Assembly (NCBI GenBank): GCA_964019335.1
Contig: OZ025724.1
Span: 372,001 to 436,000, forward strand
Length of the DNA: 64,000 nucleotides
Origin: Diplonema japonicum
Taxonomy: Eukaryota > Protista > Euglenozoa: Diplonemea
Reading direction: 5' to 3'
Shown here: positions 1 through 64,000 of the stretch, piece by piece
Numbering within the stretch: position 1 is the stretch's first letter
How the letters are laid out: each line of letters opens with the position of its first letter
The notes under the pieces: generated by a model
Databases searched by the model: none
The model's input: only the letters and a program-made list of their open reading frames with translations
Told to the model about the DNA's origin: nothing
Program-made: the position numbers and the translations under genes

Positions 1-766
1 TTTCTTCTGTTAAAGACAGGGTGAAACAACGAAGGAGAAAGAACAAAAAAAAAAAGAAAAAGAAATAGTTTCCCCCCTTCCCCTAGCTTAGCTAAAATCA
101 CTAAGAGTAATATCAGTAAAGATATCCCAAGGGGCTTTTCTTCTTCAGATTTTGAAAGGGGAAAGGAGAAAAAAAAAAAAAGGAGAGGGAAAAAAAAACG
201 AAGAAGAAATGAAAGAAACTGATCACCCAGAGGAGGGCCGCCAGAGTTTTTCCTTTATTTTTTCTTTTTTTTTTTTTCACCCCCCTTTCAGGTGATAGAT
301 TTGTTATATCTGTCAACTGATTTTTTTTTTTTTCTTCTCCCCTTTTGTCTTTTATATATCACATTACACCCAACCTTTTCTCTCTTTTTTTTTCTTTTTT
401 TTTTTTTTTTTTTGAAAAAATCAAAAAAAAAAAAAAAAATTAGTACCAGTTTTGTGTAGAAGAAGAAAAAAGGGGGGAGGGGGCTGTTCCCGGAAAGAGA
501 AAAAAAATGACATTCTTAGCAGTACTAGAAAGGCCTCAGTAGCAAAAAAAAAAGAGGGGGTTAATAAGGAAGAAAAGAAAATCAAAAAATAAATAGGAGG
601 GAACTAGGGCGGCAACGCTTGTATTTTCTAAAGTGCTAGTCTACAACAAGTTCTTTAAGGAATAAGAAGCGTGGGGGGGGGGGGGGGGGGGGGGACGTGA
701 ATTTTGACTTGAAATACAACCTAGAAGGTCCGCCAAGAGAGTGAGAAGGAATAATAAAAGGGGATC

Positions 767-801
<35 letters not shown>

Positions 802-1470
802 ATGAAAGAACGGGAATTTTCAACAATAACTGCTTTATTCACATGACGAAGAACGAACTTTTTATGTCGTGAATAAGAGCAATTTTCATTTTCTTTTTCT
901 TTTTTTTTTTCCCCATTTTTTTTTTTTTTTTTTTAAAAACCCTCCTCAAAATATTTACTTCATTCAGTACCTTTAAAAAAAAAAAAGAAATCTGATTGAA
1001 AGTTAAGAATTGAGCGGAGTAAATAAAAAAGAAGAAGAAGAAGAAGAAGAAAGAAGAAAAAGAAAACAGCGATTTGTTCTTTTTGTTGTAAAAAAGGTTG
1101 GTTTTTTTTTTATTTTTATAGGCAGGTTTTCTTTGTGAATCAATGTTGAAGGAGGGGGGGGCGCAAAGAGAATTTTTTGGAAACCTAAAAACCAGCACCC
1201 CTCCCTCCCCACATTGGTGCCTACCTATTGCGCTTCGTGTGTGTAAATATTTAAACTAGTTTTCCTTGAGGTGCACCCATATTTGAGAATTGAGTGGGGA
1301 AACCTTTTGACCTTTGGCAAAAAAATAAATAAATAAATAAAAAGGCTGGGGAAGGGGGAGGCAATTGAAATGAAGGATTAAAAAAAAAAGAAATGTAAAT
1401 TAGATAGGAAAGAGGAGGTATACAGCAGCAAGAAATAAATTGAACCCCTTTTTTTTTTTTTTTTTTTTAA

Positions 1471-1799
1471 CGCCTCATATCTCTAAAACCCTTATTGGCC
1501 CCCTTCAAAAAAGGAGAACAGCGAAAATTGCTATTTTCAAAAGCGGTGGGGGGGGGTCAATTTAAATTGGCGAAGTCCATATTTCAATATTAAAAGACAG
1601 GCTGCTTCTTTATTGTATTTGAACGTCTGAGGACAATGAAAAGAATTTTACCTAATAAAAAAGCTCATTACGCTGCCATCAACTAGTTTTTTAGTCTCGA
1701 CAATAATATTGTTAAAACAAAAAAAAAAAAAGAGAGAGGGGGAGAGAAAATGGGTTTGCAAAGACACATTTTCTTTTTTGGTTTTAGAGATATGAAGTA
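1471..1799. mobile_element. MITE-like element with ~20-bp TIRs
   Basis: cgcctcatatctctaaaacc (1471-1490) is inverted at ggttttagagatatgaagta (1780-1799); TAA/TTAA flanks; same TIR recurs at 28011-28239. Confidence 0.7.
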
Positions 1800-2937
1800 T
1801 TAAAATTCGCACATCATGTGCCACCCGATAGTCAGGAAAAAAGGAAGGGGGGAAAAAAAAAGGCGGATAAATGCAACTTTTATTTTTTCCTTTTGTTGGG
1901 GTGGGGTGGGAGGAGCACTTTTAGAGGCTAAAATCCCCCCCCGGAAACCCGCGCGTCCTGTTTTTTTTTTTAAAGGTTTCCAGAACAAACATTTCAAAAA
2001 AAAAAAAAGAAAAAAAAAGGGGGGTAAGACGAAGCTGTCGCGTTTTCGGGTTTTGTTTCTTTTTTTTTGTTTTGTTTTTGTTTGTTTGTTGGCATATTAA
2101 CAAAAGGGTTTTTTTATATTCTTGTGATTCAATTTTTTTTTTTTTTTTTTTTTAAAGTAAGAAGCGAAATAAAAAAAAGAATAAAGTGGAGGGTGGAAGG
2201 GGTGGAGGGGACAAAATAAAAGAAAAAAAGCTGGACTGAAAGAGAAGAGGAAGATGCAAGAGAAGAAGAAGAAGAAAAAAAAAAGAGAAAAATAGAAAAA
2301 AAAAAAAGAAAAGAAGTTATTATTTTGTGTTTGCGCGCAAGTTGCGAGTCTGTAACACAAAATACTACCAAAATGCTTGCTACAACGATGGTTTGTTTTT
2401 GTTCATCAGAAAAAAAAAAAAAGTAGAAAAGAAAAACGTCGGTTTTTAGCCCTTGTTTGAGCACACGGTTTAAATAGTTCTTGTTTAAAAAAACAAAAAC
2501 AAAAACAAAAAAAAAAAAAAAAAACAAAAAAAAGGTAGGCTAATTATTTCCCTTCATGTTCTCATCCTTCCCCCAAACAAAATCAAAACACACCCCCACT
2601 TTTTTTTTTTCCCTCCCTGTATTATTATCATGCCAGCAAAGTGTGCGAGTGCTAAAAGAGTTTTAGGAATGGCACAAAAAGAAATCGGCAGAAACATAAA
2701 GGGAGAGGGAGAAACAAAAAACAAAACAAAAAAAAAAAAAAAAAAGAGAAAAAGCTGGAACGAAGGCTAATCAAGCATCAAACTGAGTTTCAGCATATGG
2801 AAAGGGAAGTTGGTTCTTACACTTTTTCCTCTTCCTCCTTTTTTCTCACTAAAAAGAACTAACTGCCAAGATCGGCCAGTTAGGCAAAAAAAAAAAAAAA
2901 AAAAAAAAGATTGAGTTCAACTGACTTCCACTGGAGG

Positions 2938-2993
<56 letters not shown>

Positions 2994-3116
2994 AGCATCT
3001 AGGATATTTGTCAGTAGCGTCCGGACGTTTGTCAGTCCGACATTTCTTTCTTTTTTTTTTTTTTTTTCCCCTCTTTTTTTTTCACTTTGAGAAACCTAAG
3101 AATTTAAAGATACTGG

Positions 3117-3152
<36 letters not shown>

Positions 3153-3424
3153 AGAGGGTACTGAGCATTTGGTGGAAGGGGATATGTTATGTTTCCTTTA
3201 TTCCCCCTCTTTCTTTCCCAACTTCAAGGGAACAAAAAAAAAAGAGGGAGGAAAAAAGGGAAAAAACTGGGAATTCAAAAAAACAAAAAAAAAACAAAAA
3301 AAAAAAAAAAAAAAAAAGCCGAAACAAAAGCCGAACCATAAACATTTTTTTTTCTTCTTTTTTTTTTTTTTGCTTCCTCCGCTTGGGGAGTAAATCTCTC
3401 CACCGTATTAGATGGGAAGAACAA

Positions 3425-3479
<55 letters not shown>

Positions 3480-3602
3480 AGCATAATAATAATAATGAAA
3501 TACACAACAAAAAGCATGTTTCCACACACGCTTTTATTTTATTTTTTTTTTTTTTTTTTCCCCTCTCTATTCTCTCTCTCCCTTCTCTTTTTCCCCTCTC
3601 TT

Positions 3603-4205
3603 TCACCTAACAGCGACTGCAGCAGTGCTCCCGTGAGCAAAAGAAAGAGCAGAAGTGAGTCTCCTTTTAGTCGGCGACGGTACCTTCAAAAGGTTGAAGG
3701 CTTGGTCATAAGCTGCTTTGTGAATAAAAACATCGAAGTCCATCAGCCGGAGCAACACATGCTCCATGGAGTTAAGGTTGGGCAACATGACACCACCGTA
3801 TTTTGAAGAGATTTTGTTACTGAGGGGACGCTCTGTGGTGAGCTTCATGGCCAGGACAAAGACAGTCAGGACCAGCCGGTGAGCCGTGTACTTTGTCAGC
3901 AGCTCGGGGATTCTTTTGTGCATTTTGCTCATGAGCACGAATGACGCGTGCCAGCACTTCTCGACATCCTCCATTCTGCACCTCACTGCACTGTCCCATA
4001 AAGTGTTCACATAGTCGGCAAGGCTCACCTCGGGAACCGCCCTGCTTTCGAACACAAGCGTCTCTTCGGACTTCTGCCTTGCCTCCCCGCATGCTCCCGT
4101 CAGCCACCTCGCGTACCCGTTCACCCACTCGTAGCGCAGCATACCATTCTCGAGCTGCTCCTGCGAACGGGTCTGGGCGACGATACGAAGACACCTCTGG
4201 CTCAT
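3603..4205 (-). CDS. PHO80/cyclin-P-like cyclin
   Basis: Cyclin-box motifs PEVSLADY, HRLVLT..VLAMK, SN...SKYGGV...LNSME..LL.LMDFDV; ATG follows a poly-A run. Confidence 0.85.
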   Translation of the reverse strand: MSQRCLRIVAQTRSQEQLENGMLRYEWVNGYARWLTGACGEARQKSEETLVFESRAVPEVSLADYVNTLWDSAVRCRMEDVEKCWHASFVLMSKMHKRIPELLTKYTAHRLVLTVFVLAMKLTTERPLSNKISSKYGGVMLPNLNSMEHVLLRLMDFDVFIHKAAYDQAFNLLKVPSPTKRRLTSALSFAHGSTAAVAVR

Positions 4206-4755
4206 TTTTTTTTTTTTTTTTTTTTGAAAAAAAAACTTTTTTTTTTTTTTTTAAAATTATCCTATATTTTGTCACAACTTTGACGTCGAATCGAAGTCGG
4301 GGGGAAAAAAAGGGGGGGGGTTCATTTAAAAGTTCGTTTTCCAAAAGGACGGACAAACTCCCGGACGCGAAAAGAAACCCGGACGTTTGTCCGTGCCTGC
4401 ATTTTCTACATGGGGCTGGTAGGATAATCCTAAGAGGAAAATCGTTTGTTGTATTTTATAAAAAGCTTCTGGGGTGGCAACGAATCTTTTTTTTATATCC
4501 CCTGCTTGGCGCGTTGCGGCTAACGCTGCTTGGGATTGCGCACCAGAACGGGGAACCAAGCAGGTGTGCACCACGCGGGACACCGCGCTCCAACCCGGCC
4601 AGAAAAGATTGGGCTAATAAAATGTGCAACAGAACAACTACACCACCTGCTGACCCACTACGGGAAAACCCGGGAACCAGGGGGAAAATAAACAAAATAA
4701 AGAATAGAGAAAGAAAAGCGTGGAAACGCTCCCCTCCCCTCCATACATCCTCCCT

Positions 4756-6275
4756 TCACCCATCTACCCGTAGCGAAAGGGTCCTTTCCTGCGAACCACG
4801 GGAGGGCGAAGCAGGGGCGGCAAGGCAGCTTTTTTTCTTCGCTCTTTTAGGGCTCAAACTTGGCGTGGGCTGTGCGTCATCAGGAACTGCGATCTTATTC
4901 CGCTTATCCCCTACGCAAGACTTGATGAGGTTCTGGAGATGCTCGGGATGCTTGTCTCGTGGGATCGCACGGAAGTACACGAGGTAAAGCGCCTTCCCTT
5001 GCGAGGTCACCAACGGGGACACCTCCATGCTCACCCCCAGAACATCCCCAAATTGAGTCAGGATAACAGTGGGCCTCGCATCCTGCAGCCTCTTAACGGT
5101 ATTCTTCTCGTACACCTGTGTGAAGAACTGCTCGTGCGTCTCTCTAAACGGAAAAGGAACAAGCGTCGAAACAGGTTTAAAAAGGATATTATCAGCCACC
5201 CAACCTGTAATAATAAGCGTCAGTTCATTGCAGAAAAGAACGGTGCCTGTCAGAGACGTGACAACAACGCACGAGTTGTACATAGATAAAGCTGCTGCGA
5301 GGTCATCTGATATACCAGAATGGCTGGAAAAGGTCAACCGTTTCTTGCGAAGGCTCTCCGTCTTCTCCAGCCGGACTGCTACTAAACCGTCAGGCAGCTT
5401 GGTGGAACTCATCAGAAGAAACATGGTTTCCGTCTTCTCAAACGCAACCCTGCGATCCTCGATAGGCACCTGCTTCACGAACAGATCCCCCGCGAAGACT
5501 AGGTCCATAAACGCTTCCCTGCAAAACCCATCGAGAATTGATTTAAAAGAAGTGCCTACTTCGACAAGGGGTTCTTCTGTCATTAGATTTTTGGCGGCGT
5601 CCGACATCCCTCGGACCATCCCGTCTCTTGACAGAACCAAAACCAGGTCTGGTTTTTCTCGTAAAAAGCTGATTTCTGGTTTTGAAAGGTGGCCTTTTTT
5701 TATAAAGGAGACTCTTGATGCGACACTGCCTTGGTCGGAGAGGCCTGACGATGCCGAGGAACCTGTTTGCGTGTCCATTTGCATGTTTGAAAGATTCGTT
5801 GCGTTCAGAAGCAGATTGTTCCTTGGGGTGTTGCCTTCATCGTCTGCATATGTCGGGTGGAAGAATGTCATTAGAAACATGGTGCATGGTCTGGTGAACC
5901 TCATCTTCTTGAAGGATGTTGTTACAAATGCACCCTCAACAATAAATGTAATGGTGTCGTTGTTGCCGAAGGTTACGAATTTTGCCAACAACGTGCCCAC
6001 AGTCACATCGGAGGGGTGTAGGTCCATCATGCGCATTGCCAGCTTGCTGATGTAAAGGACCCCTCCGTCTTCAAGATACAAAATGGCAGGCATTGGGAAG
6101 TGGTCCATTGACCTTGTCAGCTCCACCACGCTAGGGGTTGTGACCACCATAGCGGGGTCCACCTTCTGGTTCGCCTTGTTCATAACAGCCATTCTGTAGT
6201 TGTGGATCCGCTTGCGTCTTTCGTTACGTTCACGTGGTGACGTGGGGGAGCTTCCCGTTGAGGAACCGCACCCCA

Positions 6276-6276
<1 letters not shown>
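4756..6276 (-). CDS. Multi-PAS-domain protein with N-terminal MGCGSS acylation motif
   Basis: True ATG at 6276 after poly-A (upstream ORF part is poly-K); three PAS-like segments (PAILYLEDGGVLYISKLA, LVLVLSRDGMVRGMSDAA, VVVTSLTGTVLFCNE...GW...ILFKPVSTLVP). Confidence 0.8.
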
Positions 6277-6314
<38 letters not shown>

Positions 6315-6402
6315 TGGAACTTTTTTTTTTTTTTTTTTTGTTACAAAAATATTTATCTTTCAAAAAAAATGATTTTTATAACTATATGCAACTTTGTGCC
6401 GA

Positions 6403-6450
<48 letters not shown>

Positions 6451-6867
6451 TTCGCAGCTTTTTTTTTTTTTTAACCCATAACACTCCGGGGCCTATCTGC
6501 ATAGGGGTCCCTTTTTTGCTCCTTTTCATAATCTGAGGGGAAAAATGGCAGCATTCAACCCCCGTTTGCAGGTAAAACGGGTTTTTTGGACCAGGAAAAT
6601 TAAAAAAAAAGTTCAAAAATTAACGCTCCATATTCGCTAAGTGACCCACCAGAACCCGCATTTTGAAGAGCTAAATAAATTTCTAATTGCTTTTTCTAGG
6701 GTTGGAATGGATTTATTTGCGTCCGGGGCCCAATGTTCGACATATGGAATTTTTTTTTGTAATAAAAATTTTTTTGGTGATTTGCCTTACTTTGTACTAT
6801 ACAAAATGAAGCAGCTCCGGTGGAAAAAACACGGCACAAGTGGGGTTCGAACCCTGATGAAAAAACC

Positions 6868-6948
6868 ACTGCGTCGGGATTCGAACCCGCGACTCCTGGA
6901 ACAAGGGGGCCTGACAGGTGAGCACGGTAACCACTCTACCACACAGGA
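6868..6948 (-). pseudogene. tRNA-Asp(GTC)-like pseudogene or SINE head
   Basis: Minus strand: A-box TGGTAGAGTGG, loop CTGTCAG, B-box GGTTCGAATCC, then a T-run; extra bases and poor stems. Confidence 0.6.
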
Positions 6949-6949
6949 A

Positions 6950-6950
6950 T

Positions 6951-7002
<52 letters not shown>

Positions 7003-8700
7003 TGCTATAAGTGCACTTGTATCGGAAACCCTGGTTCTCCTGCCATAGTGTTCCTTTACTGCCCATCCCTACGGGGGACGGTTCTGTTTTTAACTGGTTG
7101 CCTAGAGGCCAGTGGTCACTTACGGATCGAGCCGCCTTCTGCGTTATTCCACCGTGGAAGGATTTGTTGGCCCCGCCCGGAGCCGAATGTTGGCGTTGGA
7201 GATGATGTGAGAGGAAGAGATCACGGGTCGACTCCCCGAAAGATACCGAGATATCGATCCCGGGCCTTGGGGATTGGTAGCCGGCCAGACTACCACTAGC
7301 CCGAAGGCTCGCCATACACAGGAATTCAAAACTCTGACCCCCCATCTTTACTCACGCATCCGGCTTAGTGGGTGGAGTAGGTTCCCTTCTTTTCACACCA
7401 GATATCCTCGTGATACACACTCACGACGTGCCTCAGCCCATCAACACTGTGATGAAATAAACACGAGATGAGCTAAAGGAGGTTGGAACGTCCTTGTCTA
7501 CTTATTTCTACTTATCTACCCCTTTCCCAGTTTTCGAAGTCTAGTACTAGTTATTGTGGTGACTGTCGTCTTCCTCGGTCCGTCGTACTACTTTAGCTTC
7601 CTGAGCTACTACTCAGGTGGTGCGCATGAGCGTTTCCTTCCGTTATCTGTTCCAGGGGTGCGTCGTGTACGTTTCTAGTACACTGAAGAGTAGGGGTCAC
7701 CAGAAAAATCTGTTGTTTCTTCAGACGCTTGATCCACCCGAAGTAGAACAGCAGGAAGGGGGAGAAGGAGGAGGAAGGGGGAGGAGATACTGATGTCTTC
7801 TTCTTTACTTTCTGTTGTCGCTACTGTCTTTGCTGCTACTGCTGGTGCTGTTGCTGCTGTTACTGTTGTTGCTGCTGCGTTGGGGAGGTTGTCCATGTCC
7901 TCTGTTGTGCCTCGGGTGGCCCTCCTCTGCTTCCTCGGTCTTGTGCTTCTTGTACAAGATGAGGCTGGGGTGCCATCCTTTGTTTTTGCCTGCTTATGGC
8001 ACTTCCACTCCGTCTGCTCTGAGATCTCACTTCTTGCCCTCTTTTGTGTAGTGGACCCGGTAGTGGAGCTCCTTGTGGCTGTACTCCGCTATCGCGATCC
8101 TGTCCATCTGGAGTCCTCGTTGTCTGAGGCTCTCTGCTGGCTGGAAGGGCTTGCTTTGGTCTTTCCCTTCGAGTTGCCCGTGTGCTCTCAGGAGTAGGAA
8201 GTATTCTCCGGTCGTCGTCACTGCTTGTTTCATAGTCTCCGTTCCGTTTAGGCTGGTCATCAAACCAGGGCACGCGGGTCAAGGATCTTCCAACGCAAAC
8301 GTGACCGGTGATCGGTGTAATTCCCACATAAGTACCTTCCAAGCAGAAATAACTTCTGCCCCAAAGGCAACGTCACTTTCAAATGACTATGCCATTTGGA
8401 CTGTACGTTGCCCTGTGGTGGACGGCGTAGACGCGCATCTGTCTCTTCAACTATAAACTCCCCTACGGAACCCTCTTTGACCTTCTCGTCATCTCCACCC
8501 ATTTGTATTTGGTGATTACGGCCGAAGTGCAGAGGACAGGACTGTTATGTTTACTGACTAACAACTAACAATCTTACAATGTTAAGAGCTGTCCTTCCCT
8601 CAAAACTGCACTTTTCTTCAACTAGACTCCCACAAGCTTACGAAAAGCTTTCGCGGAAACACCGGTTCAGGCTGCCGTTTCTCCCCTGTGGGGAGCCTTA
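6950..8700 (-). mobile_element. Decayed poly-A-tailed retroelement-like segment
   Basis: ~50-nt poly-A at the minus-strand 3' end; broken ORFs; ESTRDLFLS...SVSDHWPL resembles the C-terminus of an APE/EEP endonuclease. Confidence 0.4.
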
Positions 8701-8704
8701 AAAA

Positions 8705-8780
8705 ATCCGCTGGAGTGGGGCTTGAACCCGCTTCGCCTAGGTACAGGGCAAAGCCCCCCCAACTAGACTACTACACCCTC
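8705..8780 (-). pseudogene. tRNA-derived sequence (SINE-like head)
   Basis: Minus strand: A-box-like TAGTCTAGTTGG, B-box GGTTCAAGCC, then a T-run. Confidence 0.45.
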
Positions 8781-9339
8781 GAAAATATTTTCGGCTGAAC
8801 TACTGGTCAGGAAGATGCTGGCTTCTGGGATCGAACCCTGTTAACCATGTTTTTCAAAGGGAAAAGTGCCCAGTTGCAAAAGTTTGGCAAAAATGGCCAA
8901 AACTCAAAATGGCGACTTCCAAGGTCATTTTGGTTGGCCCCCAATATTTTTTTTTTTGGAAAATTTTTTTTGGAACTTCCTTGGAACTCACCGTTCTTTC
9001 ATGTTCGACATATGGATTTTTTGGAAAAAAAAATTCAATGAACCTTTGGGCATTTTTGACATTTTTTCCCCTATAGCCCCCTATAACCCCTTTGGGACAT
9101 AGGGCGAATATGGAGCGTAATAAAAATACAAAGGGGATGAAGAGTTGAATGGCCGTAGGGTGCTCAAAAACGACCATGTCAAAATGGGTTGTGCACGGGG
9201 GGGTGTAAATTGAGCATCTTGGGACAAAAAAGGCAGCATCAGGACCCCTCAGATGTCTCAGACCGAGAGAAGTGCCTATTTGCGGGTGGAATATCGGCCT
9301 CGAAATCGTCAAGAGGCCTTTTTGGGGTGATGGAAGAGT

Positions 9340-10450
9340 GGTACGAAAAAAGCACTTATTTGGACAGAGGTGTTGGTTACAGGTGTAGCATTTGTAGATT
9401 GTGCGCTTTGTGTCATCCTTTCAACCTGCAGAACCTGGAGTTGCCCCCTTTGAGTGGTTGGTGGTCACGTTTGGTGTAATCTGGGGTGTCGGGTGTGTGT
9501 GCTCCACTAGTTGGGTGCCGGGAGTGGTGTTTTTGCAACACTGGACCCATCATTTAGGCTCTCTCGAAAGCGCTCTTTAAAAGCAGCCAGGGTTTTGTAT
9601 CTCTTTGGCTGAACCCTAACCATATTTTATTTAAAGTGCAAGGCAGTTAACTATTGTCACTTCTAGGGCCCACCAGAAGAGTCCGCAACACTCCAACGAA
9701 ATGCAAGCCCCCTCACAGTTTTTTCACAGGGCTTCGGCCAGACCCACAGTCGAAAAGTAGTTATTGCAAACTACCGTGTTGTCGTTCCCCGAAAATTCCC
9801 CGTTAACCCCAGCACCACCTTTTCCACGACATTGAAATCTTCAAGTGCGTGCCCCTCGATTTTGGTGGCGTGGATGTGAAAACGCGAAAGATAACCCGTG
9901 CTCACGCAGTTTAGGCAGTTTATTTTTATGCCATATCTCTTACGCTTGAGAGGACAGTAGACCCCAAGCCCCCCCAATTGCCCCGTGACGGTACGAGTGT
10001 CTCGTCAATGCTTAAATATTTTCCTGGCACTGTGGTTTTTGCCCACTTGTTACCAATTCTGTCCAGAAACCCTCGTGTCTTCCACAACACATCACCGTTT
10101 GACTCTTCTGTGTGAGTGAAGTGGAGGCTACTTTTAATTTCCTGGTAGCGTCTCCTGGGCATCGTGTTACTGAAAAGGGGGATTTTCATGGGTCCTGTGG
10201 ACCAATACGTTTGCTAATTCTGGGCACGCCGCAAACCCATTATAATGCTCAATCCGAGAAAGCGGTGGAGTCCTGGGTCGAAATCTTATCAATCTCAGCG
10301 TCCTTATGCTTGTTTGTCTCTTCTTGGATGACGTCTGTGAACTTCTTATCAAAAAACCGAAGGAATAATCATTTTGCGTCGTCAGGTTTCTGCGTACCAC
10401 GGGACAGCTTTTTTCCCCCCCACCGGCCTATTTTATGGTCTCTATGGGTA
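9340..10450 (-). pseudogene. piggyBac transposase pseudogene
   Basis: Frameshifted fragments MPRRRYQEIKSSLHF, PGKYLSIDETLVP, YCPLK..RYGIK, LFWWALEVTIVN and C-terminal YKCYTCNQHLCPNKCF. Confidence 0.9.
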
Positions 10451-11520
10451 CCAACTCCCTTACCCATGAAGGTTGGACCTCGTCCGTAGCTGTTTTGGCT
10501 TTACCTTTGCGTTTTTTGGACACAGTCTGCACACCCGTTATTTTGCGTTTTTTCGCCTATCCACTCGGATTTGGGACCCACTTGGTGGGTGGATAACAAG
10601 GTAAAGTGATGCAGTGCAACATGAATTGCAGTTGAAAATAACTCCTCACTATAGTCGTTCTTGGAGATCCAGGGGTCGTGGGGACGAAAAAGTACTTAGA
10701 GAAAAAAAACGATTTTTCAAAACGACAAATATTTGCGCCTTGGAGTGTTATGGGTTATAAAAAAAAAAACTTTTTTGCTCGTGCGAACAACAAAGCAAAA
10801 AGTAAAATGCCGCCGGAGACTGCCAAAGCGGGTGGAGAGGGGGTTGGATCACCCACCTCCCCGCCTCCGCGACAGACGCCAGGCCGGAGTGAGGCGACCC
10901 CAAAGAGATCCAGGGTCGACCGGAGGCCGTTCGGGGCCATCTCCGGGCTGATCCCCATGTTTAGGGACCGGGTGGAGAGTTCGCATGGGTCGGGACATCG
11001 GCTGGAACTCTCAGCGACCGAGCTGATCGAGGGCCAAGCGCCGACGACTCACCACACGACAACCCCGACACTCAGGCTTCCCCACCGCTATGGGGTCTGC
11101 AAGCCTTAGAGCCGTCGAAGTGGTTAGAAAGCGTGGTTAGAGCCGGGCGAGCGCCCCATGGTGGTGGCCAACATCGCCATGCAGTACAGGCAGCTGACCG
11201 TCGGGCCCCACGCTTGGGAGGCAGGCGAACAACAAAGACATATAGTCATAAAGAATTTTTTTTTTTTTTTTTAATTTGAAAGATGAATGAAGGGGAGGGG
11301 GACTGAAGGGGATTACAACGAAAAGACTCTGCTGTAAAAAGTGGCAGTATTTTCTTTTTTTTTTTTTTTTGATTTTTATATTCCATCTGCAAACGTATAA
11401 ATGGAAAGTGATATGGAGTTCATGTACGATGGGTCTTTTTTTTTTTTTTTTTGCCACTTTTTCAGAAATTGAATCACACACCCCCCCACTCCTCCCGCCC
11501 CCCACGCACTAACTAACTAA

Positions 11521-11562
11521 ATTCACTATGATAGGAACGAAGTGGTTAGCAACGGCCCGCCA
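11521..11562. repeat. 42-bp exact dispersed repeat, copy 1
   Basis: attcactatgataggaacgaagtggttagcaacggcccgcca, identical at 16717-16758. Confidence 0.9.
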
Positions 11563-11966
11563 CTAAATGTTGCTTTGATCATCTTTTCTCTCTCTTTTGA
11601 TTCGCTTTTTATTTTATTCCTTTTTTTTTCTTCCACTCCCCCTGCCTTCAATCAGGGCACCGGGAGGAGCAGCCAGTACGGAGGGGCAGAGCCCTTTAAA
11701 AAAAAAGAGGGGGGGGGGATGGAAAGAAAAAAATGGAAGGTCTCTTATCTCAGAAGGGACATAAAAAAAAAAGAGGGACACAAAGATTCGTAGTGCGCAA
11801 CTTCTTTTTTTTTTATAGGCGGTTTAGGAACAAAGAAAAAAAAAGTTTACAAGTACCGTTTTTTTAGTAGGGGGGGGGCTGACCTTTGTAAGATGTTAAA
11901 AGGTTGGTACTTTGAAAAAAAGGGGGAACGGGGGCAACAGACTGGTTTATCACCTGCGAATAAGGC

Positions 11967-12001
<35 letters not shown>

Positions 12002-12570
12002 GGCTGCACCCGTGGTTACATTCTTTTTTTTAAACCAAATAAAAACAGATTTATTTGGTTGCATTGGGTTGTTGTCTTTGTAACACATAGAGAAATAATA
12101 TTTTAAAATTTAAAAAACAGGTGGGGGGGGGGGGGAGCATCTAACAGAAAGATCTGAAGGGTGGTAAAAAGAAAAAGGAGGGGGGGGGGGGTAATAGTGA
12201 TATAAAATAGAGGCCTTGGCTACCAACTTAGTGGTATGTGAAGAAGAAGAAAAAACAAGGAGGGGGAAAAAAAGAACAAGGAAAAAAAAAAAGAACGTTT
12301 CCTCTTTTGTTTTTTTTCTTACTCTCAATTTTCCCCCCCTCTGCACCGTGGGGGGGATAAAATATTACGGTCGGGGAGAACGGAAGGGGGCAGTGAAACT
12401 AATTAAAAAAACCCCCCCTTTCCCTCTTTTTCTTTTTTTTTTTTTTTTTCGGGCTTTACAGTTCAATGAAAAAAACCGAGAAATAAAAAAAAATCCTATC
12501 CTTTTTTTTTTTTTTTTTTTTTTATTTTATCTTTAAAAAAAAAATAATAATAATAAAAATGACACCCACC

Positions 12571-13236
12571 TCACCAAGGCTCCCCAGGATATGGCATCAC
12601 AGGACTGATAGCCAGCTGGTTTTGGTACTGTTCGTAATGATGCGTGAAGTCCTCTGTTTGCTTGCCCAGGGCATAGAGCTTTGTGAACTCTCTGCTGCTC
12701 ATTGTCAACGGCCCGACAGGCTTCCTAGTACACGGCTGGATCTGATCGATACGGACTGCCACGGCACCTGTGATCTTCTTCAGCTTGCTGATAGAGCAGA
12801 AGATTACACCTTTTTGGGGAAGCGAGTACAAGAAGTAATCGTCAGAGTACTCCCCTTGTCGTGGTTTCATCTGCTGTAGCTTTTCTTCTCTTGCAAGTTG
12901 AATTATTTCCTCCTCTAGGTAGAACCTGCCTCCTTCGTCTAGCATGGTGTCTACACGTCGTTTGTGCTTGGACGCCGAGTGCTCGGGGTTTGCTTTACGC
13001 GCCTTGTCCCTTCTTTTTTGGAGATCTTTTGTTTTTTGTCTGACGCTTAAGTGTGCGGTCCCCACGTGATCAGGACGGGCTGGGTCGCCCCACCATCCTC
13101 CCGGGTCCCCCAGGAATGGTAGCCCAGCTACTCGTTGTTGAGAGAGGGGTGGTCGAGCCCCATGGGTTCCAAGCCCAAGCTCCTCTTCGCTTTCAGAAGG
13201 GGTGCGGGGGCAGCTTTCTGATGAGCATGTGCTCAT
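12571..13236 (-). CDS. Hypothetical protein (~221 aa)
   Basis: GC-balanced open frame between homopolymer spacers; first ATG MSTCSSES at 13236; no recognised domain. Confidence 0.6.
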   Translation of the reverse strand: MSTCSSESCPRTPSESEEELGLGTHGARPPLSQQRVAGLPFLGDPGGWWGDPARPDHVGTAHLSVRQKTKDLQKRRDKARKANPEHSASKHKRRVDTMLDEGGRFYLEEEIIQLAREEKLQQMKPRQGEYSDDYFLYSLPQKGVIFCSISKLKKITGAVAVRIDQIQPCTRKPVGPLTMSSREFTKLYALGKQTEDFTHHYEQYQNQLAISPVMPYPGEPW

Positions 13237-14000
13237 GCAGCGCGAGTTCGCTGTTTGGCAGATTCTCCCCTCCTCTCGCCTGCCCCCGCTGAGCGAGCCA
13301 CTCTTTTTCCCTTTCACCTCCCCTACCCTCCCCCCTCCCTCCCTCCCTCCACCTTTGTTTTTTTTTATGTTGTTGTGGTTTAAAAAAAAAAAGGAAAAAA
13401 AAAAGTTGACAGTTTTTTTTTGGGGGGGGAAGAAATTCAGATTCTTTTTTTTTTTTTTGCAATGTTAGAAGGGGGAGGGGGAAAAAAAAAAAGAAAAGGC
13501 CGGTCCCCCCCCCCCCTTTTTTTCCCAAAATACAACAATGATGTGAGCTCGAGGGAGGGGATAGAATCAAAATTTAAAAATTACTGTGAGGAGGAAACGA
13601 AAGTGAAGAGTACTTTTTCCTCCCCGTTTTTTTTTTTTTTTTTTTCTTCTTTTCTTCTATGACTATTTGAAACTATTTGCAAAAGAAGAAGATTCTGGTC
13701 TTTTCTTTTTTTCTTGCTGTTCAGGAGTCGTTTGTTGATTTTTTTTTTCTTTCGTATTGTTCTTTTTTTTTTTCTGTTTTTTCTGTTTTTTCCCCCCCCC
13801 CCATTCCAGGCGAGCTCATAATTCAAATTTTGCACACGCAAACTACAGGGGAAAAAAGAAGGAGGGGGAAAAAAAGTTTTTTTTAAAGAAAGGCTTCAAA
13901 GGACTCTTTAAAGAAAGAGTTTTTTTTTTTTTTTCCCGGAACGCTTGAACTTTCCCTTAAGATGAAAGAGAAGCGACCATATATATAATACAAGGACAAA

Positions 14001-14032
<32 letters not shown>

Positions 14033-14053
14033 AAAAAGAAAAAGAAAAGAAAA

Positions 14054-16216
14054 TCACGTAAAGTTGACCATGCTGACAACAACATCAGGAAAGCGGACCC
14101 TCTTGCGCACCGACGGGCACGCGTCCCACAACCCAGACATGGTGGCCTCGATGAGGTGGCAGGCATCATGCCTTGACATCCGGCAAATAATATGGTGAAG
14201 CTCACCGCCCTGCGCATCAACAAGAGGGACCAAGTCCCTGTCGGGGATAATGTTTGACGCAATCTTGTGAACGGTGTCCTCGTCAGGAATCCCAAACTTC
14301 TTATGTGACAGCAAAATGCCCGGACCATGGAACCCAACGGCCAGCGAACCAGTATGGGCACCGGCTATCATCCCAATCGCTGACCCCAGACTGTGACCCG
14401 TGAGGACCACCTGCGAGCCTTGTCTCTGGCGGACCTTCACTGCCTCCGACACACCTTCCCAATAGTACTGAAGTTTGTCACGTTTCACAAAATCATACAA
14501 ACCAAGATTGTCAGAAATACTTGAAACATATATCGCGCTCGCGACCAACGTCTTTGGGAACAACCCGAAGAACGGGAAGATGTGCGACAGGATCTGGTAG
14601 GCCCCTACCTCCACATACATTGACACGTCCTGCAGCATGTCGGTGAAGGAGAGCGGGTTCGTTCCCCTTATGGAAATGACGTGTAAGTCACGGGACGGAG
14701 AGTAGATTTCATAAAATGTTGCCGAGTTGATCCCCTCGGAGCTTTGGTCGGTCACGAGCTGCCAGTCCGCCGTCAGGCTGTCCGACATGTAGCTGTTTAG
14801 GTATTTCAGCGATTTCTCGAAGTCGGTTCTGTTGAGGTAAGAGGACAGCGAGAAATACGACAATTCAAAAGCACCAAGCCCTGCCCACTCCCGGGTGCAC
14901 AGGATGGGGTACTCGTCACGTGTCCCGCGTGCGGGCGATGAAACATTCTTGAACTCAATTTTTGAAACGATGTTTTTTATAGCGAACCCGCCGTTTCCGT
15001 CCTCCAGCAACACCGCTGAAGCTCGGTCAGCAGCACCGTTGGTTATCAAGCCCTGTCCCAAGCTCCCTATCGTCAGCCCGAGGATTAACGACAGACCGAA
15101 GCCGCCCATCAATCTGATCAAGCGTCTGAACCGGATCCTCCATTTCAACTGCTTCCTCTCCATCCCTGTTTCGTCGGATGGCTTTCCTATCAAGCTTTTG
15201 AGGAGGTGAATCTCGTACGCGTCGCATGCAAGCTTCGACAGAACCTTCGCTTTGTTCTTTGCGTACACGAAGGGCACCCTTCCCGTCGAGGTCTCGAACA
15301 CGGTGGTCGCACGAACGAAGTGCGACGCAAGCGCGATCGCCGACATCACCGCAGTGTCAACGCTGGGGATGTACACGACTGCCCACATCCCCCACAACAT
15401 GTGGGCACTCATCAGAATGGTCACGTCGATGAAAAACGCGGAGTTGTGATAAAGCCACGACGCTGAGTTAATAAGATCCCCCGCCGCTAGGGTCAGAACG
15501 GTAATGAGGTTCAGGGTAATATGAGGCAGCAGCAGTTGTGTTGATGTTGTGACCGCAAAGTCCGAAGCCGCAGGCAAGTCCGCCAGTAAAGTATCGATAA
15601 CAAAGTTCAGCGAGATCAACCCGAAGGAGATGTCTCGTATCTTGGGCACGATCCACACCCAGTACTCTTCAAAAAAACTGGATTTTTCTTTTTCTAGTTG
15701 GAAGGACAGGCCTGTGACGGTGATGAAGATGGCCTCTATGGCGATGATGGCCAAGGCGGTGGAGCTGAGGTTGGCCGTCGACCAGGTAAGAACAGAAGCA
15801 CCGACTACCGTCCAGACCCACCAAAAGAAAACAGGGTACTGGTCTAGACACAACACAAGCCGCCGCTTCAGGTTGACATACTGGCACGGGCCTTGCGAGT
15901 AAAAACAGTCGACCATGGTGTCCGCCATCACCGTCAGCAAGCGGTAACCGAGGAACACCAGAACCAGTATGCCGTAGATATATGGGGGGACGGTGGTCAA
16001 CAGTACCCAGTAGCCGTCACCAGAGAGAGGTACCAGAAGATGATAGGCGCAGTGCAAAGCTGTGTTCAGAAGATACACCAGCACAGTCGCCATCACCGGG
16101 ATGTACAGGTAGCTGAAGTACATCCTCGCTGCCGTCTCGACTATGGGGATGTCGGCATCGACGGAGAAGACGGTTTTGAGGCCCCAGACATAGAGTTTTA
16201 TCAGTTTTGTAAACAT
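14054..16216 (-). CDS. Multi-pass membrane class-3 lipase
   Basis: ATG at 16216 after poly-A; many hydrophobic segments; ISIRGT, VLTGHSLG, DLVP, C-terminal His. Confidence 0.88.
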   Translation of the reverse strand: MFTKLIKLYVWGLKTVFSVDADIPIVETAARMYFSYLYIPVMATVLVYLLNTALHCAYHLLVPLSGDGYWVLLTTVPPYIYGILVLVFLGYRLLTVMADTMVDCFYSQGPCQYVNLKRRLVLCLDQYPVFFWWVWTVVGASVLTWSTANLSSTALAIIAIEAIFITVTGLSFQLEKEKSSFFEEYWVWIVPKIRDISFGLISLNFVIDTLLADLPAASDFAVTTSTQLLLPHITLNLITVLTLAAGDLINSASWLYHNSAFFIDVTILMSAHMLWGMWAVVYIPSVDTAVMSAIALASHFVRATTVFETSTGRVPFVYAKNKAKVLSKLACDAYEIHLLKSLIGKPSDETGMERKQLKWRIRFRRLIRLMGGFGLSLILGLTIGSLGQGLITNGAADRASAVLLEDGNGGFAIKNIVSKIEFKNVSSPARGTRDEYPILCTREWAGLGAFELSYFSLSSYLNRTDFEKSLKYLNSYMSDSLTADWQLVTDQSSEGINSATFYEIYSPSRDLHVISIRGTNPLSFTDMLQDVSMYVEVGAYQILSHIFPFFGLFPKTLVASAIYVSSISDNLGLYDFVKRDKLQYYWEGVSEAVKVRQRQGSQVVLTGHSLGSAIGMIAGAHTGSLAVGFHGPGILLSHKKFGIPDEDTVHKIASNIIPDRDLVPLVDAQGGELHHIICRMSRHDACHLIEATMSGLWDACPSVRKRVRFPDVVVSMVNFT

Positions 16217-16621
16217 TTTCTTTTTTTTTTTTGCATTCTCTGAGATGGCGATGGAGATGGGAGGGGAAAGAGGGGGGAAAAGAAAAGTCACGCACGGTGC
16301 GTTGGTATCAACAAAACTCGATCTTTTAACGCCAAACAGTTGCACCTTTTGTGACGTTGGATCATAATATAGGGAAAGGAGTAGGAAAGAGAGCCAGAAA
16401 TGGGGGGGGGGGTGAAAAGCAAACACTAAAAATGAAAAATCATTTGCAGGCGCACGAATGTCCTGTTGGGGGGGGGGGTGTTTTTTTTTTTTTTTTTTTT
16501 TTTTTTGCGTCAAGCATGGTCTGTGCACCACAATTTTTCGTTTTGTTCTTTTCTTTTTTTTTTTTCCTTCTTTTTTGCCGTTATCCGGTTTACAGTAACC
16601 CAAGAGTGAAAATAATAACTC

Positions 16622-16673
<52 letters not shown>

Positions 16674-16716
16674 GTGTTAGTTAAAGTGATTACATCTGTC
16701 TCGAAAGAAAAAGAAA

Positions 16717-16758
16717 ATTCACTATGATAGGAACGAAGTGGTTAGCAACGGCCCGCCA
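16717..16758. repeat. 42-bp exact dispersed repeat, copy 2
   Basis: Identical to 11521-11562. Confidence 0.9.
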
Positions 16759-17162
16759 AAAAAAGAATGAGGGAGGGCAAGAAAAATCTTTTTCGGGATG
16801 GGAACCAGTCCTCACTATGTCTCGCACACAGGATCCATTATTTATGAGGTCACCTAACCTACCGCTAAGAGAGACAGGAAAAAAAAAAAAAAAAAAAAAA
16901 AAAGAAGAAGAAAAGAACTGACTGAATTGAAAAAAAGAATATTTTAAAAGAAAAGGAAACTAACCAGAGACAGGGGGGCGTGCTCATGGCCGAGCACGCA
17001 CTCCAGGTACCAATGATCAGCCATAGTGGGTGTCGACGCCAACGGGGAACTAGATATGTAAACACCCGGAGGGGGGAGGGGACTAAACGACAACACGCCG
17101 GTTCATAGTTCGCAGAACTTACTTCAGGGGGGGGGGGGGGGGGGAGAAAGAAGAGATATTCC

Positions 17163-17193
<31 letters not shown>

Positions 17194-17337
17194 CCTGGGA
17201 CACCCTTTTTCTTTCTACTTTCTATTTCCCCCACAAAATCTTAAGAGAAAAACCCCCAACAGCTCAAGCACACATATGGAAAGAAAGAACAATGCTCCCT
17301 TTTTTTTTCTTTTCCTTTTTTTTTTCTTTTTTATTTC

Positions 17338-18149
17338 ACTCTTCAGAAATTACTTCACGCACTGGGGGGGCCATTACTTCACGCTAAATCTCATTACTTC
17401 ACGGTGAAATAATGGCCTGTTTTCCGTGAAGTAATAGGGTGTTTCCGTTAAATAATATGCCTCGGTAGGCCAATTTTTGCCTCGGTTCGGTTCCCAGTGG
17501 GGCTACTTTTTCCTCTCAGTTTGCTATTTCCCCCCAGGTTCAGCTCAATTGGCCAACTTTTGCCTCGGCTCAGTTCCAAGTTGGACTACTTTTTCCTCCC
17601 AATTTGCCCACTTTTGGCTAGGCCTTGTTCCCAGTTTCTGTGGGTAACTCTTCTGTGGGTAAGGGTAACTTAGTCAGCTTACCCAAGCACCCCAAAAGAC
17701 TTCAAAATACCGAAGCAGCAGAAAAAAAGGAGCCAGCGGCCGCGCTAGGTATGGGAAGGCCTGATTAGAGATGGTGACAGTGGCAATGCCAGCGACAGCG
17801 GCGGCTCTTAGTCAACAAAAGGAGGAAAAACAACTTGTATTGTAACCTTTGTAACCCCTCTCTTGTTGTACCCCTTGTCACCCTGTTGTGCCCCTCGTGG
17901 TGAAGTAATTTCAGAGTGTCGTGAAATAAAACCACTTACCTACCGCCAAGTAATGCTTTACCGACCTCTCGGTTCCGCATTTTACCATCTCGGGCCCTGC
18001 GGGCCCGAGACGGTAAAATGCGGAACCGAGAGGTAACGGTAAAGTCATTACTTGTTGGCAGTAAATAGCTATTTTTTTTTTTTCGGAAATAGGCTATTAC
18101 TTCACCGTGAAGTCATGAAGCCGAGAGCGTTACGTAATTTCAGAAGAGT
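17338..18149. mobile_element. Non-coding TIR element with long internal hairpin
   Basis: 16-bp TIR actcttcagaaattac / gtaatttcagaagagt (1 mismatch); repeated attacttcac; 34-bp-arm hairpin at 17964-18034. Confidence 0.7.
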
Positions 18150-18596
18150 AAAAAGAAAATGAATGAAAAGAGAGAAAGAAATTGCTCTGGGGTGATTTTA
18201 GGAGCTGTGAACGCTTATTGAATGCTGTCTAAAACGCCTGGAAAGAAGAAGAAAAAGAAGGCGATGTTTAAGGGCAAATCCCACTTGAGGACCGCCCTTA
18301 AAAGAATAAACTGAAGAATAAAAAAAGGAAGGAGGACAAATGAGCGGGGGGGGGGGGGGGGAGAATTAGAAAAGGGGGAAGAAAGAACAAAGCAAAACAT
18401 CGCAAAAAAAAAGAAATGCTTTTTTTTTTCGTTTTTTATTTTACCCCACTCTTTTTTTTTTTTTTTTTTTTTAAAAAGAATTTCCCCTTGGCTAAACTGA
18501 TAGTAGTGTGACGATACCAGATTAAATCGGCTTAACAAAGAAAAGAAGAAGAAAAAAGCAAAAGAGAATAAAAAAAAAAAAAAACCTAACCTAAAA

Positions 18597-21230
18597 CTAA
18601 AGAACAAACTCGACATCCTCGTCATAAACCACCGCCATTGCAGGTTCAGTGACTTCATCATCATCCTCCACATGTGCTTGGCGAGGGTCGCAGCAGCAGA
18701 AACAACAACAAGAATTGCGTGGCGGTATAGTGGTCCGAGACCACTTAGGGAGCGTGGTGTTCGGCAAAGGGGACGCATCAAGGTAACTAGCCGCCAGCGC
18801 CGCTTGGTAGTTCGTGATACTGTGGGCGATGGCAGAGTTCCACAAGAATCGTGTTGGGGAGAACATGCGCTCGAGCATCGGGGGGTCGGTGGCCAGCCAC
18901 CCGTTGCCCACACCAAGCACCACGTAAGTCCCAACATGCCGATTGCCCACTGTAAGCCTTGCCCTTGTCACTAAGTCGTTCTCATTGACAACACGATAGC
19001 ATTTTGGGACAACCTGATTGTAGCACTTTGCAAAACCTTTGTTACCGACAAGCGGGCACCCGAATGTCCACACCTCCACTGGGCAGACTCTTAAGGACAC
19101 TGTGAAGCTACACAGGACAGCCATCGCTGCGCCCAACGAGTGGCCTGTGATGAGCATCGGGCGGCCTGCTCGGTACCTCATCACGCAGTCGAGCACCTTG
19201 TCGCGTAAGGCCTGCCACAGAGTGAGGAAGCCCTTGTGGACCTGCGGGGATTTCGTGACGCAGCACCCACCTGTGTGCGTGGTGATCTGAACCTCGTCCC
19301 AAGGCACACGGGGGACCTTGATGTCGTCGAGCCAGTTTTGTATGTTGGAAGACCCTCTGAAGGCAATGAAGAAGTAATTGTTCACAGTGCCCATCAACAC
19401 CTGCATTCCGCTGTGCTTCACAACATGGTGAAGGTGGTAATGCGAGCTTTTCTGCAACACCGCAGCAGGTTTTTTCGTGTTCTCGACAGACGGGCTTTTT
19501 CGAGGCTGGTGGTGCTCACGTCCTCGGTCAGCAACAACGGACGCGAGTACAACAAGCGCTCCGACAGCGGACGACGTAGCTGCCGACTTTGTGTCCAGCT
19601 TGTAGCACTCCGCGGACAGATGGCATGCTAGTAAACACGTTTCGTAGTCGAAGGCGTTGAAATGCATGTCCTTCACAGGCGGCAGCAGCATCCCGTTCTG
19701 CTGGATGGGCCCGCCGATGTTCTCTTGCAAAGACCAAAAGGTGTCCTCCTCCTCTTTAGTGATGAACCGGTAAAGGCACAAACTCCCGGGAGTCGAGTGC
19801 ATCCATGCCAACCATTCAGGACGCCATTTGACCGTCTTCCAGTCGTTGGTGATGGGTGACGGGGGCACCTTGTCGTACTCCGTTTGTAAATAAACAGGTG
19901 TTGTGCATATGAGCAAAATGTGTGACCCGAGGCTTGAGAAGACAACTGCACCAGTTGTACCGAAAGCAGGGGTGTCCTCGTCCACACGTGTGGTGGCAAG
20001 AACGGCATAGAGGACTTCGCAAAAGACGATGACGGTGAACATCCTTCCCAACAGCTGGCGGTCGCGGGTTTTGAAGTATGAGGTGTGTTTGAGAGCGTTG
20101 AAACCCAGCCTGAAACACCCTATCCCATTGAGCCCCACGATGACCCTCATGAAGAGGGCTACCTTCACAACAGAGTTCATAAGGGATATAATGTAGGATC
20201 CCGTCTTCATCTCCAGATTGATGCTGGAGGGAATGGTTGCGCTCGTGGACATGTTATCGATGCAGAACGCAAGCTGCAGAACTCCTAACACCAGTATTGT
20301 GCCCAACAGGCGGTACAGCATCACGGGCAGCGTGTTGACGTCCTTCTCAACAGCAACGGTGAAGCCCCACAACAAACCCAAGGAAGCATGAGTGTACAGT
20401 TGAGGCAGTTGATACAGCAACACACCGATCACCCCGTTTGTGGAAGGGAAGACAGCGAGGAAACTAAACGGGTTGCAATACACCACCGTGAGGATGGTGT
20501 TCAAAAGAATAATGCCTTGTTCAGGACGAAGCGCGTCTCGTGCGTTTAAACACCGGTCAGCGTAGCGGAAGAAATGGTACACAAGGGAGGCACCCATTGT
20601 GTACCTCGCCACGACCTGTGTCATAACGTACCCGGCTGACTTAACCTGCAGCTCCACGCTCGGGTGGTTGCCACTCGTTGCGTTCTCATTGTACGTCATG
20701 ACAACAATGCCTGTTAAGTTCCCTTCAGAAGGTATCCCCGTTCCGCTTTTTGAAGGGAGATACTCATCTTCACCACATCTTATGAGAGTGCAGTAGACTT
20801 CTTCTGACCCTAGCGAGCTACTGATGACACTCCCTGTCCCGTCAAGGATTGTTGAGTTGTAGGAAACAGGGAAATGTGTGTTTTCCAAGTCGAAGCTGCT
20901 GAAGAGTAGTTTTATGCGGACGTAAGAGAGGAATGTGATGAGACCGGGGTCTTTGTTTATTGTCCATTGTTTTTGTCCGTTTTCCATTTGCACCGGTCCC
21001 TCCATTTTGGTCACTTTGTACCCTAAGAATGAGTCGGTGGCGCTGTTGTTGATGGCGTAGGCCATGGTGGCGATAAGCACGAAGATCATTATCCACACCT
21101 CCATCCTCGTGGCAATCTCAACTTTGATGACGCCGGCTTGCCTGCACTTCTTCTCCCGCTTGCTTGACCCGGGTTCCTCATGTACCAGCATTGGTGAGAA
21201 CAGTTTCCAGCACTTTAGTACATTCGCCAT
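18597..21230 (-). CDS. Multi-pass membrane class-3 lipase with TMEM181/Wntless-like N-terminal region
   Basis: IAFRGS, VHKGF, ITGHSLGAA, TFGCPLVGN, RVVNENDLV, AHSITNY; TM region contains EQ....L..L...YCNPF. Confidence 0.88.
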   Translation of the reverse strand: MANVLKCWKLFSPMLVHEEPGSSKREKKCRQAGVIKVEIATRMEVWIMIFVLIATMAYAINNSATDSFLGYKVTKMEGPVQMENGQKQWTINKDPGLITFLSYVRIKLLFSSFDLENTHFPVSYNSTILDGTGSVISSSLGSEEVYCTLIRCGEDEYLPSKSGTGIPSEGNLTGIVVMTYNENATSGNHPSVELQVKSAGYVMTQVVARYTMGASLVYHFFRYADRCLNARDALRPEQGIILLNTILTVVYCNPFSFLAVFPSTNGVIGVLLYQLPQLYTHASLGLLWGFTVAVEKDVNTLPVMLYRLLGTILVLGVLQLAFCIDNMSTSATIPSSINLEMKTGSYIISLMNSVVKVALFMRVIVGLNGIGCFRLGFNALKHTSYFKTRDRQLLGRMFTVIVFCEVLYAVLATTRVDEDTPAFGTTGAVVFSSLGSHILLICTTPVYLQTEYDKVPPSPITNDWKTVKWRPEWLAWMHSTPGSLCLYRFITKEEEDTFWSLQENIGGPIQQNGMLLPPVKDMHFNAFDYETCLLACHLSAECYKLDTKSAATSSAVGALVVLASVVADRGREHHQPRKSPSVENTKKPAAVLQKSSHYHLHHVVKHSGMQVLMGTVNNYFFIAFRGSSNIQNWLDDIKVPRVPWDEVQITTHTGGCCVTKSPQVHKGFLTLWQALRDKVLDCVMRYRAGRPMLITGHSLGAAMAVLCSFTVSLRVCPVEVWTFGCPLVGNKGFAKCYNQVVPKCYRVVNENDLVTRARLTVGNRHVGTYVVLGVGNGWLATDPPMLERMFSPTRFLWNSAIAHSITNYQAALAASYLDASPLPNTTLPKWSRTTIPPRNSCCCFCCCDPRQAHVEDDDEVTEPAMAVVYDEDVEFVL

Positions 21231-21384
21231 TTTTTTTTTGAGGGGGTATTCCCCTCACCCCCTTCTTCCTGCTTCTCTTTTTTTTTTTTTTTTTTTTTTA
21301 TTATGAGTTTAAGAAGTAAAAAAACTAGATTTTTTTTTTTCAAAAGAAACGAAAAAAATAAGAGATGAGATAAAGGAGTTTCCT

Positions 21385-21417
<33 letters not shown>

Positions 21418-21559
21418 GAACAACCTCCCTTTGTCTCTCACTTATCTACCCCATTTCCCCCTTCTGGGGTACCTCAAATAAAGAATGGAACAAAGAAAAA
21501 AGGGGGGGAAATTAAGATTCTGTCATTTATTCAGAGTGGTGTGCGTGGAGGGATGAGTG

Positions 21560-21605
<46 letters not shown>

Positions 21606-22858
21606 TCAGGTTATCTAGAAAATAAAATGGGGTGCCTTTCGTCATTTGGCATACTCCACCTTTACTCGAAAAAAAAAAAAAAGAAAAGAAAAAAGAAGAA
21701 GAAGAAGAAGAAAGAAGGGGAAATGGGTTCATTTATTTTGCCATTTGCAACTGGGTGCGGGTATCAAACACAACCCCTTTGCCGGCTTTGACCAACTTAC
21801 TGTAGAGACTTTTGAACGCTCGCAGATATGTACGATTTTCTTTTTTTTTTTTTTCTTTTTTTTTTTTCTCCGAATGAACCAATAAAGAAAAATACGAAAC
21901 AGAGGAAGAAGAACTTAGAAAGGGTGGATGCATTGTGAACTAGGGTAAAAGTACTTTTGTCGGTGCAAGCCCTTCCTCGGAAAGGGTGTCAGCCACCCCT
22001 ACCCCCCTCCCCCGACCCCACACACACAAGTTATTGCCAAGGGACAAGAATGAAACAAAAAGAAGAAGAAAAAAAAGAGTGGGGTACCAGAGGCAAGAAA
22101 TTTATGGGAAAAAGATATAAATATTATTAAAAAAAAAGGAAAAGTATAGTGGCCGTTGCTACGTGTGGGGGTGGAACCCGGCCTATGCCCCCTTTTGTAT
22201 AAACAAGTCCAAACGATGCAAAAAACAGGGAAGTAATTATTTGTATTCTTATAAAAAAATAAGAAAACTATAGAGTTGGGGGGGGGGGGGGGGGGGGGTG
22301 TGCTTCCCTTTTTTTTTTTTTTTTTTGAGAAGGGCCATCCATCAATATGTAGAGAGAGAAAAAGAAAGAAAAAAACACAGGAAAGGGAAAAAAAAAAGAA
22401 AAAAAAAATGGCTGCCCTTCGGGCCATTATCACATTCACCCCCCTGACCTATGTTACCACTCATCCCAATTCCACGTTGCGCACAGTAGTGGGGAGGGGG
22501 GGGATACACTTCTATGAAATGCTATGCTGGAAAAAAAAAGAAAAGGTCCTTTTAAAAAGTTTCAGTGTGCAGGGGAGTGCTCACTGGTTCACACTCTCAC
22601 CTTAACATTAGCAGGGATAGCTGTGCTCTCCTTTGCTGCGCCAGATATCGCATCCTATTGGCTCCGTGAGCAAGTCTTAGTCGTCAGCGTATGCCTACGA
22701 GTGACCAGCAGGTGGTCTGCTCACGTCTTGCTCCAACCGGACCATGAGAAAAGAAAATCCTTACCCTCACCACAAAACGAAAAAAAAGGGGCTAGACAAA
22801 AGAAAGGGGGGGGTTAAAAAAAAGGCAGGAAGATTCTCTTTTTTTTTTTTTTTTTTTT

Positions 22859-24178
22859 TCACGCATCACAGGAACCCCTGTAGGCTGCGAATTCAGATTG
22901 AAGCTGCATAAACTGGTGTTTCAACGACCGCCCGGTCCTTGCAGGGGGCAGGGTGGCGGTGTTGAAGGAATGGTTCCGGAGGGAGCTTTGCGAAGACGCA
23001 GCCACATAGCCGAACCCAGAAGAGAGAGTCACGCCTTGCATCCGTTCCCGGAATTTCGAGACCTCGTCATCCACATGCTCCTGAGGGTTCAGAGCCTGCT
23101 CCGCTTCACCTAGCTCATCCTCTTCCAAGAACGCAACGTATTCCGAAAGATCTTGCTGCTGTATGCTGGCGGTCATGTCCTTTTCAGGCTTGGGAACCCA
23201 ACCGGAGTTCTGCGTGACCTCCAACCGAGGTGTCCACTGCGAAAGGATAGATGGTGTGTCAGGAGGTGAGACAGAAGTACTCCCGAATTTAAATGTCCCA
23301 ATCTTAGACAGTGACGAGGTCGACTGCAGACTTCCAGGCGTCGGTGTCAGTGCGAAAGGAGGCGGTGGTGTGTTTGACACAACAGTCCCAGTACCTTTCC
23401 CTCCACTGCTTGGTATCTGAACAGGTAACGACCTACCATGCACCCCCATAGGGCTTGAGAACGATGTGTTCCCCATGCTTGGGTTGGACTTGGTGAAAGG
23501 AGGCGGGATGGCTGCTTGGTCCTGCCCTCGATTCACATAATCCCCGATAATACTGTAAGTAATGGGTTCCGTAGGAGGCTCCATGTCGGGGATGACGGAA
23601 GCGTAGCTGGCTTTGATCTGAACGTTGAAGGAGCCTGGCATGTTGAGGGGTGCGAAGGTACGGGTTTCCTGCAAGGAGCTGAACCTCACAGTGCCTTCGA
23701 AAGGCACACCATTGGAAGTGAATGCGGACCCTGGGTGGAGCACACCTGTACGGGTGTCGAGGCAGTTGATGGGGCAGACGAAGAAATCGACTTTATTACG
23801 CTTCAAGCCTAACGGGAGAAGGCGTGTGGCAGTGTGGATGCTCCTCATGAGCAGCCTTGCGACGGTCAGCTCCTCGCGTTCCTTGATGACTCGGTGTTCC
23901 TGGAGGGTACCTTCGCTTCTTTCGATGGACCATAGTTCGAGTAAGATGGCAGGGCCGGTGCCACCGCCGCTGAACACACCTATGCACAAACCGCTTCTTG
24001 AGCCAGCCATGACCTTCTCTACTGCTTTGTCTACCTCGTCGATGGCTTCTATGTCTAGATGTAAGATTTCAAATGCTGCCGCCACTCGTTTTCCTGACCT
24101 GCACCCTTCACGCCTCGCTGACAGGACTGTGTGTGTCACGCCTTCTAGTATCTGGTTCCATAGTTTTGAGACAAACAT
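22859..24178 (-). CDS. ATG13: ATG13-like protein (HORMA domain plus S/P-rich disordered tail)
   Basis: KLWNQI......VLSAR, ILLELW and LLMRSIHTATRLLP fit the ATG13 HORMA pattern (LLE.W; LLRSL....R.LP); long Ser/Pro-rich C-terminus. Confidence 0.65.
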   Translation of the reverse strand: MFVSKLWNQILEGVTHTVLSARREGCRSGKRVAAAFEILHLDIEAIDEVDKAVEKVMAGSRSGLCIGVFSGGGTGPAILLELWSIERSEGTLQEHRVIKEREELTVARLLMRSIHTATRLLPLGLKRNKVDFFVCPINCLDTRTGVLHPGSAFTSNGVPFEGTVRFSSLQETRTFAPLNMPGSFNVQIKASYASVIPDMEPPTEPITYSIIGDYVNRGQDQAAIPPPFTKSNPSMGNTSFSSPMGVHGRSLPVQIPSSGGKGTGTVVSNTPPPPFALTPTPGSLQSTSSLSKIGTFKFGSTSVSPPDTPSILSQWTPRLEVTQNSGWVPKPEKDMTASIQQQDLSEYVAFLEEDELGEAEQALNPQEHVDDEVSKFRERMQGVTLSSGFGYVAASSQSSLRNHSFNTATLPPARTGRSLKHQFMQLQSEFAAYRGSCDA

Positions 24179-24599
24179 GTTTTTTTTTTTTTTTTTTTTT
24201 TTTTTTTTGTTTGTTCCTTCCCCCTCCCACCCCTCGCTCTTTGGGATTGTTTTGGGAAAATATGAGGGATATTAAAAAAAAAAAAAGAAAAGAAAAAAGA
24301 AGAAGAAAAAAAGAAATTGAAGGGGGTGGGCGGGGAGGGACCCTGGTGCTTTTCAATGGGTCCTTCTTTTTTTTTTTTTTAAATTTCTAGGGAGCCAATT
24401 TTTGAACCAACCAGTTTCTTTTATTTTATTTTTTTTCTTTAAAAAAAAAAAACCCCTGTGTGAAAAGATACTTTAAGTAATACTTTTTTTTTTTTTTTTT
24501 TCTTAACGAACAAAAAAAAAAAAAAAGAAGAAAAGAAAAGAAAAGAAAAGAAAAACGACCCCTAAAGCAATAACCCTATTTCTCAAAAAAGAAATACTA

Positions 24600-24968
24600 C
24601 CGGATTTGTATTTATATTGTTCAGTTTTAATAATGGTCTGGGGATTTAGTGTACTGTATAAATTATGTACCTTTTTCGGATTTTGGACCCAACTTGGGAC
24701 TTTTTACAGAACAATACAAAAAACTATTTTTATTATTTTTGGCCTGACCCCCCCCCCCCCCCCCCAGGACAGGCCCCACTAAAATCAAAGCCACGTTTCC
24801 CCGGCTGGGGGGTATTTTGCTTTTGTCTTGGGATTTTTTTATTTTTAGGGATATTTTCTGGGATTTTTTTTTATTTTTATAATTTTTATGTTCTGTTTTA
24901 ATGGTGTTCTGTAAATATTTTTTGCCCAATTTGGGACTTTTCACATAACAATATAAGTACAAATCCGG
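24600..24968. mobile_element. Tc1/mariner-type MITE
   Basis: 22-bp TIR ccggatttgtatttatattgtt / aacaatataagtacaaatccgg (1 mismatch), TA on both sides. Confidence 0.85.
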
Positions 24969-25042
24969 TATAAAAAAAAAAAGATAAAATAAAAAAAAAA
25001 GAGAGAGAGGGAGAAAAGGAAAAGAGGGAAAAAAATATCAGT

Positions 25043-25480
25043 CTAGTTCTTCACAAGCTCAACACCACCGAAGATGGTCATCAGAAGCCCGGCCACAAAG
25101 GAGAAGGCCCTGTAGGGCTGCACGCCGAGGATGTAGGAGAAGGCTTGGATGTAGCGTGCGATGACGAAAGCCCAGATGAGTTTGATGTGCTGCTCGGTGG
25201 TGTTCTTCGTGAGGCCGATCATAAGGTAGATGGCAAAGAAGATGGACTCGTTCTCGAGGGAGTTGGACACCACCCCGTGCAGGCGGCCGATGTCGATGGG
25301 AGGCCCGTAGGCACCCAGGGTGACCTTGAACATGGTCCCGATGAGAGGGTGCATGGTGGTGTCCTCACCCACTTTGTACGAGCTCGTGATAAGCCTCGTC
25401 CTCACAGTCAGAAGGTGAGTCACGCACATCTTGAGCCCGAGGAGCCCAGTCGCCTTACCAAGGGTGTTCATGTAGTCAGA

Positions 25481-25483
<3 letters not shown>
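25043..25483 (-). CDS. MAPEG family protein (MGST1/PTGES-like)
   Basis: 146 aa, ~4 TM; LKM, R......NSLEN, FVIARYI, QPYR. Confidence 0.85.
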
Positions 25484-25515
<32 letters not shown>

Positions 25516-26183
25516 TGTGTGTTATGTGCTGTCATTTTTTTTTTTACATCAAACTCATGGCTTACAACAAAAAAAGAAAAAAAAAAAAAGAGGGGGAGGG
25601 GATGAGTGGGGAACACCCCGTTGCAACATGCATGTCAATGCACGAGAAAAAAAAAGAAGAAAAAAAGAAGAAAGAAAAGAGGGGGAACATCAACGTATGA
25701 ACCCTGTGTAAGGTAACCAGTGTCGGTGTGGGTTTGTGGTCGTAGTACTTACTTAGCACCACGGGTTACATGAGACCTCAGGAAACGGGGCTTTATCTTC
25801 TTAAAAGAGGAAGAAGAACAAGCATCTCTGGACGTTCACTCACGCACGGTGCCCTCTCATGTTCTCATTCCTCACCTTCTCCTTGTTAGCAGACACCATT
25901 GCCTTGAAGACCACCGTTGTAAAGGATCGATGTCCGGCATGTTGTGTTGCCTGAGGAACAGGTGGGCTGTGCAGGGTAGAGCTTAGCAATAACCCACCAT
26001 AAAGAAAGCGAGTGAGAGTGAGGGAGAAATAAAAGAGAAAAGAAGAAGAAGAGTATTCATAAAAAAAGGGGGGACGCGAAGAGGGGTGTGATCACAAAAA
26101 AAAGGGGGGGGGGGAAGAAGAAGAAAAAGGTGTCTTTGAAGGGAACCTGCAGTATGTGACAGGATCGCCTAACGACAATCAAC

Positions 26184-27839
26184 TCATCTAGTGTTTGATC
26201 CCTTCTGTCGTGGTAGTGCCTTAGGCCCGTCGTAGTATCTCATCAGCAGCTTGGGCGTGAAACCGACTAGCGAGTTGTTGAGGATGCAATGCGTTCGCAG
26301 TTGCTCCTCTAGGATCGGGTGGGTTGCCTTCGGGGACGCGAAGACCGGACGAGTGGAGTATCCAATGATGGAATGGCTGTGGAGCCCCAGGGTACGCAGT
26401 GAGTGTACTGACTTCTTAGTTTCTGCTGGAATCAGGTGATTCCCCGTTCCTGTTCTGTGTGCCCTGTCCAGGACGTTGAGGATTCTTCCGATTTTCCTAG
26501 CCCAGCATGCCAGGTCTTCACCACCCATGTGGATTCTCTCCGTTGCTATGAAGTCGACAGCAAGCTCCGCCTTGGACACTTGCCCTCCATCCTTGCCCCA
26601 TTTCAGGGCACTCAGCCATTTGAGGACAAACGGGATCAGCCCCGGGAAGTACTTCTTCCCCAGCCCGTGCTTGTGATACCAAATGAGGGGTTTCGGTTCT
26701 AATAGGTTTCCCGGTTGGAATGGTCTTTTCCAGAAGTGCAGATTGTCGTATCTGACCTGCTTCTCGGTGTGCAGGCTCTCGAGTTTCCCCGCAATTTCCG
26801 CAAACATCAGGTGTAGTTCCTTGACACTTGTCAGGCTTATGTCCATATCAGAGGTAATAATGCCGTGTAGTCGGGCGCAGCTTGGCCAGCTGACGTGGTC
26901 TTGCACCAGCCGAATGCGGTCAGTGTTGGTCGTTCTGCAGTCGGCGTGCGCTGGGCATTGCCAGATCGTATGTTGTAGTAGGGAGCTGGTCCCGTTCCCA
27001 ATGTTATATGGTGTGCCACACCCCAGGCATTTCGTATGTGAGCCGTTCATGTCGCCGTAAGCTCTGGGGTGTAGGGGAAGCATCGCGCCCGCAATGGCAC
27101 AAAGTATCCTCCTTGCTTTCTGTGGGTTGGTGGTCGTCACCTCGTTGTGGAGGAAGTTCGTTTTCTCCTCGTCAATGCCTGTTTCGACCCCCTGGTAGGT
27201 GTCTCGCTCTTCGGCCAGATCCTCACGTAGTTTGGCTTTCAGCAGCGTCCTGATCTCGTGTTTCAGGAGCTGTTTGCCTTGCGGTAGTATCTTCGTCTGG
27301 AAGTCCTTCCACCTTGACCCTATTTCTCGGAGCCATAGGTCTGCATTGGCAAATGGTCCCATCGGAAATGATGGAGAGCCTTGATCCCTTGCTCTCCTGT
27401 ACGCTTCCCAGCATGATATGAAAAGGGACTTGTTCGAATGTCGTGTGCAAAGTCGTCCCAGAGTAGAGATGGCCTTGTAGATCGCAGTAGAGTACGGGTC
27501 CAGGGTGTGTCCCTTATGGGCAATTCCCAGCAGGGCGCTGGAGGAGCGCATTGGGTTGCGGGCACCCCAGACGCAAAGAGTGATCCGCTTCTTCAATTTC
27601 TCCAGCCAAGAGTCCGGGATCGGGTCGAACAGGATGCCGTAGAAGGCGGATGGCAGGATGTTCTCTGCGATGATCCGTACCTTGCGATCGTGGTATAGCC
27701 TAGTTGAGGCGAGGCGTTCTATTTCGGCCAGGGCTTTGTGGACCCTCGAGTTATCCCTCCTGCTCGGCTGGAAGTAGATTTGTACCCCTAAGATTTGCAG
27801 ACTACTGGTCGTGGCAAAGGTCTCTCCGTTCAACTTCAC
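26184..27839 (-). mobile_element. 5'-truncated non-LTR retrotransposon (post-RT region and CCHC finger)
   Basis: Frame opens at GTG near the RT end motif LQILGV; ILPSAFYG; C..C....H...QCP finger; no RT core present. Confidence 0.8.
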
Positions 27840-28010
27840 ATTCCCCCGGAAAAAGAAGATATTTCATGTGACTCTTCGCCCACACATATGAAACCGTCCC
27901 GTCACGCCAGCTTCTCGTCGCACCTTCGGGTGCACCCTCGCTTCGTCCGGACGGCTACATTTTTACTCACAAAAAAGAACGGTGAAAAGAAAGAATAATA
28001 GCGCCCCATA

Positions 28011-28239
28011 GCCCCATATCTCTAAACCCTGTTTGGTCAATCCTGAACTTGCTCTGAGGGGAGGGGGCATCAGAGGGAATTTCAAGGAAACCTTTCTCAA
28101 GAATTATAGCGTTCAAGAACCAACCCTTCTGAGAGAGTTTTGTAAATGATTTTCGGGGGAGGGGGACTTATTTGTGGTCAGCACAATTCTTCTGCATCCT
28201 CCTAACGGAAGGGCACACGGGTTTTAGAGATATGGGGCG
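28011..28239. mobile_element. MITE related to 1471-1799
   Basis: gccccatatctctaaaccc / gggttttagagatatggggcg. Confidence 0.7.
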
Positions 28240-28371
28240 TAATAAGAAAGAGAAGGGGGGAAAAAAAGGGCGGGGAAGTAAGTGGTTTTCGTCTGGCAAT
28301 TCCTGTAAAGGCTTTGCGTAAAAAAGAGAGGGGAGGGAAATGAAGGGAAAATGCAATTTTTTTTTTTTTTC

Positions 28372-30764
28372 TTATTCTTTTTTACCAGTCAGGATTCGCA
28401 TGCTCTTCCCCTTGATGAGCACTGTACGCGTTGCCTGTCGTAGCCGTTCTTGCGCCCCCGACCCACCCGGACATGGCTCTTCTCCGATGAGGGTGACCAC
28501 TCTGTTATTCTCTTGGCATGCCTGGTTACGGAGAGTGAGTGAGAGCTTCCTGGTGGAAGGTTTCCGCGCGTCGAGTGTGGGCAGCTCGAGCCGACCAGCA
28601 CCATTTGTGGGGGAGAATACGGCACCGGAAGAGGTCACACGGCTAACTATACCCGGAACGTCCGGGGGTTCATCATCGATCACAAAGCTTTTTCGAGACT
28701 GGCTACGGGCAGACTTCGGCGAGGCATAAGAACCTCCTGAGAACGTTGACTGGTGTAGCTGTAGCTGCTGCTGCGACTTTGGGCTGGCGTTCTCGCCCAA
28801 GTCGTCCAAGGAAAAGGTAGCTTCGTTAACAAGATGCGACACCGACGGCGCCGGCGCCATCTTCGGAGACAACGGTTCGAAGGTCGCTACGGAACCCGTC
28901 AGCTTCACCACGTCCATGTGTGCCATCCTCCGGTCAAGTTCTTCGTTGATCGCATTTTCGAAATTCGAATTTGGGTACATCTCAAAGATGTTCAAGAAGT
29001 CCTCTTTTGTGAGCATGAACAGGTCGCACACTGTAACCGTCCGTACCGCGGCGGTACGCTTTGTCTCCCTTAGAATCGCGATTTCTCCAAACCAGGACCC
29101 GTCTTGCAGGATCACGACTTGCTTCTCCACTCCGTCCACTGGAACTAGCACCTCTACAGCACCGGAGGCAATGAAAAACATCTCCTTCCCTGTCTCTCCG
29201 ATTTCAATAACATGCATGTTCGGCTCCAACACGATCCGCATCAGCTTCTCTGCAAGCTTCGCCAGAATATACCCCTCTGCCGCTTGGAACATCGGTACTT
29301 GTCTCAAAAGCTTCAATCTTATCTGGATCCCGATCTTATTCTGCATGTAAGGCGGGAACAGCTCCAAGATCTCTGCGTAGTTAGACGTCGCTCCCTCACC
29401 GAAGATGAACGGGTAGATGCAGAAGGCTTCCTTTTGAACGGAAAGGGGGACCTCGTACCGCTTCATGAGCGACAGAAGCATGGATTTGATGTGCTTTTCC
29501 TTCTGCTCGACATGGTCGAGGGCCATGAAGTACACCGAGATGTTACCCAGGAACCACCCGAAGAACCCACTCCCAATCAGCATCAGGACGATCGAGAAAG
29601 ACTTCATTCGCGTGGAGTCGGAAATCACATCACCATACCCCACAGAGGTGGTGGTCTGGACCGCCCAGTACAGGGACTCGATGTAGTCGCCCATGTTGTG
29701 GTTCCGCTCGGCTGTCATCATATGGATGCAGGCTATGGTGTGGTGCATGCAGACTATCCAGACAACGCAGAACAGCGGGACGTGTCTTCGGTCGTACAAC
29801 GGGTTCGACGTCCTGAAGAGCGAAATACTGCGGATCATCTTCAGTGTCCTGACCAACCCGGTGATCCGGAACACGTTCACTGAGACGCCCAGCATCAGCA
29901 GGTCATACGGGATGGCCACGAAGACGTCGAATGCGAACCAGCTCTTTACGTACAACCGTTGCACTGCTGCCTTATCGTCGTCGATCAGCTGCCATCCTAT
30001 GAGTCTTGCTGTGATCAGCGTGGCATGGATCAGGACTAAATACATCAGTGTACTGGCGCTCAAAATGGCAAGCTCCACACCCGAAGGAGTTCGGTCTATC
30101 TGGTACGTGCAGACGAAGTAGGTGGTCACAGTGTACTCCACGACAGCGAAGAGGAGCCCTGCGATCTCGACACCTGTGATGTACCGGCACTCGGGGAGCA
30201 TTAATTGTGGCTCAACCTCCACTTCGTCATGCGTGGTGAGCTCGGATGAGCCTGACGTTTCGCCTATCGACCGCGCATCGGTGTCGTCGTTGTTCTGTTC
30301 CGTTTGTTGGTCGCGTTCCAACCGGTAGTTTCGGATTGATTCGTGCCGTGGAACGGGAAACGTGTCTGGTGTGCTGAGCTGTGCTGTGAGATCGCTGTTG
30401 ACTACGCTGCTTCCAAGGTCTTCGTAGTCGGCTGAGCAGAGGGACTCTCCTCTTTCAACTGACCCCCCCACAGACGGTGGGTGTGCTGAAGGTGGCGCCT
30501 TCGGTGCCATGGTTGCGAAGATGCTCCCGCGCTGTGAGCCGGATGCCTTGGAGCGCATGTCTTTGATCCCGCCTGTCTTCCACAAGGTCTTGCCCCATGT
30601 CGTCGTCTTTGAGGGGGTCACGGCCTTCGGGCCGTCTACCCGTTCGAGCAGCACTTCCAACGCATCCTCGATCTTGTTAAACTTTGCTGCCGTCCATTTC
30701 TTCACCTCGCTCAGCGTTGTCTGCCGCAGGTCGGGCTGCGACTCGTGTCGCAAGGCTTCTTGCT

Positions 30765-30809
<45 letters not shown>

Positions 30810-32433
30810 TATATACTGTAAAACAAAAATCACCGGAAGATAAAATGTCCGGAAGCTCTGGCGGTCCGGATATTTTTTCTTCCGGACATTTTTTTCCTGG
30901 GACCCCCCTTTTTTTTTTAAAGGGCTGGACCCGAAAACAGATGAAACTAGTGTCTGTAGCAAGAGAAAATCAAACGAAAATCAGAGAATTGAATTACGTA
31001 CTTTTCCAGATCCTGATTGTTTGCTTCTACCACAAGCTTGTTGAACCGAACCACTGTGCTTGCTTTAGGGTTGTTCTTATGCTTTGCGGGTTTGCGTCAT
31101 GGAGCCAATGTCCAGTATATCAGACTGGAAGCACCGCTTTGGTAGCTCCAAGGTCGATCCCCCTGCCGCACCCGTTACTGCGGGTCGCAAGCCTCTTCTG
31201 AACTAGGAAGAAACAACAAAGCTCTTTGTTTGGATCAGGTGCAGAACGGAAGGGGGTGCCGGTAGCAGCGTCGGGCATCTGCCTGTATGCAGAGGGCCAA
31301 CCAGCTGTGCTCCAAGCATGGCATCACAAGCCGCCGCCCAACAATAGGCGAGTCTAGCAGCCCCAAAGACACCCAACCAGCGAGGAGGTTCACAGGGATC
31401 AGGCCGGTTGACCTGGAACATGGACCAGCTGCTGCCACTGGGAAGAAGACGAAAAGGGGTCCCAAGGTTGTCAAGGTTAGGGATTTGGGACAAGCGTGCC
31501 GTCACCGGACAGTTTTGCGTTTCCCTGTCTGGTGGCAAACTGCACCCGCAGTTAATTTACACGGGAAAAACAGAACCAGCTCGCGGCAGGAAATACCCCG
31601 GGTCCGTCCCTCGTGTTGCACACCCCCCAAAAGGCTGGAGTTTAACAGCTTCGAAATCTCACTGGGCCACCCAGGAAACGCTTCGGCTCTGGGTAAAAGA
31701 TTTGTTTCTCCCCTTTGCTACAACCTCATCGAGTCATCGGGCTGAGCACCCACCGAGCCCATCCTACTCATCATTGATGACTACAATGTCCACACTACGC
31801 AGGCTTTTGTGAACCTGTTTTCAGAAACAAACGTTCACTTAGCGTTTGTCCCCCAGACCTCACCTATTTGTGCCAGCCCAAGACTTGCTGAGGCCGAGGC
31901 CAGGCGCACTGCCAAGACTGCGAAGGCAGCTGAAATGATTGTAAGTTAAGCAGCAAACAAGACGGCCAGACGTGCGGACAGGTAGCCCTTTCCTCGCCCC
32001 TTTTTTTAGTTTTATTGGTCGGGAAAAGTACTCTCCAACCTGCTGGGACGCAGCCATTGAAGGGTGCCTCTCACCTGAAGATATTCCCACTTGCAATATC
32101 ATTTCAGTCACCTGAAGAGGTCAGCATCTGGAGGAGTCGCGAGATATATCCTTCCCCTTTTTCGCTTTCGTCGGATTTGAATTTTATTTTTGCCGTTCTT
32201 AAGACTCCTGCAACAGAAATATAAGTTTTCCAGACACAGGGTACAGTCGTAGGACAGGCTAGGTACCCCCTTAGAAAAGTGCCCAAAAAAAAATGTCCGG
32301 AAGAAAAAATCACCGGATGTTTCGGCGGTCCGGATATTTTATCTTCCGGTGGATTTTTGTTTTACAGTATTTTATATTTTGCCCCCAATACCAGGATTAC
32401 CGGCTCTTCTGGCGTCCCAACACCATCAGACAT
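28372..32433 (-). CDS. Cyclic-nucleotide-regulated K+ channel (probable 2 exons: 32433-32401 and 30762-28372)
   Basis: S4 LVRTLKMIRS, pore TTTSVGYGD, CNBD FGEIAIL...RTAAV; main exon lacks an ATG at its start and follows CAG at 30763-30765; exon 1 is inferred. Confidence 0.85.
30816..32367 (+). mobile_element. Decayed pogo/Tigger-like (DDE_1) DNA transposon
   Basis: ~90-bp TIRs starting ctgtaaaacaaaaatc, TA flanks; fragments WNMDQ, PQLIYTGKT, SHW, IIDDYNVH, FVP. Confidence 0.88.
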
Positions 32434-32591
32434 CGGAAGATATCGTGCCCCCCCCCCCCCCCCCCTCTTAGGTAAGAAAGTGTGAGAAAAGCTAAATATG
32501 AACGGGGGGGGGAGAAAAATAAAAGCAGTTTTTTTTCTTCCTCCCCCTAATTGTACCCAACCCTTTTTTTTTTGATTTTTCTTTTCTTTCA

Positions 32592-33071
32592 TCACTCTGC
32601 CACGCTTACTGTCACAGCCTGGCCAGCCACGCGTTTGTTCTGCAGCGTCTTAATTGCAACGCCTACTGAGGGGAGGAAATTGTATGTCAGCAAGGCACAC
32701 GTTTCGAACAGCCTGATGTCAGCTATTGGTCCAGGAGCTGAGAAGACTTGCCTGATGTCCCCGGTCCCCGTGCCAGGAGCCAAGCCCCCGATTAGGATAG
32801 TTTTTGAAAAATGGCGTTTTACCTTCTTGGCGCCTGGTGCATCTCCCAGCCCCATCCATGAGAAGGCTTCCTCACCTCCGCACGAAATATCACTGTCTGA
32901 ATCGTGCCTTGTGCGCTTTTGGTCAATCTCTATGCTGTCAGACCTCCTCCTCTTTCTCTTCTTCTCTTTCTTCTTCTTTTTCACTTTTTTCTCCAACCCT
33001 TTCAGCTCATCCAGCAGCCTCTCGCGTTCTATCTTCAACAACTCCTCTTGTGCATGGTCCCTGGTACTCAT
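32592..33071 (-). CDS. Small basic protein with C-terminal RRM-like domain
   Basis: ATG at 33071; K/R-rich NLS-like stretch; TILIGGLAP...DIRQVFS..GPIADIRL...AIKTLQ...VTVSVA. Confidence 0.7.
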   Translation of the reverse strand: MSTRDHAQEELLKIERERLLDELKGLEKKVKKKKKEKKRKRRRSDSIEIDQKRTRHDSDSDISCGGEEAFSWMGLGDAPGAKKVKRHFSKTILIGGLAPGTGTGDIRQVFSAPGPIADIRLFETCALLTYNFLPSVGVAIKTLQNKRVAGQAVTVSVAE

Positions 33072-33627
33072 CGTCCCATATCTTTTTTTTTTCTTCTTCT
33101 TTTTTTTTACCTTTCTATTTTCGCTGGAGACGCAGAGAGAGAAGAAAAACAAAAAAGCCAAGAAGAAAATAAAAAACAAAAGGAGATACAGGATGTCTAA
33201 AAAAAAAGGGAGGGGGGGATTTCATTTTGCGTGTATAAACGAAAAAATGTTAACAAGGCTTGCTTTTGAGGTTAAAGGGTGTGAGCGCAAATTAAAAAAA
33301 AAGAAAGAAAGAAAGAAAAAGAGGGGAAAAAAAAAGGGGGGGGGATGGGGATGGTAAAGAAACCAGTGCGGGAAAAAGAAATACAAGAGACAATAAAGGA
33401 GCCCAGTGTTTAGTGGCGGCCTGCACAAGCACTGTCTACTTGACTACAGGATGTACTTCCTTATATCTTCGTGTTACTCCCACAACTTTAAAAGAAAAGA
33501 CCCATCGCATGGCTCGGGAGCTCCCCCCCCCCCCCCCCCCCCCCCGAGGTTGCCTTGAACACTATAGTATGAGGGGAAAGATTTATTTGCAAGAAAAAAC
33601 TACATTCAAAAGGAAAAAAAAGCCGCC

Positions 33628-35541
33628 TTATTCACCGCACTCAGGGAAAGAAGTGCACCCGGGAACCCATTTAGGCTCAGTCGACTGCACTGCGCCAATG
33701 TCGGGCTTACCCTCAGTGTAAGGAGGGTGAACAGCACCCGACCCACGTAGAGGTGAGGAAGCTGTAGGGGTAAAATCGTAACCAGCAGGGTCAGTCAGAG
33801 CGAAAGTAGCCTCCGGTTCGGTGTAAAGCCCTGCTGTGTAAGCTGCAGACTGGTTAAGGGGCGTGAAGTGCGTGGCGATAACGGTAGCTGCAATATTAAA
33901 AAACTGCGAGTGCTTGTTCATAGGTTTACACTGCGACCCTTTACACGAAGGGGGCGGGGGGCCGGGCGCAGTAAAAACAACAAGGTCTCCCTGTGCAGGG
34001 AGCCCCACGTCTGTGACGTTGAACACAGTGATGTCGTACACCACGTTGTAGTCGCCCTTCATGACAAGGCCTGCTGCGGCAGACCCGCAGGTAGTGTCCC
34101 TCAAAGGGTACCCGCAGTTCCATGCCACGTTGTGGTGCATAGTCATGTTGACGGTGGCATCGTCGCCCCTGATGCACTTCTCTCTGCAGTCGTGCACCCA
34201 GTTGTGGTGGAACTCCTTCGTGCAGTTGCTCAGCGATGTGTTGTACATGCAAGGGGTTGGCTTGTTGTCAGCGTGGATCCCAGCATGGTCGCATCCTATG
34301 AGCCCCCCGCTGTGCACGTGGTTGTAGGACACCTCAATGCTTAGCTGCGAGGTGACGATGCCCGAGTTCCCGAACTGCTTCACCGTGTTCCTCGTGATCA
34401 CGTTGTCTTCGCCCTGCACCTTACCCAGCGCGCCCCCGCAAACGCCGCCTGTGCAGTCTAGCTTCCCGAACCCCACCAAGACAGGGGGGTAGTCCAGCGA
34501 CCCCACCCAGTCCACGTTCATGATCAGCGAATCCTGCAGCGTGTTCCTGCTTCCTATCATTTGGACTCCCGCAACGTTCGTGTTCTTGATACTGACACGC
34601 TGCAGCACGGAGTTGTTCCCCTCCACAAGCGTCACGTTTGGTGTCGGCCCCGCAGGCACCATTCTGTTCCGAAGCTGCCTTGCATACGTCGGGTACGTGA
34701 TGTTGACATCATGCACGTCGGCCCCGTCCACACCGTGCAGTGTGAAGGTGCACGACTTGAAGGCCATGTTGCTGATGGTCATCGGGTGTGCAGGGTCCGC
34801 CTGCATGCCTGTGAGACAAATGTCCTTCGTACGGTAAGACACACGACTCCCGGGAGGTGACGAGTCGGGGGACCACATGTAAAGCTTCTTTGTGCCAGGC
34901 TCAAAATACCACTCCCCTGGGGAGTCCAGCGCATCGAGGATACCGAACAAGTAGTACGGGGAACCCACGTACTTGAAGAGGGGACGGGGCTTCTCACCCG
35001 GAAGGGGGGTGTCGTAGTTGAAGGAAGTGCCTGTGAAGTTGACGACTGTCCGTGTGTAGGAGAGCACACGGTCGTCCGAGTTCAACACTGCGATGGCACC
35101 CGTCCAGTTAATGTTGGTCTGCTGCATTGCAGGGTCGAACACGTACCCATAGGAGGTGGTGTTCTTCGCTGTTGCCCACGTCTTGACGTCGAGCATCTCG
35201 GTGTACTTTGCGTTGGGCCATCTGGCTTCGGGTACGTGCGTGCCTTCGAAGAAGATCTGCTCGATTTGCTCCATCTCTGTCTCCACTGTTGTGACATAGA
35301 TATCCCTCTTCCACACAGACCAGGGCCCCGTGACAGGGAGCGACCCATCAAGCACAGTGCCTTCTTCTCCTTCAAGTCGGATACCTTTCGTCATCATAAC
35401 GTTCTCTCTGTACACCCCCGAAGGTACTTTGCAGGTGTCGTCGTGTCCAGAAGCATCGATGCAGTCTTGTATGCTCCCGTGGCGTTCGACAGTTCGCGTT
35501 ACCGATATTGCTAAATGTATGAAATAGAGGCCCGCAAGCAT
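33628..35541 (-). CDS. Secreted right-handed parallel beta-helix protein (putative glycan-active)
   Basis: Signal peptide; GVYRE, EARWPN, LDSPGEWYF, repeated N..H/HHN turns, PDIGA tail. Confidence 0.8.
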   Translation of the reverse strand: MLAGLYFIHLAISVTRTVERHGSIQDCIDASGHDDTCKVPSGVYRENVMMTKGIRLEGEEGTVLDGSLPVTGPWSVWKRDIYVTTVETEMEQIEQIFFEGTHVPEARWPNAKYTEMLDVKTWATAKNTTSYGYVFDPAMQQTNINWTGAIAVLNSDDRVLSYTRTVVNFTGTSFNYDTPLPGEKPRPLFKYVGSPYYLFGILDALDSPGEWYFEPGTKKLYMWSPDSSPPGSRVSYRTKDICLTGMQADPAHPMTISNMAFKSCTFTLHGVDGADVHDVNITYPTYARQLRNRMVPAGPTPNVTLVEGNNSVLQRVSIKNTNVAGVQMIGSRNTLQDSLIMNVDWVGSLDYPPVLVGFGKLDCTGGVCGGALGKVQGEDNVITRNTVKQFGNSGIVTSQLSIEVSYNHVHSGGLIGCDHAGIHADNKPTPCMYNTSLSNCTKEFHHNWVHDCREKCIRGDDATVNMTMHHNVAWNCGYPLRDTTCGSAAAGLVMKGDYNVVYDITVFNVTDVGLPAQGDLVVFTAPGPPPPSCKGSQCKPMNKHSQFFNIAATVIATHFTPLNQSAAYTAGLYTEPEATFALTDPAGYDFTPTASSPLRGSGAVHPPYTEGKPDIGAVQSTEPKWVPGCTSFPECGE

Positions 35542-36309
35542 TTTTTTTTTTTTTTTTTTTTTTTGCTATATTTTATTTCGTGCATTGTACGGAGGACAAC
35601 AGAGGAAAAAAGAGAAAAAAAATGAGTTAGGTTGTATGCTCGAGGTGTTTTAATTTTAGAAAATAAAAAAGCCGACGGTGACCCTTTTTTTTTTTTTTTT
35701 TTTTTTTTTTTGCCTAAAAAACCCCGTCCTTTAATGGTTAAGAGCGTAAGTTATTAAAGAAGAAGGAAAAGAAGAAGAAGAAAGACTAAGACTAGAAAGA
35801 AAAATTAAGAGAAAGAACACAAGGCAATATGAGCTCTCCGTCCGAAAATAGTGCCCACGATTGGCCCTGCCTGCGAAGAAAGACACGAAGAGATGCTGCC
35901 ACCTTCTACTCCCATATTTTCTTTTCCAGCCTTATGCGGGGGATATATTCCGGGGGATTCCCTTTTCTTTTTTTTTTTTTTTGCAGTAAATAAAATATGA
36001 TCGGCAAGTGTTCAGAGGTCCTATCATAGTCTCTTCTTTTAGCGAGATATCTCCCTTCTTACCGTACATCTTTAAGTCCTATGAATTGACAAAGATATTC
36101 ACAATAATACATGAGCCTCGCAGTGTTGATCAGGACTGTCGACAAGGATGTGGTGCACAATGGTGGAGCTGAGCTGGGCTTGACGGGTGAAGGACTCCTT
36201 TTTGTCTGTCTCCTCACTCATCAATGTAACCACCGTCGGCAGCAGTTCTTTTCTTTTCAGGGATCGCAGTGGAACGCAGGAAGGAACACAGGAGGGATGT
36301 TGTGGAATT

Positions 36310-36860
36310 CCTCAGACTACGCAGATATCAACAGGAAGAGCAACCAGCACGGCAGGAGCGACCAACAAAACCAACAGAGTTCCTGGGTCCCCCCTTTTGT
36401 ACCTTTTTACCTTTGCTTTTGCACCGGCGTCGGTCGAAGTGTTGGCTGGGGTGTTGGTGTTCCAGGGTCGAGTGTCGCGGGTGCAGGTGTGTCAGGAGAC
36501 AATGGCTCAGGAGTCGGTCGGAGAGTTGGCTGGGGTGTTGGTGTTGCAGGGTCGGATGACCAAGGGGCAAATGTAAAGGGTGCCCCTGAATCAGATGTAG
36601 GTGTATCAGGCGGAAACGTTTCGGGAGCTTCGGTGCGCACAGTAGGTGTTCTTGGTGCAAATGATTTGCCGGGCGCTTTGTTTTGGCGTGGGCGTGGGCG
36701 GAGTGGGTGTCCAAGGTGCTGATGTCGGGGGTTCCGGTGTTGGGGATGCTGGCGCGTCAGATGTTGTAATCGCAGGTTCGAGTATGTCCGGCTCTGATGT
36801 GTGCATGCCACAAGTGCCCCTCATACAAGCCAGTAACACTAGAACTATACATGCATGCAT
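36310..36860 (-). pseudogene. Frameshifted Pro/Thr-rich mucin-like surface protein
   Basis: Signal peptide (36860), PT-rich region continues in another frame (36407-36680), hydrophobic segment after a stop; internal PTPQPTLRPTP duplication. Confidence 0.55.
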
Positions 36861-37289
36861 GTGACCCCCCTAACTGTGGTTGCGATAGGAAGAAAACAAA
36901 AAGAGGAAGGTGTAAAGTAGGAATTGTTGCTTACAGAATTCGGGTTAACTCTTTGCAGCACCTACCCAATGCTTTGTTAACTGTGGACTCAGCAGGACTA
37001 CGCGGAACAGCAACCTTGTGGCCGGCCCTTGCTAGGGTGCATTTCTTTGACAGCAAAAGCAAGATGTCCTCTGCGACCCAATGAGTCCAGGGTGTCCTCA
37101 AGTGCCTCCTCTTACTTAGATGGCGCAGGACCGGGAACCTTACCCCGAGCTACGCCGATCACATTTCTCTTATTCTATGACGGCATGTGGTTTCCAAAAA
37201 GGAGAAAAGAAGGGGGGGAGAGAGAACAACAAACAAGGTACAAAGAGAACGAGGAAGAAGAAAAATACAAAAACAAAAAGATCGATATC

Positions 37290-37964
37290 TCACAATATTA
37301 CCCTGTCGCGTGGTGGGGTGCTTTCAATGATAGCACTGAGCCGGTCGATGCACTCATTCTGGTTAAGGATGATCTGCTTGAGGGAGGCGACCTCCTCCGG
37401 TACGCTAGTCTGAGGTGTCAGCGAACGCTCGATAGAAGTGAGGCGTGTGTGGTTGTGCTGAAGAGCTCTGCCGGACGCCTCGAGGTCTGCTTTGATACGT
37501 TCGAATTCTGTTTGGATACGATCGCCTGCTGACGGCGTGGCATATGAACGCGACAGGACAGGAGTCTCAGATGGACACGGTGTTGCAGAAAGCACAGGCG
37601 TAACAGGGGTAAAGACAGATGGTGCCGGCGTCGCTATAGGCATTTCCAACGCAACAACATCAGGAGCTACAGGTACAGGGAGCGGGGACAACACAGGTGG
37701 CTGCACAGCGGCAGGCACCGCAGGCGGCGGCGGGGTTCTCTGCATCGATACCAACGCTTGCTTCCTCTTCGGCGTAAGCAAGCAAGGGCTCTGCTCCCCT
37801 ATCCTCCTCGTCACTCCATACGCTGGCTCCTTCTCTTTCCCCTCTCCTCCTTTCCCCAACCCATTTATCACTTTTCCCACCACACTGAACCCTTCCAACC
37901 GGTGCAGCTCTTTATCTTCCGCCGTCCGCTCGGTCTCTATCTCTTCCACCTCCACGGTGTACAT
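37290..37964 (-). CDS. Hypothetical Pro-rich/coiled-coil protein
   Basis: 224-aa ATG ORF on the cluster strand; heptad-like C-terminus. Confidence 0.6.
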   Translation of the reverse strand: MYTVEVEEIETERTAEDKELHRLEGFSVVGKVINGLGKGGEGKEKEPAYGVTRRIGEQSPCLLTPKRKQALVSMQRTPPPPAVPAAVQPPVLSPLPVPVAPDVVALEMPIATPAPSVFTPVTPVLSATPCPSETPVLSRSYATPSAGDRIQTEFERIKADLEASGRALQHNHTRLTSIERSLTPQTSVPEEVASLKQIILNQNECIDRLSAIIESTPPRDRVIL

Positions 37965-38245
37965 CGTGGGGCCTGATTGTGCTTAGGGGATGAAGTGGGG
38001 GAAAAAAGTGTTCAATATATATCGGAAGGCAGGGGTTCGAAATAAAGAAGAAAAAAAGGAGAAGAGGACACGGTCATTTCTTCCGCAACTTTCTTCCACC
38101 TGTCACATCCTTTGTGCAGATTATAACTTCGGTGGAGAACAAACGAAAAAAAGAATACTGCAAGTTAGGTTTGAGCGGCGACAAGCTAACAGCTCGACGA
38201 TACGCCCTGGGGCTGTGAACTTGTGTCAGTACAGAAGGGGACAAC

Positions 38246-38333
38246 TGCCCATCAGCTGCTCAGCGCCTCATGTGAAACGGGTGCATAAGTTGCTTAGACC
38301 GCCTCGAGGCACTGCGCAGCGTCACACAGGCAC
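38246..38333 (-). promoter_or_regulatory. Candidate SECIS element (elongated)
   Basis: GUGAC core (38325-38321) opposite UGAU (38254-38251); gctgcgcagtgcctc pairs with gaggcgctgagcagc; ~180 nt 3' of the selenoprotein stop. Confidence 0.65.
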
Positions 38334-38515
38334 CCCTTAGTGCCCTGCACAAGCCCAGCCAGGGACCACCGGCTCCTACTCTAAAGATAGAAAAGTAAAG
38401 AGGGTCATGTGACTGTGCTGCACAGCGTCCCTCGGGAAACAAAAATTAACTAAGTATCCAGCAAAGAAAAAAGGGGAAAGGAAGAAAACCCATTAAACTG
38501 CAGCAGAGGTCAGGA

Positions 38516-39163
38516 CTACTGCTCATCATCACTATCATCCAACTTTGAGTCCCCGCAGGTGCAGCAGCAGCAGAACAAGCTAAGGTATCCCAGTGTTCTG
38601 GGCTTCACAACACCCCTTGAGCCATTCGCTAACGGCGTTCCCTCACTCCCCTTCGCTTTGATTTGGTTCCAAATGTCAATGATGTCGGGCCTCCCTGCAG
38701 CACCTCCCATAGTGCTGGCTGAAGGGACAACCTTCCAGCTGTACAGGACTGCCATCGACTTCAGGTCCATGAAGAACATAGCTGGCTGGACGCAGCCGTG
38801 AGGGTAGTACTTCTTGGAACCAATCTTCGGGTGCCACGGCTGGTCCTTGTGCGTCAGCACGGGAACCCCTTCAATGTACTTCTTCGCCATCACCTGATTC
38901 ACGATTATGTTCTCTGGGTCACCTAAGAGCTCCACCTCCACACCCCAGTCTTTCATTGTTTTCGTGCATGTCTCCTGCGGTTCGCTGCACACTCCGTACA
39001 CCTTCATCTTCCTCTTCGCCATAGACGCCTTCAAGCTTTGCAGCTTTTGGAAGAACGTCTTGCAGGCAGGTCACCAACCTCCCCTGTAGAACACCACGCC
39101 CACCATCGCACGCTCTTCCGTCAGCGTGATTTGTTGCTCCAACCAATCCTCCTTGTAACTCAT
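38516..39163 (-). CDS. AhpC/TSA (peroxiredoxin-like) selenoprotein, UxxC, 215 aa
   Basis: ATG at 39163 after poly-A, in frame with ORF 38516..39034; codon 31 is TGA within VVFYRGGW-U-PAC; later GDPEN and QPAMF motifs. Confidence 0.88.
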
Positions 39164-39831
39164 TTTTTTTTTTTTTTCCCTGTTGTGGTTTCAGTGTGGT
39201 GATGAACGAAGCGGGAGGGGGAGAGGAATGCCAAGAAAAAAAAAAGAAGGGAAACAAACAGAAATGAGACGCGTGAAGAAATGAGACGCGGAAGTGAGAG
39301 GATAAAAGAAACTATTTCATTGTCGTGATGTCCCCACTCAAAGAAATGGGGGGGGGGGGGGGGGGGGGGTAGGCAGGCTTCCCCCCTTTGTTTTTCGTTG
39401 TGCCTGTTTAAAAAAAACCTTTTTACCAACTAACATAGCTTCCGCGATTTAGTTCCATAAATTTTGACAAATATGTAATGTGTCATAACTAGTCCCGATC
39501 CCATCATTGCCGACTGCATAACACTGGGCAAGAAAAGAGAAACACCATACCATGCCCCATGTATCGAGATTTATTTGGCATTTATCAAAACAAATTCTTG
39601 ACTTCGAAGTACCGTGGCAACCACGCGACCTCATTAGTTCCAAAGAAGTGTTTCCTACCTCTTGTTTCCTACCTCTTGTTAACACTTCTTTGCCCCTTTG
39701 GACTCGAAATAAATCGCGGAAACTACTGCGGTAAAAAGATGATTTGTAACGCTGCCAAACATTTTTGTCATAGTTACAACAACAAGTGTTTCTATTCACA
39801 TATAGCAAGAGGAAAAAAAAGGAAAAAGAAA

Positions 39832-40412
39832 TTGGAACGTTATTTGCCAACCACGATGAACGATGGACACAATGCACAGAGAAGCCCCCAAGAGACCCAA
39901 GGGTTTGGGACGTAAGGGTTGGGGGAGGGGAGGGTGGTGACCCAGCAAGCCTTGTGTGTGGGAAGAACACACAGGAAGTAGGGACACCACAAGATATTAA
40001 GAGAGAGCCAGTGCAGGGGAGAAAAAGGAGAGAGAAACTCATCACCTTTGCTGATGCATGCAGCACGTGTGACTCAATCACATCACATTCTGGTGTGTTT
40101 TTTTTTTTTTTTTTTTCTTTTTGTTAAATATCAGAGCATGTTCATCTCACTTTCCTTTCCTTATCTTTTCTTTCTTGTTTTGCTTTCTCTTTTTTTTTTT
40201 TTTTTTTTTTGTTACAAATATTTATCTTTCAAAAAATGATTTTATAACTATATGCAACTTGTGCCGAGCAAAAAACTTTCGCAGCTTTTTAAAAATCTTT
40301 TTTGCTCGTGCGAACAACAAAAAAGTAAAATGCCGCCGAAGACTGCCAAAGCGGGTGGAGAGAGGGTTGGATCACCCGCGAACAACAAAGACATATAGTC
40401 ATAAAGAATTAT

Positions 40413-40461
<49 letters not shown>

Positions 40462-42192
40462 CTCAACACCTGCGATGCCTGCTGCCTTGTCCCTTGCGAT
40501 CTGGGCAACCTTCTTCACAGCGGCCTTGAAGGCTGGACCCCTCTCTGTGTAGTAGGCTTCGAGGGCGGCCTCCATGTCGAAGGGAGGCAGGTCGCTCTTG
40601 GAGACGATGGGGAGGCTGAGGTAGGAGGACTTGATGTGCACCGTGTTCTGGGCCAACAGCTGCTTCCCCTCGAAGTCTTCCGTGAGGGGGAGCCCGTTGT
40701 TCGGGTTGGGCTGGAAGCGTGGGGCGTTCGACGATGACACTGAGAGGCGCACCCTGTGGCCCTTCGGGATGATGTACGAGGTGTTCCACATGCTGATCTC
40801 CACACCGTACACGGTCCCAGGAACCATCGGCTTCGGCGCCACCCCTCCTGTCGTCCCGTCCCTCCACCTCATCCGTGCGATCCCGTCGTTGATGAGCAGA
40901 GCCCGCCCGTCTGGGTACAGGTGCGTCAGCTTCGCCGTGAAGTCCGTGTCTGTCGCGTTGCTCTCCACCTCCAGCCAGGCCCGCAGGGGCCCCGTCATCA
41001 CCAGGTCCTCCCCCAGAGGGCTCGACGCGAACACCAGAACATCCGTCCGGTTCTGCTCCACCACCCGCTGGTCCATCGCCCCACACTTGATCATCAGGTT
41101 GTTGCCCCCTCGTGTCTCCACAGGCCTCGACGGGTCGTACACATAGGAAAGTGGCGCCTCCTCTGTAGCCTGCTGCTCCGACAGCACCCCTCCACTCCTC
41201 AAATAGTACTTCCTCTCCGTGAAGGACGGGAACCTCTCCACAGTGCTCCAGTAGTTCCCAGGCCCGCTCTTGTCCATGCCCCCAGATGAGTCCGCCGACC
41301 CCAGCACGAACAGCGTGATGCCCTTGATGCCTTCAGGGAGCGGCTTCCCCCCGAAGAGGTCGAGTGCCATTGAAATCCCCAACTCTGACTTCGGGCTTTC
41401 TGCCTCGTACACAGGGCAGCTCCACACGTCGCAGTGCCCACAAGGACCTACCACCATGTAAGTCTTGCTGGGCCCTTCATTGTAACAATCGTAGGCTGCC
41501 AGGTTGCCTTGCAAAAAGATGTCGTACCACCCGGCGAGCAGCACGGCAGGGAAGTCAACCAGATCAGCACACTTCCCTGTCATGTTCACGGGGTTCCACC
41601 ACTCTCCCGGGAATTCATTTGCACGTGCTTCATGTCTCAAAGCTGGGAACTGCCTGGGGAAGATCGCAGCAAGCCAGCCATTCGTGAGGGAGTCTCTGAA
41701 GGCCCCACCGGGGAACACAACGTTATGTGCAAGCATCGAAGCGAGCATCACGAACTGCTTCTTCAGCCACTGTGGCTTGTCCATCACAGAAAAGATGGAA
41801 CCCAGTCCGTCCGAGGAGACACCTGTTTGGTAGACGTCGCCGTTGGCCCAAGGCTGGCCTGCCAACCACCTGAAAGAGTCGTAGCTGTCATTACCTGAGG
41901 TCCTCCACAAGGAGAAGTCCTGACCTTTCGAGTCGCCACTCCCACGCATGTCTTGCCTCACTGCACAGTAGTCGGGGCCCAGTGCCTCCTTCATCGCCAC
42001 TACGATCTCCTCTGTCCCATGGTGCGTGTAGGTGCTCGTCTCGAAAAGGATTGTCTTCTTCGTGCTCCCCTTGTCCAGGTCGCAGTTGATCCACGTCGAC
42101 AGGTTGAACCCATCACGCATCGTGATCATCACCTTCTGCTCCTCGCATAATGCTGTGCACAGCAGCGCAGCCACAGCGGTCGCTCGCAACAT
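39832..42192. repeat. Segmental duplication, near-identical block, copy 1
   Basis: Matches ~53233-55605 including intergenic DNA. Confidence 0.95.
40456..42192 (-). CDS. Secreted CocE/NonD family hydrolase (peptidase S15-like), copy 1
   Basis: MRDG, QDMRGSGDS.G, GVSSDG, GWYD, GPCGH, YDPSRPV.T.GG, DTDFTAKL, GHRVRLSVSSSN.PRF. Confidence 0.92.
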
Positions 42193-43050
42193 TCTTGTGT
42201 TCTACTGTGAGGCGCGTTGAAAGAGGTAAGAAGATCCATTAGAAAATCACAAAGGGCTATCATGGGGGAAACCGTAGGGGTAAAACAGTTCAGGTGTTCA
42301 AGTTGCTATAAAACTATTTATAAAGTAGCAAAAAAAAAAAAAAGAAAAAAAAAAAAAAAAAAAAAACTCAATCACATAAAAATAAGCAGGGGTGAGACGA
42401 AAAAAATATAAAGAAAAAAAGAGAGAAAAAAAAAAAGCAAGGGGGCAGGGACAGGGGACTTTTTTTACGTGTGGAAAAGAAGAAAAAAAGGGGGAAACTA
42501 AAGTTTTGTCCTGAAAGGGAAGTTTTTTTTAAGTTCCTTTTTCCAACCCCTCTTCCCTAGGAAAAACAAATCACAAAGAACGAAGGGGAGGGGGACAGTA
42601 CGGTACGGAAAAGACGCATTAACTTCTTCTTCTTTTTTTTTTCCCCCTTCTTCTTATCTTCTTCATCCCCTTTAGTACTATCTTTCATCACGCGCGAAAT
42701 GTTCCTCTTTTTTATTTGTTCTTGTTTCAGGCACAGCTAACACAATATGAGTGCGAGTGCCGCTACTGTAGATACTAGCAAAAGTCAGAGACTAGCGTCA
42801 CCCGTGCCAGGTTATCCAGCGGCCGAAGGGCGGGGGCATGATGAAAAACCAGGAGGGGGGCACAACATACTTTGTGTGTGATATCACCCAGTAAAAGGGA
42901 AACACACAAAGGGGGGAAACTAATAAAGAACACAAAAAAAGGGGGGGGAGAAGAGGAGGGAAAGAAATACACAATCAGAAGAAGAAAGAACTCGTGTTTT
43001 AATAAAATTGCAACAGGGCTGCCGAGGTCGAGAAGCGCAAGTGTGTCTGC

Positions 43051-46000
43051 CTACTCAGCAATCACATCATCGTCACCGACGTCGTGTTCCTGTGGTGGTG
43101 TCTGCTGCTGGGTGTGGTGGCTGCATACCTTTTGCTGTAGTTCGGCCTCGAGGCCTTCCGCCAAGAAGACGTGTTCCTGCAAAGGTTGTGTGTGTCATAA
43201 GCTTGCATACATATTCATTAATAGCGTTGCCTGTGTAGGTCGCCTTCGGTGCCTTCCTCATCTTAACGAACAGCAGGACGGTCCCTACAAGCACACACGC
43301 AGCCATCCCCCCGATCACCGCATACAGCACCCATCCCTTTTTGCTGTTATCATCTTCTGCAGGCTCCTCCACAGGGGCCTCTCCAGTGGTGTTTGGCGAC
43401 ATCGTCACTGGGATGTGCGTCCCAGGTACCGCCGTCTGCATAGGGGCGTAGGTCTCATTGTCAGAAAGTGGGGCCAGCGTGGAAGGCGTTACAGTCCTAG
43501 GTGCTGCAGTTGGAACAGTCGTGTGGGGCGGCATCGTCTCCGGGATGTGCGTGGACGGCACTGCTGTCTGCATGGGGGCGTAGGTTTCATTGTTGGAAAG
43601 TGGGGCCAGCGTGCTGGGTGCTACAGTCCTGGGCGCCACAGTGTTAGGAGCCACAGTGTCAGGGGCAACAGTGGTAGGTGCCATGGTGTCAGGTGCACCT
43701 GTCGGTGGTGCATTCGTGTGAGGCGGCATCGTCACTGGGATGTGCGTGAACGGCACTGCTGTCTGCATGGGGGCATGTGTCTCATTGTCAGGAAGTGGGG
43801 CCAGAGAGCTGGGTGTCACAGTCCTGGGCACCATGGTGTCAGGGGCCACAGTCTTAGGGGCCACAGTGTTAGGAGCCACAGTGTCAGGGGCAACAGTGTT
43901 TGGTGCCTTGGTGTCAGGTGCACCTGTCGGTGGTGCATTCGTGTGAGGCGGCATCGTCACTGGGATGTGCGTGAACGGCACTGCTGTCTGCATGGGGGCA
44001 TATGTCTCATTGCTAGGAAGTGGGGCCAGAGAGCTGGGTGCCACAGTCTTGGGCACCATGGTGTCAGGGGCCACAGTCTTAGGGGCCACGGTAGGAGCCA
44101 CAGTGTCAGGGGCAACAGTGGTGGGTGCACCTGTCGGCGGTGCATTCGTGTGGGGCGGCATCGTCTCCGGGATGGTCGTCGGCACTGCTGTCTGCATTGG
44201 GGCCACAGTAGGGGCTAAGGAAGAACTAGGCTCACTTGTCGGTTGCAGGCACGGCATAAGCTTCCCAGATTCTGTCCCTGCCACGCTGTGGTGCTGCCAC
44301 GTGCCATCCTGTGGGCTGCCATTGCCCGCCGCCCAGATAAAAGTGATATCTTTTGCAAACTCCATCGTGTAGGGCAATTCAGCTGTATCCCCTTGTGCTT
44401 GGAGGGGCCTTGCGAATATCACTGTCTCTGTGCTTGCGAAGATTTCATTCTTAGGAATCTGAGTTGTCTTTCCCAATTGAGGCCGCCCATTGCCCGTCCC
44501 ACTGAAGAAGAAGTTCAGGAGGCTAGGGTCAGTACGCTGGGCGTCATTCCATGAAGCAACGTACATGCTGCGTTGGCTCATCCCCGAAGCAACGTTGCCG
44601 AACCCGATGCCTATCCAGTCGAAGGCCCGGTCCCGGAAGCTGATTTCGAACTGAACGGCTGGCCGACCGTCAAGGATGCCTGACGTGTAGGACACAGTCA
44701 TGTAGTTGTTAGACATCAGTGGTGTCAAATAACCGCAGTCGGGAACAAATAGGCTCGGGCCTGCTGTTGGGAGGAAGTGCGGTGCAGTGGTCTCGGGTGT
44801 CTCTGTGGCCAGAAGAGGCGACAACGAAGGGATCAGTGTCATTGGTGCAGGCGTGATGCTGGCGAGGCAAGGGCCTGTGGTGCATGCAGGTTCCAGGTAC
44901 TGTCCACACCCACCTGCCACCTCGAGGATCTCTACAATGGGCTCAGGGCTATTGGGATCACAGCCGCCTTGGAGGATGTACTGAGCAATGCAAAGCTGTG
45001 CATCATCAGAAGCACAGTCACCATGGGGCGCAGCTGTCATGTTGGTCGTGTTGCAGTACCCGCCTGCAACACAGTCAAGAGTATCAAGGCATTGGCAGAG
45101 ACCCTTGGAGTCCATGGTGAGGTTCATAATTGGCTCATTCCCCGTCACATTCACGTAGTGGCTAGAGCACTGCTGGTGCATGACAGGCTTCGTATTGCAC
45201 TTTGGGATGAAGGTTGTGCTGAGGTCGCAGACCCTCATCGTGTTGCACTGCTCGTCGTCTTTCGAGTACCAGATGTCGCCTTGTGCCAGGCAAGAGTACA
45301 GAGCGTTGCCCCTAACGGCCCACTGGTTGTCAAAGCTCCACGTCTGGCAGTCGGTATCCTTCTTGAACTGGTTGGGACCGTCAATCAGGCTGCACGACTG
45401 GTCGAAGGTGTACATGAACTCCAAGTCATCGCATGTCATGTACTTGTGTTCGAGCTTCTTAGCTGTTTGGTTGTATGTCCTCTGGTAGATGGTCTCGTTG
45501 TGCGTCATGCAGCATGATGGTTTCGTGGGGTCGCTGGTGTCACAGTTCGCCACAAAGCTCCCCCTCCCAAACACCTCACAAGTCTTCTTCGCACAGTAGG
45601 TTTTGACGGAGGGAAGGTAATCGTTCTTTTCGCTCATGATCTCACCGTGGTCCACAAAGCACGATCGGTTCCCAGCGGGGATCTCCTTTGCCACACCGTT
45701 CAGATTGGCGCACATCTTGTCCGCGTCACACGTGGTGCCGTCCATGTCCGTTGTGACATGGTTCTTCGCACAGCCGGGGAGCCACTCTGCGATGTTGTCC
45801 TTGATGCAACTGAACATAGCGTCGCAGAGGGGTTTCCATGACGCTTGGGCTCCGTAGATGTTGACGAAATCACGCAGAGCTGCTACTTGGCATGCTGACG
45901 AGTCATCGCAGTCTTCTATGGTGCCGCACACTGCCGTGTTGTAACTGTCGGTGTAGGTGTCAGTCGTCGTGTTGTGCTTCGTGTCCACAGTGTTCCATAT

Positions 46001-47167
46001 GCACGCACCGCTCTTCCCGCAGTTCGCTGTGCCTCTCCTGTTGTTCTCGCAGTACCAGTCGTTGTACTTTTGGAAAGGCACACCGCAGGCGCCGTTTGCC
46101 TTATTGTCCTCCTCCAGCCACCACGAATCGGGGTCGATGTCGCCGCCAGCACAGGTCGCCGGGTTGCGCAGCCCGTAGTACGCGATGCGGTAGTACTTGA
46201 CGGAGAGTGCGGTGGCCGACGGGCACCAGTTGGGGTTGCAACTCTTATCGCAGTGGTGGCTGTACTTGCATGACGGGCAGAAGTCTGCTGCACATGTGAA
46301 GGACCCTGCGAGGAATTTGGCGCACTGCCCTTCACCGTACTGCTTGTCGTACACGTTGACACAATAGTCTAGGTTCAAGGCAGAGGTTTCTGTATTCCGT
46401 GTGAGCGGGATCATAGTTCCATTAACGTCATCGATGATGCCGATTGTGGTCCACTTGTCATTGTCCGAGGAGCGCTGCACCGTGAAGTAGACAGGGTCCC
46501 TGTTGGGGTGGTCATTAGCCGTCACGAGCTTGATGGACGAAATGGCAACTGGGGAGGCGAACTCGAAGTTAAGCATCGTGATTTTGGGGTCGAAGTACTT
46601 TGTGTTGAAATCGCCGTCCACAACCATAGAGGGCTCCTCCCCATCAGGGGTCGTACCGTTGATGGAGGCGCTGGGTGAGAGAACCGGAGCGCCGGTGGTG
46701 TCGAAGAACATGACTTCGGAGAGTTGGACGCCTGCTTCACGCAACCCGCTGGTAAGCCCGCAGGTGTCGACTCTGCACTTATCGATTTGCTCTGCTGTAG
46801 GAAGGGTGCTGCAGGTTTCGTTGCATGACAGGACACTCTTCGCAGCGCACCCACATGATGAGTTGTCGCACTGCAAGAACGCAAAGTCCAGCAGCGGCGC
46901 CGCTTTCAACGCGAAGGCCCTCCCACTGCATTCCCCAAACGACTTCGCACAGTTGAAGTGGATCTGCGTCTGCGGGGTGGCAATCCTTGCCTTTTCCTCT
47001 TCCGTCTTGTTCGCCATTTCATATGCGTACCTTGCAGCCTCCCACGACACACCCCTCGGCGCCAGCAGTGCCTGATGCATCCTCTTCAACCACACTTCCT
47101 TCTGCGGCGTGAGGTCGAACCCCGCGCATGCAGTGAGGACTGCAAGCAGTACCAACACTACTTTCAT
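43051..47167 (-). CDS. Large type-I surface protein: F5/8C-like, Cys-rich, DOMON, mucin repeats, TM; two probable micro-introns in the tail
   Basis: Signal peptide; VDGDFNTKY...TANDHPNRDP; WIGIGFG...M...FIWAAG; TM WVLYAVIGG...; spliced stop TAG at 43051. Confidence 0.82.
43370..44215 (-). repeat. Intragenic mucin-like tandem repeats
   Basis: Five copies of APMQTAVP with nested 15-nt TVAPx units. Confidence 0.9.
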
Positions 47168-47417
47168 ATTTTGTTTCTTGTCTTAATCCGATAGTCCTGA
47201 GTGTGATGGAATAAAAAAAAACCCAGTTTACAAGGACTAGTAGAAGCAGTCACGGCCATGTGAAGAATATGTCGAATGCGATTTGTTGCTCAAGTGGGTT
47301 GATATGTGTGGGGACCGTCAGGAGAACCAGAAGTTGCTCGAGAGGAAGCTGAAAACAGCCTTAAGACTGAACTATGGACGATTTCATTCTTGATATCGCG
47401 CCTCTCTCAAACGATAT

Positions 47418-47468
<51 letters not shown>

Positions 47469-48347
47469 GGCTTTTTTATAACTCAAAACAATAAAAGAAA
47501 AGATGAAAAAAGGCACATAACACATAATAAGCTATGAAATGGCTGATGGAGCAGACTGCAGGTTTAGGGCAATGAACCCCTTTCCTATAATGAATATTTT
47601 TAAATAAAAAAAAAAATAATAATACCTGTTCAGCGACAGCATTTAAGGTATGAGGCCGAAAACTCTTTACATCGTAGAGTGCTGCTGGACAGTGTGGCAC
47701 TAAAGAATGGAGCGTTGGCAGAAGGAGGAAAGAGACAAACGAAAAAAGAAAAGAAAAAGGTGTCCGACGTGCATCACACGTGTGCAGATTGCGAGTCCCT
47801 TTTGCTTCGGGTTTCTTGATCGCTCGATGTCTTCATAAAGTGCAATCACTTTATTTCAGTACAATGCCAATACAATCCAAGAAAACTGAAAAGAAGAAGG
47901 GAAGGGGGAATTCACTATGGGGGGGGTGTAAAAAAAGGACAGAGTTGTGTTGGCGCTTGTATGCAACCTGCTAGGGAGGTGCAGCAAGCCCACTTCTTTT
48001 ATTTTTCGTTTTTCTTTTTTTTGAATTGCCTTACCACGCCTCTCTTGGCGAGGACAACTACTAGATGGAGTGTTCGTTCACTTACTATGTAAAGTGAACT
48101 CAAGAAGAAGAAGAAGAAGAAGAAGAAGAGAAGAAGAGAACAGAACGAAGAAATAACAATGGACCGCAGTACCACGTTCCCTTCCAGACACGCACGAGAA
48201 CCACTTCCCACTTCAGCATAGGTAACAACTCTAAACGCTTGCAAAGAGAAGGAGAAAAAAAAAAGAAGAAAAAGCCTTATTGAGGTAATAATAGTACCAA
48301 GTTGACTTTAGACATTACAGGGGCCGAATGAGCACTCTCAAATATTT

Positions 48348-50102
48348 TTACTGACCCATTCTTATTGGCACAGGCACCCTGCCTGTCAAGATTAAGCTCT
48401 TGAGCTCTTCAGTATGTTTGTTCAAGGTGCAGATGCCGAGTAGTCTTAGGGCCTCCTGTGTCTCGCCTTGGAGGTAGCGTTTCCCTGCCTCATTATAGAG
48501 GGCCCAAGGGTTCTCCTGTATTTCATACATCCACTCCAGTGAAACAGAGGTGTCCATGGAAATTTGAGCTTTGTGCTGATATAGCACTTCATAGAGGTGG
48601 GTGTGCACCGTACTTGTCTTGTAACAAATGGGGAGCAGCACAAGCTTGCACATGACGAGGTGTCCGACTTCTATTTGCACGGTCGCTGTGCACACCAGCG
48701 GCAACTCATTGGCCCGCCCATAGCTCTCTGCATACGACGCGAGCACAACAGCTTGCCCTAAGGATAGGAGCGACATGAGCTCATTACACCCAAAAGGGCC
48801 GGAGTGTACCTCACCACTCGAGACTCCCACATTGACGCTTTGCAGGCTGGTCAGCAGCTCTCCTGCCGCGGCAACTGCGCCCATGCAGTGTCCTGTGCAC
48901 TTCTTTGTCGTGTTGAACGCTCCATGCACGTGGTCGCCTACCACGAGGCTCACCACACCTCTGTGTGTCGCGAAGCTTCTCAAGATCGCCTCGATGTATT
49001 CCTTGTACTCCACACCATATTCCCTTGCGTCCTGCAGCACACGACTGTGTGACTCGTGCATGTTCATCACCACAAACGACGCTCGCCGCCGCTCCACTGT
49101 ACTGAACAAGGGGTTTGGCGGGGCGTAATCTAAGTCAGACAGGCAGCTCAACGGTGTGGGAGGACGCGGCCCAACGTGCTCTTTGAATTCCTTGTCTTCA
49201 GATGCCGCGAAGTGTGACCCTGCTTCGAGGTTGCTCAGTTCGGGCGTACTGTCTTGTAGAAATGACTGCGGGAGGTATGGCCTGTACTGGTGGAGGTTGT
49301 TAAGGATGCTCTTAAAAGCGGACGACAGATCGGGGGGGAGAACAGGGTCAGCAAGGCACTCCTCTGCGGCCTGGAGGTCGAAGTGCGACAGGGTATTGGC
49401 AATCTTCTCTGCAGTGGCAATGGCGTGGGTCATCCTGTTGTGCTCATGCCGCATGCCATGGGCGAAGCCCCTTGTGAGCTTGAAATCGAGCATGAAGACA
49501 CCCAACTGGGATAGCAGTTCAAGGATAGATGTGATGAGGGGCTGGCCACAGGGAGGCTCTTGGCAGTGGGCATAGGAGCGTCTGGTTGCATGATCCTCCA
49601 GAGCTGGGATATCATAGAAGCCTAAACGTGCAGTGCTCTCGATGGCAGTGACGATGAGCCAGACAGTGAGCAGACAGATAAGGTTCTTACTAACACGACC
49701 CGGCACGTCGCACAAGAGGACGACGTCGAGGAGTACCACAAACAAAGGCCACCCACGTGTGCCTCTACCCGTAGCGAGGGCCGTGAGGTCTGTACTGAGG
49801 AATAGCAATGCCCAGCAATACAGGATGCCCTCTAACAAGAGCCTTGGAGCCGACTTTGTCATGAGAATATAAAGCAGCCCCCCAAGACTGAGCATCACCC
49901 CTACCAGCCCGTTCACGTCGTTGATCAGCACCGTGTTCCCACTCCCTAGAGCCAGCGGCAACCGCACTGTTGCCGCTATAGTCACTACTAACGTCACCGC
50001 GTGGTACAGCACCATCACCTCTTTCTGTCTATGCATCTCATGTGTGTCAGCCTCGGTCTTCAGGTAGGTTGACACCCGAGCTATACATTTTGTGGAAAAC
50101 AT
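48348..50102 (-). CDS. Multi-TM class III nucleotide-cyclase-like protein
   Basis: N-terminal TMs; YRPYLPQS; GVV...VGDHV...FN; GVSSG.V.SG.FG; EWMYE. Confidence 0.75.
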   Translation of the reverse strand: MFSTKCIARVSTYLKTEADTHEMHRQKEVMVLYHAVTLVVTIAATVRLPLALGSGNTVLINDVNGLVGVMLSLGGLLYILMTKSAPRLLLEGILYCWALLFLSTDLTALATGRGTRGWPLFVVLLDVVLLCDVPGRVSKNLICLLTVWLIVTAIESTARLGFYDIPALEDHATRRSYAHCQEPPCGQPLITSILELLSQLGVFMLDFKLTRGFAHGMRHEHNRMTHAIATAEKIANTLSHFDLQAAEECLADPVLPPDLSSAFKSILNNLHQYRPYLPQSFLQDSTPELSNLEAGSHFAASEDKEFKEHVGPRPPTPLSCLSDLDYAPPNPLFSTVERRRASFVVMNMHESHSRVLQDAREYGVEYKEYIEAILRSFATHRGVVSLVVGDHVHGAFNTTKKCTGHCMGAVAAAGELLTSLQSVNVGVSSGEVHSGPFGCNELMSLLSLGQAVVLASYAESYGRANELPLVCTATVQIEVGHLVMCKLVLLPICYKTSTVHTHLYEVLYQHKAQISMDTSVSLEWMYEIQENPWALYNEAGKRYLQGETQEALRLLGICTLNKHTEELKSLILTGRVPVPIRMGQ

Positions 50103-50336
50103 GTCACCTGCAAGTTACTGGGTGCAAATGGAGCGTGAGGGGGAATAGTCATGTGCACAGTGAAGCGCAAAAGGAAGATACAAGAACTTACTGGACAGCA
50201 GTGGTGTACGTACTTATCACTCACGACTAGGTTGTGCCTGACTAATGCTTGTCTTACTCTTCGCGGTATTCTTTGTCGCTAGCTTCGTTGAGGTACAAGA
50301 GGCCTGGAGGACCGGGGAGACGAGAGGAAACTTGAT

Positions 50337-50590
50337 CTACTCATCACCGCTATCATCCAGCTTTGCATCCCCGCAGGTGCAGCAGCAGCAGCAGCCAGTG
50401 TTCCGAGCTGGCAGCTTTTGAGCCATTCGTCAATGGTTCATTCGGCGATTCAAAATGTCAATGAAGAACACCACTGTATGCAGTTGAGGGTACTCTCAGA
50501 ATCGATCTTCATGGAGCCACGGCTCGTCCTTGTGTGTCAGCATGGAACCCCTTCAATGTACTTCTTCGCCATCACTTTACCTCACGATTG
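50337..50590 (-). pseudogene. Decayed copy of the selenoprotein 3' half
   Basis: Aligns to 38516-38905 (e.g. ggaaccccttcaatgtacttcttcgccatcac; ccccgcaggtgcagcagcagcag) with deletions. Confidence 0.88.
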
Positions 50591-50620
50591 GGCATCTGCC
50601 TTTTTTTTTTTTTTTTTTTT

Positions 50621-51313
50621 TTATATAACTCCAGTCAGATTTTCAAGGGTGGGAGTGAATATAATATTTCACATTATTTCACGCTTCACTTTATTTTCAT
50701 TGCAGATTTCAGGCTTGTTTTAGGAAGAAAACAGGGGCAGAAATGAAAATTACTTTATGAGTGAATATAAAGTACTTTATATTCACGCTTGCCCTATTTT
50801 CACTGCACAGCAAGGGGTTGGGGGCGCAAACACGGAAAAGAAATCACCTAAGTGGTTACCACACAGGCCTCTTGTTTTGGAAACCCCGGTTCGAATCTGG
50901 GAATCTCACTTTTTACGTCACTCAAGGATCTGGTCACCTCTCTCAACAGAAGGGGAGAGAGGTGGGCTTGGCAACCCAGGCAACAGCCTCACAGGTCCAG
51001 ACCGAGGTCCTGTCAGCACTCATGGACGCACAGCCCGCACCACACAGGATATGCCTTGACAATCAATATCAACCATAAGCACCCCCAGTAAAATTTTAAC
51101 TTGTAACTTGTAACCTGTAATACCCCACCCTTTCAAATCTGACTGACGTTAAATAAAACAACGGATTTAGTGAAAATAGATCCGATTTTCACTTGTGGTG
51201 GCATGTTTAACTCGTTGATGTTACTTCACTCGCTTCGCTCGTGAAGTCATATACCCACTCGTTAAACCACTGCCACCACGCGTGAAAATCATACGATCTT
51301 ATTTTCACTAAAT
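50621..51313. mobile_element. Non-coding element with an inverted-repeat pair and ~150-bp hairpin
   Basis: Imperfect IR 50621-50653 / 51124-51156; hairpin 51165-51313 centred on ttacttcactcgcttcgctcgtgaagtca. Confidence 0.6.
50838..50908 (+). pseudogene. tRNA-derived sequence (SINE-like)
   Basis: CCTAAGTGGTTA and GGTTCGAATC boxes at tRNA-like spacing; no proper cloverleaf. Confidence 0.45.
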
Positions 51314-51318
51314 AAATA

Positions 51319-52939
51319 CTGTAAACGAAAAACTCCCGGACGGAAAAATGTCCGAGTTTTTTTGGCGTCCGGGAATTTTTCCGTCCGGGAGTTTTTCCGT
51401 CCGGGAATTTTTTTTAGGTAAGGCCGTCAGGGGGCCTGGTCCACTACCACCTACATACTGGCCTGGGCTGCAAACGGCAACCGTGCGAAGAAACCCCCAG
51501 GGTTCCCTTTCTGCATCTTTGTCCTGAGGCAATCAGCTTGTCGAGCCTTCGTGTGGCCTACTACCTTTCTTAATAGATGCTTTACAGCTGCGTTCAACCC
51601 AATATCCATCGGTTGAACCATGTAGGTGAGCCCAGGGGGACAAAAGCAATGTGCACGTTTGCGCCTGCGAACCACTCTACGAACCCATAGGCATAGGTCG
51701 TATGAGAGTTGTGGTCGCCGACAAGCAGCAGAATCGGCCCGTTCGGCAAAACCATGGGAATCGATGATTTATAGCAAAAAGGAAGAAACAGCTCCGTAAC
51801 CCAGATACCGAGTATAATAATTAGCCCAATGATTGGGCGATGCCGTTAGGCTCCATTCGGTGGGCGGGTGCTTGACCGGGGCACGGATAATCCCTGCCGG
51901 TTGCGTTTCCGCTTTGCCTTTGTATTTAACCATCCAGCCAAGGAAACAGCCAGCTGTTCGGTTATAGCCCGTTTTGTCCCCCAAGCCATGGACTTTTACG
52001 ACCTTAGCACCCCTTTTTGTTTTGGTTTTTAACCCCGTATTCCAGACCAATTCCGGCCTTACTTTATGGGTGTCGATTATGGACCTGAATTCCATGATGA
52101 AACAGCGTGCCTTCTCGTTGTCCTTCTCGTTTCCGGGCTTTCCGGAGGTGGCTTGCGGCTTTTGTCTTTCTTGCTGCAAAATTTTGTCAGCCTAGCCAGT
52201 GGAAAAGGACAGTGCCCCACCAAAGTCTACCAGGTCTGTCTTTCGGGCTGGATTGGCGCACAGCAGCCCTTCTGCATAGGTGCATATTTGTTGTGCTGGG
52301 ATAGGCTCACCAAGCCCGTTTACCTATCGACTCAAGTAAAAATCTTTCAGCCCCCGAAGGATGCTAAATCCCGTATTGGGCGATACGCGCTATCACGGCG
52401 TCGCGGCGGCCAGGGTGTGGTAGGGTGGAATAGCAACGTCCAGTATTTCCGTCTGGAAGAAACCGGGGGCTCTGTTGAACCTGTTGCTGCCGTCTTCTGA
52501 CCGAGGCAGAGGCCGCCAAGCTGCTTTCGGGGGTTTGTACTGGCCCGGTGTAAGGAGTTTATCTCGGGGGTGAGCTGGCCGGGGGTGTCAGCACCAAAGT
52601 TGGGCCCCTCACAAGCCAGCTGCTCAACGTGCCTTGGGTAGTCGAACTGGTCAATCTGACGAAAGAAGTACGGGTTTATGAGAAGTTAAAGATCCCGTGG
52701 GTGCTGTTTGTTGGTGCATTGAAAGGGGAAGAAAAATTCAAACTGCCACGCAGGGTGACATTTTGGCTCTGCACAAGGAATAAAGCCCTTCCAGGCAAAC
52801 GTGGTGGGAGCTGCTACCCCCCTTAAGTAAAAAACTTCTTCCCAGAAAAACTCCCGGACGGAAAAATGTCCGGGTTTTTTTGGTGTCCGGGAGTTTTTCT
52901 GTCCGAGAATTTTTCCGTCCGACATTATTCGTTTTACAG
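51319..52939 (-). mobile_element. Decayed pogo/Tigger-like DNA transposon, related to 30816-32367
   Basis: TIRs ctgtaaacgaa... / ...ttcgttttacag with TA flanks; LVWN, KTKRGAKVVKV, SPNHW, PPGLT..VQPMDIG. Confidence 0.88.
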
Positions 52940-52943
52940 TAGT

Positions 52944-52983
<40 letters not shown>

Positions 52984-53232
52984 CACCCCTTTCTCCTGAG
53001 GTTCCCCCTTTTTTGTTGCTAGTTTCATGTGGGAGAAATCGAGATAAGAACAAGCAGGGGGACGGATGTCAAGAGATTGTCAAGAAAAGAAACAAAAGAT
53101 AAAAAGAAGAACAAACAAAGAGCAATGTGACGCGTGAAATAAAGGGGGAGAGGGGGGGGGGGGGGGGGGGGGGGGTGAGAGGAGACAAGACGCCTTCAGG
53201 CTTCGGAGGAACGTCACGAAGAAAAAAGATCA

Positions 53233-53822
53233 GAACGTTATTTGCTTCCCAACCACGATGAACGATGGACACAATGCACAGAGAAGCCCCCAAGAGACCC
53301 AAGGGTTTGGGACGTAAGGGTTGGGGGAGGGGGGAGGGTGGTGACCCAGCAAGCCTTGTGTGTGGGAAGAACACACAGGAAGTAGGGACACCACAAGATA
53401 TTAAGAGAGAGCCAGTGCAGGGGAGAAAAAGGAGAGAGAAACTCATCACCTTTGCTGATGCATGCAGCACGTGTGACTCAATCACATCACATTCTGGTGT
53501 GTTTTTTTTTTTTTTTTTTTTCTTTTTGTTAAATATCAGAGCATGTTCATCTCACTTTCCTTTCCTTATCTTTTCTTTCTTGTTTTGCTTTCTCTTTTTT
53601 TTTTTTTTTTTTTTTTTGTTACAAATATTTATCTTTCAAAAAATGATTTTATAACTATATGCAACTTGTGCCGAGCAAAAAACTTTCGCAGCTTTTTAAA
53701 AATCTTTTTTGCTCGTGCGAACAACAAAAAAGTAAAATGCCGCCGAAGACTGCCAAAGCGGGTGGAGAGAGGGTTGGATCACCCGCGAACAACAAAGACA
53801 TATAGTCATAAAGAATTATTAT

Positions 53823-53874
<52 letters not shown>

Positions 53875-55605
53875 CTCAACACCTGCGATGCCTGCTGCCT
53901 TGTCCCTTGCGATCTGGGCAACCTTCTTCACAGCGGCCTTGAAGGCTGGACCCCTCTCTGTGTAGTAGGCTTCGAGGGCGGCCTCCATGTCGAAGGGAGG
54001 CAGGTCGCTCTTGGAGACGATGGGGAGGCTGAGGTAGGAGGACTTGATGTGCACCGTGTTCTGGGCCAACAGCTGCTTCCCCTCGAAGTCTTCCGTGAGG
54101 GGGAGCCCGTTGTTCGGGTTGGGCTGGAAGCGTGGGGCGTTCGACGATGACACTGAGAGGCGCACCCTGTGGCCCTTCGGGATGATGTACGAGGTGTTCC
54201 ACATGCTGATCTCCACACCGTACACGGTCCCAGGAACCATCGGCTTCGGCGCCACCCCTCCTGTCGTCCCGTCCCTCCACCTCATCCGTGCGATCCCGTC
54301 GTTGATGAGCAGAGCCCGCCCGTCTGGGTACAGGTGCGTCAGCTTCGCCGTGAAGTCCGTGTCTGTCGCGTTGCTCTCCACCTCCAGCCAGGCCCGCAGG
54401 GGCCCCGTCATCACCAGGTCCTCCCCCAGAGGGCTCGACGCGAACACCAGAACATCCGTCCGGTTCTGCTCCACCACCCGCTGGTCCATCGCCCCACACT
54501 TGATCATCAGGTTGTTGCCCCCTCGTGTCTCCACAGGCCTCGACGGGTCGTACACATAGGAAAGTGGCGCCTCCTCTGTAGCCTGCTGCTCCGACAGCAC
54601 CCCTCCACTCCTCAAATAGTACTTCCTCTCCGTGAAGGACGGGAACCTCTCCACAGTGCTCCAGTAGTTCCCAGGCCCGCTCTTGTCCATGCCCCCAGAT
54701 GAGTCCGCCGACCCCAGCACGAACAGCGTGATGCCCCTGATCAGTTCGGGTACCTTCCCCCCTGCGAAGGTGTCAAGTGCCATGGCAGCTGCCAGTTCCG
54801 ACTGAGAGCTCGCAGAATCGTACACAGGACAGCCCCAGATTTGGCAGTGTCCACAAGGACCTACCACCATGTAAGTCTTGCTGGGCCCTTCATTGTAACA
54901 GTCGTAGGCTGCCAGGTTGCCTTGCAAAAAGATGTCGTACCACCCAGCTTGGAGTATGGCAGGGAAGTCAACCAGATCAGCACACTTCCCTGTCATGTTC
55001 ACGGGGTTCCACCACTCTCCTGGGAATTCATTTGCACGTGCTTCATGTCTCAAAGCTGGGAACTGCCTGGGGAAGATCGCAGCAAGCCAGCCATTCGTGA
55101 GGGCGTCTCTGAAGGCCCCACCGGGGAACACAAAGTTATGAGGCAGCACTGATGCCCACATGACGAACTGCTTCTTCAGCCACTGTGGCTTGTCCATCAC
55201 GGAGAAGAAAGAGCCCAGTCCGTCCGAGGAGACACCTGTTTGGTAGACGTCGCCGTTGGCCCAAGGCTGGCCTGCCAACCACCTGAAAGAGTCGTAGCTG
55301 TCATTACCTGAGGTCCTCCACAAGGAGAAGTCCTGACCTTTCGAGTCGCCACTCCCACGCATGTCTTGCCTCACTGCACAGTAGTCGGGGCCCAGTGCCT
55401 CCTTCATCGCCACTACGATCTCCTCTGTCCCATGGTGCGTGTAGGTGCTCGTCTCGAAAAGGATTGTCTTCTTCGTGCTCCCCTTGTCCAGGTCGCAGTT
55501 GATCCACGTCGACAGGTTGAACCCATCACGCATCGTGATCATCACCTTCTGCTCCTCGCATAATGCTGTGCACAGCAGCGCAGCCACAGCGGTCGCTCGC
55601 AACAT
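53233..55605. repeat. Segmental duplication, near-identical block, copy 2
   Basis: Matches 39832-42192. Confidence 0.95.
53869..55605 (-). CDS. Secreted CocE/NonD family hydrolase, copy 2
   Basis: Paralogue of 40456..42192; ATG at 55605. Confidence 0.92.
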
Positions 55606-55761
55606 TTTCACTTCGTTTACAATCAACTGTCAATAGGAGGTGAACATCCATATGTACAAAGAAAAAAAAACCCAAGAAATGCTTAAAAAGAAAACTGAAA
55701 CATAGTCAGTTAGCTATAGGAACACATGACACATAAGTAGTGAACCCTGAAATGTTAACTT

Positions 55762-58700
55762 TTATCCAGGACCTTCTACTAAATAGTTGGTGTTCTGGAA
55801 AGGTGGATAACCACACTCGGTATTCGGTTGTAGCCCATGGTTTTGAGCTGGTTGGGACACTTCTGGTGGCTGGGAGAACCCAGGTTGGTACTGTGGCATG
55901 TACCCTACTGGATATACTCCCTGCTGTGTATAGCTCTGGGGTTGGTCAACTGGAAGCGGCTGCCCGGATACAGGTGACATGTGCTGTGGAACTGATGGCG
56001 AAGTTGGGTCCTGGTGCTGTGGCGTGTACTCAGCTGGATATACTTCCTGCTGTGTATAATTTTGTGACTGGTTCAGCGGAATAGCTTCCTGATAATGCGT
56101 ATAACTTTGCGGATATACTCCCTGCTGTGTATAGCTCTGGGGTTGGTCAACTGGAAGCGGCTGCCCGGATACAGGTGACACGTGCTGTGGAACTGATGGC
56201 GAAGTTGGGTCCTGGTGCTGTGGCGTGTACTCAGCTGGATATACTTCCTGCTGTGTATAATTTTGTGACTGGTTCAGCGGAATAGCTTCCTGATAATGCG
56301 TATAACTTTGCGGATATACTGTTGGTATGTGCTGCTCCAATAGTTCGACACGGTGTGTGAGCTGCTTGACGATGTCTTCCCATTGCTTATCTCTCTTCAT
56401 CAGCAGTTCAATGGCAGCGCGTGTGTCTGATACTTGTGAATCGATAGTTGGTTGACCATGCTCCACGGACTGCCAGTTGCCGAGATGCGGGTTTACTTGG
56501 TGTGCAATGCTAGGAAAGTGCGATGCATCAACTTGTGTCTGTGGAGATGTACCAGTAGCACGAACGTTCACGTGTGGAGGGTTTAGTTGTGGGTGCACGT
56601 CGGGAGGGGCTCTTACTTTTTTAATTTTCCTCATTACAGGTGTGTGCTCCACATCTGTGACTTGATATTGTGCAGTGGCCACTGGCAAGGTCTCACGTGT
56701 TAGGCCGCCTGCCGAAGACTGTGCTGTAGTTGCCATTGGTGTCAAGTTGCTTGCAGAACCGGCCGAAAGAGGTACTGAGGGATCCATGCTGGCAGTATTT
56801 GAGAGCAAATCGGGAACTGGGGATCGTGCTGCCTGAACTGGAAGCGTTTGCCCATTGGATACAGGTGGCACGTGCTGTGGAACTACACTGGATGTCGAAG
56901 TTGAGCTTGGCGCCACCGCTGCCGTTGTTTGGGACATTGTTGGGACAGAGGTGGGAATTGCCGTCCGTGTGAGGGTGTCAGAAACTGCTGATGTGGGTGG
57001 CGTAGCTGTAGTTTGCATTCTTACTAGTGCCGAAGTAAGGGGCTGTGTTGGAGCAACTGTGGAAGGTGCCAACGTGTCGGGGGACTGTGTTGCGGGGGTT
57101 GTTGGAGCGACTGTGGAAGGTGCCAGGGTGTTAGGGGACGGTGTTGCAAGCGCATTGACGTAGGGGAAGGGTGCTGCTGGGGCTGCCGTTGATGACAAGG
57201 GTGTCGGCGGAGCTAGAGGCTCTGTAGGTGAGTCAAATACATAATCCATAGATCTGAGCTGGCTCCTTGTGACCTCCCGAAGTTTACTATTTGACGCGTT
57301 GACTGCTGCACTCGGAAGTGCTTCAGTTGCTGAGACATTGGGTTCAGCTGCCATAGTCACTGTCGTATGTACACTCTCTGCAGCTTCGGGGATCGTCTCC
57401 TCTCTTTTACTTGGAGAGAGCCCGGCTGATTTCTGCAAGTTCTCCGCCGTGTTGTCCGGTTCAAAAAAATCTAAAACCTTTTTCCCCTTTTTCTTCTTCT
57501 TCGTCCCACTCTGTTCAACACCACCAGTAACGATCTTTGTGTCAAGGATCGTCTCTTCTCTTTTACTTGCCGGAGAAGGCCCGGCTGATTCCTGCAAGTT
57601 CTCCGCCTCGTTGTCTGGCTCAAAAATATCTAAAACCTTTTTCCCCTTTTTCTTCTTCTTCGTCCCACTCTGTTCAACACCACCAGTAACGATCTTTGTG
57701 TCAACTCTTGTTGGGGATGGTTGTTCCTCTACTATCCTGGCACGCTCCCTGTCTCCACATGACTCACCCCACATGTCTAAAACTGCCTGCACCGCTTGGT
57801 CGCATGTGTCCTCGCTTGTGTAGTAACTGCAGTATTGCTTCGCGGCTTCCGGCTCGAGCATCTTGACTACTTCTATTTTGAACTTCTGTTCAACTCTACT
57901 GTGCCGCTCTACGTACAGCAGCATTTCGCCATGCTGCCAAAGCTCTTTCCTGTCGCTTCCAATTGTGACCTCGAACATTTTATTAAACGTATCGCCTGCA
58001 TAGACACTGTATGGTTCGGTCCATTCGTTCTGCTTTTTTTCGTAGTCGGCAAAAGAAACCGTAATACGTTTGACGTCGCCTAAAGTGATAGCAGATGAAT
58101 ACAGGGCATCGATATTCGGTCCTTCGAATGTGTCCTCTTTCTGCACTTCCACATTTTCGGGAAGAGTTGCCGGGTGCCAGAACCCATCCCCAGAGGTACA
58201 TTTGTGGTGATAGCTCATCATATATGTCGGGTGTCTTAAGCTCGCCAGCCGCAGCATGTCCATGTGTGGAACCGGCACCCCGTTGGTGTGGTGCACAGGC
58301 TTCTCGTCATCGAAGTTGTAAAGCAGCTCTGGCTTCACGTCAGGGCTGCCTGGTTTAGTGTGCAGGTAGATCTTCTTCTGATGCACAGGATACCCCTTTG
58401 GTCTGGGCGGGTCGACATCTTCGTCGAACTTGTCACTTAAGTACATTCTCAGCTTCCTGCTGACGAACATACCTGCATCGATGTAATCGGCCCATTTTTT
58501 CTCCAAGTGTGCTTTGAAGGCTTCTTCTAGCTGGCACTCTTTAATTGCTTTAAACGCTTTTTTGGCATAACTTTTTAGTTTTATACATTCCTCGCATTTG
58601 AAGATTCTGATATTAGGTTCATAGTATTCTGCAGTTTTTGGTTCCTTCTGGGCACATCCTTCACATCTCATGTTTTCCAGAACACTGAGTTTGTACTTCG

Positions 58701-61700
58701 GACCCTCGTGCAGCGACACATAGTCCTCCTCGATAGTGCAAAACTCCTTTTGCAGATCACAGAGCAGTGAATAGATATCTGCAGCCCACATCGGGATGAA
58801 CGGCCAATGCATGTGCTGCGATGCTTTGTCTGGTCTACTGATATCAAGCAGGATTGTCATGTTGTAGTGATTCGGGATCTTGTCTGCGACTAAGCGGTGG
58901 ATGATCTCTGCTATGGTCCATGTGCCGTACTTCGGGTGGTGGGGGAAGACGATCTCCTCAGAGGATATCCCGTCTAGATCAATAGCCAGCCGTGACATGA
59001 GTGATACAGCCTCATTCGTGTACCCAACGACGCTTCGGGTAAGCGCCTCCGTCATCCTGGTGTGCACTTCAGTGCTTGTGAAGCACCTGCTGTATGATGA
59101 CTGCATGCCTTGGAACCTGAAGTGCGTTGTCCATGCTGGTTTGTTCTTCTTCAAATCGATGGTCTTCAGCCCGTGCAGGATAGAGACAGCCCCTGTGTCC
59201 TTCGCACCCATCTTCGTCACTTTCGCCTTTGTGCCTTGCTTCGCCTTCTGCTCGTTGTATGATGCTAGCTGCGATTCTTCAAACAGCTTTCCGCTGAATG
59301 TGAACACTGGGCAGTCCTCAGGGAGGGTCTTCATCTTGTACAGATTTCCCAAGCGTGTGTCCTGCCTGCCGTACTTCGCAAAGAGGTACCGTACCCTCTC
59401 ATGCAGTGTTGCCAGACCCATGTCCAGGTACATCCCGCCAAGGAGGGACTCCAAGAGGTCACCATGCACCTTTTCGTTGCGTTCAGCGAGAGGAGTGACA
59501 CCGAGCACAAGAGAAGACCTGTTCTCGAAGAGCTTCTTTGCGATGGGCAGCAGGCCTGCGTCTTTGTACTCGTCACCGTGGCCGTTGGTAACTGTCGTTG
59601 TGAAGTACGTGATGTGTGTTGTCCATTCCAGAGGGTTGTCATGTTTATCAATAGTGTGACAGTCACACGCCACACAAAGGTCCAGGGCAGCGTCACCGAC
59701 AAATTCCTGGCGGTTGAACTTCACTGTGTTAGGCCGCAGAGCATCGGTGACATGGCTAGTGTTTGTGTACTGTGAGTGAGTGCCTTCTAGTAAATGAGGT
59801 ACAAGATCACTAGGCCACTGCTGCCTCTTAAGAAAGAGCATTACGTTCTTGTCTTCTAAATCTTTTACAGTAAACTCGTATTGCTTTTCCTTAGTTACCG
59901 CTTCAATGGCTTCGCGTACCCCGTCCCATGCCACGCGACTGAGTTCATAGTGCGGCATTGTCTCACCGGCTTCGTACCTCCGCATGTCATCGTCAATCAG
60001 CTGTACCAACATGTTGAGCTCACACCTCTCCATCGCCTTGGCACTACTAGGCCCCTGCTCACACTTAGTCACGTATTTTTTATGATTCTCTTTGAGCATC
60101 TCTGGATCGATGTTTATCGCTTTTTCGCCGTCGTCCCTATGCCAATATCTCATGGTTGGGAGGTAAACTTCTCTCTTGGTCGACTGTACTTCTTGAATGT
60201 GAGTGTTATCTTCGAACCGCACCAGCACGATGGGATCGGTCCTGTTATGCACTTTGCATTTGCGAAGCACCCATCCCTCCCGGAGTAGGTCCCTGACATC
60301 TAAATACACGTGGTAGTCGAGCTTGCCATAGATCGTCTCCGACTCCCAATAGTCCTCCATTGCGTCGACAGTACAACGCGTGGCGAGAACTACCTTGCAG
60401 TAGGGGGCACACTTGATCCCTACTTTTTGGTTCTTATTTGCGGCAGTGATCCTCTCGATGTTTGTGACCGAATGGTAGAGCACGTCCTCGAGACCATGCT
60501 GCTTCATGTACTGCTCCAGGACTTCCTCATCCGTATTGTCGAACTCCAGCTTCTCGTAAACCTTGTCACTCTCCTCGAGGTTAACTCTGCTGTCGCTAGA
60601 GTGGTGGTATAGTGCCCTGCCCTTCCCTTCTTTGAAGTCCAGTCGTCCCAACACATCGTGCATAGACATGAATTCGGCAAGCGCCTCCTCCGAGGCAGCC
60701 GGCTCACCACCCTCTTTGAGCTGTGCTACGATTAAATCCAAGGGCACCCACCCATTGGTTTCAAAGTCGACTTTGTTTTCTTCCGATAGATCAAATTTGT
60801 CAACAATTCCCTTCTCTCCCCGAAAGATCACTTTTACATGCTTCCAGACATTTTTTGGATTTAGTGGAAACTCGCCGCGTTCCTCCTGAGGAAGGCCATT
60901 CTCACTTTTAATCCTCTTCTCCCTGGGGATCACTATGTCGGAATCTGCAGTTACTTGAGCATCTTGTTTTGCAATTTTCATCTCACGATCTAGGTACATT
61001 GTGATGGCCATTTCTTCGGCGTAAGAAGGATCGTCGCTTTTGTGGGGACACTCATAGACCACTTTGTTGTTAGCGAATATACTTGCTTGGCCGTCTTTGT
61101 ATTTGCACTCCAGCTCCTGAAAGTAGTGCTTAAAGATGACATGGTGAACTCTTTTTGTCAAGATCCTTTTCGCAGAAACCTTACTATCTTGCAACCCAAC
61201 ACGTATCAGTATATTCTTCTGCTTCTTGATGCTCAGAGTGATCTCGCAACTGGTTTTCCCGTCCTTCTCTACGTACTTGTCACCGTTGTTTACCACACAG
61301 TAATGCTTCACTAGCTGTGTCCCATACAAGTTGCCTAGCGACTGCTCGCTGTGGCACGACAAGTAGCGCTTGTGGAGGACGCAAGCGCAGGCTTGTAGAT
61401 CGGTATGGCCCAAGCAGCTAAGGAGGACATAGCCAGTGGACACACAAATCTTTCTTGTCGTGGAAGAAGCTAAAGGGGACATGTTCCAATCCCTCGTGAA
61501 AAGGCTGTCGCAGTTCCTGTTAGCCATCAGCTCCATGTGATATTCTGCAAGTTTCCCAACTTTACTCGGAAAGCTGTCGTGCAACCATACCGCGCAGATA
61601 AGCTTCATGAACCTTATCCCGCACCTCTCGTGGCTCTTGAAACATTCCTCTGACTGTGCCGCTTCTATAAATTGCTGCGCCGCCTCCTCCGCCACACCTG

Positions 61701-61770
61701 GTGGTATGTCATCTTGTGTCAGGAAGTCCACCACATTCACCTTCTCCACTTGCCTCGGGGGCTCTGCCAT
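55762..61770 (-). CDS. Multidomain Tpt1/KptA-like + RNase III + AEP/PrimPol-like protein
   Basis: NGWVPL...RALYHHS...LYHSV; FNRQEFVGDAALDL...KVHGDLLESLLGGMYLDMG; AIDLDG...SQHMHW...IDAGMF.SRKLRM..SDK. Confidence 0.82.
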   Translation of the reverse strand: MAEPPRQVEKVNVVDFLTQDDIPPGVAEEAAQQFIEAAQSEECFKSHERCGIRFMKLICAVWLHDSFPSKVGKLAEYHMELMANRNCDSLFTRDWNMSPLASSTTRKICVSTGYVLLSCLGHTDLQACACVLHKRYLSCHSEQSLGNLYGTQLVKHYCVVNNGDKYVEKDGKTSCEITLSIKKQKNILIRVGLQDSKVSAKRILTKRVHHVIFKHYFQELECKYKDGQASIFANNKVVYECPHKSDDPSYAEEMAITMYLDREMKIAKQDAQVTADSDIVIPREKRIKSENGLPQEERGEFPLNPKNVWKHVKVIFRGEKGIVDKFDLSEENKVDFETNGWVPLDLIVAQLKEGGEPAASEEALAEFMSMHDVLGRLDFKEGKGRALYHHSSDSRVNLEESDKVYEKLEFDNTDEEVLEQYMKQHGLEDVLYHSVTNIERITAANKNQKVGIKCAPYCKVVLATRCTVDAMEDYWESETIYGKLDYHVYLDVRDLLREGWVLRKCKVHNRTDPIVLVRFEDNTHIQEVQSTKREVYLPTMRYWHRDDGEKAINIDPEMLKENHKKYVTKCEQGPSSAKAMERCELNMLVQLIDDDMRRYEAGETMPHYELSRVAWDGVREAIEAVTKEKQYEFTVKDLEDKNVMLFLKRQQWPSDLVPHLLEGTHSQYTNTSHVTDALRPNTVKFNRQEFVGDAALDLCVACDCHTIDKHDNPLEWTTHITYFTTTVTNGHGDEYKDAGLLPIAKKLFENRSSLVLGVTPLAERNEKVHGDLLESLLGGMYLDMGLATLHERVRYLFAKYGRQDTRLGNLYKMKTLPEDCPVFTFSGKLFEESQLASYNEQKAKQGTKAKVTKMGAKDTGAVSILHGLKTIDLKKNKPAWTTHFRFQGMQSSYSRCFTSTEVHTRMTEALTRSVVGYTNEAVSLMSRLAIDLDGISSEEIVFPHHPKYGTWTIAEIIHRLVADKIPNHYNMTILLDISRPDKASQHMHWPFIPMWAADIYSLLCDLQKEFCTIEEDYVSLHEGPKYKLSVLENMRCEGCAQKEPKTAEYYEPNIRIFKCEECIKLKSYAKKAFKAIKECQLEEAFKAHLEKKWADYIDAGMFVSRKLRMYLSDKFDEDVDPPRPKGYPVHQKKIYLHTKPGSPDVKPELLYNFDDEKPVHHTNGVPVPHMDMLRLASLRHPTYMMSYHHKCTSGDGFWHPATLPENVEVQKEDTFEGPNIDALYSSAITLGDVKRITVSFADYEKKQNEWTEPYSVYAGDTFNKMFEVTIGSDRKELWQHGEMLLYVERHSRVEQKFKIEVVKMLEPEAAKQYCSYYTSEDTCDQAVQAVLDMWGESCGDRERARIVEEQPSPTRVDTKIVTGGVEQSGTKKKKKGKKVLDIFEPDNEAENLQESAGPSPASKREETILDTKIVTGGVEQSGTKKKKKGKKVLDFFEPDNTAENLQKSAGLSPSKREETIPEAAESVHTTVTMAAEPNVSATEALPSAAVNASNSKLREVTRSQLRSMDYVFDSPTEPLAPPTPLSSTAAPAAPFPYVNALATPSPNTLAPSTVAPTTPATQSPDTLAPSTVAPTQPLTSALVRMQTTATPPTSAVSDTLTRTAIPTSVPTMSQTTAAVAPSSTSTSSVVPQHVPPVSNGQTLPVQAARSPVPDLLSNTASMDPSVPLSAGSASNLTPMATTAQSSAGGLTRETLPVATAQYQVTDVEHTPVMRKIKKVRAPPDVHPQLNPPHVNVRATGTSPQTQVDASHFPSIAHQVNPHLGNWQSVEHGQPTIDSQVSDTRAAIELLMKRDKQWEDIVKQLTHRVELLEQHIPTVYPQSYTHYQEAIPLNQSQNYTQQEVYPAEYTPQHQDPTSPSVPQHVSPVSGQPLPVDQPQSYTQQGVYPQSYTHYQEAIPLNQSQNYTQQEVYPAEYTPQHQDPTSPSVPQHMSPVSGQPLPVDQPQSYTQQGVYPVGYMPQYQPGFSQPPEVSQPAQNHGLQPNTECGYPPFQNTNYLVEGPG
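55910..56320 (-). repeat. Intragenic 201-bp tandem duplication (Q/P/Y-rich)
   Basis: ggatatact recurs at 56312, 56111 and 55910; two near-identical 67-aa units. Confidence 0.9.
57390..57704 (-). repeat. Intragenic 159-bp tandem duplication containing KKKKKGKK
   Basis: DTKIVTGGVEQSGTKKKKKGKKVLD twice, 159 bp apart. Confidence 0.9.
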
Positions 61771-61877
61771 GCCCAGACCTGTCTGTGCAAGGTAACACGC
61801 TGTAATAGCCTTTGCATATTTGAAATATAAGCACGCCAGAAGGCTGTGTAGATAAAAATAAAAAGGAGTAGTTGAAT

Positions 61878-61914
<37 letters not shown>

Positions 61915-61950
61915 GCTGTGTACAGAGTAGGGAAGAGGGTTGTGCCGTTT

Positions 61951-64000
61951 CTACAGCTCTCCGCAGAGGATCCAGAAGTCAGGGTTATCACCTGGGCCCA
62001 TCTCTTTAATCCAATCGCTAGAGGCTGTCTGTAGGGTGTTGCGATTGGTGCAGAACATCTCTGCGAGCTTAACAAGGATATCGTGCAGGATTGCAGGCGT
62101 GAGTGAAGTGTTGCTTGCCAGGCGCTCGTACTCTGCTTGGATGGTTGGAGACACGAACTGCGGTTTATCTGTCACGATATTGGTATCATCCGCATCATCG
62201 TCGATCACCTCCAGCACATCTGCTTGCCTCGCTGAGTTGCCTCCTTCCCAGCGGCATGTGCTCGAGCACCCGTCATTGTTGTTCCTGTTACCATCGTCGC
62301 ACTGCTCAGCAGGGTCGGTCGTACCGTCCCCGCAGCATGTCTTCTTGCTCAAGTATCCTGCCACCAGCCATTCCCAGTCGGGGGGGCTGTTCCCTTCCAC
62401 TTGCAGTGCTAAGTTGTCCACCCCATATGTGTACGAGTGCCCATCGGGGAGGTCGGTAATATCCCACATGTCTCGAATGGTTACACGCGTCCCGAACAAG
62501 TTCCACAACTTGCCTCCGTTAGAGTTATACACGAAGGGCATTTCAGAATCAAGCTGCACTCTGGACAAAGGGATGATCCCCGACGAGGCACCGTTGACAG
62601 CAGGGTAGTAGTGCTTCTGCGCGAGGTTTGACTTGTCAACCTTATCATATTCGTGGTAGTCTTGCCACAAGGCGTACAGCCTATCGATATTGGCATGATG
62701 CACGAAGAAGAGTGGGTCGTCTGGCGACCTGCGTGTCGCCATTTGGCCCCCAATAAAGTTGTGGGGTGCTGCATGTGGGCCAGCTTCAAGGCGTGGGCGG
62801 AAGTCTTTGTACTTGTGGTGTGCAGTGATAACTGTCCCGACCTCTGCTTCGCTTGCGAAGGCGTAGGTGTTAACGTTGCCATTCGACCTCTTCAAACACG
62901 TCCCCTCTGAAGTGGCCCAGCTGGCGGCGATGCCCGAGTTGACGCACTGCAGTGTCGACGTCATGTGGTGCTCAAAGTCGCCGAAAGTCTTGTGCCTCAG
63001 CGGCGTGGACTTGCGCTCATCATCTGCATCGCGCTCCCAGTCCCAGTATGGTACAGTGATACACTCGTAGCCAGTGATACTCCTCAAGAGATTCTCGTAC
63101 TGCAGCAGATACCACCTGTGCCAAGGAAGGAATGCAGACGTGCTGTGCGCATATTTCATCATGTAGCTGTGCGTGTCGACCAACTTGTTGTAGTCCCACG
63201 GCTTCTGTCTCTTCAGTTCGTCGACTGCATTGACGTAACGCATCCTCTCGCTGCACAGAAGGGTGCTGTAGGATTTCCTCACTCTCGGAGGGCAAGTGTT
63301 GGGCAATGGAGGGGGTGGCGGCGGAGGGGGCTCAATAGGTACACCTCCAGTGTGGTACTTCACCACCAGCTTAGCTCCCACGCCATCTCCGTCGATTGAC
63401 TCAGCCACTCTCCTACGATTCCCTACCACATTCCTTATAACCACAGACACGGCATTGCCAGCTGACCACCCCTGCTTGTCAATGACTGCTTGGAGTTCCG
63501 CTGCCATGTCAGGCGACTCGAAAGTAGTGCCCACTGACCAAACTGTGCTAGTTTTCCATGGCACACCAGCCCCCAACGACCTGCCCGAGGGACGCCTCGA
63601 AGACGACCAACTTCGTGAATTTGTTGAGTCATCGAACGCCAGCTCTAAGTGGATTGCACCTGTTTTTCTCTCGTCGCACTTGAAGACTACTTTCGCTTCT
63701 ACAACAGTAGCGCCTTTGGGTACGTTCACACGCCTCCAGCGGATGCCCACCTTCTGCGCTGTGCCTTTCTCGGTGGCCAGCTCAAGGTCGGAGCTGTCGT
63801 AGATCATGCCGTTGGGCTTCTCCTCAACATCGTCGTTGCAGTTGGCGATGTACGACGTACAGGTGACTACGTCAACCTTTGTAGGCACAGGGGTGGGCTG
63901 TGGAGTAGGCTGCGGAGTGGGAAGCGGTGTCGGTAAAGGCGTGGGTGCTGGTGTCGGAGGTGGAGTGGGCCGTGGGGTAGGGTTTGGTGTAGGTCCAGGT
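61951..64000 (-). CDS. Multidomain tyrosinase (5'-partial)
   Basis: CuA H....AH...FLPWHR; CuB PHAAPHNFIGG...SPDDPLFFVHHANIDR; CGDG...EQCDDGN...DGCSSTC repeat; frame stays open through a PT linker to the window edge. Confidence 0.92.
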   Translation of the reverse strand, partial: PGPTPNPTPRPTPPPTPAPTPLPTPLPTPQPTPQPTPVPTKVDVVTCTSYIANCNDDVEEKPNGMIYDSSDLELATEKGTAQKVGIRWRRVNVPKGATVVEAKVVFKCDERKTGAIHLELAFDDSTNSRSWSSSRRPSGRSLGAGVPWKTSTVWSVGTTFESPDMAAELQAVIDKQGWSAGNAVSVVIRNVVGNRRRVAESIDGDGVGAKLVVKYHTGGVPIEPPPPPPPPLPNTCPPRVRKSYSTLLCSERMRYVNAVDELKRQKPWDYNKLVDTHSYMMKYAHSTSAFLPWHRWYLLQYENLLRSITGYECITVPYWDWERDADDERKSTPLRHKTFGDFEHHMTSTLQCVNSGIAASWATSEGTCLKRSNGNVNTYAFASEAEVGTVITAHHKYKDFRPRLEAGPHAAPHNFIGGQMATRRSPDDPLFFVHHANIDRLYALWQDYHEYDKVDKSNLAQKHYYPAVNGASSGIIPLSRVQLDSEMPFVYNSNGGKLWNLFGTRVTIRDMWDITDLPDGHSYTYGVDNLALQVEGNSPPDWEWLVAGYLSKKTCCGDGTTDPAEQCDDGNRNNNDGCSSTCRWEGGNSARQADVLEVIDDDADDTNIVTDKPQFVSPTIQAEYERLASNTSLTPAILHDILVKLAEMFCTNRNTLQTASSDWIKEMGPGDNPDFWILCGEL

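Follow-up and report, generated by a model that had tools for sequence, protein, structure and literature searches.

In trypanosomatids, where RNAi is a main genetic tool, its cytoplasmic pathway starts with Dicer-like 1 (DCL1). The enzyme of Trypanosoma brucei (TbDCL1) is the cytoplasmic Dicer of this organism, with in-vitro dicing evidence (PMC3359990), and when dcl1 is knocked out in Leishmania guyanensis, viral siRNAs of 21-23 nt fall roughly 20-fold and the non-templated additions at their 3' ends shift (bioRxiv 10.64898/2026.08.09.743808). Families named "La HTH in kinetoplastid DICER" (La_HTH_kDCL), "KptA in kinetoplastid DICER" (KptA_kDCL) and "Prim-pol 4" (PPL4) exist in Pfam, and passages of PMC6222260 and PMC5862659, both citing Burroughs & Aravind, assign AEP/prim-pol domains to proteins of RNAi and RNA repair in kinetoplastids. 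In the experimental work on RNAi that we searched, the KptA-like and primase-polymerase domains of DCL1 seem to have been ignored, and they also go unmentioned in the 2026 Leishmania RNAi preprint (bioRxiv 10.64898/2026.08.09.743808). Among diplonemids, DCL1 has been named, and DIPPA_00339 of Diplonema papillatum has been assigned as DCL2 (Valach 2023, PMC10161547 supplement). Unlike kinetoplastids, diplonemids additionally possess a canonical RdRP and several Piwi/Ago proteins; a description of KptA or AEP domains in their DCL1 proteins is not found in that study (Valach 2023, PMC10161547).

Here we describe a complete open reading frame of 2002 aa at 55762-61770 on the minus strand of the 64,000-nucleotide stretch analyzed (the window). 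It is very probable, the proposed roles of its domains included, that it encodes the diplonemid DCL1-type Dicer of the euglenozoan Dicer-like 1 family. A search of 1.84 billion representatives returned 11 relatives, every named one of them euglenozoan, including D. papillatum "Dicer, partial," DIPPA_00339, a Euglena gracilis transcript and T. rangeli Dicer 1 (phmmer E 7.1e-4, library 1.84e9). In the tree the window protein fell inside the Diplonemidae, nested with D. japonicum and D. ambulator. By sequence comparison the diplonemid DCL1 proteins (D. papillatum DIPPA_01275 and the D. japonicum and D. ambulator transcripts) are its orthologues; it is colinear with them over residues 33-1334, sharing 50-54% identity with Diplonema s.s. 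over RNase IIIb-AEP, and its N-terminus lines up with the D. ambulator start in the family alignment. It is likewise homologous to Trypanosoma DCL1: in hhalign the diplonemid profile matched the T. rangeli protein (A0A1B2LUN7) with a probability of 99.4% (E 3.9e-21, 324 columns covering RNase IIIb and PPL4). Taken with the predicted folds described below, homologues and profile make it a divergent member of the DCL1 family.

The order of parts is the one seen in kinetoplastid DCL1, i.e., degenerate RNase IIIa, La-HTH/KptA, RNase IIIb and PPL4 AEP, and the motifs GW(V/M)PL, RA.Y.H, (I/F)D(L/V)DG, S.H.H.P and SRKLRMYL(S/N)DK are common to both. However, identity to the kinetoplastid proteins is only 20-25%, and the Pfam HMMs built on them miss the window protein (PF18176, PF18177 and PF18188, no match at E<=1), which also carries a CxxC...CxxC insert within its AEP and ends in a long tail of low complexity. 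We counted against the DCL1-type reading that this protein stays below the Pfam thresholds for PPL4, KptA_kDCL and La_HTH_kDCL. The PPL4 HMM matched five of nine family members. A genome-wide six-frame search with the Pfam RNase III and KptA_kDCL HMMs gave no match, these HMMs being too distant and hence silent on paralogues. Searched directly by sequence against Pfam and the PDB, the window protein gave sub-threshold hints only, and the domains were recognized through family profiles and structure prediction. By these means (profile, AF2/Foldseek and VIA) the Tpt1/KptA, RNase III and AEP folds and their order were confirmed as originally predicted. Prior characterization of the architecture had been named as a ground for refuting the original prediction, and at the computational level it exists: T. 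rangeli DCL1 matches the three Pfam families above threshold, together with RNase III and in the same order. What is new is that the full architecture reaches diplonemids, with half of the KptA tetrad lost and RNase IIIa dead, and that at least its RNase IIIb–AEP part extends to a euglenid. The comparison strengthens the case that the architecture is older than the diplonemid-kinetoplastid split, at least its RNase IIIb–AEP core being found in a euglenid too.

The family profile matched Arabidopsis DCL3 and human Dicer in the PDB over two separate RNase III stretches. RNase IIIb (aa 664-800; 59371-59781, minus strand) gave E 1.6e-11 to Arabidopsis DCL3 and 5e-9 to human Dicer. The core acids of RNase III are, in Aquifex numbering, E40, D44, D107 and E110, and the motif table finds all four present here (E689, D693, D771 and E774). 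RNase IIIa lies at aa ~40-145 (61336-61653, minus strand), where profile positions 43-92 match the corresponding domain of Arabidopsis DCL3 and human Dicer and, more weakly, bacterial RNase III and yeast Rnt1. It retains only E48 among the four core acids; I52 takes the position of the GD aspartate, and GYVLLSCLGH is found at the second signature. Judging by these residues the domain is catalytically dead. Residues 1-300 as a whole comprise RNase IIIa plus a possible dsRBD-like piece. The protein had been read as having a single RNase III domain that keeps four acidic residues; the four acids stand, in RNase IIIb, but the second domain at residues ~40-145 makes it a two-RNase-III Dicer rather than a single-domain RNase III. 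It shares with canonical Dicers (human Dicer, Arabidopsis DCL3, Giardia Dicer) the presence of two RNase III domains in one chain, and its RNase IIIb gave E 1e-8 to 1e-11. In contrast to them, its RNase IIIa is at the extreme N-terminus and dead, the two RNase III domains lie ~500 residues apart with a KptA fold in the interval, an AEP polymerase domain is appended, and Pfam finds no helicase, PAZ, platform or C-terminal dsRBD in the full protein. The small-RNA link drawn in the original prediction is retained, not as a substitute for Dicer but as the Dicer-like 1 of the lineage itself.

Between the RNase III domains lies a Tpt1/KptA-fold module (aa 303-545; 60136-60864, minus strand), supported by AF2, Foldseek, VIA, phmmer and the motif table. 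Although the AF2 confidence was middling (pLDDT 69.7), Foldseek returned 17 PDB matches at E<=1e-3, all of them Tpt1/KptA (best E 3.3e-5, probability 1.0), and VIA gave Z 8.9 over 186/206 residues, with a second match at Z 8.6 (164 aa). Both lobes of the Tpt1 fold, the winged-helix "La-HTH" lobe and the KptA lobe, align across nearly the whole length of the enzyme, and T. rangeli DCL1 has its La_HTH_kDCL and KptA_kDCL matches at the equivalent position. Tpt1 enzymes are reportedly defined by an Arg-His-Arg-Arg catalytic tetrad and an HGT NAD+ motif. The GWV and RALY.HS motifs are retained, but unlike the RNA 2'-phosphotransferases, and apart from its placement between two RNase III domains, the module has lost half of the tetrad: R317 and R385 are kept, while the His is replaced by G318 and the last Arg by Y432 (phmmer against 7kw8, family alignment), and the HGT motif has become D411-N412-T413. 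The loss of the LRH motif supposed earlier is therefore true of its His and not of its Arg. The stretch LYHSV had been equated with LYHGT of Tpt1; phmmer places it instead on the R-H-H-V-H motif and puts LEFDNT on LFHGT. Since the HGT His is replaced, as is half of the tetrad, the NAD+ binding carried over from Tpt1 probably fails for this protein.

The AEP/Prim-Pol domain is PPL4-like (aa 878-1186; 58213-59139, minus strand) and was recognized by Foldseek, VIA and motifs I-III. VIA matched residues 878-1186 to ASFV PrimPol (Z 9.2, 159 aa), human PrimPol (7.7), vaccinia D5 (7.2), MPXV E5 (6.7), and PriS and LigD (5.6-5.9). The top PDB and viral (BFVD) Foldseek matches were all AEPs, at E 4e-4 to 1e-2, every value against the PDB being >1e-3 for a model of middling confidence (pLDDT 62.5). 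At the sequence level similarity is marginal: Pfam AEP_C962R reached E 9e-4, under the cut-off, with its motif III region matching in 6/9 family members, and the family profile detected no AEP by sequence in the PDB. The predicted motifs and the cysteine insert were all found intact, namely motif I AIDLDG (D931, D933), motif II SQHMH (S984, H986) and motif III YIDAGMF...SRKLRMYLSDK (D1098, R1105, K1106, R1108, K1114). D931/D933, S984/H986 and D1098 are invariant in the DCL1 family alignment, and the DxD, SxH and hD motifs with the SRKLRMYLSDK stretch are invariant among diplonemids, Euglena and Trypanosoma, even though overall identity is only 23-27%; such conservation is typical of enzymes that are selected for catalysis. 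The insert (58585-58683, minus strand; C1036, C1039, C1059 and C1062) is zinc-ribbon-like and falls between motifs II and III, and the stretch around it (~aa 1019-1104, model residues 170-255) resembles an ArfGAP-type zinc finger (VIA Z 5-6). In the family alignment the insert is not conserved in Rhynchopus or kinetoplastids. Compared to the NCLDV/PrimPol-clade AEPs (ASFV C962R PrimPol, human PrimPol, vaccinia D5/MPXV E5), fold and DxD, sxH and hD are alike, but the window protein has the Zn-ribbon-like insert inside the catalytic domain, has neither helicase domain nor C-terminal UL52-type zinc finger, and carries its AEP as part of an RNA-processing enzyme.

As to how such a protein might work, RNase IIIb would be the dsRNA cutter. 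With RNase IIIa dead, cutting both strands would require that two molecules pair as a IIIb-IIIb dimer or that a partner takes part; failing that, only nicks would be made. The KptA-like module, having presumably lost phosphate transfer to NAD+, may act as a binder of RNA ends or phosphates, replacing the absent PAZ and platform domains. The AEP would be an active nucleotidyl transferase with RNA as substrate or product, either copying RNA to make or extend dsRNA, or adding to and filling in 3' ends of small RNAs; given the canonical RdRP of diplonemids (Valach 2023), an RdRP-like role is not required of it. That the catalytic residues of the AEP are all kept while RNase IIIa and the KptA site have decayed makes an essential role of the polymerase domain more likely. 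We can only tentatively propose, leaning rather against than for it, that a PPL4-type AEP was active and already present in the DCL1 of the common ancestor of euglenids, diplonemids and kinetoplastids. If so, DCL1 would be a joint RNA-cutting and RNA-polymerizing (or 3'-tailing) enzyme, which could account for the non-templated nucleotides added at the 3' ends of viral siRNAs in Leishmania or, alternatively, could make dsRNA independently of primers; because RNase IIIa is dead, dicing would have to proceed as an IIIb-IIIb dimer, with the KptA-derived module measuring the ends. As a whole, the protein founds no new category; it sharpens the question of how these Dicers make, measure or modify small RNAs.

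Alternatively, neither the AEP nor the KptA-like module would be catalytically active, both serving as scaffolds or as surfaces that bind RNA, and the protein would simply be a Dicer with odd accessory domains that synthesizes no nucleic acid. Catalytic residues are clearly missing from the KptA module, and the dead RNase IIIa indicates that the protein tolerates dead domains; no activity of any DCL1 AEP is reported in the literature searched, and the 2026 Leishmania preprint leaves the AEP domain without annotation. We nevertheless regard this as unlikely, in view of the invariance of the AEP catalytic positions and of SRKLRMYLSDK at the low identity given above. It is more improbable still that the protein serves RNA repair or modification, cutting, healing and resynthesizing outside RNAi, as an alternative in the original prediction and the "RNA-repair system" framing of kinetoplastid AEP proteins would have it. 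KptA and AEP domains do figure in predicted multidomain RNA-repair proteins (a passage of PMC5862659 citing Burroughs & Aravind 2016), and the same genome encodes an MJ1316-EEP-kinase-2H-PPL4 protein (L003) of predicted RNA-repair type. However, the orthologous family is linked, genetically and biochemically, to the making of siRNAs in T. brucei (PMC3359990) and Leishmania (bioRxiv 10.64898/2026.08.09.743808), the two-RNase-III layout fits Dicers best, and Pfam finds no ligase, kinase or phosphoesterase domain in the window protein. When the family profile was aligned by hhalign to L003, the bona fide PPL4 protein of the genome, motif I aligned without significance (E 0.13).

Downstream of the AEP there is a conserved alpha/beta module (aa 1217-1312; 57835-58122, minus strand), delimited by invariant columns and secondary structure, in which ELWxxGE...ER...K..EP is conserved. 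It is possibly dsRBD-like, the modeled match to Loquacious dsRBD1 in VIA being weak (Z 3.7). The rest is a P/T/S/Q-rich low-complexity tail (aa 1331-2002; 55765-57780, minus strand), standing where other diplonemid DCL1s carry a C-terminal domain common to them all; its absence was also counted against the DCL1-type reading. The ORF next downstream was considered as the source of the missing domain and rejected, for it encodes an S15 X-Pro dipeptidyl peptidase. In tblastn of four diplonemid DCL1 C-termini against the window nothing fell below E 0.49, and a whole-genome search for the domain gave a low-complexity match only. The duplicated units predicted in the tail are true tandem repeats, of 159 bp x2 at 92% and 201 bp x2 at 99%: the duplication at 57390-57704 yields K-rich units at aa 1357 and 1410, and the one at 55910-56320 Q/P/Y units at aa 1821 and 1888. 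That the long ORF is an assembly or gene-model artifact fusing separate genes is scarcely credible, for although no public run recorded as RNA was found to carry it in our search with the window stretch, and short-read contigs end at these tandem repeats, its 2002 codons form one frame without interruption, full-length D. japonicum and D. ambulator transcriptome proteins are colinear with it across residues 33-1334, and 57675-61770 is spanned by single contigs from public runs of three independent studies with zero differences. In one contig, from run X1, the 201-bp repeat was collapsed.

The 2002-codon frame at 55762–61770 (minus strand), open throughout from an ATG start, codes for its lineage's own Dicer-like 1 (DCL1), a divergent member of that family. 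A word-indexed search retrieved five full-length relatives, all of them diplonemid and one carrying the name "Dicer, partial [Diplonema papillatum]", and an exhaustive phmmer search with residues 1–1200 against 1.84 billion representatives recovered just 11 proteins. The named ones were from D. japonicum, D. ambulator, D. papillatum (two, one of them DIPPA_00339), Rhynchopus humris, Namystynia karyoxenos, a Euglena gracilis transcript and Trypanosoma rangeli, in which the protein is called "Dicer 1" (A0A1B2LUN7). In a maximum likelihood tree of the RNase IIIb–AEP (archaeo-eukaryotic primase) region, with moderate support (88–93 UFBoot) and the distant rows on long branches, the protein fell within Diplonemidae, beside D. 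japonicum (54% identity) and D. ambulator (50%). A six-frame search of its own 62.5-Mb genome with the D. japonicum DCL1 gave this locus alone. Aligned by hhalign, the diplonemid profile matched T. rangeli DCL1 with a probability of 99.4% and E 3.9e-21 over the region of RNase IIIb and Prim-pol 4 (PPL4, PF18188). The protein is too divergent to be matched by the kinetoplastid-built Pfam HMMs, and it is profile homology together with predicted folds that points to its membership of DCL1. For D. papillatum, section 9 of the supplement of Valach et al. (2023; PMC10161547) names two proteins, DCL1 and DCL2, and the same work reports in its Dicer account a single Dicer resembling DCL1 in other diplonemids; the account in that section makes no mention of a primase or KptA domain.

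The gene lies among others on the same strand, an arrangement consistent with polycistronic organization. Downstream is an S15 X-Pro dipeptidyl peptidase (53869–55626, minus strand; PepX_C E 2e-32) and upstream a tyrosinase-domain protein with a DUF4215 repeat (61951–63888, minus strand; E 2e-38), both functionally unrelated to RNAi. Public runs containing the DCL1 stretch come from four studies, with no run among them registered as RNA, and the contig sets of three studies were compared. They showed zero differences over 57675–61770, which covers all the conserved domains, and broke nowhere but at the tail's two tandem repeats.

The original prediction had seen in this frame a fusion of Tpt1/KptA-like, RNase III and AEP motif sets. 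Direct sequence searches hinted at the three, with only Tpt1 chains from PDB (E 0.5–0.9) and two sub-threshold Pfam matches along the whole protein, RNase III at residues 688–785 (E 5e-4) and the ASFV C962R AEP domain at 1074–1118 (E 0.015); it was the family profile and the folds that established them. Residues 290–560, folded with the family alignment (pLDDT 69.7, pTM 0.61), model as Tpt1/KptA. All 17 Foldseek matches in PDB with E<=1e-3 were Tpt1 or KptA, the best at 3.3e-5 with probability 1.0 and about 220 aligned columns on enzymes of 177 residues. The VIA search, which is independent of Foldseek, placed at the top mouse Tpt1 (Z 8.9, 186/206 residues), Thermococcus KptA (Z 8.6) and Runella Tpt1 (Z 7.2), followed at lower ranks by many winged-helix and La-motif proteins that matched the N-lobe only. 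The Tpt1 fold is present in the predicted model.

Active Tpt1 enzymes are defined by an Arg-His-Arg-Arg tetrad plus HGT. We mapped these motifs from residue-level phmmer alignments and the family alignment. The LRH motif corresponds to F316-R317-G318, in which the His is lost and the Arg retained, almost without exception across the family; RALYGHS corresponds to R385-A-L-Y-H-H-S, again with the Arg kept. In LFHGT, now E409-F-D-N-T413, the His is lost, and so is the Arg of R-H-H-V-H, now Y432-H-S-V. The expectation that the catalytic motifs had been replaced was thus borne out for R..VH (Y432), but LRH is half kept. On the tetrad and HGT definition, these residues indicate that phosphotransferase chemistry is almost certainly absent, and the retention of R317 and R385 suggests a phosphate-binding role on an RNA end. 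Rhynchopus has all the domains of the family, with diverged KptA motifs.

A single RNase III domain had been predicted, but a second one had been overlooked. A profile of six diplonemid proteins matched in PDB Arabidopsis DCL3 (E 1.6e-11) and the human, mouse and fly Dicers (E 5e-9 to 5e-8). These matches fall in two separate stretches, profile positions 690–814 corresponding to RNase IIIb of Dicers and positions 43–92 to RNase IIIa, the latter also weakly resembling Rnt1 of yeast and RNase III of bacteria. Two RNase III domains are thus present in the protein. The domain already recognized by its four acidic residues is RNase IIIb, where the complete set was found (E689, D693, D771 and E774). 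In RNase IIIa, E48 is the only surviving core acid, I52 occupies the position of the GD aspartate and the second signature reads GYVLLSCLGH. This degeneracy is found, with small variations, in every family member including T. rangeli.

For the AEP segment, residues 850–1330 were folded (pLDDT 62.5; above 80 in a confident core at model residues 80–250). No Foldseek match in PDB was below 1e-3, and the matches listed, from rank 1 to 50, were all AEPs, among them ASFV PrimPol (8e-3, probability ~0.9), MPXV E5, vaccinia D5, LigD polymerase and HSV primase. VIA gave ASFV PrimPol at Z 9.2 (159 residues, rmsd 4.6), human PrimPol at 7.7, D5 at 7.2, MPXV E5 at 6.7, Pyrococcus primase at 5.9, human PriS at 5.7 and LigD at 5.6, and a viral structure library returned C962R-like and D5-like primases of giant viruses (best 4.4e-4). 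The predicted motifs were all present. AIDLDG (motif I), SQHMH (motif II) and YIDAGMFVSRKLRMYLSDK (motif III, basic tail included) are conserved in T. rangeli, Euglena and every diplonemid, even with overall identity down to 23–27%. Also present was the CxxC...CxxC insert between motifs II and III, in a stretch that in the model looks like an ArfGAP-type zinc finger (Z 5–6); the insert is absent in Rhynchopus, and kinetoplastids have other inserts there. After the AEP, residues 1217–1312 form a conserved alpha/beta module with a faint dsRBD-like match (Z 3.7).

The DCL1s of D. japonicum, D. ambulator, D. papillatum, Rhynchopus and Namystynia have a common C-terminal domain, in place of which this protein has a P/T/S/Q-rich low-complexity tail (55765–57780; residues 1331–2002). 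The shared domain was found neither in the 64-kb window nor by genome search. The tail contains two recent tandem duplications on the minus strand, at 55910–56320 (201 bp x2, 99%) and 57390–57704 (159 bp x2, 92%). In run X1, a public sequencing run, one contig is shorter by precisely one 201-bp unit (55980 to 56182), from either copy-number variation or a collapse during assembly. A single base missing at 57488 from a low-depth contig of another run, X9, is a probable error.

Whether this architecture had been described was answered by scanning the family members individually against Pfam. T. rangeli DCL1 has four of four domains above threshold and in order: PF18177, La HTH in kinetoplastid DICER domain (270–353, E 3.6e-8); PF18176, KptA in kinetoplastid DICER domain (357–499, E 2.8e-12); PF00636, Ribonuclease III domain (719–794, E 2.6e-6); and PF18188, PPL4 (880–1022, E 3.8e-35). 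PPL4 was above threshold also in Namystynia, Euglena and an EukProt protein. In the passage concerned, Krishnan et al. point to a 2014 work and to Burroughs and Aravind (2016); according to Kazlauskas et al. (2018; PMC5862659), the latter work reported divergent AEP domains from multidomain proteins of RNA-repair type, chiefly in kinetoplastids. For kinetoplastid Dicers at least, the layout that had been thought possibly undescribed is therefore already catalogued, and what is new here is a divergent diplonemid DCL1 with the full layout. For DCL1, neither a primase nor a KptA domain is mentioned by the experimental RNAi literature examined (e.g., Barnes et al., 2012), by two AEP papers that list trypanosome AEPs, or by a 2026 preprint on Leishmania whose Dcl1 domain drawing is based on Panther, Pfam and Gene3D. 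The sole match of the PPL4 HMM across the genome was L003, a locus on another contig (L003:2244–6071, plus strand; G000:C78:281243–285070) with a 1275-aa ORF that looks like a multidomain RNA-repair-type protein. Pfam places in it MJ1316 RNA cyclic-end recognition (aa 36–101), EEP nuclease/phosphatase (190–415), a weak P-loop kinase (465–487), 2H/LigT phosphoesterase (690–845) and PPL4 (923–1068, E 1.3e-26), with AEP_C962R also above threshold (E 6.7e-12).

The full layout is common to diplonemids (this protein with the Diplonema and Namystynia sequences) and kinetoplastids, and in a euglenid at least RNase IIIb and the AEP are present, as seen in the Euglena transcript, which begins within the KptA-like module. 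The pattern of decay, as read from the residues, is informative: the active sites of RNase IIIa and KptA are degenerate, and those of RNase IIIb and the AEP intact. Beyond the domain identities and catalytic residues observed, we infer that RNase IIIb cuts dsRNA. With RNase IIIa dead, one molecule would cut one strand only, and dicing would need an IIIb–IIIb dimer or a partner. The editosome endonucleases of this lineage combine an inactive RNase III protein with an active one, according to the relevant passage of PMC9508840. The KptA-derived module would plausibly hold a phosphorylated RNA end in place of the PAZ/platform, which is missing here. For the AEP, nucleotidyl transferase activity is plausible, with RNA-templated dsRNA synthesis and 3' addition to small RNAs as candidate roles. 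In Leishmania, the viral siRNAs that remain after loss of dcl1 show a shift in their 3' non-templated additions (bioRxiv 10.64898/2026.08.09.743808), which suggests a role of the AEP in 3' addition, as a lead and not as evidence. The nuclease-polymerase originally proposed may thus stand as a fusion that generates small RNAs, but not as a substitute for Dicer, being the Dicer-like 1 of its lineage.

The second D. papillatum protein (DIPPA_00339, DCL2; 840 aa) retains RNase IIIa, with 'LGD', and RNase IIIb, has degenerate KptA motifs and stops short of the AEP domain; the domain that Valach et al. (2023) report missing from DCL2 therefore includes the AEP. Two partial DCL1-like gene calls on ENA contigs look like exon-sized pieces of intron-containing genes in other euglenozoans: P0008 (760 aa; contig of 470 kb) retains 'LGD' in RNase IIIa and ends within RNase IIIb, and P0009 (179 aa; contig of 329 kb) resembles the start of the Euglena AEP.
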